Positions 1-64,000 of a stretch of DNA of 64,000 nucleotides are shown piece after piece (positions within the stretch are counted from its first letter, which is position 1; the number at the start of each line of letters is the position of its first letter). The stretch comes from Eledone cirrhosa (lineage: Eukaryota), in the NCBI GenBank assembly GCA_964016885.1, contig OZ024754.1:45756001-45820000 (forward strand). The letters run 5' to 3'. The position numbers and the translations under genes were made by a program. The notes under the pieces are model-generated. The model was not told the origin of the DNA. It did no database searches and was given only the letters and a program-made list of their open reading frames with translations.

Positions 1-761
1 ATATAAACGTAAGTTCTTTCAAGTACAGAATTGAAGTCAGAAAGCACTAAATCTTTTAGCTCTAATGTTATTGAAACATTCTGAATGCTTCTAATTAAGA
101 GAAGAACAAAAGAAACAATATTTTCTTCATCGTTCCTTTGACATTGTACCTTGCCTAAATTCATTAATACCGAGGCTATACGTCATTCAGTTGACGCCAT
201 CTTGGATTGATGTTTTTTTCTGTACACACAATGATGGTTAAATGTAGTGTTGTCTAGTTATACAAAATTATACATATAATTTGATTACTGTTATATAATG
301 TATCTGTGTGTACCCAGTAATCACTCATTATACGGTATACTGCACCAGTTCCACATCTACATTTAGTGGTAGTATAATTGACTACAATAAGAAGATGACC
401 TCATGACATTTTATTGGTGCTTATATAACTGTATATAATTGGTCTCCATGCCATATTCTTCACTCTAAATATACTCAGTTATGTGATATGTGCATTTATA
501 CTTCAAACGCGTTCTCAGTGAGAACAATTTCCAATTACAATAGCTCCAAATCACTTTTCATTACTACTCTGACTTAAACTGATGTCTCTGCCATTCATCG
601 AACTCATCCAAATATCATACCTGATTTCTAGCTTCGGGGTATCTATTTCTTCTTACCATCCTCAAAGGTTATCAGACACGATGGCAGCAATATATACAGA
701 CCCGATTCAAGTATCGATCTGATCGTGCATCGAGTGTTCATGGTGGTACCACAACCACAAG

Positions 762-799
<38 letters not shown>

Positions 800-883
800 T
801 TCATGACAACATTTCTGTTTCATAACCAAAATAATGCAATGTATTGTGCGCAATGCAGCAGCAAAATATCTAACCCATTGTAT

Positions 884-956
<73 letters not shown>

Positions 957-1552
957 AGAAGAAGAAGAAGAAGAAGAAGGAGACAGACAGATATAATTGT
1001 AGATAGTTGAATTATGTTTATATTAAGCGCAGGCATTTTATTTTACAATGGGTCTAATACGCATTTTCGATAAATTCTAATATGTAGTAAATAATTACTT
1101 TCATATAGCTTCTTCCCGGTTTTACTAATTACTTCCACTACCAAATTAGTTTCACATATATTCTGGCGATTTCTTTCAACCTTCATTTTGATTCCTTTAG
1201 TTTTCATTTAGTTTCCTTCTATGTTTTGTAGAGAATATTTTATTAATTCTTGTTCATTTAATACACTATATTTCCTACTGATAAATTTCATTTTTACCTT
1301 CATTATTACGTATCTAATTGTGGAGAGCATTTTTCGTTTCCTCCTATGCCTATCATATTTATTTCGCATTTCAATATATCGGCAACTGAGCCAATCTGCA
1401 TGAATGGTTTTCAGCCAACAATTTATCGACAAAATGCCTTTTTGCTGCAACTAACGTTTGCAAACACACGCTGATACTTACACACAATCATGCCCACATC
1501 CGGAGAACGCGTCTACACACATACGTTACACAAAACATCATTAATATACATT

Positions 1553-1610
<58 letters not shown>

Positions 1611-1935
1611 GCACGCACACAGATTTATGCATTCAATTATATATATATATGTATATGTGTGTGTGTGTGTGTGTATACATATATAAATGTGTTTGTGTAC
1701 ATGTATGATATAATGTGAGAATATGTGCGTAGGTGTATATATATTGTTTTTTGTGTGTGTATTTATATATGTGTGTAAGATGTGTATGCTAATTGTTATT
1801 GCTTATACACGAACGTTTAAGGGGGAAACCGACTGTAAAATATGATTATAGATGCGATAGAAAAGGTAAAATTAGCATCATTTCATTATCGCTTTATTAA
1901 CATTTTTTGGCTTCATTTCCTCACTATTGCATATA

Positions 1936-1980
<45 letters not shown>

Positions 1981-2026
1981 CATACATACATACATACATA
2001 CATACATACATACATACATACATACA

Positions 2027-2059
<33 letters not shown>

Positions 2060-2751
2060 CTCTCTGTATATATCACACACATTCACCCACACACATACAT
2101 ATATATGAGTGTATGCCTATATGCATGCATCTATGTATGTTATATATATGTAAGCAGATACGCGTATATTTTCATATATATATATATATGTGTGTGTGTG
2201 TGTATATATATAATGTGTATATAAATATATTTATGTGTGTCTGTGTATGTATATATGTATGCCATTTCTATCTCGACCACATATACATGTAAACAGATAT
2301 TACATGGTTCTGTGCGTTCCTAGTTACCTGTGAAATACTCGTTAATTGTGTCTATAGGTGTGTATGTATTTATAATTGTGTGTGTGTGTCAATACACAGT
2401 GATCTGCAGGAATGGTACCTTTAACTGAAGAGGTCTCGGGACCACAACATCCCATATTTTATTAAGTTTAAGTAATTAAAAATTCAAATTTATCTCCCTT
2501 CCTTAATTTTTCGATTAGATTCACTTATTTGAATAAATAATCATCGATTTGCTTTGGCTTCTATATTATTGCCCCAATTTAACTCTTTAATGTCCATTGT
2601 GATACTTCTTTATATAATTAAATATTCTTTATCTGTACCTCCTGCGCATGTATTCTGTCATCGGTTTAAATGACAATAAATCTAACATAGCGTGATTTGT
2701 CATAGAAGTCTATATGAAAGCAGATTATATATATATAAGGACATAATTTAT

Positions 2752-4905
<2,154 letters not shown>

Positions 4906-5229
4906 TATGCATAAATAGATAAAAATAGCTTATAAAACATTTTTAATTCTTACACATGTTTCCATAGAGTTATATAGATCGAATTATTGGAAGCACGTTA
5001 CGTGAAATTCCCATAATAAAAATCTATGCATATAAAATATATTTGATTATATTTCCTCTGGGTTTATCCCTGCCTTTCTAGGTTTTTCGCCCTAAAAATC
5101 TTACTCTCCTTCATACCAATATTCTATAAACACATTAAACTAATTCTGAAAATTCTTGGCATTTATATATTATCATATATACGTAATTCTCTGTATACAT
5201 TTGAGTTTTATATATATATATATATATTA

Positions 5230-5376
5230 TAAAAAGAATCTAGAATTAGCTGTCAAAGAGGTAAGAGCTCAGCCGTCGGGAACCTATTCTTTCTAATATA
5301 GTCACATTCTATTATCCCAACTATCAAGTAGTCTGTTGAATAATGTCTTACTAGTTTAATACCAGCTTAATCCTTA
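5230..5376 (+). mobile_element. Degenerate copy of TA-inserted hammerhead-family-A short element
   Basis: ctagaattagctgtcaaagaggtaagagctcagccgtcgggaacc aligns by eye with agaaatagccgtcgaaacggcttgagctc(a/t)gccgtcggggtc at 41335-41375 and 42365-42406. TA repeats on both sides. Confidence 0.6.
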
Positions 5377-5547
5377 TATATATATTTATATATATATTGT
5401 TTGTGTGTGTATTTATCAGATAAACAAAAATTTCACTTCTCTATTTCTAGCTTAATCGCCTCTCACTGTGCTACGTGGAATATATAATACACGCCGGAAA
5501 TATTTTTAATTGATAGCTGCATGCTTACAAGATAGATGGTAGATGGA

Positions 5548-5785
5548 AATATATGTGTATATATGTATATGTGAGTGTGTGTACTTGTGTGAGGCTGTGA
5601 ACTCATTTTAATATATGTGTATATATGTATATGTGAGTGTGTGTACTTGTGTGAGGCTGTGAACTCATTTTAATATATGTGTATATATGTATATGTGTGT
5701 GTACTTGTGTGAGGCTGTGAACTTATTTTAATATATGTTTATATATGTATACGTAAGCTGTGAACACATTTTAATATATGTGAAT
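5548..5785. repeat. Minisatellite, ~60 bp unit, about 4 copies
   Basis: Unit aatatatgtgtatatatgtatatgtgagtgtgtgtacttgtgtgaggctgtgaactcatttt repeated in tandem, with the later copies decaying. Confidence 0.9.
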
Positions 5786-6448
5786 GGAAAGTGTGCTGCA
5801 AAGGAAGTCAGCCAGAATTATATAAAATGAAAGAGAAAGGATCATTTAGAAGGCGGAAAGGTGGTGATGAAAACGGTGACATAAATTGAAATCAAAAGGA
5901 AAAGAGTTTTGTACTTTGACATATAAGCCTGTAGGTAGGATGTTTGTAGTTAATGTTGTATTGCATTTGATATATTACTAGAGAAAGAAGAGCCAGATTG
6001 TTGCAAGTCTGATACAGAAGAGGGTGTGTATATGAGAGAGAGGGGGAGGAGAGAGAGAGGGGGAAGAAGAGATTGAGAGAGTGGACAGAGCATCATGGAG
6101 GAAGCACTTAAGATTATGTGTACATCGAGCACATAGTTAACAGCTTGTTCAACGGAAGTAGGCGAAGATACTTCACTTACACAACAAGCTCCTTATGCTA
6201 CACCTACATGCTGCAGATTCTGCTCAACAAACATCTTTTGTCACCAAGCAAACACTTATTTCAATTGCTGCTGGTTGTTCATCTCTCTTTTATGCATGTA
6301 TATCTATATATGAGGTTATGTGTACTTCTCTCTGTAAGAAATTCTCTGCATGTGTGAGACTAAATGCATATGACATTTCTTTCTGATTGCAAGTATCATT
6401 TCTGTATCAATTTCTTCCATCTTACCTAGCATTTCTTGCACATTTTCT

Positions 6449-6517
<69 letters not shown>

Positions 6518-6572
6518 GCGTGTGTCTATTATTATTTGTGTGTATGAATGTATTGATGTATATATATATATA

Positions 6573-6645
<73 letters not shown>

Positions 6646-6672
6646 CTCCTGCATAAACATTATCTTAAACAT

Positions 6673-6770
6673 GCCGAGGTTAACTTTGCCTTTCATCCTT
6701 ACGGGGTCGATAAAATAAAGTACCAGTAATGTACTGGGTAGTTGCTGGCCTTGTGCCTAAAATAGAAACA
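6673..6770 (+). mobile_element. 5'-truncated tRNA-derived SINE with 14 bp target-site duplication
   Basis: Family core ctttgcctttcatccttacggggtcgataaaataaagtaccagt and tail gtgcctaaaatagaaaca. attatcttaaacat occurs at 6659-6672 and 6771-6784. Confidence 0.9.
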
Positions 6771-7289
6771 ATTATCTTAAACATACAATATTGTATACAC
6801 AACGGCTCTAACTTTCATTAGTTACTCTAATTCTTCTTGTTAAATATATCCTAATGGAATTCATTATATCAAAATATACATAGAAATGCTATGAAATGTT
6901 AAATTCCTTGGCACAGTAATACAGAGTATAAATACATTTCATTGACACTGTCATCAGATTTGATTGAGGAAGTTTGCTGCCTTATCTTCTTGGCCTTGTG
7001 AACCATTAAATTAAGGACACCTTTCTGAAAATACGATTTCAAAATCTGTAGCCCTCTTTTGACAAGTTCAACAAACACTAATATCATTGGCTGTGCAATA
7101 TTTCAAATATGAAATTCTCTTGATGATGGGGTCAGCAACAACGAAACGATGTGAAATGGCGAATTAACAATGTAAGCACACAGGGAATTGAATATCTATC
7201 TAATCTAAAACCAAATTCATTATCGTCACATTATCTTCCTTGTAATTTACATAATCATAACTGTAACAACCATGAAGTTCCTAATTATC

Positions 7290-7715
7290 TTCATCATCAT
7301 CATCATCATCTTCATCTTCATCATCATCATCAGTGCAGTTGTTTTCGTCCTCATCACCAACTTTAACCTCATCATGATCATCATCGACTTCACCATTAAC
7401 GCCTGCATCATCAATATATTATCAGCAATGTCATCGTCATCATCATCACCATCAACAATATCATCGTCCCCATCATCACCATCAAAACCACCATCATCTT
7501 CATCATCACTATCATCACCATCATCTTCTCACTCACCATCAACACCATCACCATTATCACCATGATCATCATCACCGTCATCACCACCATGAACACATCA
7601 CCATCATCATCACCGTCAACATCATCTTCATCAACGTCATCCCCCACCACCATCATCATCACCATTACCATCACCACCATCAACACTATCATCATCATCA
7701 AAGACATCATCACTA
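7290..7715. repeat. Degenerate (CAT/CAC)n trinucleotide tract
   Basis: catcatcaccatca repeats. Confidence 0.9.
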
Positions 7716-7717
7716 TT

Positions 7718-7903
7718 CGGTGAATTGGCAGTATCGGTAGAGGGTTGGACACCATGCTTTCTAGCATAGTTACCTCTCTTTTCGGTTCAAATCCCGTCGA
7801 GGTTAACTTTACCTTTCATCCTTACGCGGGTCGATAAAATAAAATACCAGTAATGTACTGGGGAATTTGCTGGCATTGTGCCAAAAGTAGAAACAATTAT
7901 TAT
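7718..7903 (+). mobile_element. tRNA-derived SINE, near full length
   Basis: A-box-like tggcagtatcgg, B-box ggttcaaatcc, family core, tail agtagaaacaattattatt. Confidence 0.9.
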
Positions 7904-8149
7904 TACACACCATTACTATAACCAGATTAATCTCCATCATAAACCTTTCCTTCATCACCATCACCATCATCATCATCAACATTAGTAATGATATCCCCAC
8001 TGTCGCCTTAGTTGTTATAATTACACTCACAAATTCCCTGGGGGTTGTCATATAATCTCACCTTCAGCATCTTAACAACAACTCTCGTGATGTTGTTTAA
8101 CAACTTTTAATATGTTACATAGATCGAGATTCCTGCATATTATTTGTGA

Positions 8150-8362
8150 GTTGCTGCTGCTACTACTACTGCTGCTACTACTACTGCTACTACTACTGCT
8201 GCTGCTGCTTCTGCTGCTGCTACTACTGCTACTAATACTACTACCACCACTACTGCTACTACTAGTACTAACTACTACAAATACAGCTGCTACTACTACT
8301 ACTAACACTGATGGTGTTACTAATACTACTACCACGAAGAAGAAGAAGAAAAAGAAGAAGAA
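8150..8362. repeat. (CTA/CTG)n followed by (GAA)n tract
   Basis: Direct reading; source of the poly-L and poly-S ORFs. Confidence 0.9.
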
Positions 8363-8539
8363 AGGAGAGATGTTCTTTCTAGACCGATCAGATAAACACT
8401 ACTGATATACTTCGATCTTATCTACGATATATATTCTATTTAGTTGACATGATTAATGTGACAGCAATAGACGGGGTGTAATGAGGGTGGTTATGAATAT
8501 CAACAATTTTGTGATAAGGTTTGACATTTGTTAAATCTC

Positions 8540-8670
8540 CCCAGCAAATTGGAGGGCGGGGAACGTCGATTAAATCCACCCCAGTACGTTACTGGTACTT
8601 TATTTTATCGACCTCCCCGTAAGGATGAAAGGCAAAGTTAACCTCGGCGGGATTTGAACTCAGAACGTAA
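8540..8670 (-). mobile_element. tRNA-derived SINE, partial
   Basis: Reverse complement of the family core and B-box: ggatgaaaggcaaagttaacctcggcgggatttgaactcagaacgt. Confidence 0.88.
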
Positions 8671-8984
8671 AAAAAAATCTGATTTGAAATATAAATGTAA
8701 TAGATATGCCATAGCATATGTAATGCACACTTAACTGCATGCAAATGATATATTATTTTATGAAACTTCTTCAATAATATGGTACAATTAAGAATGAAAT
8801 TGGTCCATTTTACTTACGAGAATATGACGTGACTTCCTCTCCGGCAATTTTAAACGAATTATGAAAGTATTTCGGTGTTCATGGGAGGATTTCTTAAAAT
8901 TGTACGTGAGACTAGAATTGATAACTTTTTCATTCTGGCTGAAAGTTTGATATAATCTCTAGTTTTATTATGTCTGCCTAAATT

Positions 8985-10940
<1,956 letters not shown>

Positions 10941-12723
10941 TTTAACTATGTACTTCTACGTATTTACACACATTCCTATTATTTCTATATCTAAGGTTAA
11001 CTTCAGTATATAATTCTCCACATTAACACATTTGCTTTGTTATTCTCTCCCTCCCATCCCACATGTGTTAATTTTGTTTTACAATGCCACACTTACCTAT
11101 AAAATGTGAAATAGTTATAAACAGAAATCTCCTGCATCACCAACTACCCGACAGATTCATGTGTTATCCACACAGCAAACACGTCTCACGTCATCTAAAA
11201 TAATATTCCCGTTTGGTTTATATTAAAAAAAAACACCATTTAATAGAAACAGAGAAACACTTTTAGATTGAGAAGAATGAATGGAATTTAAAATAAGAAA
11301 ATATTTTTAAAAAACGTAGAAAGAACGGAATGGCAAAGGGTCTCGTGTCACAGAAGAATGAGGAGGGGTAAGGGGGTGCTTTATTTGGCTCTGGGCCTAG
11401 GGCGTAGCGGTAAAGAGGCTGCACCCCGCGGGAAGGCTCACATTATTTTACCACCATAAATAAGAATCAGCGTCAAATTTTCCCCATATTCGTTTCATGG
11501 GGGTGGTATCCGTCGCCTATCTCCCCAAAAGATATAATACATTCCCTAATTTCAAATAGATATTGTTTATTTGTCTACCATAAACATATTTCCTGATTTT
11601 AGTCGTAACGTGTTTTTAAATCATTTAGTCTCGTGATAGTTGCTTCTAAACTTGGTTTTCTTTTTTCCTATTTTTTTTATATAATTATATTTAACGTATA
11701 AATCTTGTTCTCTGCCGTCCTTAACACATTTGCCGCTATTTTATTGAAAGCTATTCATATCGATGCTTATTCAGCTTGTTCAAACCTATTGTTTCTCTTG
11801 CTCTTTGCATTCCTTCATTAATGACTGCTAGTCTTTTTTTTTTATTATTTTCATTCTTCTCTCCACATCACCACTATCTCTCATTTCACTGTTATTTTCA
11901 CACATGTATTATAGACCAGTTATCGTGATTGTCTCTTTCATGTTTTCATAATTGCTTATGTAAGTGTTGACAGTATCGAAGTTAATGTTTAATGTTATTG
12001 ATTTTATTTAGCCAATTATTACCAATAAATAATGATATCTGTTTCATTTCCTATTCAGCAAAAGAGGAAATTGCTTACGACTATTATAGAAATTGTATTT
12101 CCTCAAAATACATGTACAGAGCTAAGGCAAACAAAAACCTCTAACATCTCTGTTGTACAATTTATCTCATCTTTACCTCGCAGACATAATGGCAGAAACA
12201 GCCAACAGCATTTTTTGCATTAACCATTCTACTTGACAATGGATTCCTTTTTTCCTGGCAGAATATATTTATTCCATTTTGGTCCAGAAGAGCGGCATTC
12301 CGCGAATCATCGACACTTGACCGATGCGAACCTGAGTCTGCTCGTTAATGACTATCACTTAATTGTCTTTTGCCTCTCTATATTGTGGTGGCAGTCCAAA
12401 GAGCTAGATAGTAGATTCACTGTGAATATGAATTAATTTCTTACAGAAAACGTCAAAAGCCTGTCTCAAGTCCTGTGGTGCATTAGGCTAGTGTTTACCC
12501 CGATTTCCTTGGCGTTAAGCGCCTCAGAGCCTCAGAATAAGAAACACCTATCTCAACAAGATGCCAGTCCATCGCATATTTAAACCCGCAGCTGCTGCTA
12601 TTATTCAACGTATATATATATATATATAGATATATATATATATATTGTTGGGCGGGGTTTAGTGTCTGTGTGTAGGTACGTCCATTGCATATGTATTAAT
12701 GTATAAATATGTACGCTAGTTTC

Positions 12724-12990
12724 CTTCTTCACTTCAGAATGATAAATCATCAATATTGCTACGCATAGCAGCAACATAGTTCTATCTTCTATTGTCTTTC
12801 TCTTCTTCTCTTACCATGTTTATGTGTCAAGATAACGTCAGCCTTTTCTATAGGAGTATTCTTGACATATTTTAGCAAATGTCGACATGGAAGACATCGA
12901 TGCTTGAACCAACTTGATATTATTTATTCTCCAGCATGTCAACTATCTTTCGAAATCTTCAATAGTCCCACAGTTAATAACATTTTTTCT
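12724..12990. repeat. Copy 1 of a ~270 bp dispersed direct duplication (copy 2 at 16830-17102)
   Basis: Long identical stretches such as ttttctataggagtattcttgacatattttagcaaatgtcgacatggaagacatc in both copies. Confidence 0.92.
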
Positions 12991-13067
12991 GCAATAAATG
13001 TTATATTCTTTCTCTATACACAGGCCCGCACAGCATCGCACATACAGACATATATCATGTGTATGTA

Positions 13068-14186
<1,119 letters not shown>

Positions 14187-14374
14187 GAGATGTGAGAAAA
14201 ACCACAGACCCTCCATCTCAACTCTGCGAAACCGGTAAAGGAACCAAATAAATATATATATATATTTTTTTAAATAAGACTCCAGTTGCATTTACGATTT
14301 CATCTTTTTTTCTTTATACTTTCACTCGTGTAGGACACCTCGGTTATTTTTCATTTTGTAAAAAAAAAACTCAC

Positions 14375-14419
<45 letters not shown>

Positions 14420-14715
14420 CGTTTATGTGTGTTCTAGCATTTGTGAAAGTGTGTGTAAAACTGTTTCACGTGCTAGATAGGAAATTTACTGCTTTATATC
14501 ATATTTATAGATAATATATTGGAGAGCCGACAGGATATCCCAAATGAAACAATTATAGACGATAGGACTGGTTTTCTCAAAGATCAAACGACATAAAGCA
14601 AAAATGCCGTTATACGTTGCTTTTGCCGCCGTCGTCCTCTTTTTTCTTTCTTCTTTCTTTCTGTCATTGGTGACTGGCTCTATATGGACGTTTCATTTGA
14701 TTCAATGAATAAATT

Positions 14716-14768
14716 AATTGTTTCTACTTTAGGCACAAGGCCAGCAATTACCCAGTGCATTACTGGTA
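14716..14768 (-). mobile_element. SINE 3' tail fragment
   Basis: aattgtttctactttaggcacaaggccagcaattacccagtgcattactggta is the reverse complement of the SINE tail. Confidence 0.85.
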
Positions 14769-15133
14769 ATGCTGTGCAAAAATGAACACCTTCTTCACAC
14801 ATTCTTTTCATAACACCTTGGACATCATCATCAATATTTCTGGAGCCACTGGATCAGTCTGGGTCTTACAACATATACCCTCATCTACGTGGCTCCTACA
14901 TACTGTGTCCAAGTGTCTACATTCTACTGTTATCACTGCTTTCAGTTGTAACTATCTAGATGTTCTCTCGGGTTTGTTTTCCTCCTACGTGCTCTTTAAA
15001 TGTCCATAGTTCTGTAGGTTACGCTAAAGGAAATAGTTGCGAAACCTCGGGTATTAATCTCTCCATTGGCCTGCAACGTTTCTTCTTCACATTCCTTTGG
15101 CAGTCCTTCATTAACACCTAGTAGTCCTTCACC

Positions 15134-15267
<134 letters not shown>

Positions 15268-15473
15268 CATTACCTTCAATCATTACCCCATTCAATCATT
15301 ACCTTCTTGCTAGCTATTTTCAAACCTTAATTCCTAACGTATTTTCAAACCTCAATCCCTAATTCTAGCGTATCTTCAAAACAAAAAAAAACAAAATCCT
15401 TTCCTTCTTCCTTCTTCGAAGGCATGGGGCGGTCAAACGCCTAACACACACAGCCATCATGCGCCCCCCCCCC

Positions 15474-15509
<36 letters not shown>

Positions 15510-15822
15510 GATAGGAATTCACTTCGCCAAATTTCATTGCTTGCTGTCTCTACCCACGATATTCATGTAACGTAATGTACAGATTTCATTTCTCTCCCTC
15601 CACAAATCTTAATTCTAGCGTATTTTCAAAACAATCCATATTTCATATCAAGTCCAAATAGCCAATCTATCGCTAAAACAAACTACATTCTCTGTTTCTA
15701 TTAATTGTTAAATACGAAAGTTTTTGGTCGTATTCAACAGAACAAATTTTGTATTTTTGTTAATCGCTTGTTAAATGCAAGGACCCCATTCAATCATTAC
15801 CTTCTCTCTCTCTCTCTCTCTA

Positions 15823-15907
<85 letters not shown>

Positions 15908-15934
15908 CTCTCTCTCTCTCAGCTCTTCATCCTC

Positions 15935-16370
15935 TCCTCCTAGAATGAGCTGTCTTGATACCTCAGAAACCAAGATGATATCTGGTCTTAACGTGATCTG
16001 AGTGGTGTGTGATGTCATTTAGAGCGTCTTTTCCAGGTCAGCTGTCAGTAATTCAATTGTGTTGTACCAGGTAAACCCGTCCAGCAATCTTCGATCGTTC
16101 ACCATATTTAACAAACAACATCTTCCGAACTGTAATATATATTTGCTTGCCCTCTTTGCTCCCTTTGTTGATTGTTTCACCGTTGGTTGTAGGAACCTGA
16201 TCACGTCTCCGGTGATAGCATCGTACGGCCAAGTAGCAAAACAGTGACTTACGGTGTGATTAAATGTTCCTGCTTTGAAACAAAAGATCGTTTTTGCACT
16301 CTTCCCCAGAAAAACAAGTCAGCTACTTGATTAAAAAACCTGATCCTTAGCCCATATATTAGTTATAAAC
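15935..16370 (-). pseudogene. Decayed non-LTR retrotransposon C-terminus (zinc knuckle plus restriction-like endonuclease), HERO/NeSL-like
   Basis: Minus-strand pieces across frameshifts: LFFWG...FNHTVSHC...YHRRRDQV...LTADLEKTL*..HTTQITLRPDIILVSEVSRQLIL. These match my recollection of the GTLEHILSSC / RYRWRHDQVL / TLRPDIVL motif series of RLE-type elements. Confidence 0.7.
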
Positions 16371-16829
16371 ACACGCAATAAGCACGAAAGAAGATCACAT
16401 AGCTTGAAACCCAATGTTTTCAAGTAGATATCTTGTACGCATGCACAAACACACGTATATAGATGCGCATTACATATACTCACATACATAGACTCTAAAA
16501 TGAAAAGAGATAACATAGCTAGCTAGATAGATAAATACATACATACATACATACATACATACATACATACATACATACATACATACATACATACATACAT
16601 ACATACATACATACATACATTCGTACATACATACATACATTCGTACATTCGTACATACATATCTGTGAGTGTGTATATATGTCGAAGTGTGTCTACCAGA
16701 GGCTCCTTCACAGATCGTGTGTGTGTATCTACAAAATTGTGTGCCTGTATGTATTTTATACGTACGTATATACACATATAGATAGATAGATAGATATATG
16801 TACTTTCATTTACTGCAGTATTTTGCATG

Positions 16830-17102
16830 TCTTCACTTCTTCAGAATAGTAAATCAATATTCACCAAATGAATAGCAGCAATATAGTTCTATCTTCTATT
16901 GTCTTTCTCTTTCTCCTTCTCTTCTTACCATGGTTATGTGTCAAGCTAGCGTCAGTCTTTTCTATAGGAGTATTCTTGACATATTTTAGCAAATGTCGAC
17001 ATGGAAGACATCAACGCTTGAACCAACTTGATATTATTTATTCTCCAGCATGTCAACTCTCTTCTTCATCTTCAATAGTCCCATAGTTACTAACATTTTT
17101 CT
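16830..17102. repeat. Copy 2 of the ~270 bp dispersed direct duplication
   Basis: See 12724-12990. Confidence 0.92.
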
Positions 17103-17384
17103 TTTAAACACACACATATATACATACATACATACATACATACATACATACATACATACATACATACATACATACATACATACATACATGCATATGTATG
17201 TATATACACATGTATGCATATGCATGTATGTATGTGTGTATATATATATATATAATTTTTTAATGTGGAATGCAGGAAGCGTCCACACGCTGACTCTAAT
17301 GATATTTTCGAAAGTAAGTTTTTATCCTCACCGAAGTGTATTGGACATGGTTGTAATGACTGTGTGTCACTAGTATTTATGTAG

Positions 17385-17578
17385 CATACATACCAACCTC
17401 TAAAACCCAAACGGGGAGTACCATGAAAAAAGGTGCCCCAAAACGGGGAGAAAATAGGCAAAATGGGGAGATTTTATATAATGAAAGCTATATCGATTTT
17501 TACATGAGAAGACATCTCTGACCCACCCTAAAGTGAATGGGAGATCTCCCCGTCGGACAGAGAGAGTTGACAGGTCTG
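17385..17578. mobile_element. Putative small non-autonomous DNA transposon (MITE)
   Basis: Imperfect terminal inverted repeats (catacataccaacctct versus reverse complement of the right end, cagacctgtcaactctct) and internal ggggag repeats. No clear TSD. Confidence 0.4.
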
Positions 17579-17724
17579 TTATAGAAACAGATGGAATGTA
17601 GTTACGTTGTTTTTAAATATCAACAATATATCTGAAGGAATATAACTCAGTTGAGAGATCTGCGTATGTTGTTTGTTATGTAAGGTAGTGTGTTGAAATA
17701 ATTTAATTAAATATATAACCTTTG

Positions 17725-18180
17725 ATAGGTAGATAGGTTGGTTTGGGGATAGGTAGGGGGTAGGTGGGTTGGCTTCTGGATGTGTTTGGGGGGTAGGTGG
17801 TAGGTAAGAAGGTAGGTTGGTCGGTTAGTTTTTGAGGCTTTTGAGTAGTTGGGTAGGTAGGTAGCTATGTAGTTTGGTTTGTTGGTTTTGTGGTGTAGGT
17901 GGGTTTGTAAGTAGCTATGTAGGTAGATAGGTAAGTAGGTAGTTTTTTGGGGGGGTAGTTTTTGGGGGGTGGGGTAGATAGGGAGGTAGGTAGGTATTTT
18001 TTGTGGGGGGGTGTAGATAGGTAGGTAGGTCGTTTTTTGTGGTGGGGAGGTAGATAGGTAGGTAGGTAGATATTTTTTTGGTGGGGGGTAGATTGGTAGG
18101 TAGGTAGCTTTTTTCCAGGGGGGGGGGGGTAGATAGGTAGGTATGTATGTATGGGGGGGTAGATAGGTAGGTAGTTAGGT
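17725..18180. repeat. G-rich (GGTA/GATA)n tract with poly-G/poly-T runs
   Basis: Recurring unit like ggtaggtag-ttttttg-gggggg-tagataggtag. Confidence 0.9.
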
Positions 18181-20013
18181 ATCATCTAGATGTAGATATG
18201 GTGTCAATTTCAATTTAACTTGTCCATAATTCTTTCAAAAGAAACCATATTCAGAGTAGGAAAGTACTTAAGTCACTTCTGGTAATGACTACAAATAAAA
18301 TGGGATGAATTAATGGTAGTGTTGAAAACCTCTTACATTAATGAGCTACATACAATTGGAAGGTATTATGATGTTCCAATATTATCGCCAATAATGGGTT
18401 AGAATCTATATAGAATATATTGTGAATGGTGCTCTGAAATGTTGCCTTACGAAGAGTAATAAGCATAGATTAGATATTATGATTTCTTACTCGTACCTTA
18501 GAATTAATAGAGTTCTATAGGCCATCTTGAATTGTAGGCTTTCTTTGTGTTACCTCATTCAATTAACTCTCTATAAAGACTGTAATAGTTAACTATTATA
18601 CTTCAAGATACTTGACAAAAGTATGTGAATGAATGTTAATGTACCTGTATATCGAAATCAAAAAGCAGCTGTAATGGGTACTGGTGTACGAAAAACCAGC
18701 GACCAATATGTTACAGGTATTCAAGCAGGTTCACCTGATTCCATTACGAGCGACCCACTATAATGTTCATATAGCTGCTTAGGTTAGATAGAAGCTGCAT
18801 CATCCTCACCCTGGAGTATAGACTACAAAAGACACAACCTCTTTCACTAACATATAAATAAGACCATTAGAAAGACTATATTTCTTATCAATTTGTAGAT
18901 TTTAAACCTCTGCTCCTCTCTTTATATCATTTTCCGATTCTCGCGAGATGTTTAAGCATTATTGTTTACTGCACCAAACCACGAGTCGTGCTCTCGTCCT
19001 CTATTACTCCACCAACAGTCTGGAAGACCCTACAGAACAAATCATTAGTGCTGCCTTTCCCCCCATCTGCCTGAACCATAAAAATAAATATTTTCTGGTA
19101 TGAGACAATTTCGCAATCGGAACAAACAAGAGATACACTTTCCTTGTAATATAAATCTCATAAATGAATATTTACCATAATAAACTGTTATTCCTCTGTC
19201 CCGTTCATTGTTCGTGTAGGTAGAAAGTCCTATAATAAAGATCTGTGGTGTATTAATGTAGAATCGACATCATTCTTTGCAAATAAGTGTTTTAATTAGC
19301 TAAATAAGTTAATATTCAGCGTTAGAAAACATAAAAAACATTTTTAATAGATTTCTTTTCCTTTTCACTTTATAACTTGGATATTTTCCATCAGTATATA
19401 TTTTCGTTTTATAACTTGGACACATTCCATCACTACATATTTTCATTTCCACCCCGAAGGACGGTAGCAACATTACGCAATTTCAATATAAGCAAGAATT
19501 AAAATTATAAACAAAAAATAGGAATAAAATTTAAAAAATAAAGCGTAGAAAAAAAAAGAAATATGTTTAAGGGCTAGAAGGCTTCGTGGTCTCAGTGGAT
19601 AGAGTGAAGAAGACGTTGTTCCAGAGAACGGTGATGGAGAGGCGTTGGGACAGCCACTCCATCTCATGGGGCCCAGTGCGGCGGAGAGCCAACTCCGCCC
19701 CGATCGATAAATTAAAATTATCGCAGGAATCATAAAATGTAATTGATCGAACGAATTTTAAATTTTGGTCGTCTGTAATTTCTTTAATTGATTGATAATC
19801 TAATCACCTATACCACACAGGTCCGCTATTTGAGTGTCAGTCTTATCCACAACACCAGTCAAATATGTCCTCTTATTACAATTAGGATGTGTCCTTCCTT
19901 CCTTCAGCTCCTTCCTTCTTTCCTTCCTTCAGCGTCTTGCTTCTTTCCTTCCTTCTTCAAGTAGATATTGAGACGATAGTGTACACACACACACATGTAT
20001 GTATGTGTGTATG

Positions 20014-20053
<40 letters not shown>

Positions 20054-20150
20054 CATTGCATTAAAACTTGTCATGATATAAGCATTGAAGAACAACAGAA
20101 AAATAAAAAGACCATAAGATTTTCAAGACCTCGGTGTCACAATGAATGTG

Positions 20151-20197
20151 GTTGCTGATGAAGGATATTAATTCTGAAATACAGCAATCGTGCAACA
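20151..20197 (+). ncRNA. Degenerate type I hammerhead ribozyme motif
   Basis: gttg-CTGATGA-AGGAT(atta)ATTCT-GAAA-tacagcaatc-GTG-caac. Core boxes, stem II and a 4 bp stem I are present; stem III and the cleavage triplet (GUG) are non-canonical. Confidence 0.5.
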
Positions 20198-20721
20198 GTA
20201 TTGAAATCCTTTCTTAAAATACACACATTGAGCTAAATTGTATGTTTATTATATATAGCAGGATTTTAACAATTGAAAACAGCAGTAAAAATAGAAATTT
20301 AATTATTTGAAATGTTTGTCAATAGAAATCACATTAAATGAGAATGGCGCAGCTTGTCTTCTCGCTTCATCATAGAAGCCGTTCTAATCATAATACACTA
20401 TAATGATTAATTCATTACTAATGTATTTGCATTGTTTTGTTTTTTTATATGGTTAGAGGTTATTTAGATCCTATATATAAATTATTGATCTATCGGCATC
20501 GTCTACAGTATTATTATAATTATTGGTCTGAACGGACGTCTTTTTGCTCGCTCTCGTAAGTCTATTTATTTACCTGTCAAAACTTATTTATTGAATTGTT
20601 TGTTACAAGCCCTTGGAATTTTCCCTGTGAAGGGGAAAGTATAATATTTGGCGAAATTAACAGAAATTGATACAACAGACACCACCACAAACAACGTGAA
20701 CAAAGAAAACAATGACAACAA

Positions 20722-21650
20722 CTCTGAGAACTCGGCAACTCGGCACCTGGAGAAGCAAGTCCATGCCGTCCAACAGCGTCGTTGGGCGCTGGTCGGACGG
20801 ACCGGTAAAGTTGCTCGGGGTTTGGTTTGGGTCAGACCTCCAGGTGGATAAGAATTGGGACGAGGTGACGGGCAGGATAGCCAGTATCACCCAGAAATGG
20901 GCTGCGAGAAAGCTATCACTGAAAGATCGGGCGGAGGTGGCGAATGCGTACATCGCGTCCGTCATCTACTATCGTCTGACGGTCGTCCCTTGCCCCCGTT
21001 CGCGCCTCGCCATCTTGGAGCGGCTCCTCTTCAAATCCTTGTGGAGGGGTCAGGTTCTGTTGGTGAAGTAGTCCATCTGCTGCCAGCACCCTCTACGTGG
21101 AGGGCTTGGCATGCCGTGGCTAATGATGCGCAGACACGCGCTGAGGCTGCGGCATCTCCAGATATTCTGCCTAAACTGTGAACAGGTCTGGTCGCCGTTT
21201 GTCAGACGGGCCTTTCCGCAACTCGTCTCTTTGACTGAGCTGCAGTCCTGGGTCAAGAAGAGACCGAGACGGGGGACTGGCATCTGGAATGTTGCCAGGC
21301 ACTCATTGCCCTCTACTAGGCGGGAAATGCAGTCAGTGAAACTTCCACTTTCGAGTTCTATAGAGGAGTAGTGGCGGGCAAGTGCGACGACGAAGTCGAA
21401 CTAACCAGTCTGGACTTTCGAGCCGGGGACGATGGATAATTTCCAAACATCCCTCGCTTGGCAGCGCTACCGGGGGGGGGGCACTGCCTGTTCGAGATAA
21501 ACTCTATAGGCACGGAAGCGCTGTCAGACGGACCTGTTCGGGATGCGCGCAGAGCGACGAAACCTTTCTGCTCGCACTCGTCCAGTGTCCGTGAATCACT
21601 GACTTGTGGAGTTATGTCGAACAGCTGTTGTTGCGTGTAGAACGGATCCG
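20722..21650 (+). pseudogene. Tx1/L1-type non-LTR retrotransposon ORF2 fragment (RT C-terminus/thumb and zf-RVT-like zinc finger)
   Basis: GC-rich island. VKLLGVWFG..NW....W..RKLSLKDRAEVANAYIASVIYY...LW...HPLRGGLGMP, then ALPVRDKL...CSGCAQSDETFLLALVQCP. Has a stop codon and frameshifts. Confidence 0.85.
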
Positions 21651-22235
21651 GATTTGTGGTAATGGTAGTAGTCTTATTTATGGACAGATCTGTGCAACAT
21701 GTGTGTGTACACTGTGATTTTCAGGTTGTTCTTAACGTATTGAAGATACTCTTCGTAATATAAGCAGTACCGGGTAAAGGTATGTGACGGATGTGGTTCT
21801 GTTAATGTATCTTTCCGTGTGTATTTTTCACCATTCACATATATTTGTAAGTCCTGGGGTTTTAGTTATGTATCTGTCTGTATTTATATCATTCCCATAT
21901 CACCTATTTTTATAGCTATTGTTTCTGTATTCATTATCGGTATTCCGGTTATTTCTATCTCTGGATCTTTATATTTGAATTATTTCTACATTTTCTCAGT
22001 AGATATATTGTCGTCTGTAGGGATTCATACATCAATTAGAAGACACTTTTCTTTCTTTGTGGTCTTTGACTATAATAATATCGATCGATTGGCTTTGATC
22101 TCCCTGTCTATATGTATTGGCATATTCCAGACTATGGTTGCTTTATCTGACACATTTTTTGGTGTGTCTATTCTTGCTGTTGTTGTTGTTGTCATTGTTA
22201 TTATATTATCATCATCATTATTATTATTATTATCG

Positions 22236-22389
22236 AGAGCGGTGGATTGGCAGTATCAGTAGATCGTCGGACGCCATGATGTGTGGCATAGTGTTACGAC
22301 CTTTTATGTTCTGAGTTCAAATCCCGCCGAGGTTATCTTTGCCTTTCATCCTTACGGGGTCGATAAAATAAAGCACCAGTAATGCACTG
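22236..22389 (+). mobile_element. tRNA-derived SINE lacking the tail
   Basis: gcggtggattggcagtatc head, gagttcaaatcccgccgagg, family core. Confidence 0.9.
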
Positions 22390-22407
22390 TATATGTATGT
22401 ATAAGTA

Positions 22408-22448
<41 letters not shown>

Positions 22449-22881
22449 GACAGAGAGAGAGAGACCCATAGATAGATAAATATCAAATGTAATGCATATA
22501 TAACTGAACATAAGGTTTACTGTATTGCTACTTCGGGTTTCACAACGTCGGATAAATAATAAGAAATTGATGAAACTCTGAACCTTTCCAGCTTTAGTTT
22601 TGTTGCCATTTTTGTGTTGAATATCAAGAGTTGATTTTATGGCAGTAGTTATCAGTGTGGCGTTTTTTACTGTTTCTACGTATGTTGCAATGTTCTGATG
22701 TGACTGGTGTTGTGCCGCTACTATTGACCTATATTATGTTTCATGATTTTAACCAATTTTTACCTGTAACGAAATTTGCCGTAGGAATTTGTTCCTATAT
22801 ATATATATATATATATATATGCGTGAATCTAATACTCACAGTTTGTACTGCACTCTTCGTTATTGTTTTTGTTTTCTGTTT

Positions 22882-22932
<51 letters not shown>

Positions 22933-23971
22933 TATATTTATTGCTATATTTTGAGTGAGTGTATTGGTTGTTTATTGATATTGTATTTTCCTGCTGTCCA
23001 TGGTGAATATTCTTCTTTATTATTTTGTCGATGTTTTCTGTTAATTTCCAAATATATTGCGATAAGTATGATGCATTCCCTTAGCAATAGCTTCGAAATA
23101 TTGGATATAACATATTTATACATGCTAGCCATTGACTGATTTTAATTTCCGTGCCATCTCTTGACAGAGCTAGAATTTTTATGACGCTGGCTAAGTTTTT
23201 TGAAATCTTTATTTAGTATGAAGCATAATGGGTTATCGAAACCTGATTGGCCGGGTATGCATGTTTATTGAAGGTGCTTATACAATATTTATAAATGTTG
23301 TTTTCTAAGTTTTCATTGTAATTGTAGCTTAATATTATTCTTAATAAATATATTGCAATGTTTGTGAAAGCTGGGGACATATTTCATGGTCTCTGGACAC
23401 TGTATATATATATATATGTGTGTGTGTGTGTTAACATACTGGATAATCCAAAAGATCTTTATTATTCTCTTGGTACTTTTATTATATTGTCAAGACCTGT
23501 TAATCTACTGGTACTCTCATGTCAAACAGTCTTTTTTGGATTATATCCTGGAAATTGACTTAATATTCCTGTCTAGAGATGCAATCATGTCGGGTAGATA
23601 ATTGGAATTAACCTTTCTGTATAACAATTCCTCATTCCATTTTTTTAAATTCTGAGAAGTTAATTTATAAACCAACAGTTTATCATGTCCCTTAGTCAGA
23701 AGGGCAAAACTGTACATTGCCCTTGTTAAAGCCTTCAACACAGGGGAAAAGTGTACAAGAAGGTCTACTCTACCTGATGGCCTGGGGTAAACGCTTACAA
23801 TAGCGAGTACGCTGCTAAAAGTGGATAACTTTATTGTATAGAGAGTCAAGTGATAGAGTTAGTCTGAATAACGAATTATACGTACTTCCTAAGTAGATCA
23901 GGTCAGATGTTACACTTAGAAAGCGAAGAAAATGAACAAATACTGGCCCAAAGAATCAGCACACCGCTTTA

Positions 23972-24105
23972 TAATAATTGTTTCTACTTTTGGCACAAGG
24001 CCAGCAATTACCCAGTACATTACTGGTACTTTATAATAATGTGATACTTTATTTATCGACCTTGGAAACAGGAAAAGCAAAGTGGGTCTCGGTGGTATTT
24101 GAGAA
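23972..24105 (-). mobile_element. tRNA-derived SINE, degenerate partial copy
   Basis: Tail tgtttctacttttggcacaaggccagcaattacccagt and diverged core. Confidence 0.75.
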
Positions 24106-24299
24106 CATCTACAATATACTACGTGATTAGTTCAATTTGTTCTGATCTCCAGAAGTTCATTAAATTTCCTTTATCACTTATAATTTTTGTTCATATGCTT
24201 GGTTATATCTAGTTTGTTATCTCAGCAATAACAGCGTAATTAAAACAGTTATGACTAATGCCATCTTTAGAATTCACTTTGTGACCACACACCCCACGC

Positions 24300-25540
24300 C
24301 CACACCCCACCACTACCACCATCGCCACCATCACCACCAACACCAACACCATCACCACCACCATTGGTGATATTGCTGAAACCGTTGAAATCATGCAAAA
24401 GTAATTTGGTGGCGTTTTTTTATTGTTGATAATGTTTTAGCAATTAATTTTGCTGTTGATGATATTGATGATGGTGGTGGTTGGAGGGGGGGTTCATGTT
24501 GATGGCGGTAGTGGTGAGGTTGGGGGATGTTGATGGTGGTAGTAGTAGTAACAGTGGTGGCAGTAGTGGTAGTAGTGCTGGTGGTGTTGGTGAATCTAAT
24601 ATTGGTATAGATGGCATTGATGATGATGATGGTGGTAGGAGTGATGGTATTGATGGTGGTGGTGGTGGTGGTGGTATTGATAGTGATATTGATGGTGACA
24701 CTGATATGGATGATGGTTGTATTGGTGATGTTAGCGAGTTAGTTTACGTAATCGATAGCCCTGCTTGAATATAACATCGATATCTCCCTTTAGAATCTAA
24801 ATTAATGGATTGATCGAGCAAGGTAGTTCTTGATACACAAAATTGCTGGATGGTCAGGGTTGGATTGCTTTTAATTATAGCTCTACTTTTTTTAAATTTG
24901 GACCTAAACTACAAGAAAGGCAACATAATAACCCCCTCGATACGACCATCAATTCCACCAGAACCAAAAGGCCCTCATCAAATCCAACGACACCCTCGTC
25001 TTCATCTTCACCAACACAACAAATACCACCACCACCACCACCATATTCAATGTAATCTATACCAATATTAGATTCTCCACCACCAATATCACTACCACCA
25101 CCACCACCACCATCAATACCACCACCACCACCATCAATAATACCATCACCACCACCACCATCAATACCACCACCATCAGCATCATTAATACCACCACCAC
25201 CACCACCAATACCACCACCACCATCATCAATACCATCACTCCTATCAACATCATCATCATCAATGCCATCTATACCAATATTAGATTCACCAACACCACC
25301 AGCACTAATATCACTACTACTACTACCACCACCATCAACAACATCACTAACTCCACCACCCCCACCCCCACCATCACCACGACCACCCCCATCACCACTA
25401 CCACCACCACCATCACCATCAACAACAACATCACTAACTCCACCACCCCCACCATCACCACCACCACCCCCATCACCACTATCACCACCACCACTATCAC
25501 CACTATCACCACCATCACCACCACCACTATCACCACCATA
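24300..25540. repeat. (ACC/GGT)n-rich low-complexity region containing an inverted duplication
   Basis: About 24570-24680 is the reverse complement of about 25205-25306, including the non-simple core gaatctaatattggtatagatggcattg. Confidence 0.85.
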
Positions 25541-25669
25541 TAAAAGTCAGTGCCGTAGAAATGTTATCCAACATGGCCGATTCTATCAAAAATTAGCTCG
25601 TTACAAGCTAATATTTTTTTATTCAATAATGGAATATCCAATCTCATTCTAATTGATTATTTTTAGGCA

Positions 25670-26283
25670 TTTTCCTCTCTCTCTCTCTCTTTCCCTCCCC
25701 TCCCCCCTCTCTCTCTCTCTCTCTGTCTCTCTCGCCTTATGTATCTTTCTCTTTCTCTCTCTTTCTGTCTGCTTTTCTGTCTGTCTCTTTCTCTCTCTTT
25801 CTGTCTCTCTCTAACTATATCTCTCTCTCTCTTTCTGAGCCTCTCTTCCTCTTTCTCTCTGTTTTCGTCACTGTCTCTCTCCCCCTCTCTCTCTCCCCCT
25901 CTCACTTACTCTCTCTGACCTCTCGCACATTCTGATTCTCTCTCTCTCTCTTTCTTTCATACCCTTTTAATCTCATACTCTCTCTTTCTCTCACAAATGC
26001 TCACCTTTTCTCTCTTTCATTAACTTTTTATTTCTTTCCCTATATTTTCCTTTTAATCTCCTTCTCTTTCCTTCATTTACACCTTTCCATTTTTCTCTCT
26101 CACATTCTTTCACTCTTTAACAATCTCTTCCTCTCACGCAAGCGTCATACGCTTTCTACTCTCTCTCTATCTATCTATCTATCTATCTATCTATCACATT
26201 AATTGCTTGTTCCTCTCTTTCACTTTTGTCTATCATTTGTTACATCTTATTCTGTTTTTACACATCTCTCTCTCTCTCTCTCC

Positions 26284-26315
<32 letters not shown>

Positions 26316-26600
26316 ACTTTTTCTAAATAGCTCAATTTAATTAATTCGATCCTTCTATGCATCTATGCCCCATTTTCACACGCTTTTCCCTATTCTCTCT
26401 CTCTCTCTCACTCCTCCCCTTCTCTCTCCACTCTCTCTCACTCACTTCCCCTCTCCCTCTCTGCCCCCCTCCTCCTCTCTGCCTCTCTTTCTCTCGCTCC
26501 TTGTCTCCTTCGTGCCTTTATCCAATCACTTACTGCTTCTCTCTCTCCCTCCCTCTCTCCCTCCTCTCCCCCTCTCTCTCCCTCACAGGTTTTAATTAAT
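25670..26600. repeat. Polypyrimidine (CT)-rich tract
   Basis: Direct reading. Confidence 0.9.
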
Positions 26601-26767
26601 GAGTCTTTCTCTTCTCAATCCTCCCTATTCCTGCCGCCATCTTTATTCTGTCTTTTCTTAAGAATTTCTTCAGGTTTTCTTTAACGTTTCTCTTTCATTT
26701 CTCATATTCCCCCTTTTTTCTACTTCTTTTGTAACATTTTAAAAAGTCGCCCTTTGCAATCTCTTCT

Positions 26768-26940
26768 GTGATGATGATGGCGATGGTGATGATGATGATG
26801 GCGATGGTGATGATGGTGATGGTGATGGCAATGGTGATGGTGATGATGATGATGGCGATGGTGATGATGATGGTGGCGATGGTGATGGCGATGGTGATGG
26901 TGATGGTGATGATGGCGATGGTGATGATGATGATGATGTG
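26768..26940. repeat. (GAT/GGT/GGC)n tract
   Basis: Direct reading. Confidence 0.9.
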
Positions 26941-27159
26941 GGTGGGGTATGAGGGCGGGTCGGATGTTTTCGACGGAAACGAAGCTTCATTACTCCCACA
27001 TTGTGGTTTTCGACATCATCATCATCATCATCACTGTCGTCTTCTACATCGACATCACCATGATTGTTGTCATCAGTGACGTCATCGTTGTCATCATCAT
27101 CATAGTCATCACAGTAATTGTCATTTCACCCAAAACATCATCGACGTCATAATAATAAT

Positions 27160-27438
27160 AATAATTGTTTCTACTTTTTGGCACAAGGCCAGCAATTCAC
27201 CAGTGTATTACTGGTACTTTATTTTATCGACCCCGTAAGGATGAAAGGCAAAGTTAACCTCGGCGAGATTTAAGGCCAGCAATTACCCCAGTGCATTACT
27301 GGTACTTTATTTTATCGACCTTGGATGAAAGGATGAAAGGCAAAGCTAACCTCAGCAAGATTTGAACTCAGAACGTAAAGGGCTGTAACTCTATACTGCA
27401 GAGTATGATGTCCGATGCTCTAACGATTCTGCCAATTA
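27160..27438 (-). mobile_element. Tandem SINE pair (partial copy joined to a copy lacking its tail end)
   Basis: Tail plus core at 27160-27271, then a restart at aaggccagcaattacccc (27272) running through core, B-box and head to about 27438. Confidence 0.88.
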
Positions 27439-27478
27439 TTTCACCATCAACATCATCTTCCTCATCGTTATCCTTAAC

Positions 27479-27687
27479 TGTAGTAGTAGTAGCAGCAGCA
27501 GCAGTAGTAGTAGTAGTAGTAGTAGTAGTAGCAGTAGTAGTAGTAGTAGTAGTAGTAGCAGTAGTAGTAGCAGTAGTAGTAGTAGTAGCAGTAGTAGTAG
27601 CAGCAGTAGTAGTAGCAGTAGCAGCAGCAGAGCAGCAGTAGTAGTAGTAGCAGAAGTAGTAGTACTAGTAGTAGTAGTAGTAGTAGC

Positions 27688-27723
<36 letters not shown>
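27479..27723. repeat. (TAG/CAG)n tract
   Basis: Direct reading. Confidence 0.95.
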
Positions 27724-27724
<1 letters not shown>

Positions 27725-27985
27725 TCTCCCTCACCACCAACATAGTCATATACTATCATGCTAATTGTTACCGTTGATACCATAGCAATATCTTGTGAGA
27801 TAAACCTCATTGCTGACGTCATCATAGCTAAATTTATTTCAATTCACACAATTTTACATGTTACTTCTTTAATTTTACTTGCTATAGTTATTATTGTTCG
27901 GTAGAGCGTCAGACACCATGCTTTGCAGCATAAAATCGTGGCCCTTTACGTAAAAGTAATACGGTAAAACCTGAAGTTTGCTCTC

Positions 27986-28102
27986 AACATCATTTTCAAA
28001 TTGCACTCCTTGAATATTCAAATTGCTCCCCTGTGGGAATCAACATCATTTTCAAATTGCACTTCTTGAATATTCAAATTGTTCCCCTGTTGGGAATCAC
28101 TG
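27986..28102. repeat. 56 bp tandem duplication ending in a hAT/Charlie-like terminus
   Basis: caacatcattttcaaattgcact(c/t)cttgaatattcaaattg(c/t)tcccctgt(t)gggaat twice. The end reads CAGTGATTCCCAAC on the minus strand. Confidence 0.75.
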
Positions 28103-29021
28103 TTATACAGCCAGTTCTGGGCTTCTTTAACCCTTTCCTTTTTTACCCCTGTTTTTACATTTCTTTTGTTTTTATCCTTCTTTTGATATTTTCATCATTG
28201 AGCGTGCCGTAAGCTAGAGCTGAATCGAATATAAACGGCAGCCACTTCTAACTCAAATACAAAACACTTTAGTATTTAGAATAAATAAATAAACGTTACA
28301 ACCACAGAATATTTCTCTCCAATGGGAAATTTCAGTATAGAAATTTTTTCAGCCTAGACAATTTTTTAAATATTATTATTGGCACTGTTTATAAGATTTA
28401 TCTTTCTTAAAGCGGATTTATAAAGATGCTAGTGTTAAATCTATATGAGACTGTTAGCTAATATTATATAACACATTTGTGTTGTATACATGATTATATG
28501 TTTGGTATATGTGAGGATAAAAATGAGATGGGGAATTGATATAGAGATGAGGAAATATAAATGAAATAGTTAAGACGTAGTAGTTTATATACTTTGAAAT
28601 CTTAATAAAAATCAGGATAACTGTATCCGAAATATTTTGATCGTAAATCTACTAATTTTTTTTGGCTGACTTGGACATAATCAATAATAGAAATGAGATA
28701 TATGATATTACTACCATTATCATCACTTACAAACTAGCTTTTCCACCCTGAATTCCATCATAATATATTTATATTAATACCATGCTACCCCAAGAACCAT
28801 GAGTACGAACCACCAAAAGGAATTCTTAGCAGTCCGTATATGAAGAGAGCCAAGTTGTGAAATGGTAAAGTGGTAGGGTGAAAGGACTGTGTTGCTGGCG
28901 TCGGATTCCACATCCGAGCGTTGGGGGGGGGGGGGGGGCGTCTCGTGTTTGTTTTATATATATATATATGTGTGTGTGTGTGTAAATATATATGTATAGA
29001 CGTATATTTAAATATATATAG

Positions 29022-29071
<50 letters not shown>

Positions 29072-29075
<4 letters not shown>

Positions 29076-29531
29076 CGTTTCGGAATTTGTTTAGCAAGAT
29101 TCTTTATCTGAAAACGTGTTGAAACCGATATTGTTATGCTTTGGGAGGATCATGTTGCCAATAAGAAACACACGCACCAGTTGCTTTCACTCCAATTTAT
29201 TATAAATTAAATTTATAAATTTCCGGTTGGTTGGTTGGTTGGTTCCACAACCAGACGATTGTTCATATATTGTCAAAGTTCTTTCGTCACACATTCTGTG
29301 ACCTCTTCAGTGACTGGGGATTCTTTTCTTTGTTTACTGAAGAAGTCACAGAATGTGTGACGAAAGAACTTTGACAATATATGAACAATCGTCTGGTTGT
29401 GGAACCAACCAACCAACCGGAAATCTATAAATTCTTAAATTTATAAATTTAATTTATAATAAATTGGAGTGAAAGCAACTGCTGCGTGTGTTTCTTATTG
29501 GCAACATGACCCTCCCAAAGCATAACAATAT
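29072..29531. mobile_element. TA-flanked fold-back element: ~185-195 bp inverted arms, each with a hammerhead core (Penelope-like pseudo-LTR or retrozyme-like)
   Basis: 29128-29311 is the reverse complement of 29337-29531 with few differences. Each arm has CTGAAGA-R-GTCACA(gaatg)TGTGAC-GAAA. Confidence 0.8.
29330..29388 (+). ncRNA. Type I hammerhead ribozyme motif, weak stem III
   Basis: Stem I ttgttta/tgaacaa (7 bp with one G-U), CTGAAGA 29338-29344, 6 bp stem II, GAAA, and an AUA triplet before the 3' arm of stem I. Stem III pairs poorly. Confidence 0.65.
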
Positions 29532-30093
29532 ATATATATATATATATATGTGTGTGTATGTATGTATGAATATATATGTACATTTATGTATATATGTACA
29601 TGTATATGTATATATATGTGTCTGTGTATGTATAGGTTTGCCTGTCTGTGTAACGTATATGAATATATATATATATATAATTGTATAATAAAATATAGAC
29701 AGTGAAGTGGCTAGTTGTTAGACTGACAATAGACAGACACAGAGACTGACATACACACAGACTGACACACAGACATACTGACAGTCAGGCTGACACACAG
29801 ACAGACTGACACACAGACAGATAAAAAGACAGACAGACGAAGAGGCGAATATATATTATTAGACTGATTTATATAAGTTCGTGCTTTCACAAAATTGACG
29901 CCACAATTTCTTTTTAAATACCTGATTGTCAGCAAAGATCGATAAATAATTACATATGATGCACTTAAAGTATGTTCAAGATTCGTCCGTGACCTGGTTC
30001 CAACGATGGTAAACTCTACATAGAGGTAGAATTTCAATTAGTTATCAATAAATATTCTAGAAGGAAATTAATGTAATATAAACAAAAATAGGA

Positions 30094-30475
30094 CAATGTG
30101 TTGAGACAATATTCTACAAGAATCAATGTAGTAGTGATGGGGAAGTTTTCTTTTTAAAAAGAAGGGGGTTTTATATTACTATATTACGTGTTCCAGAATG
30201 GGGGCTGAGGCCAAGCTGAGGCACCGCCATTCTATATATTGATTCATACATACATTTGTGCTGTAGAATATTGTATAGAGTGGAATATATATTAGCGTTA
30301 TTAGCGGGTGACCAGGAAACACAGATTTGAAAGACATAGTAAGCTGCCTAATGTAATTACCCTAATCAGACCATTATATACTACACTGTCTCTATAATAG
30401 GCTACAGTACATACGTATATATGATTCCATATGTAGTAAACCTTGATTCTTGTAGAATATTGTCTCAGTACATTG
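30094..30475. mobile_element. MITE-like element with 33 bp terminal inverted repeats
   Basis: caatgtgttgagacaatattctacaagaatcaa (30094-30126) versus ttgattcttgtagaatattgtctcagtacattg (30443-30475); inner 25 bp perfect, 2 mismatches overall. No TSD seen. Confidence 0.7.
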
Positions 30476-30568
30476 AGTTGTATTGAATACGCACGGGGGT
30501 TCTTCCCCTTTTTTCTCACATTTTCTCTGTCACTTCCTTCCTCTTACCATTCTTTAGTTTCTAACTCT

Positions 30569-30606
30569 ATCTTCTGATGAAGGACTAGTGTCCGAAACGA
30601 TGAGAC
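30569..30606 (+). ncRNA. Minimal type I hammerhead motif (family B) with one core mutation
   Basis: atctt-CTGATGA-A-GGAC(tagt)GTCC-GAAA-CG-AT-gagac. The homologue at 38201-38236 has the canonical CG-TT. Confidence 0.7.
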
Positions 30607-30685
30607 TCTTTTGCTGCTATTGCAAGCTTTAAACTAATATATTTCTTTCATGTACTATGCCGTTTGTTTTATTATTTTTTTTACC

Positions 30686-30716
<31 letters not shown>

Positions 30717-31205
30717 GATATAACATATATATATATATAACATACATAAATGAACAGGTATAGATATATCTATGAGGTGTAAATACATATTTCTATAATT
30801 CAAGAATGTATTACGTACGCCATTCCGCTTCTCTCCGTGTAATTTAATTATCAAAATTTATGCCATTGGCTTATTTTAGTTATTTCCGTTTAGTCATACT
30901 TTTAAATCATACAATGTAACATTGTGATGTATTTTGTGTTAATATATATGTAAAATTCTTTCTACTGATATGTAGATTTGTTAAGATTTTATGTTGTCTG
31001 ACATTTATACTAATCAATGTACGAGTAAACCATGTTAAGTACTCAATACAATAGTGCTATCATGGTGAGACCATGTCGGTATAAGGTACGAAAGATAATT
31101 ACTACCTGTGACTTATTAAAATATACACACACATTCTCTCTCTCACTTACACATACACACACTCTCTCTCTCGCTCTCTCTCTCTCTCTCACTCTCACTC
31201 TCACT

Positions 31206-31287
<82 letters not shown>

Positions 31288-31620
31288 TTTCCTGACTCTG
31301 GAAGAAATCTGCTGTGACTGGATGTGTTCCACCAGGTTTCAAAATGAAAAGATGAGACCCCCTGCAATTCCATTATGATTTACAAGTCTATACATAATCT
31401 TTAGATAGGAAAAAAGCATAATATGCATATTAATATGACATAACACAATATAATGTACTGTAATATGTAACCATGCTGTGACATATTAACTACATGTGTG
31501 TGTATGTGTGTGTCTGTGTGTGTATGTGTGTGTGTGTAACAATATCCGTAGAATATTCTGGTGGTCTGGTGAATATTGGGCCTTGAATTGTTGGGGAGCG
31601 CTTTTGTTCCTTGTATGAAC

Positions 31621-31621
<1 letters not shown>

Positions 31622-31675
<54 letters not shown>

Positions 31676-31761
31676 TATATATATATATATAATATTATAT
31701 ATATATATATAATATTATATATATATATATATATAATATTATATATATATATATATAATAT

Positions 31762-31792
<31 letters not shown>

Positions 31793-31855
31793 TATATATA
31801 TAATATTATATATATATATATATATAATATTATATATATATATAATATTATATAT

Positions 31856-31887
<32 letters not shown>

Positions 31888-31931
31888 ATATTATATATAT
31901 ATATATATATAATATTATATATATATATATA

Positions 31932-31971
<40 letters not shown>

Positions 31972-31987
31972 TATATATATATATATA

Positions 31988-32027
<40 letters not shown>

Positions 32028-32182
32028 TATATATATATATATATAATATTATATATATATATATAATATATATATATAATATTATATATATATATATATA
32101 TAATATTATATATATATATATATAATATATATATATATATATTATATATATATATATATATAATATTATATATATATATATA

Positions 32183-32222
<40 letters not shown>

Positions 32223-32238
32223 TATATATATATATATA

Positions 32239-32278
<40 letters not shown>

Positions 32279-32294
32279 TATATATATATATATA

Positions 32295-32352
<58 letters not shown>
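31622..32352. repeat. (TA)n array with ATAT/TTAT phase shifts
   Basis: Direct reading. Confidence 0.97.
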
Positions 32353-32357
<5 letters not shown>

Positions 32358-33689
32358 GAGAACAAAACGAACACAGGGCGAATGAAAAAATGCATTTTAC
32401 TTTCTCTTCAGCCATCTCTGAACAATGCACTTTCGTGCATAAGTATGATAGGCTGGTATTGCATGATATTGAGCTCAAGTTGCACGACGGCTTTGATGAA
32501 GCCACCGGGAGGATACATATGAGACAACACAGCAACATAGAGACAGGATACAACAGCTGAGTATCTTTCGACTACGACAGGATACGGTACAGACATGTTG
32601 TGCAACTGGGAACGACATAGAGAGGAAAATATAGTTTCCTCAAGAAAGAGGAGAGACGAAATAAATAGAGAGAGAGAGAGAGAGCGTTGTCGAGCTGAGA
32701 AGTAAAAGTTAGTTAGTCAAAGAAGCATACATCATCGCTGAAAATAGCAGCCACATAGCGAATTGAAGAACAATAGGGTTGTTCTAGAAATACTAGGAAA
32801 AGGAAAATGTGCTTGTAAAGATTTCAACGGTGTTGGTCTTTGTGTAGTAGGTATCTGGCATGAATCTACACAACAATATGTAGTGCGGTCCTTAGTGAAA
32901 GAAAATTCAATCCATTTGAGAGATTGAGATTTTTTTTTTTTTTTTTTTTTGCTCTTCCAAATTTTAGATAAATTTGTGTTTTCTAATCATAAAGTCTAAT
33001 AAATAAAGATACAAAGGAAAGGACAAACATGTCGTGTTGATATTTCATATAACTTTGCAGAAATTGTGTTTATTTAATCACAAACATTAAACATCTAATT
33101 AAATATTATTACAAACAATTATTAATTTTCGTCGGATTCCAAAAACGCCGCTGAAGTTAAACGAAATCATAAAGGTGAGAGAAAAAGAAAATTTATGGTG
33201 TGTTTAGATAGTTGGTATATGTGTAGTTATAAATTACTGGATATTCATTATTTAGTTAGGTGTAACTATATGTTTGGCTATAACTCAATTAATATATTTA
33301 CATGAGTAATATCAATATCATATATTAAAGTATTCCATCATCCATGTAGATTGAAGGAAATTTTACATGGCTGTACACAAGAAATCAGCTCCAATGTTCC
33401 CTTTATTTATGCAATCTTTTTGTCGTGTATTGAACTCGTATTGAGCGCTGAGTAATTGTTTAAATATCTAACGACAGCCAATCATATCACAATCATCTGT
33501 TTCAAGAGTGCTCCTGTTTTTTTGCCTATATAGTATGCTTCAGCTCAATTAAATCGGGATACAGAATCCGATCCATCAGGTTTGAAGTACAGACTCCATT
33601 TTCATATATAAATATATATATATATATATAAACAACTATATATATATCCTTCGAATGAAACAGTTCTAGTCCTGTCGAAGCCATTTCTA

Positions 33690-34800
33690 TATTAAATATT
33701 TATACTCTGTTTTCCATTCTTTGGTTCTTTGCTAGATATATCTGCTGCAACTCAGAAGATATTTTATAGTTTACTTGTTGAAAATATCTAACACCATTTC
33801 CCTGTGTCTGTGATGAATATATTCGTTATATGCCAGATTTCGTACAGTCTCTTCTAAATGAAGTTATTGCTTTTCTCGTTTATTTTTCTGTCAAGTCTTG
33901 ATAATTCATTTGGCGCAAGAGTTGAGAATATTATAAATTTAACTTATTACTGGATCAGATACAGTATTGACGCCTATTAACATGTTTTGTATTTAGCTTT
34001 CTATGAATAATTAATCTAATGCATCTATAATATTCCTTCCTGAGCTTTTCTTATATTTATGTTATGTAGGCTGTCTAGCTCATGGAAATGCCTGTATGTA
34101 TGTGTATGTGTATATATCTGTGTATTATTAGTACATTACTTTCCTAGTCTTCATCTATTTGGTTTAGCTGTCTTATCTCTTTGTTAGTATCAGACATGTC
34201 ATCAGTGTTCTTAATTTCATTTCCCTCTTCAAGATGGTATTCGTACATTTCATTGTACCTGAATCACATCAATTTCTCTACTAATTGAATGTACTGATAG
34301 CAGTAAAGTTCATTTAGATTTTGGTCTGCTGTCTTTATATAGATGATTCCATTCAGTTAGTAAACCTATCTTGGTTAGATCCGGCTTAACATGTTAGATA
34401 AAAGACTTAGCGTTATGTAGAGATGTGTTTGGAATAGGGACTCCCCTTCTACTTTTCCTGTTCTTATAGAAGAATATCTGTTATTTTACCATGCCATCTT
34501 TTGTCTATAACTGCAGGATTGTTTGTCATTAATCCATGACGTGATCCAATGTATCAGTATTGGTGCCACCTTAAATATGGGGAATACCTCTAGAACCGAC
34601 CACTGAGGAGACAGTCAAACGTCTCCTCTCAGTCCATCCATGTAATACACTAACATTTGTTTTACAATCTTCGCTAATGATGATCAATTAAATATCTTTT
34701 CTTAAGGAAATTCGGTGTCTTTATTTGTTTTTTGTTTGTTTGGTTTGTTTTTAAGACATTTATTTATCTCAAACGATTGTGTTGGTGACAAGATGCTGAA
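33690..34800 (-). pseudogene. Highly decayed R4/Dong-like non-LTR retrotransposon RT region
   Basis: Minus-strand pieces in expected order: IFKVAPILI, GESLF..LY.TL.LLSNML, EKLRKEYYRCIRLII..KLN, NMLIGVNTVSDPVIS, NELSRLDRK. They resemble the recalled R4/Dong motif EYxxRxxxIxxxxLN..NKIxAINxxAxPVxxY...ELxxLDRKTRK. Confidence 0.6.
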
Positions 34801-35721
34801 CTTTCTCTGTGGATCGCAGTAACTATCAAAGACCTGCAGCTGTCCATCCTCTAAGTCTCACTTCTCAGCGTCACCTCTATTGACCGAGAGAAGGCCAAAG
34901 ACCAATACAGTTTGTCACCGTTATTATCACAGGAGACACCAGAACTGAAATAAGTCTTGTACTGCTTTAACATTGCTTGAAGACTTTCTTTTAGGTGTGG
35001 TATAACTGCAAAGCACTACATGAACAGGTTTTCAAGACTGACAAGTTTGACCCACCTGTAGTATTAGTTTTACCATACCAGCACACGCCTTTTTCCAATT
35101 TTCCTGTTAGTGGCAACAGTCGCGGCGAGCTTAGTGACTAAGGTGTACAAGAAAGCCATGAGTTGGACTTGGCTGTCAGAATACTTTGAAACTTGTGTTA
35201 AGTACATTTATAGAAAACATGTAAACCAAGAATTCATTCTACATTCATTAGTATTAATGAAATGTATAGAACAGACTGCTGTCATGTGAAATAATATCCA
35301 AACAGATATGTTATAAATTTCTTAAACAACGTGATATTTAAAATAACAGAAAATATGTAATAATATTTACAATTTCAAATATCTTTTGCAACGTTTATAT
35401 GACATACAAAACAGATATTTATCAGAATCAGAAATGAATAGAATTACATGTGTGTCAAAGATTAAGATGATTACACACCCACACATACACACACACATAT
35501 TTTACATCTCTGTGTGTATATATATATATATATATTTATTTATATATATACACACACAAACAGACAGAGTGATGTAAATCCCGACCGTGGCGCCAAGTGG
35601 TCTCAGGATTGTGTACTTCCATTATTAGTCTATGATTACTGTTGTCTCCAGTCTCAGAACCGCAGAGAGAGAAAGAATGAGAGATAGATAGAGAGAGTGA
35701 GAGCCTCTATCTCTCTCTCTG

Positions 35722-35784
<63 letters not shown>

Positions 35785-35829
35785 TGGTGAAGTGACGGAC
35801 GTGGGAATATATTCTCCATACTGTAGTTT

Positions 35830-36052
35830 AATAATGATTTCTACTATAGACACACGTCCAGCAATACTGGTGAGGGAATAGTTGATTAAATCGGCCCCAG
35901 TGCATTACTGGTACTTTATTGTATCGACCTAGTAAGGGTGAAAGGCAAAGCTAACCTCGGCAGGATTTGAACTCGGACCGTAAAGGGTCGTAACTCTATG
36001 CTGCAAAGCATGGTGCCCGACGTTCTACCGATACTGCTAATCCACTGCCCTG
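35830..36052 (-). mobile_element. tRNA-derived SINE, full length
   Basis: Tail, core ggtgaaaggcaaagctaacctcggcaggatttgaactc, and head ctaatccactgccct. Confidence 0.9.
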
Positions 36053-36287
36053 AAGTAGTTTAATAATCTTTATTAAGGCTGAGGTGAAAGTCGTGTTGCT
36101 GTTGAGTGTCACCCGTATTCACAGAATGATCAGACAAGGCAATGTTGGGTGTTGATCATGTAAGAACCAAGGTAAAACTCCGGAGAAACAAGACGCTTCA
36201 CGTAACCAGAATAAATATTCTCTCTATATATATATTTGTATATATATATACTGTATATATATATATATGTGTGTATATATATATATT

Positions 36288-36352
<65 letters not shown>

Positions 36353-36388
36353 AGTAAGAATATTTTCGAAACAGCGAGTTGATTTGAA

Positions 36389-36567
36389 ATTATTAGAAAT
36401 GTTAGCTATCGCCGTATTTTGACTAAAGCAATTAAAGAAATTATTTAGCCTTGTACGTCAATACTCATCTTTTTCCATTTCTCCAAGGGTTCTTAACCCC
36501 ACTATCAGGCTAAATAATTTCTTTAATTGCTTTAGTCAAAATATGGCGATAGCTAACATTTCTAATA

Positions 36568-36569
<2 letters not shown>
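36389..36569. repeat. Inverted repeat with 63 bp arms and 55 nt spacer inside a TA-flanked island
   Basis: 36389-36451 versus 36507-36569, one mismatch (gccgtat / atatggc). Confidence 0.93.
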
Positions 36570-36602
<33 letters not shown>

Positions 36603-36665
36603 TATATTTGTGATTTAACACTTCACTGCTAGCAAATGTTTTTTAAGCTTCATATTATGTCTCCC

Positions 36666-36736
36666 TATTTTATCTGATGAGAACGCAAATATCATCCCAT
36701 GATGATATTTGTTTTTGAAATGCGCATAATAAAATA
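36666..36736 (+). ncRNA. Type I hammerhead ribozyme, structurally complete
   Basis: Stem I tattttat/ataaaata (8 bp perfect); CTGATGA 36674-36680; 16 bp stem II gaacgcaaatatcatc(ccat)gatgatatttgttttt with one mismatch and two G-U pairs; GAAA 36717-36720; palindromic stem III ATGCGCAT; AUA triplet with predicted cleavage after 36728. Confidence 0.88.
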
Positions 36737-36857
36737 CATGGAACTCTTTTAACCATCTTTTGATCTTATATTATTTATACTCCAGTCCTATAGAGTGTTG
36801 AGTGCTACTTATCCGATATTTGCATTGCTTTATTGAGCTGCAATACATCTTACCTCC

Positions 36858-36888
<31 letters not shown>

Positions 36889-36893
<5 letters not shown>

Positions 36894-37005
36894 AACGAGT
36901 AGGACCCCAGGGGTCCTACTCGTTCCTATTACCCACTCTACTACCCTAAGTATTGAGTACTTTGGTGCGTTATGTTCCACCTGGTTCCTTACCACATTTC
37001 CTCCG

Positions 37006-37008
<3 letters not shown>
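36889..37008 (+). mobile_element. Family-A short element beginning at the predicted ribozyme cleavage site, with a 20 bp terminal fold-back
   Basis: ataggaacgagtaggacccc-a-ggggtcctactcgttcctat is a perfect hairpin. The body 36910-37008 matches 41369-41467. TA arrays on both sides. Confidence 0.85.
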
Positions 37009-37040
<32 letters not shown>

Positions 37041-37083
37041 GTACACATACATATATTTTTATATATATACTGTACACACACAC

Positions 37084-37130
<47 letters not shown>

Positions 37131-37328
37131 TATTGAAGTTTGCTTGAAGCATTGTGGAATAATAAGGTAAATTTCTTTAAGTCGTTTGGAAGCCTCGACA
37201 ATGCAGATGGGTAAATCTCCGGGTAACAAGATCCGGTGGTGGAGAGAGATATGTAAGTGGGTGTACGTTGAGATGCGTGGCGTGTAGAAGACTGTAGCGT
37301 GTAGAATGTAGGAAAGAGCGTAAAGGAT

Positions 37329-37382
<54 letters not shown>

Positions 37383-37839
37383 CATAGAGAAGGAGAGTGA
37401 TATATACATTTGTGCGTGTTCTTGTATATATATAGATAGATAGGAGGATAGCGTGATAGACAAATTGATAGATAGATAAAAGAAATTTTCCTCGTCAATA
37501 AATATTTTATCGCGTATATAAATGTATTGCCTGACAATGCTGTAACCGGCAGAAATCAATGGTACTTCCACAGCAGCGTCAACATTTCCCTTATCGTTAC
37601 TTACCTCTTCATCTCCTTTTTTCTTCAAGAGAGTTGATGACATATCAAATGTCAGTTTGCTTAGAAATACGAAGAAATAAAACTATTTTTCTCTGCATAT
37701 GCGAGAGATCGGAAATGTTAACATTTTCACTTTCTTTAAACCAAACGTTAAAGATTTTCCTTCATTCGGAATAACACTACAGAAAATATGTCGCCTCAGA
37801 ATTCTTCATAGTAAAAACATTTGCTGTTGAAATAAGAAA

Positions 37840-38030
37840 ATAATGGTTTCTGATTTAGGCACAAGGCCAGGAAATGAGTACATAATAAAACAATAATTTA
37901 AACTTTGGGAAGAAGGGGAAGTAATTTAGGGAAGTGAAAGGTTGATTGTACTGACCTTAGTATTTGACTTTTACTTTAATTAACCAAAGACGATGATAGG
38001 AAAATTTGATCTTAGAACATAAAGGGCTGG
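37840..38030 (-). mobile_element. Old diverged SINE copy
   Basis: Tail ggtttctgatttaggcacaaggccag and weak core/B-box remnants. Confidence 0.55.
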
Positions 38031-38109
38031 AACCGATATATATCTATAAATGTATTATAATATATAATATAATATAATACATATATATATATATATGTGT
38101 GCGTGTGTG

Positions 38110-38327
38110 TTGGTGTAAAGGGTAGACAGAAATAACAACACAATCAGTACAGTATATGGAAGGGATATATTAGGTTAACGCTTGATATAACAGGAAGAGC
38201 GTCTTAACGTTTCAGACGCTAGTCCTTCGTCTATGGTCATAAACGGAACAAACGTGGTAGCCAAGGTTTCAAAGCCCAATTTTGACCACACTTCCAGAGG
38301 GAATAAGAATTGTAACCTATTTTCAAT
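38110..38327 (-). mobile_element. Family-B hammerhead-bearing short element (homologue of ~30570-30690)
   Basis: Minus strand reads TAGACGA-A-GGAC(tagc)GTCT-GAAA-CGTT-aagac, then caagcgttaacctaatatatcccttccatatact, matching caagctttaaactaatatatttctttcatgtact at 30623-30656. Confidence 0.7.
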
Positions 38328-38445
38328 ATATATATATATATATATATATGAGAAGAATTGAGTGCTGCGTGGTTGCACATGGGTTACATATGAATAAAAT
38401 TAGTCCTTCATCAGTGATTTTCCCACATTCATTGGTATTTCATCG

Positions 38446-38498
<53 letters not shown>

Positions 38499-38583
38499 CA
38501 GAGAGACAGAGACAATGGAGATATCTCTATATTTCATAGGTTGAGTGGTCTCTCGGCTTTGAATATTCCTTTCGAAACTACTC

Positions 38584-38622
<39 letters not shown>

Positions 38623-39409
38623 CGGGCGAATGTTTGTGTGTGTATTAAGAGGAAGTGTTTAGTTTATATATATGGATATTCTTGCATTTGTCTCATTATA
38701 ATATCAATGTAAAGATTATCGTTTGTTATACACACTTGCATACCAATACAGCTTAAATATATAAAAAAAAATCCCACAACGACAAAAGTCCAGACGCCAC
38801 GCAGTCTTTTTTCTCTGTGTTCTTATAAATCTAAACATTTGGTTCTATTCAAGTATACAAAAGGTCACAACGTGCACAATATAAACATAAAATACGTAAA
38901 TACGTAGTAGTCGTTCAGGTTTGTATTTGAATATATTTTCCCTACAGACCAGTAGATAAAGCTGTTTACTTCTATCTTCGCAGATATTTTGGAAATCTCT
39001 TCATAAAAGCGTCTCTATCTTTGGAGATATAATTGTTCTTATATGTTTTGGTAGTTCCATCCGTTTCTGTTGATAATGATGATGTTGCTGTCGTCTTTAT
39101 TTGTTGACTGTCGTTGTTATTGTTGGTGGGGGGTGTAGTAGTTGGTCTCACGGTATTGTTTTTGTGGATGGTGGTCGATTTGGTGTCGTTGTTACTAGTG
39201 GTATTGATTATGTAGGTGGTTGTCGATGTTGTTAATAGTAATGATGGTGTAAGTGGTGATAATAATGGTTCTATTGATCCTGATGGTATTGGTGATAGCA
39301 GTATGTGGTGGGGGCTAATGAATTTGGCGGTGGTACTAATGGTGATTGCGTGGTTTGTGAGACAGTGAGACAACAACAAGAAGGTGAGTTACCGACACAT
39401 TATATATAT

Positions 39410-39440
<31 letters not shown>

Positions 39441-39455
39441 ATATATATATATATA

Positions 39456-39644
39456 TAATTGTTTCTACTTTAGGCACAAGGCCAGCAATTACCAGTGCAT
39501 TACTGGTACTTTATTTTATCGACCCCGTAAGGATGAAAGGCAAAGTCAACCTCGGCGGGATTTGAACTTAGATCGTAAAGGGACGTAACTATGCTGGAAA
39601 GCATGGCGTCCGACTCTCTACCGATAGTGCCAATCCACCGCCCT
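39456..39644 (-). mobile_element. tRNA-derived SINE, left arm of a head-to-head inverted pair
   Basis: Full SINE in reverse orientation. Confidence 0.93.
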
Positions 39645-39661
39645 TGAAATATATATATATT

Positions 39662-39850
39662 GGCGGTGGATTGGCAGTATCGGTAGAGGGTCGGACGCCA
39701 TGCTTTCCAGCATAGTTACGTCCCTTTACGATCTGAGTTCAAATCCCGCCGAGGTTGACTTTGCCTTTCATCCTTACGGAGTCGATAAAATAAAGTACCA
39801 GTAATGCACTGGTTAATTGCTGGCCTTATGCCTAAAGTAGAAACAATTAT
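39662..39850 (+). mobile_element. tRNA-derived SINE, right arm of a head-to-head inverted pair
   Basis: Full SINE: tggcagtatcgg (A-box-like), gagttcaaatcc (B-box), core, tail. About 6 differences from the left arm. Confidence 0.93.
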
Positions 39851-39931
39851 ATATTTATATATATTATATATATTTATATATATTATATATATTTATATAT
39901 ATTATATATATATATATATATTTATATATAT

Positions 39932-39962
<31 letters not shown>

Positions 39963-40052
39963 ATATATATATATATATATATTATATATAAAATTATACA
40001 TATATATTATATATATATTATATATATATATATATTATATATATATTATATA

Positions 40053-40097
<45 letters not shown>

Positions 40098-40115
40098 ATT
40101 ATATATAAATATATA

Positions 40116-40159
<44 letters not shown>

Positions 40160-40316
40160 ATATATATTATATATATTATATATAAATATATATATATTAT
40201 ATATATATATATATATTATATATATATATTATATATAAATATATATATATTATATATATATATATATTATATATATTATATATATATATATTATATATAT
40301 ATATATATATTATATA

Positions 40317-40380
<64 letters not shown>

Positions 40381-40407
40381 ATATATATTATATATATATA
40401 TATATAT

Positions 40408-40460
<53 letters not shown>

Positions 40461-40531
40461 ATATATATTATATATATTATATATATATATATTATATATT
40501 ATATATATATATTATATATATATATATATAT

Positions 40532-40584
<53 letters not shown>

Positions 40585-40612
40585 ATATATTATATATATA
40601 TATATATATTAC

Positions 40613-40685
<73 letters not shown>

Positions 40686-40706
40686 ATATATATTATATAT
40701 ATATAT

Positions 40707-40738
<32 letters not shown>

Positions 40739-40740
40739 AT

Positions 40741-40775
<35 letters not shown>

Positions 40776-40875
40776 ATATATATATATATATTATATATAT
40801 ATATATTATATATTATATTATATATATATATATATATTATATATATATATATATATTATATATATATATATATAT

Positions 40876-40930
<55 letters not shown>

Positions 40931-41008
40931 ATATATATTATATATATATATTATATATATATATTATATATATATATATATTATATATATATATATATTA
41001 TATATATA

Positions 41009-41076
<68 letters not shown>

Positions 41077-41147
41077 ATATATATATTATATATTATATAT
41101 ATATATTATATATATATATATATATATTATATATTATATATATATAT

Positions 41148-41179
<32 letters not shown>

Positions 41180-41185
41180 ATATAT

Positions 41186-41219
<34 letters not shown>

Positions 41220-41243
41220 ATTATATTATATATATATATATAT

Positions 41244-41298
<55 letters not shown>

Positions 41299-41324
41299 AT
41301 ATATATTATATATATATATATTAT
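39851..41324. repeat. ~1.5 kb (TA)nT array
   Basis: Direct reading. Confidence 0.97.
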
Positions 41325-41467
41325 ACGGCTTGAGAAACAGCTATAGAAACGGCTTGAGCTCAGCCGTCGGGGTCTTACTGGTTCCTATTACCCACTCTAC
41401 TACCCCAAGTATTGAGTACTTTGGCGCGTTATGGTCCACCTGGTTGCTTACCACATTTCCTTCGTTA
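41325..41467 (+). mobile_element. Family-A short element with the 3' half of a hammerhead
   Basis: agaaacagctata-GAAA-CGGCT(tgagctc)AGCCG-TC/ggggtc: canonical GAAAC...GUC stem III, truncated within stem II. TA arrays on both sides. Confidence 0.82.
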
Positions 41468-41483
41468 TTATATATATATATAT

Positions 41484-41515
<32 letters not shown>

Positions 41516-41516
41516 A

Positions 41517-41561
<45 letters not shown>

Positions 41562-41609
41562 TTATATATATATATATATTATATATATATATATTATATA
41601 TATATATAT

Positions 41610-41658
<49 letters not shown>

Positions 41659-41664
41659 ATATAT

Positions 41665-41697
<33 letters not shown>

Positions 41698-41897
41698 ATT
41701 ATATATATATATATTATATATATATATATATTATATATTATATATATATATATATTATATATTATATATATTATATATATTTATATATATATATATTATA
41801 TATATTTATATATATATATATTATATATTATATATATTTATATATATATATATTATATATATATATATATATATTATATATATTTATATATTATATA

Positions 41898-41942
<45 letters not shown>

Positions 41943-42227
41943 ATATATATTATATATATATATATATATATATTATAAATATTTATATATATATATTATA
42001 TATATTTATATATATATATTATATATATTTATATATATATATTATATATATTTATATATATATATTATATATATTTATATATATATATTATATATATTTA
42101 TATATATATATTATATATATTTATATATATATATTATATATATTTATATATATATATTATATATATTTATATATATATATTATATATATTTATATATATA
42201 TATTATATATATATTATATATATATAT
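41468..42227. repeat. (TA)n array between two tail-to-tail family-A elements
   Basis: Direct reading. Confidence 0.97.
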
Positions 42228-42420
42228 AACAAAGAAATTGTGGTAAGGAACCAGATGGACAATAACGCACAGAGTACTCAATACTTATGGTAGTAGAGTG
42301 GGAAATAGGAAAAAGTATGACCCCGACGGCAGAGCTCGAGCCGTTTCGACGGCTATTTCTGTCCAGAAATAGCCGTCGAAACGGCTTGAGCTCTGCCATC
42401 GGGGTCATACTTTTTCTTCT
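42227..42420 (-). mobile_element. Family-A short element with a 52 bp fold-back centred on hammerhead stem II
   Basis: 42309-42360 and 42365-42416 are inverted with 2 mismatches around the loop gtcc. The minus strand reads GAAA-CGGC(tcgagctct)GCCG-TC/ggggtc followed by the family-A body. Confidence 0.87.
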
Positions 42421-42438
42421 ATATATATATATATATGA

Positions 42439-42519
<81 letters not shown>

Positions 42520-42666
42520 TATATATATTTATTTATATATATAAATAAATATATATATATATATATATAAATAAATATATATATATTTATTTATATATAT
42601 AAATAAATATATATATATATATAAATAAATATATATATATATATTTATTTATATATATATAAATAA

Positions 42667-42707
<41 letters not shown>

Positions 42708-42739
42708 TATTTATATATATATAAATAAATATATATATA

Positions 42740-42781
<42 letters not shown>

Positions 42782-42795
42782 AATATATATATATT

Positions 42796-42875
<80 letters not shown>

Positions 42876-42877
42876 AA
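42421..42877. repeat. (TA)n array with TAAA/TTTA blocks in both orientations
   Basis: Direct reading. Confidence 0.95.
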
Positions 42878-43549
42878 ATATTAAAAAAATAATGAATAAA
42901 ACAATGAAACAGTTCCTTATATTAAACAAAAAAAGTTCATTATTTAACGATCGTTTCTAGGATATATATGTGTTAGAATTGGCATGCATATTCAACAGAT
43001 CTATGTACAAAATTATACAAAATTATACAAACTATCAAGATGAAATATATATACCAACACATATATGCCGTCTTCAGAAATAATGAAATATATTTATTGA
43101 TAATAACAACAATTCAAAATTACAGGTCTGTTTGGGAACAGAGTTCAAATTGACCAATGAAAACACAAAAAGTTTATACAGTTAGGTGTGTGTATATATG
43201 TAAGTGACTTCGTTCACAGATATGCATAAAAATATATATATATTCACATGCATACGCATGCCGAAAAGATGTATGTAAATACAAAAATTCAAGGCTAATA
43301 TCTCTGTATGTTTATAATCTACAGATAAAATACCTATACGCATATAAATATAAAAAATAACAAAATAAAAAAATAAATATATACACACATTCATATACTC
43401 ACACATATACGTACATTCACACACACACGCGCGTATACCGAAAGTGATTTTTCATTGCATCTCTTCTTTCCATGATATCCGGACTACATTGAGTTCTTCA
43501 TACGGATTGGACACTACCGTAAACTCTTGGTAGATTTATCTACATAATT

Positions 43550-43649
43550 TATATATATATATATATTTATATATTTATATTTATTTATATATATATATAT
43601 ATATTTATTTATATATATATATATTTATTTATTTATTTATTTATATATA

Positions 43650-43732
<83 letters not shown>

Positions 43733-43867
43733 TTATTTATATATATATATATATACTTATTTATATATACTTATTTATATATATATATATATACTTATTT
43801 ATATATATATATTTATTTATATATATATATACTTATTTATATATATATATTTATTTATATATATATA

Positions 43868-43926
<59 letters not shown>

Positions 43927-43975
43927 TTATTTATATATATTTATTTATATATATATATTTATATTTATTTATATA

Positions 43976-44006
<31 letters not shown>

Positions 44007-44215
44007 TTATTTATATATATATATATTTATTTATATATATATATATTTATATATATATATATTTATTTATATATATATATATTTATTTATATATATATAT
44101 ATTTATATATATATATATTTATTTATATATATATATATATTTATTTATTTATATATATATATATATATTTATTTATATATATATATATATATTTATTTAT
44201 ATATATATATATATA
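43550..44215. repeat. (TA)n/TTTA array
   Basis: Direct reading. Confidence 0.95.
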
Positions 44216-44639
44216 ATGTTCTAACTAGTTTTAAACTGAATCCATCCCGATATATATATATATATATTTCATCTTACTTACGTATACCACTTTCCACACT
44301 ATATATATTTATACATATGTGCGTGTTTGTGTGTGAGTCTGACATATATATTGACATCACATGGCAATAATGTTGTGATTGTAACCAGATATCTCACTAC
44401 TGCATGAGATAAAATAGAAACAGGATGCCTGAATGGAAATATCCTGTAATATTGTAATATATATTATCACGTGTGATATTCTTCTCTCTATAGTACGTAG
44501 GACTTGTTGCTTGCGAACAGGTAAAATATGACAAAATACACCACAGAATATTTCATGGCCTATTGGCATCATATTTACCTAATTATGTTTTCATATCAGT
44601 AAGTGATGTTATGGATTTACTGTTTTCTATATGTGCATG

Positions 44640-45293
<654 letters not shown>

Positions 45294-45457
45294 CTTGTGC
45301 GTTTGTGTATGTCTAAAATAGCCTGCCGTTGTATGTAGCTATTCCATTCGTGCGTTTCTTTTTAACTATCTCTCTATATAAGAATCTGAATCACATTATG
45401 TCACGTACACTCCACTGGTGATATTATTTTATTATATATATTTATATACAAATATAC

Positions 45458-45544
<87 letters not shown>

Positions 45545-45901
45545 GTATGTTTGAAGAACTATTAGATAAAATATATACAGTATTTCCTCTCCCTAGTCCG
45601 TATAAATCAACCACATAAACATCATTTAGACGAGGCTATGTACTTGTATCTGTGACTATGTCTAATTATGTATATATACCCCTTTGAATTTAATATATAT
45701 ATATATAAATATACATATATACACATACATAAATTCATATGTTTTCCAGGATTACAAGCTGGTATCAATAAACCAGAATTGTTATCAATATATTCACGAT
45801 TGAATATGTCAGTGTTCGATTGCTCTTGAAAATTCATCTTCATAGTATAACAATTATTTTTATTAGACACCAGAATGTTTATTGTATTGTAAATATAATA
45901 C

Positions 45902-46116
45902 AGTGGATTGGCAGGATCGGTAGAGCAACGGACACGTTTTATGGTATAGGGTTACACTGTTTTACGCCCTTTATGATCAAATCCTGAAGGGGTTAGCTTT
46001 GCTTTTCATCCTTACGGGGTCGATAAAATAAAGTACCAGTATTGCATTGAGATCGAATTAATTCACTTTCCCCTCCCCCAAAATTGTAGCTCTTGTGCCT
46101 ATATCAGAAATCAATA
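45902..46116 (+). mobile_element. tRNA-derived SINE, full length, diverged
   Basis: gtggattggcaggatcggtagagc head, core ttttcatccttacggggtcgataaaataaagtaccagt, tail gtgcctatatcagaaatc. Confidence 0.88.
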
Positions 46117-47271
46117 TAAATTGTAAATTTTCCAATTTCAATTCCATACAGCAATTCCATCCACAGTAAATATTGAAGTAAAAATATTTGAATTCATTTT
46201 AAATATTACTGAAACAATTATTTTATTTTTTTACATTCTTTATTTTTTACTGTTTGGTGTGGCCGGGCAGTGTGGGTGGGCAGAGAGTAGTGTTCAAGAC
46301 ACCCGAGCATCACTGGAATGAACGAGGAAGCTATCATAAAACTTGAGAACTGATATAAAGGTTTTCAACAGAAAGGGCTCCGCTAAAGACACACAGGGGT
46401 GCTATAGGGCGGTGTTTAACAGAGTAACAAACAAATTAAGTATGATACAAAGCTATTTATTGACGGATGTCCTTCACTTTTGTCCTCTCATCGTCTCTCA
46501 ATCTCAGATTGATCACTTCTCATGCCTTCCTTTTCTCCCCTTTATGACTATATCACTCAATCTCGCTCTCTCTCTCCCTCTTCTCTCTCTCTCTCTCCCT
46601 CTTCTCTCTCTCTCTCTCCCTCTTCTCTCTCTCTCTCTCTTTTCTCTCTCTCTCTCGTTATCTATCTACCTATCTATCTATCTGTAATATCTATTTATCT
46701 ATCTGTAATATCTATCTATCTCTATCTACCTACCTATCTATCTACCTATCTATCTACCTACCTATCTATCTACCTACCTATCTATCTATCTATCTATATC
46801 TATCTATCTCTATATCTTTCTCTCTCAATCTGTCTCTTTATGTATCCATCTATCTTAAGTGTATGTAAATATATTTCTAGTTTTGTATTTTTCTTCTGTT
46901 TTCATAAGGTTTTTCTTAGTCAACACTTATTTTCGTTCTTTTCTTCTTTTTTTGTCTTTTCGCACACCTCTCAATTTTTTTTCCCTTATCGGGAAGAAAT
47001 CTTTATCTGATTGATAGAGTTTGGATATATCGTCTGAATCGCGCAGTGGTGAACGTTTGGCAAGCGACCAGAGGTTTATCGATAACGATGGCATTGATAA
47101 TATAGAGCTCAAATAACACCAGCAGCAGTATCATCATCAGCAATAGAGGCAGAAGTGACAGCAACAAAAATAACCAGAGGAGCAGAAAGAGAATTAAAAC
47201 GATACACAATCATAATCTTGATCAGCTTCACTATAATGTGATAAATGACATCATCACCATCATCACTGTCA

Positions 47272-47305
<34 letters not shown>

Positions 47306-47534
47306 CAACATCACCATCATCACCACCATCACATTTATTACTGCCACCAACAAGAACAGCAACAACACCATCATCACTGTCACAATCACAACCACTGCCA
47401 CCACCAACAACAACACCATCCCATCATCACTGTCACAAGCTTACCATCGCCATACACTGCCCATAACTATCGCAGCCATCTTAATCACCAATATAAATAA
47501 CAATAACTTAAATCCTCTATTTCAATGTATAATA

Positions 47535-47716
47535 ATAATAATGTTTTTCTGATTTAGTCACAAGCCAACACTTGTTTTTTGTTTTGGTAGGGGGAGGTGA
47601 AAGTTGAAACAATCCACCCTAGTGTATTACTGGTACTTTACTTTATCAACCTCGTAAGGATGAAAGGCAAAGCTAACTTAGAATTTGCCTTTCATCCTTA
47701 CGAGGTCGATAAAATA
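47535..47716 (-). mobile_element. SINE fragment ending in an internal fold-back of its core
   Basis: tttatcaacctcgtaaggatgaaaggcaaa-gctaacttagaa-tttgcctttcatccttacgaggtcgataaa (about 30 bp arms). Confidence 0.85.
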
Positions 47717-47935
47717 ATAATAATGGTCTTTGATTTAGGCACAAGGCCAGCAATTTGGAGAGATCGATAAGTCAGTGGTATCGATCTCACTATTTGACTG
47801 GCACATTATTTTAGAGATCCCAGTAGGGGGATAAGCAAAGTTAATCAAAGCTAGAACTAAAATCCGACTATAAATTACGACAGAAATATCCCAAAATATT
47901 TAACGGATGGTCTATCGATACTAACAAACTACCTT
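47717..47935 (-). mobile_element. Old diverged SINE copy
   Basis: Tail tgatttaggcacaaggccagcaattt and decayed core and head. Confidence 0.6.
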
Positions 47936-48124
47936 AATAATAATAATAGATATTGTAGTATGAAATCTACGTAGTAATATAATATAAATGTATAGATATA
48001 TGTGTGTGAGTATAAATATATAAAAAAAGGAACGATCGACTTTCGTCAAATCGGACCGAGGGAACAATGTTTCCGTTGGTCTTTCCAATTGCTAATACTA
48101 TCTATCGGTCGCAACTCCAGGTAG

Positions 48125-48244
48125 AAGGAGCAACGTGAAATAAAGTGTCTTGCACAAGGACATAACGCATCGCCTGGTCCAGGAATCGAACTCACAACCT
48201 TACGATTGCGAATCCAATTCTCTAACCACTCAGCCACACGCCTT
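48125..48244 (-). mobile_element. CORE-type tRNA-derived SINE (Octopus OR-like), 5' part
   Basis: Minus strand: ggcgtgtggctgagtggttag (A-box) ... gagttcgattcc (B-box) ... gtccttgtgcaagacactttatttcacgttgctc (CORE-like domain). Confidence 0.8.
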
Positions 48245-48442
48245 CACCAAATATACATATATATATGCATATATATGTATAAATAAATATATAGGTGTAA
48301 GTATATATACATATGTATTTCTTATATAAATATACATATATATATTTATATAAATATATATATATATATATGTATATATAATATATATATATAATATATA
48401 TATAATATATATATATAATATATATATATATATAATATATAT

Positions 48443-48532
<90 letters not shown>

Positions 48533-48571
48533 GATATTAATAAATGGAAACTATATTTATAAAACCATATT

Positions 48572-48636
48572 TATTTCATTATATATATTTCAAGGATACC
48601 AAGTTACATTATGGTATGCCTTCATCAGACAAAATA
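48572..48636 (-). ncRNA. Type I hammerhead ribozyme, structurally complete
   Basis: Minus strand: tattttgt-CTGATGA-aggcatacca(taatgtaact)tggtatcctt-GAAA-tatata-TA/atgaaata. 8 bp stem I with 2 G-U pairs, 10 bp stem II with one mismatch, palindromic stem III ATATATAT, AUA triplet. Lies in a 185 bp island (48531-48714) between TA arrays. Confidence 0.82.
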
Positions 48637-48713
48637 CAATATATAACAGTTTTATAAATAGACATTGACGTACCCCTTTTAAAAAATTGACCGTTGTTTT
48701 TGGAGACCATCAG

Positions 48714-49246
<533 letters not shown>

Positions 49247-49371
49247 AAGAGAGAAGGGGGAGTAAGATATGACAAGAAATGTGATGGTGGCAAAGGCTGC
49301 TTCTGCAATATTAAGTAGGAGCATGATGTAATGTCGAATAAGACTTACTAGAACAACTAATATCCCTTAAA

Positions 49372-49639
49372 TAGTGAAAACGTGGTTCTGACAGCCACAG
49401 AATAATTTACTTTCACAACAGGCTGCTTTCTTCGAGCAACGCAGAATCTATTGCAAAATTATTCATTACATATCAATGTTTTGTATGCAAAATGGTAACC
49501 CAGTTATAGACACGAAATTGTCGCATATGTCTCTACATACATTTACACACACACATATGTATATATATATATATCTTCATGCTTACACACAGTTTTATAT
49601 ATGTCTATGCTTAAATATTGTTTCGCACATATATATGCT

Positions 49640-49702
<63 letters not shown>

Positions 49703-50022
49703 TTCGCTCGAAATGAATGGAACCATATATATATAGGTAGTATATAAATACATATATATATATATCTAACCCTCTCTCTCTCTCTGTATATATATGATAG
49801 ATAGATGGATGGATCGGTAGATAGGTAGGAGGATAGATAGAGCGATAGAGAGATAGAGAGATAGACATATGCGACAATTTCGTGTCCATAACACAGTTAT
49901 CAATTTGCATACAAAATATTGAAATGAGAAGAAGAATTTTGCAATATATTCAGAGTTTGTTAAAGAGTGCTGCCTGTTGTGAAAGTAAATTGTTATTTGG
50001 CTGTCAAAGCCAGAATTCCACT
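49372..50022. repeat. Diverged ~160 bp inverted repeat pair (49372-49533 / 49862-50022) around a microsatellite spacer
   Basis: gacacgaaattgtcgcatatgtct versus agacatatgcgacaatttcgtgtc; aatttactttcacaacaggc versus gcctgttgtgaaagtaaatt. Confidence 0.88.
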
Positions 50023-50229
50023 CTTTGGAGTGTATATGTAAGTGTATATACATATATATATATATATATATTATAAATAGATAGATAGATATAAATATAT
50101 ATAGATACATATATATATATATATATACATATATTTATAGATATAGATATATATATGTATAAGTGTGTGTGTGTATATATGTATGTACATATATCTGCAT
50201 GTGTATGTATGTACATTTGCACTTATATA

Positions 50230-50276
<47 letters not shown>

Positions 50277-51194
50277 TAATTCCTTCATCTCTAAAGTCAA
50301 TCTCGGAAAGATCAGTTCTCTCAGATGATTAGATATTTGAGTGTGTCAGATTTATTTTGTAGCTTTGATCTCGATATTGGACATGTCGTGTATTTCTGAT
50401 TTTTCCTGCAATATTACTGCAGTGCACTTGATCCTGCATTTAGTGCATCCCCTCTTTTGAAAATCTGCTGTTATCTGAAATACTATACACTGTCCAAACA
50501 AATTTGGGCAACATGGGACGTTTGTTGTTCTATATTTCTTCTGCTTCAACACGCAGCCTGTCATTCCGACATCTATATTCCGCTTGCTGAGTGTTGACTC
50601 ATTCCGGGCCAGTATCTTCGCCATCATGCATTCATTGGTAGAGTAATGGGGAGGATAATCTTTATCTTGCTATATTAAGGTTGATTGAGGTTATGATTGT
50701 GTACATATATATTTCTACAACTATTTCTCCGATTGTATATAATACTGTTACTTTTGCTGCTGTTATATGTGCAGTAAACATTCACATAATCTCGATTGTT
50801 GCTCGTCTGTTATCCACCGATTCTGTAGGTTCATTGCTGTTGGTAGATTGTTTGACACCACTCGAAGAACAACAATTGGTGCGAAAAAAAATTCCAATAT
50901 CTAAAGTTCAAATCATTTACACGGCTAATTTGACAGAAGCCACTTTACTCCGGAATTTCCTCTATCCAAACACTATGAGGTTCGCCTTCCTGTTCCTTTA
51001 TCTTGCATTGGTCGGATCTCGGTTTGCATCATGTGGAGTCATTATTTTCCTTTTTTCACATTCTCGGGTTAGTCATAAATGCGCGAACCAGATTTATAGT
51101 CCTACCGATATATTGAACTCTATATTCTGAAGTATTGAGTACTTTATACAGTATGTAAATTCCATCTTCATAAGAATAAGCAAACACGAGTATA

Positions 51195-51262
<68 letters not shown>

Positions 51263-51527
51263 GAGATAGATATATAGATAGATAGATAGATAGATATAGG
51301 CAATTAGTAAAATGCAGTCAACATATCATTTATAAACCCATAAATAAAACATGTGATTTATAAAAAAATATATTTAATTCTTCATTGTATTGAGTAATTC
51401 GTGAAGTGTGTGAAAATATATATGTACATATGTAAGTATGTATGTATATCCCTGTGTAAGTATGTATGTATGGATATATCTAAACACGTATTTATACACG
51501 TATGTATTTGTATATACAAATGCATAC

Positions 51528-51704
<177 letters not shown>

Positions 51705-52336
51705 TATATATATATATATATATATAAATTATATATATATATATACATTATATATATATATATATACATTATATTTATACAAATTGAATATCCCTTTCTT
51801 TTGCTTATATATACATTATATATATAACAAGTTGGTAAAACGCGGCCATCCATTTTCCATATCGAGCTAAAGTAAGAAATAATGAAGCAAATGTCCCCGA
51901 GTTTTCAGTGAAACTTTGCCTTTCAATTAAATCATCCCTAGACAATATGTCTGCCGTGCATGAATCATAAACACTCCACTTAGAGTCAACAGTATATGTC
52001 CTCTGTGGATACAATTGATGAAACTTTTTATCGTATATTAATAGCTTTGTATCATACTTGTTAGTGACTCGACCATTCTAACTTACTAAATACCATATAT
52101 GTATGTATATTAATATTACTGGTAATATACATCATATACGTATATGTGGATGTGAGCGTGTGTATGTATTTGTTCCTATATATAATATATGGATTATATA
52201 TATGAATCTATATATAATTATATATATATATTATAAGTAGTATAAATATATAATATATATAATATATATATATAATATACATATATAATATATAATGTAT
52301 ATTATATATTATATATATAATATATAATATATATAT

Positions 52337-52376
<40 letters not shown>

Positions 52377-53007
52377 CATATATAATATATATGTATATTA
52401 TATATTATATACATAATATATAATATACATTATAAAACTCTTTTTTAAAAGAATTGTCCCTTTCCTTTTTTCACTAATCAAAGAAAGGAAAAAAAAAGAA
52501 TAACAGACCCTTAAATATATTTTCCGTACTATTTCCAACTTCAATTTTTTCTATAATATAAAATATACATTATATTTATATAAATATATATCGACAGTCG
52601 TTAGGGCATGGCTTATGTTAGTAGTTCATATCCCACCATGGTCGCTTTAGCGTTGTTAAAATAAAAACTAGAGTGGTTGATTATCAGGAATTTTGAAAGG
52701 TTGGACGATATACTTTGCGGTACTATCTCAGACCCTTTGCACATATTCAGCTCATATCTCGTAGTCCTCATCCGTTGGTTGGTATAACATCACAAATTTT
52801 AGATTATGGTAAAAGAGATTTGCAATATCTTAGTGGTTAAAACACAGGCTCAGTACCCGTGAATGGCAAGGTTTGGTTCCTTCAACCACTAACAGTTGAG
52901 TTTGTCCGTCTCAACTATATTTTTTAATGACTATAATTACTAAGTTCGTTTGTGTTCGAACACATTGGAAATTTTATGTAAATTGAGTAATGCTTTCGAA
53001 TCAAATA

Positions 53008-53009
<2 letters not shown>

Positions 53010-53043
<34 letters not shown>

Positions 53044-53271
53044 CTATCTTACATGTATCTTACTTGTATATGTATTATATATATATATATATGTGTGTGT
53101 GAGTGTGTGTGCGTGTATGTATATAATTATGCGTACGTATGTATATACGTATATGTATATATATATGAATTTATAGCTATGTATATGTATGTATATATAT
53201 ATGTATATATATGTGTGTGTGTATATGTATATATATATATATATATATTTATACATGTGTGTGTGTGTATA

Positions 53272-53302
<31 letters not shown>

Positions 53303-53492
53303 CTGTATATATATATATGTGTGTGTGTATATATATGTATATATACATATATATATATGTGTATATATATATATATATGTGTGTGTGTATATATATATAT
53401 GTATATATACATATATATATATATGTATATATATGTGTGTATATATATATATATATGCATATATATATGTATATATATGTGTGTGTGTGTAT
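53010..53492. repeat. Compound TA/TG microsatellite
   Basis: Direct reading. Confidence 0.95.
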
Positions 53493-54664
53493 ACTTTAGT
53501 GCTGGATGTTACATCATAACTAACACCAATTAACGTCATATAGATTTACGTCTATCGTAAACTTCAGAAGCTTTTAAAGACGCTTTCTTTCTATACTTTT
53601 ATTATGTGGATATTTTATATGCTGCCGCGTTATGATCCTACTGTCGCCTTTGATATTCATACATGCGTCACATATTTTCCATCCTTCTTCTTTGATTATA
53701 TCGCAATGCATTCACTATGAAATATGCTGTAATTCTTTTTTTTTATAATATACGTTCCTACGACGCTCGCCTTTCAGATTTTGTAACATCATTACCAAAT
53801 TCTTCATCAGAATTTTCACTACCATCATCATCCTCGTTATCATCACTATATATAACTATATATGTAATGTGTGTGTGTGTATATATATATATATGTGTGT
53901 ATACATATATGTATATAAATACATATACCTATATGTGTGTATTTATATATATATATATATATGTATATAAATACATATACCTATATGTGTATATATATGT
54001 ATGTATATATGCATACATATATGAAATTGTTGGTTGGGTGGCATAAAGGAAAGTAAAAGAAATGCAATATAGGAAAATATTGATTACTTGGTCTAAGATT
54101 AAATATTAATAAGTTAGAACCTTAGGCAACCACATTAAATAATCAACATACATACAAACATACATACATGTACACAAACATACATGCACACATACATATA
54201 TGCATACATACATATGTACATGCATGGCTGCCCAGTCTTTTAGAACATTTGCAAGAATTAGTAAAAGACGCATAAATCTTGTGTGAAAATCTTTATCTGT
54301 CATTTCTTCTGTTGATCTTTTGGTCCTGATCTAAGTTTTTCTCATCAGTAAATAAAACATTTCAAACTTTTGATGTTTAACCTTGCTCAAAAATCATTTT
54401 GAGAATTTCAGATCACCGTCACCATTATCTGAAAGAAATTGATCAGAACAAATTTTTTAAAAAGATTTAGAGCTATTAAAGGACATGTCCTGAAAAACTG
54501 AGTAACCCTATTTTTCTTTTTTTTTGGGGGGGGGGTGTTTCTTGTTGATTTTTCCTAAATTATGAATTAATATTCAAAAGGACTGCTACATTTGAAACCA
54601 AATGAATTCTAAGATTCCTTGGTAACATCGATGCTAGTCTTGTATTAGTCAATAGAGATATAAT

Positions 54665-54860
54665 TCTGGAATTTGCCAAACGTCTTTTATCTGAGTTCAA
54701 ATCCCTTCGAGGACAACAGTGACTGTCTTTCATCTTTATCTGGTCAAACAAAAAATACCATTCCAGTACTGGGATCATTTCCTCCCCTTTATCTCTTCTC
54801 AAACTCTCCCACTCTCTCTCTCTCTCCCCTGGAAAAAAGTCGTATTCAAACCTAAAGATA
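54665..54860 (+). mobile_element. Old diverged SINE copy
   Basis: ctgagttcaaatccc..cgagg...gactgtctttcatcttt...ccagtactgggatc. Confidence 0.6.
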
Positions 54861-56344
54861 TGTGGGATCTGTCAGTTTTAATAAACCCAAGAATAAGTCA
54901 TTACGGTACTTTTGCGACTCCATATTAAATTATCATTTCATGCACACCACATTTCTGATCTCCATTCGAGGGCAGACGAAGGGAATCTTCCCGCAGTGCA
55001 GTTTGTATGTAAGAAGTTCAATCTTAAGCAGGTTCCAATTGGATTTACTTACTCTGGTAAACGATTGATAGATAACTTGGACGTTGAAAGACCATACAGT
55101 CGTCTTTATCTATTGCTTTCATGTTCTAGAAAAGATTCCTGTATGTTCTCTTCTGCATCTGGGATTAACTCCCATATATGCGTGTGTGAGTGCGTGTGTA
55201 TGTGTGTCTGAGTGGCTGTGTGTTTATCTGTGTACGTGTGTCTGTCTGAGTGAGTGTGGGGAGACTTTAAGTGCATTCATGTACCTATCTATATGCATAG
55301 ATACATGAGTCGAGTAACCATAATGTGGAAAATTATATGTATTAAAGTATATATTTTAGCAATTCATATGTATATATTGGAATATATTAAAGTGATTGTA
55401 TGTGATTGTGTGGGTATGTGCTCACACTACACACACGGACATACATACACATACACACATATACACATATACACACACACATACATAAAACATGCATACA
55501 TAGACAGATACATACATATATATGTATGTGTGTATGTGTGTGTATATATATTTATATATATATACAGAGAGAGAGACAGAGAGAGATTTAATTCAATATA
55601 GATTTTTCCCCCATTGTTTATGTGGATATGCGTATGCATGCCGCAAGGTTTCTTTTGATGAAACAACAAAGAATAGTATTGAAGTAAATACTGGTAGTTA
55701 ATTATAGATGAATTCTTGGCCAGAAGCTAAGATAAGTTCGAGGCGTGTTTTACCTGGGAAATGTAACAATAACAATGATATTAAGAAGAAGACGAAGGGG
55801 GTTCATGGCCGCCACGGTTGAGGTGTGTATGATGTACGCATTAACTCAAACCTACGAGCTTCATATTATGATGTTGTTATTTTGATTTTTTGTTATTGTT
55901 GTTACATAATACCAGTTTTTTATGTGTTTTATATTCACAGTTGCTAGGGAGTTAAGATTTCAACATGGACGGCAGTCTCAACAACTCTGCAGCTGCGCAG
56001 TTCTTTGTTTGGCAACTGAGAGACTCTCATGTCACTAGATTCGAATTGAAACATACTTAAACATTCGTTTACACAATTATTTAGTTAATATTTATTTAAA
56101 GAAGGTTATTAATAATAGAAACCAACATATAACGTAATATATCTAACCTCCAGGTTATAATGCCACCCGCGCCCTCTGACGAGCATTTTGGCTTTCTCTC
56201 GTCTTGTTAAAAATCACTGAGAAATATATCTTGTAAGGCACCTAATCTCTCTCTCTCTCTTTCTTATAAAGGCATATATATATACTGTATATATATATAT
56301 ACATAAACATATAAATGCACGCGCGTGTGTGTACATGCATATGA

Positions 56345-56375
<31 letters not shown>

Positions 56376-56382
56376 TGTAAAT

Positions 56383-56422
<40 letters not shown>

Positions 56423-56538
56423 GTATATATATATATGTATATATATATATAGGTGTGTGTGTGTGTTCCTGTGTCAGTGCAAAAGACTGTATCTGCGTGT
56501 GTGTATACAGATGTCGAGAAAAATAGAGATAGTATGCG

Positions 56539-56592
<54 letters not shown>

Positions 56593-56763
56593 AATACTTG
56601 AAGACTGCCTAAGTATATAAATTACAATGTAGAGTCAGTATAGTTGTAGGAAATATGTATAAATGAGGTAAAGTTGGACATAAGTTTTAACAATTCTTGT
56701 AAGTAGTCTATCATAATAATTGTACCCTTTTTCCAGTTTTATTCATCGCTTTTCTCTCTCTCG

Positions 56764-56841
<78 letters not shown>

Positions 56842-56958
56842 ATACATCTTACAGTCACACATTTATACATACATACATACGTATATATATGTACATATAT
56901 ATTTATGTGTGTGTACACATCTTACAGTCACACATATATACAGATATACATACATATA

Positions 56959-56991
<33 letters not shown>

Positions 56992-57626
56992 GTATATATA
57001 TATGTATTTATATATATATACATGCATATATATATATGTATATATATATGTATTTATATATATATATATATATATTTATTTATTTATAAACATTAGATAG
57101 ATAGATGAGAGGGCAAAAGTAGGAGAATAGGCAGGCTGCTAGTTAGATCGGATATATATTAAAAACAAACGTGGACACGTTTGTCGATAAATCTCTTCAA
57201 TTCTTTTTCTTTTTCATGTACAAATGTAAGTGCGTGTTTTGTACAGTTGCATACTTCCAACTCAATCTGTGTAGAAATGTATATATATATATGTATCTAT
57301 GTGTCTGTAACTGTGGCTCTGTGTATTCTCTACATGTATATGTGTATGGGAGCCGGTTGACCTCAACTGCAAGTCGTAAAAAGAAACGTAGAAAAAAAAT
57401 GTATGAAAATATTTTGAAGAAATCCATGAGAAGAAATAAATCATTTATTTAAGTGTGAAGGACGGAAATTCCATCAGCTATTTTTGATTGATGGAACCGT
57501 GTATAAATTACTATGGTTTTGTTTAATTTATTTTTATATGTTTTTCTCGGTAGGTGGCGTATATGAGAGAGTGCGGAATTTTATTTTTTCCTGTGCGTAT
57601 GTATATGTCTACGGATATCTGTATGT

Positions 57627-57668
<42 letters not shown>

Positions 57669-58639
57669 GCACTTGTCTACAAAGAGACGCACACGCACAT
57701 CTATATATATATATACGTGTAGGTGTGTCTGTATAAATATATACATACATGTATATGTGTGTGTGTGTATATGTGTATGTATATAAATCTGTATGCATAT
57801 ATATGTATGCATATATATATATATATGCTGTCAGGCATGTGTGATTATATATGTGTATGTTTTCTGTACGTCCTGTTTTGTTATGTTTTTTTCTAGAAAT
57901 GTCAGTTTTTCTGAGTCACCACAGTCAGTTCTGCTTTTGTTTATCTACTGATTTGCTTCTCTATTTGCTTATATCAGTTAAAATGTATACACCATAATAC
58001 TTTCTACTTTTCTTCTTCAAAATTGTTCCTGCTACTCTTGTTTGTCTAATGTTTTTTTGTGGTTGTTCATGTTGTTTTTGTGGTTTTTATTGTAGATGTA
58101 GAAGCATCAATAATGGAAATGTTGGGTTCGTTTTATTTTTTGTTGGGGGGAGGATGTTTTCTTTAGTCATAACAGAATTATATATATTTTACCTATGTTT
58201 CTTCTCTTCCTTTTGTAATGTTCCTTTTTTCTTAAAAATGATGTTATCAAGAATAGTAGCGTGTCAGAATGTACACGTGTCTAATTTCATTGTATAACCT
58301 TCTCCCATCCTTTCTGTACATAATTACCTTTTACATACTCCCCTAAATGACCGATCTCTATCACTCGTATGCTTCGATTGATTGATTCGATTGCATTATA
58401 TAAATGTTATTACCTCACGTAAAATATCCTTCATTGGAAAGACCAAGCATCGACCAAGAATCCTTAGCCTATTTAGTTTCCCTCATACACATACTGAGTT
58501 AAAATCCTGTTATTGTCTGCTTTCCTATCAGTTCTCTGATTTTAGCTGCAAAAGTAACCTCATACATGGTCCTCATCTCCTCGTCAGCCAACTCTTCTCA
58601 TTTAATCATGTAGGTCGAGCTGATACTGTTAGGTTCTTG

Positions 58640-59100
58640 ACTTTAGGTAATCTCAGGTTGCCGATAACTGAATAGTAATTAGTTGACAGCTCAATCCCTC
58701 ATTCGACACGAACATGCAGTAGAAATTAAAAGAGAACTGAGGCAATAAGATATTCAATTAACAGCTTCTGTCCTCGTCTTCCCTTACAACATTCATACTT
58801 AAGGTTAACTTCTGCAGGGAAAAGGTGTTCATAATAGAGAGCCCATTACTTGAACAAAATCTAATAATGGCTCTCGTTCGCATTTAGACCGGGATTGTCA
58901 GTCCCTTTAAACTTTACTTTCCATGTCAGTTGACCAGTGCCAACATCTGCATTAAAATCCCTCACAGGGTTATAATACTCTGCCTCAACTACAGCTATCG
59001 CTGAATTGACTTCATAAAGGAAACATCTGTTTTCAGTACCTTGTTTGGTGCATAAACTTGCACCATCCAGAGTACTTTCTCTCAGTTTCAGCCTCAAGAA
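58640..59100 (-). pseudogene. Decayed RTE-clade LINE AP-endonuclease region
   Basis: Minus strand: FLYEVNSA...RDFNADVG...TWK...NPGLNAN...FCSSNGLSIMNTF...LIEYLI...HVRV..GIELSTNY. Matches GDFNAHVG / FC..NGL.I.NTFF / ID / ELSTDH motifs. May extend to about 59500. Confidence 0.75.
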
Positions 59101-59753
59101 GGTAATACTCCCTTACAATAGGATTCTGCAATAGGATTTCGTATTTTCAGAATGACATCATTTTTGCACCTTTTATTGTTGGTGTTTTCTGATGTGCAAA
59201 AATCATTGGCATCGTTGTTTTTTCCTCATTAGATGTTAACAGATTTTGTAGAATGACGCAGTATGTTTGTTTTTATTACATTTAACAATATTGCAGTTTT
59301 TGATGGTCATCTTTGGTCAGTCAACAATTCGGTAATTTTCTTAGACCCGCGAAGACTAGGCTTTTACTGAAGTGGGAAAGATTTTGAGAGCTTATAGTGT
59401 CACTCATTGCTCCATTTCCCCAAGTAGCATAATGTTGTCTGATCAGAAGTTGTTTACACCCCCGGCAGAAGAACATTTATATCGCATCTTACCATCATAT
59501 CTAGTCATCATATTACTATCCACCACCTGCGATACGTTCAATAGCAGACAGCTTTACCAAAAATATACATATGTACATGTATATACAAATACATACATAG
59601 ATAGTTGAATATAGGTTTATATATACATACACACACTCACTCACTTACAATATTGATAGATATGTAAATAGATCTGAACTGAACACATATTCATATATAT
59701 GCAAATATCTATCTACATGATGTGATGCATATTTGCATCAGCCTTTTGGTGTT

Positions 59754-59806
<53 letters not shown>

Positions 59807-59976
59807 GAATGTATATATGGTTGTGTGTGTGTGTCTATCTATGAATCTATTGTCGTATTTACATTTCCACAGAGCTTGATTTGCATAAAACTTATGTTGT
59901 GTCAGATTTATCGATACAGCAACAATAAACGCCATTTCTATGCCGTCTTCGTTGACACCTTCACGTGTCATCTCTG

Positions 59977-60708
<732 letters not shown>

Positions 60709-61049
60709 TATAGTGAGCTAGTTAAGCAAGACTACGCTCCTGCTTTCTGCTTATATTCTATGAATCTTGTCATTCTGGTTATTTTACCTTCTGATATTAA
60801 ACAAATTATTGTTTCATTATATTTCCTGAAGAGACACGTCTTGGTGTAAAGCTCCTACGTGGAGTTACTTAACTCAGAATGTTAAGTTGTTCCTCAATAT
60901 TGGTGAATTTTTCTGGTTGCATTAAAACATTCGTTGGTGTATAATATATATAACCAACAATAATATTAATCCTTGTCCTTACTGAATTTTGTATTGTATA
61001 TATAACACACATACATAAATATATACATACATACATATGTGTGTGTACC

Positions 61050-61080
<31 letters not shown>

Positions 61081-62521
61081 GTGTGTGTACAATCTTGGCT
61101 GTGCTGTGTAAAGTAATAATTTCTATCTCTCTGCGGACAGAAAATGACGCAAAGGAACTGATTTCTGCCAAACATATGCGTGTAAATTGTGAGTGTGTTT
61201 GTGTGTGTAAATTGTGTGTGTTTCTGTGTGTAAATTGTGTGTGTGTTTGTGTGTGTAAATTGTGTGTGTGTTTGTGTGTGTAAATTGTGTGTATGTTTGT
61301 GTGTGTAAGATAATAGGTAGAACTAAATAAACTGTTAACAAATGAACGAAGCAGACACTTTCTCTTTTCTATCTTTGCTCCTACTTTTACTGATTCTTCA
61401 TAAGAATATAGTTGTTGTTCTGTTTTATATAATCCGGATTGTAGGACATTTGCTTTCATTAATTCTCAGTAATTCCTATGCGTTTGTATCTGAAGGCAAG
61501 CAAGTGATAGACTTTGTCTCTTTCAATGACGACCTTTGTCAATCGAGTTGGATCCACTAACAAGTGGATGAGAAACTCTTCCTTAAACAAGTATTATTCT
61601 GACAATTCCATTCTTTTAGTCTTCGTGTAGATGAGAAATACCATTTCATATTTCACTAACACTAAGATAGAATCGTATTTATTCGACTTCGAAGTTTTTA
61701 TTATTATCATTCAATATTATTATTCTAATAAAGATAGGAATCTTTCGTAAAATATCAACCACTTCTGACACTCAATCTTGTCTTGGATCTCGTTGGTATG
61801 ATGCCAAACTTTCGATTATTTTTTTTAAATATAAAGGCATTGTTTTACAGCTTAGGGAAACAGAGATAGACGCTGAACGAGGAAGAGAGAGAATTAGTAA
61901 TGGATGTACTTACAATTTATTTTAATAAAAAAGATAGAGTGGGTGTGTGAGAGGGGAAACATATTAATGCATTTACAATTTCACGTGGTTACGGAAATTT
62001 TCCTTCAGTTTAAGCCGTGTTATCTTTCTTCTGGTAGCAACCATAATTTTATAAAATTCGTAATCAAGTTTAAATCATAAAATTTTAATCAAAAATATGT
62101 ATATTAAACTTAAACTGGATCTCATCGGGAATGTGCTAAATGTTCGATTATTTATGAAAATCTGAAGTCATATGTGATCTTTCCTCTAGCTCTACCTCTA
62201 CTTCTTATTCTCATTTTGTTTCCCCCTCTCGTCTCTTCCCTCTCATCATCATACAATCTGTTTCTCTCTTCCCCCTCAGCCACAATATTTGTCTCTCTCT
62301 CTCTCACCTATCTCCCCCACAATTTGTCTTTTTCTCCCCTTCTCCCACACAATTGATGTCTCTCGTCTCCCTCATCCTCACTATCTATTTCTCTCTCGCT
62401 CCACCGATAGTGTCAATCCCCCGTCCTTAAGTAGTGAGAATATTGAAACCTTTAAACGTTCATTTATTTAACTACGTAGGAGTCTGTTGAAGTTTTAAAG
62501 TTATACATTTTTTTTTGTGTA

Positions 62522-62945
62522 TTTTTTTCAAGATCTTGTGCAATGCCATAAATATGCCATTATATTATGTTGTTACTCAGAAGAATATGTTCAGAGACCT
62601 TCAATATAATGGTTTTCTTGATTTCTTTTTACAGCTGATATAAAAATACCTTTTCCAATTGTATGTTATATATCGTTCTTTTACTTGTCTTTCTTCACGT
62701 TGAAAGATTTATTGCAAGAGGCCGTCATTTCTTCTTTAAATATAGGTTGGACGTTCTCCAAATTTTTCATTCGGTGTCTTAAATTGTTTTACTTATCTTA
62801 ATACTTCGTTACAATGCGGTGATTCATCTTGGAAGACTTCATTGCATCATTACCAAAAAGTTTTCACATAACAATGTCTCATTAGTGATCGAAGAAATAG
62901 AACCGAATGTTCAATATTGTTGTGAATATTCTACATAGAGGTATC
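62522..62945 (-). pseudogene. Decayed hAT (Charlie/Buster-like) transposase N-terminal fragment
   Basis: Minus strand across frameshifts: EYSQQY*TFG...LLCEN..GNDAMKSSKM...HTIGKGIFISAVK...ILLSNNII...QDLEK. Resembles the Y..EYL.FGF / NEAMKPS / HTIGE.LI.PA / IPLSN.T motifs. Confidence 0.7.
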
Positions 62946-63109
62946 TGGATACACCAGGTTCCATACTCTCTCACAATGATATTTCTGTGAATATCTTCCT
63001 GTCATTCCAATTTCTACCACAGCTCATCACAATGACTATGTTTCCATGGGTGACATATATCCCTTCATTCTAATTTCTACCACAGCTTAGTAAAATAAAT
63101 TACCAATCC

Positions 63110-63200
63110 AGAGTGGAGAATTGGCAGAGTTCTTAGAGCGTTCGACAAAATGCTTTGCGGTACTTGTTCCAGCTTTTTCCTTTTTTACTCGAAATCAAGC
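63110..63200 (+). mobile_element. SINE head fragment
   Basis: gtggagaattggcagagttcttagagcgttcgacaaaatgctttgcggt resembles the family head. Confidence 0.6.
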
Positions 63201-63326
63201 TAACCCACATGTCGATATTTGACAAATACACTGGAAACATTCACAAAACACTTGAAGCGTTATTGCTGTTCGGCTGATAAAAAAGGTATAGATTTTTTAC
63301 TTTAGAAATTAAGTTCAATTTTTGGA

Positions 63327-63431
<105 letters not shown>

Positions 63432-63955
63432 TCAGGGGAGATATAATCAACTTTGAATGTGAATATTAACGTTGTTCAAGTTTATTACTCTAAGTCCATC
63501 AACCTGTTCACGTTTGCATTTATTTATATTCAATTCATTGATTGTGCTAATTTACAAACGCTATTCCAATGTTAGCTTTTCTCGTATTATCAGATTTATT
63601 AGTCATACATGTATGTGACAGCGCCCTCTGTGTATGTATGAGAGAAGTGAGATGTTTAATTGCAGAGTTTGGAAATAATTGTTTATAAACTAATAAAATA
63701 TTTAATAAAATACAATGAATTATGCAGGATTATTTAAATACATTTTTTAAATGAGCATAACATTTTTCGTTACCAACAGCACAATTACATTCATTAATAT
63801 CGGTGCCTAACGCCATTTTTATCAACAATAATTCCATAACTGTAGTTGTTGTTATAAATATATTTCGCGCCATTACGTTTATTAGTATTATCAACATTTC
63901 CGTCAGAGTCGTCGACAGCATTATCATCATTATCGTCACATTTTTCTTATTATAT

Positions 63956-64000
63956 AGAGGGTGGTGGATTGGCAGTATTGTTAGAGCTCGGACAATATGC
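63956..64000 (+). mobile_element. SINE head running off the window end
   Basis: agagggtggtggattggcagtattgttagagctcggacaatatgc. Confidence 0.75.

Follow-up and report, generated by a model that had tools for sequence, protein, structure and literature searches.

A head-to-head hairpin joined at a predicted hammerhead cut site in an abundant, likely Penelope-like repeat family of Eledone cirrhosa

The 64-kb stretch of Eledone cirrhosa DNA analysed here, referred to below as the window, is AT-rich and full of microsatellites. At 36889-37008 it holds a short repeat (copy A) that opens with a hairpin, two arms of perfectly complementary sequence (20/20 bases) separated by a single A (Table 1). The hairpin, 36889-36929, is markedly stable on folding (z = -6.0, with 0 of 200 shuffled sequences equally stable), and its outermost three base pairs (ATA/TAT) are indistinguishable from the TA flank. 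Copy A has a total length of 120 bases and represents one copy of an abundant mobile-element end, three further copies of which (B, C and D) occur in the window; all four lie in (TA)n and share a common far 3' end. The initial annotation described a 20-bp hairpin around one A, starting right after the GUC of the sister copies, and both the pairing and the register are confirmed, position 36910 corresponding to 41369 of copy B, the first base after GTC. It also reported that the sister copies carry a motif up to GUC/G; we find this motif, GAAACGGC..GCCGTC, at two places, 41346-41368 (+) and 42325-42347 (-), and in none of 100 shuffles.

Table 1. Coordinates of copies A-D and of the control pairs in the window
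Feature	Position	Strand	Description
Copy A inverted tail-less arm	36889..36908	-	From near 3' end (41388 in register) to predicted cut; adjoins (TA)n
Copy A central base A	36909		Sense strand of the arm has T where copies B and C have C
Copy A direct arm	36910..36929	+	From first base after GUC to near 3' end
Copy A 79-nt tail	36930..37008	+	Between near and far 3' ends; followed by (TA)n
Copy B	41326..41467	+	93% like copy A over 99 nt; crosses predicted cut 41368/41369; without long inverted arm
Hammerhead-like 3' half in copy B	41346..41368	+	GAAA, stem of 6 bp closed by a palindromic loop, GUC
Copy C tailed long arm	42228..42361	-	Crosses predicted cut 42325/42324
Copy C apex (2 nt) with tail-less inverted arm	42362..42422	+	Arms 55/57 identical, one 2-nt indel
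Copy D, old and diverged	5242..5378 (approx.)	+	In (TA)n; crosses predicted cut; 68%, E 2e-4
Control pair, second family	29074..29531		In (TA)n; arms 179/184 identical; one arm alone tailed (54 nt, 29074-29127)
Control pair, third family	36351..36569		In (TA)n; arms 62/63 identical; spacer of 55 nt; one arm alone tailed (38 nt)

Copy C is a head-to-head hairpin in its own right, 57 bp long. Because its turn lies 37 nt upstream of the predicted cut, both of its arms pass the cut; the inverted arm holds a second GAAA with its stem and terminates in (TA)n at the near 3' end. The inverted arms of copies A and C end at one and the same element position (41388), 20 nt past the cut, where they meet (TA)n. 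At the variable sites 41375, 41380 and 41381 the arm of copy A has the letters of copy A and the arm of copy C those of copy C, which indicates that in each case arm and body came from one insertion. The same letters bear on a second proposal of the initial annotation, deletion of a ribozyme core that was flanked by the arms of a natural stem I of 20 bp. In its favour, no intact 5' strand of this stem was observed; against it, each arm mirrors its own copy at the variable sites, the arm adjoins (TA)n at a known 3' end with no upstream element sequence beyond, and stem I in such ribozymes measures 4-6 bp in the accessible text of Cervera and de la Pena (2014, PMC4209133), all of which leaves core deletion hardly credible. 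Copy B and copy C are oppositely oriented within about 2 kb of compound TA repeat (40805-42893). The first seven letters of copy B (41326-41332) are nearly missing from reads, with a depth of about 17 against thousands just downstream, and may represent a private duplication, a small fold-back or a deleted stem.

The ends of the family were mapped by aligning sequences from four of ten listed runs to copy B (41308-41485) at 80% likeness: two contig sets of one sample (X1, X2), raw RAD reads from another sample that bears an identical species label (X8) and, from another organism, 27 contigs (X4). Matches amounted to 11181 and 10233 contigs in X1 and X2 and 21985 reads in X8; depth here does not equal copy number, and thousands of matching contigs and reads show that the family is abundant. 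Loose ends in (TA)n occur behind 41388 in 89 and 88 contigs of X1 and X2, 3157 reads of X8 and two contigs of X4. A second set, behind 41468, comprises 82 and 89 contigs and 2329 reads, with a further 2615 behind 41483. Two fixed 3' ends, both bordered by (TA)n and about 79 nt apart, thus characterize the family, a near one at 41388 and a far one at about 41467, 20 and 99 nt from the predicted cut, respectively. An inverted arm starts at the near end and a direct arm at the far end, and one is accordingly tail-less and the other tailed. As the outer end of the copy A arm is this alternative fixed 3' end, the 20-bp length of the hairpin reflects only where the join falls. A common subfamily diverges just past the predicted cut (41375-41381); its loose ends, lying before 41382, number 213 and 169 in the two contig sets and 2281 in the reads. 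A tail-to-tail joint through (TA)n, 41388-41483, is present in 45 reads with 11 starts.

One-sided tails are not peculiar to copies A and C: in all four TA-embedded head-to-head pairs that three families, this one included, have in the window, one arm is tailed and the other tail-less. The pair at 29074-29531 carries a complete minimal-hammerhead core in both arms (CTGAAGA at 29304-29310 on the minus and 29337-29343 on the plus strand), with a 6-bp stem II, a bulged base and a G-C closing pair, and it is joined upstream of both cores. The pair at 36351-36569 lies 320 nt from copy A, and its right arm loosely resembles, by eye, one long upstream loose end in X4. Two full-length SINE-like copies stand head to head at 39455-39850 with a 19-nt TA-rich spacer; their arms are 183/188 identical, far closer than other copies of that family (about 74-86% alike over long matches), suggesting one insertion in which both arms stop at the RNA's 5' terminus. 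The family has about ten pieces in the window, among them a shortened head-to-head pair at 47638-47717 (32/34 identical, 12-nt spacer); presumably it has tRNA-like A and B boxes, judging by their consensus, and ARAGORN found no tRNA in it at 39455-39850. A GC-richer stretch with broken frames at 20580-21720 resembles a LINE remnant; two of its frames had no significant match in Pfam.

The comparison of pairs also speaks to the reality of the hairpin. A chimeric inversion introduced in the library or in assembly has to be considered, since the reads were aligned to copy B and not to the copy A locus, and assemblies are described as struggling with complex Penelope insertions in the available part of Craig et al. 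(2021, PMC8557442). Such an artefact is nevertheless very improbable: the copy A arm terminates at a biologically fixed site, the arms of the other pairs have already diverged (55/57, 179/184 and 62/63), and opposite-strand joints are also contained in raw reads of another sample.

By its layout the family is likely the end of a Penelope-like retrotransposon. It shows an inverted 5'-truncated copy (A, C and eight read joints), a one-sided tail (A and C) and (TA)n at all four copies, and the initial annotation's view of a retrotransposed element with an inverted 5' copy, inserted into TA repeats, is borne out by this layout and by the (TA)n-bound ends. As far as the accessible sections go, Craig et al. 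(PMC8557442) describe for endonuclease-positive Penelope-like elements an inverted truncated copy, a 30-40-bp one-sided tail and a bias to (TA)n, known for several clades, and Arkhipova et al. (2013, PMC3846280) palindromes of 18 and 38 bp at the 5' ends of pLTRs, from which self-priming was inferred. These elements and the family are thus alike in the inverted 5'-truncated copy with a junction palindrome, the tail on one end only, the (TA)n targets and the lack of a clear target duplication, and differ in tail length (30-40 nt as printed, 79 nt here) and in that the copies here measure only 100-140 nt, with no ORF found. No long copy that might display a partial tandem pLTR-ORF-pLTR arrangement occurs in the window. 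Membership rests on layout because no reverse-transcriptase or GIY-YIG ORF is tied to the family: no ORF with a Penelope-clade reverse transcriptase and GIY-YIG was found beside the window copies, and a frame open through the copies (synonymous share 13/27, P 0.085) led to no longer protein, its one match among 1.84 billion being irrelevant and repetitive. Searches with ten short motifs against the Naiad, Chlamys and Hydra consensus files of Craig et al., in which line breaks can hide matches, and with five against the accessible part of the supplement of PMC13282606, which contains no library, gave 0 matches, as did exact-pattern scans of metagenome and viral contigs for the family. The structure is of a known kind and the family itself is probably new.

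A different origin would be mobilization by a LINE-type enzyme of a repeat that is short and non-autonomous, its single cDNA having snapped back on itself ahead of joining the target, with GAAA..GUC incidental. Neither an ORF nor a complete ribozyme was found for the family, 5' junctions of this sort are reported for R2 (PMC11204384, accessible part), and the SINE-like family of the window forms head-to-head pairs too. Against this, snap-back leaves unexplained the common stop of the copy A and C arms, at which thousands of reads meet (TA)n, and the one-sided tails in three families. Moreover, the tail-less arm of copy C outreaches the tailed arm on the 5' side by two letters, both of which match the upstream letters of the family in reads; a short arm that outruns the long arm cannot be produced by fold-back of the long cDNA, the match of two letters arising by chance in 1 of 16 cases. 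We therefore regard a LINE-type origin as improbable.

The 3' half of a hammerhead is recognizable in copies B and C: GAAA, a 5-6-bp stem closed by A15.1-U16.1, a palindromic loop and the GUC triplet, with predicted dimers at -32.1 (copy B) and -28.3 kcal/mol (copy C) against -7.8 and -7.2 for the monomers. The cut site is a prediction from half a motif. CTGANGA was found adjoining none of the four copies, nor in B, C and D at the 7-17-nt spacing of Craig et al., and CUGANGA is also missing from the upstream loose ends in reads (30 letters each, of which about 23 upstream of GAAA are well supported). A read consensus of low agreement (0.63) and the first letters of copy B, which C-type fold-backs mimic, hint at an 11-bp stem II that would be centred where copy C turns; if present, such a stem would place the CUGANGA core beyond the 30 upstream letters. 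A Type II permutation with the core downstream of GUC was rejected, the element body containing no CTGANGA. Rfam gave 0 matches at gathering score in the window, and its 101 weak matches in 28800-43000 include none to a hammerhead family, which says little, as it also misses the complete hammerhead motif at 29337. In the accessible parts of Cervera and de la Pena (PMC4209133), which define a minimal hammerhead motif and describe opposite-strand motif pairs 100-700 bp apart, the minimal type I form shares GAAA, A15.1-U16.1, a palindromic loop 3 and GUC with the present copies. The pair at 29074-29531 fits that motif in full, whereas the family of copies A-D lacks CUGANGA 7-17 nt from GAAA, its stem III of 5-6 bp is stable as a monomer, and its 11-bp stem II is conjectural. 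Of the ribozyme that the initial annotation placed at the end of the copy, then, a hammerhead-like 3' half is present and the CUGANGA box was not found, and for want of that box the family should not be filed as a hammerhead ribozyme.

Copying from RNA that had cleaved itself should leave joins concentrated at GUC/G, and the initial annotation proposed a breakpoint count as a check. Run in part on reads, this check gave no peak at GUC/G, with the RAD restriction-site bias favouring cut-spanning copies (8463 of the 21985 X8 reads start at an AATT site upstream of the cut). Nowhere in 41308-41485 do a fifth of the molecules begin or end. Summed depth in X8 over four bins of 41350-41373 runs 13032, 13579, 13865 and 14022, so the gain across the bin of the cut is 1.1%, less than in the preceding bins, with no step at the cut, and 41369 is absent among the 24 of 511 loose-end positions listed. 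Contig depth in X1 and X2 is a smooth ramp shaped by mismatches to copy B and was used neither for copy number nor for breakpoints. The reads hold 11 joints, nine of them between opposite strands (eight head-to-head and one tail-to-tail), and in 7/8 head-to-head joints an arm reaches 41347 or further upstream, past the cut. The alignment to copy B breaks at 41333, 41339, 41346/41347 and 41382; joint ends at these positions were not treated as breakpoints and serve only to show passage through the cut; short arms can escape detection as joints, and the letters between joined arms come from the best 12 of 31 entries.

Among the five joint ends that do not coincide with alignment breaks of copy B is that of the X8 joint 41369-41377, one arm of which ends exactly at the cut (seven reads, three starts, 20 letters on the shorter side). 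It comes from another individual and is probably a second locus, or possibly an allele of copy A. A dominant peak at the cut is excluded in the X1, X2, X4 and X8 data, and a minor peak at 41369 is possible. The initial annotation's idea that the hairpin marks a cleaved end is not supported as a rule, given that copy C joins 37 nt upstream and three of the four window copies span the cut. Were joins spread evenly across 50-100 positions, the chance that one copy in four falls precisely on the cut would be 4-8%, and that it comes within one base of it 12-22%. With sister copies joined elsewhere, the join at the predicted cut is weak evidence of self-cleavage, and the hairpin is likely ordinary.

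The central base of copy A leans to neither side. Read along the inverted arm, it is a T at the position where copies B and C have the C of GUC, a C that stands in a CpG. The A may thus be untemplated, or else the complement of the family's pre-cut C after a CpG transition. In the latter case the base was templated one step past the cut, which implies uncut RNA, and an untemplated base would fit a cleaved end. Copy A keeps its four other CpGs, and variants of the CpG type in reads stand mostly at 2-6%, with one at 21%, so CpG decay is not the default for this base; neither the templated nor the untemplated reading wins.

We favour, at a probability of roughly 55%, the reading that copy A is a head-to-head pair of 5'-truncated pieces whose join fell at GUC/G through an ordinary stop on uncut or broken RNA. 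The endonuclease of the element would nick both strands of a (TA)n target, and each nick would prime reverse transcription at one of two fixed RNA sites 79 nt apart. Both cDNAs would then extend toward the 5' end and halt at nearly the same place, to be united by a template jump or by end joining. The position of the stop would vary with each insertion, lying for copy C in the loop of the putative upstream hairpin and for copy A at the foot of the GC-rich stem before GUC, within one base of the predicted cut. The foot of a GC-rich stem is an expected stall site for reverse transcriptase. That copying of uncut or otherwise broken RNA stopped at GUC/G would likely explain the join of copy A. The two-primer order of events is suggested by the two apex letters of copy C and by one read joint, 41369-41377, which agrees with separate priming if its 20-letter side is the tail-less arm. 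A point against this account is that both arms of copy A stop at one base, exactly at the predicted cut.

The same coincidence is a point in favour of the contrary reading, which takes up the initial annotation's model as a minority route: the hammerhead would already have cleaved its RNA, each of the two cDNAs would have run off the new 5' end, and joining would have followed the addition of a single untemplated base. Each arm terminates at the base following GUC and a single extra base lies between the two, the X8 joint 41369-41377 also ends at the cut, the kept CpGs of copy A make decay of the central base no default, and no variants at 41346-41349 or 41366-41374 are among the 40 of 139 listed. 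The palindromic loop and predicted dimer are as in Penelope hammerheads (PMC4209133, PMC6765202), and the junctions of R2 preserve a record of where its ribozyme cuts (Eickbush et al. 2013, PMC3774820), in the accessible parts of these sources. Weighing on the other side are the CUGANGA box, found neither beside the four copies nor in the 30-letter upstream ends; the 29 occurrences in the window of a looser half-motif (GAAA, a stem of at least 6 bp, UH); the even depth at the cut, together with the joints and copies that pass it; and the stall at the foot of the stem, which predicts nearly the same base. Self-cleavage is therefore a tentative alternative that we consider possible yet doubtful; all remaining readings together are distinctly less probable again.

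The nearest experimental parallel is the Poseidon element PAc of Anolis (Frangieh et al. 2024, PMC11167929). According to the accessible part of that work, both strands are cut and extended, with two reverse-transcription start sites bounding the tail; uncut RNA is the main template, no RNA-seq reads start or end at the cut, cleavage is dispensable in vitro and ribozyme mutants insert normally, which counts against self-cleavage at copy A as well. PAc and the present family are alike in the two fixed start sites, the AT-rich target and a hammerhead shortly upstream of the 3' ends; PAc has a complete and tested core, whereas here the start sites, 20 and 99 nt from the cut, are deduced from genomic ends only. 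At R2 5' junctions (PMC3774820, PMC11204384, as accessible) ribozyme cuts are recorded, with untemplated bases and inverted cDNA copies. R2 differs in having an HDV-like ribozyme at its true 5' end and a fixed rDNA target, and most of its full-length junctions follow the cut, whereas most copies of the family here pass it. Non-LTR retrozymes (bioRxiv 10.64898/2026.07.22.740005, accessible part) are likewise short, non-coding, high-copy and pLTR-related, but are defined by tandem repetition, every unit containing a full type I hammerhead, whereas the window copies are dispersed, single or head-to-head, with an incomplete core.

What the hammerhead does in endonuclease-positive Penelope-like elements is described as unclear in the accessible text of Craig et al. 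(PMC8557442), and a literature search, with most subscription papers outside its scope, found no report of Penelope 5' junctions at a hammerhead cut. As a single locus copy A proves neither a role of the hammerhead nor a model of the tail. It is conceivable, at odds a little longer than for self-cleavage at copy A itself, that a minority of insertions were copied from hammerhead-cut RNA, with arms primed separately, and that joins at GUC/G are the first genomic record of germ-line cleavage by a Penelope hammerhead in the course of transposition. Since the family has many short head-to-head copies and a near 3' end 20 nt from the cut, one genome could settle the role of the hammerhead by counting joins, and the family also offers a test of models of one-sided tails, setting two priming sites against fold-back with resolution by the endonuclease.
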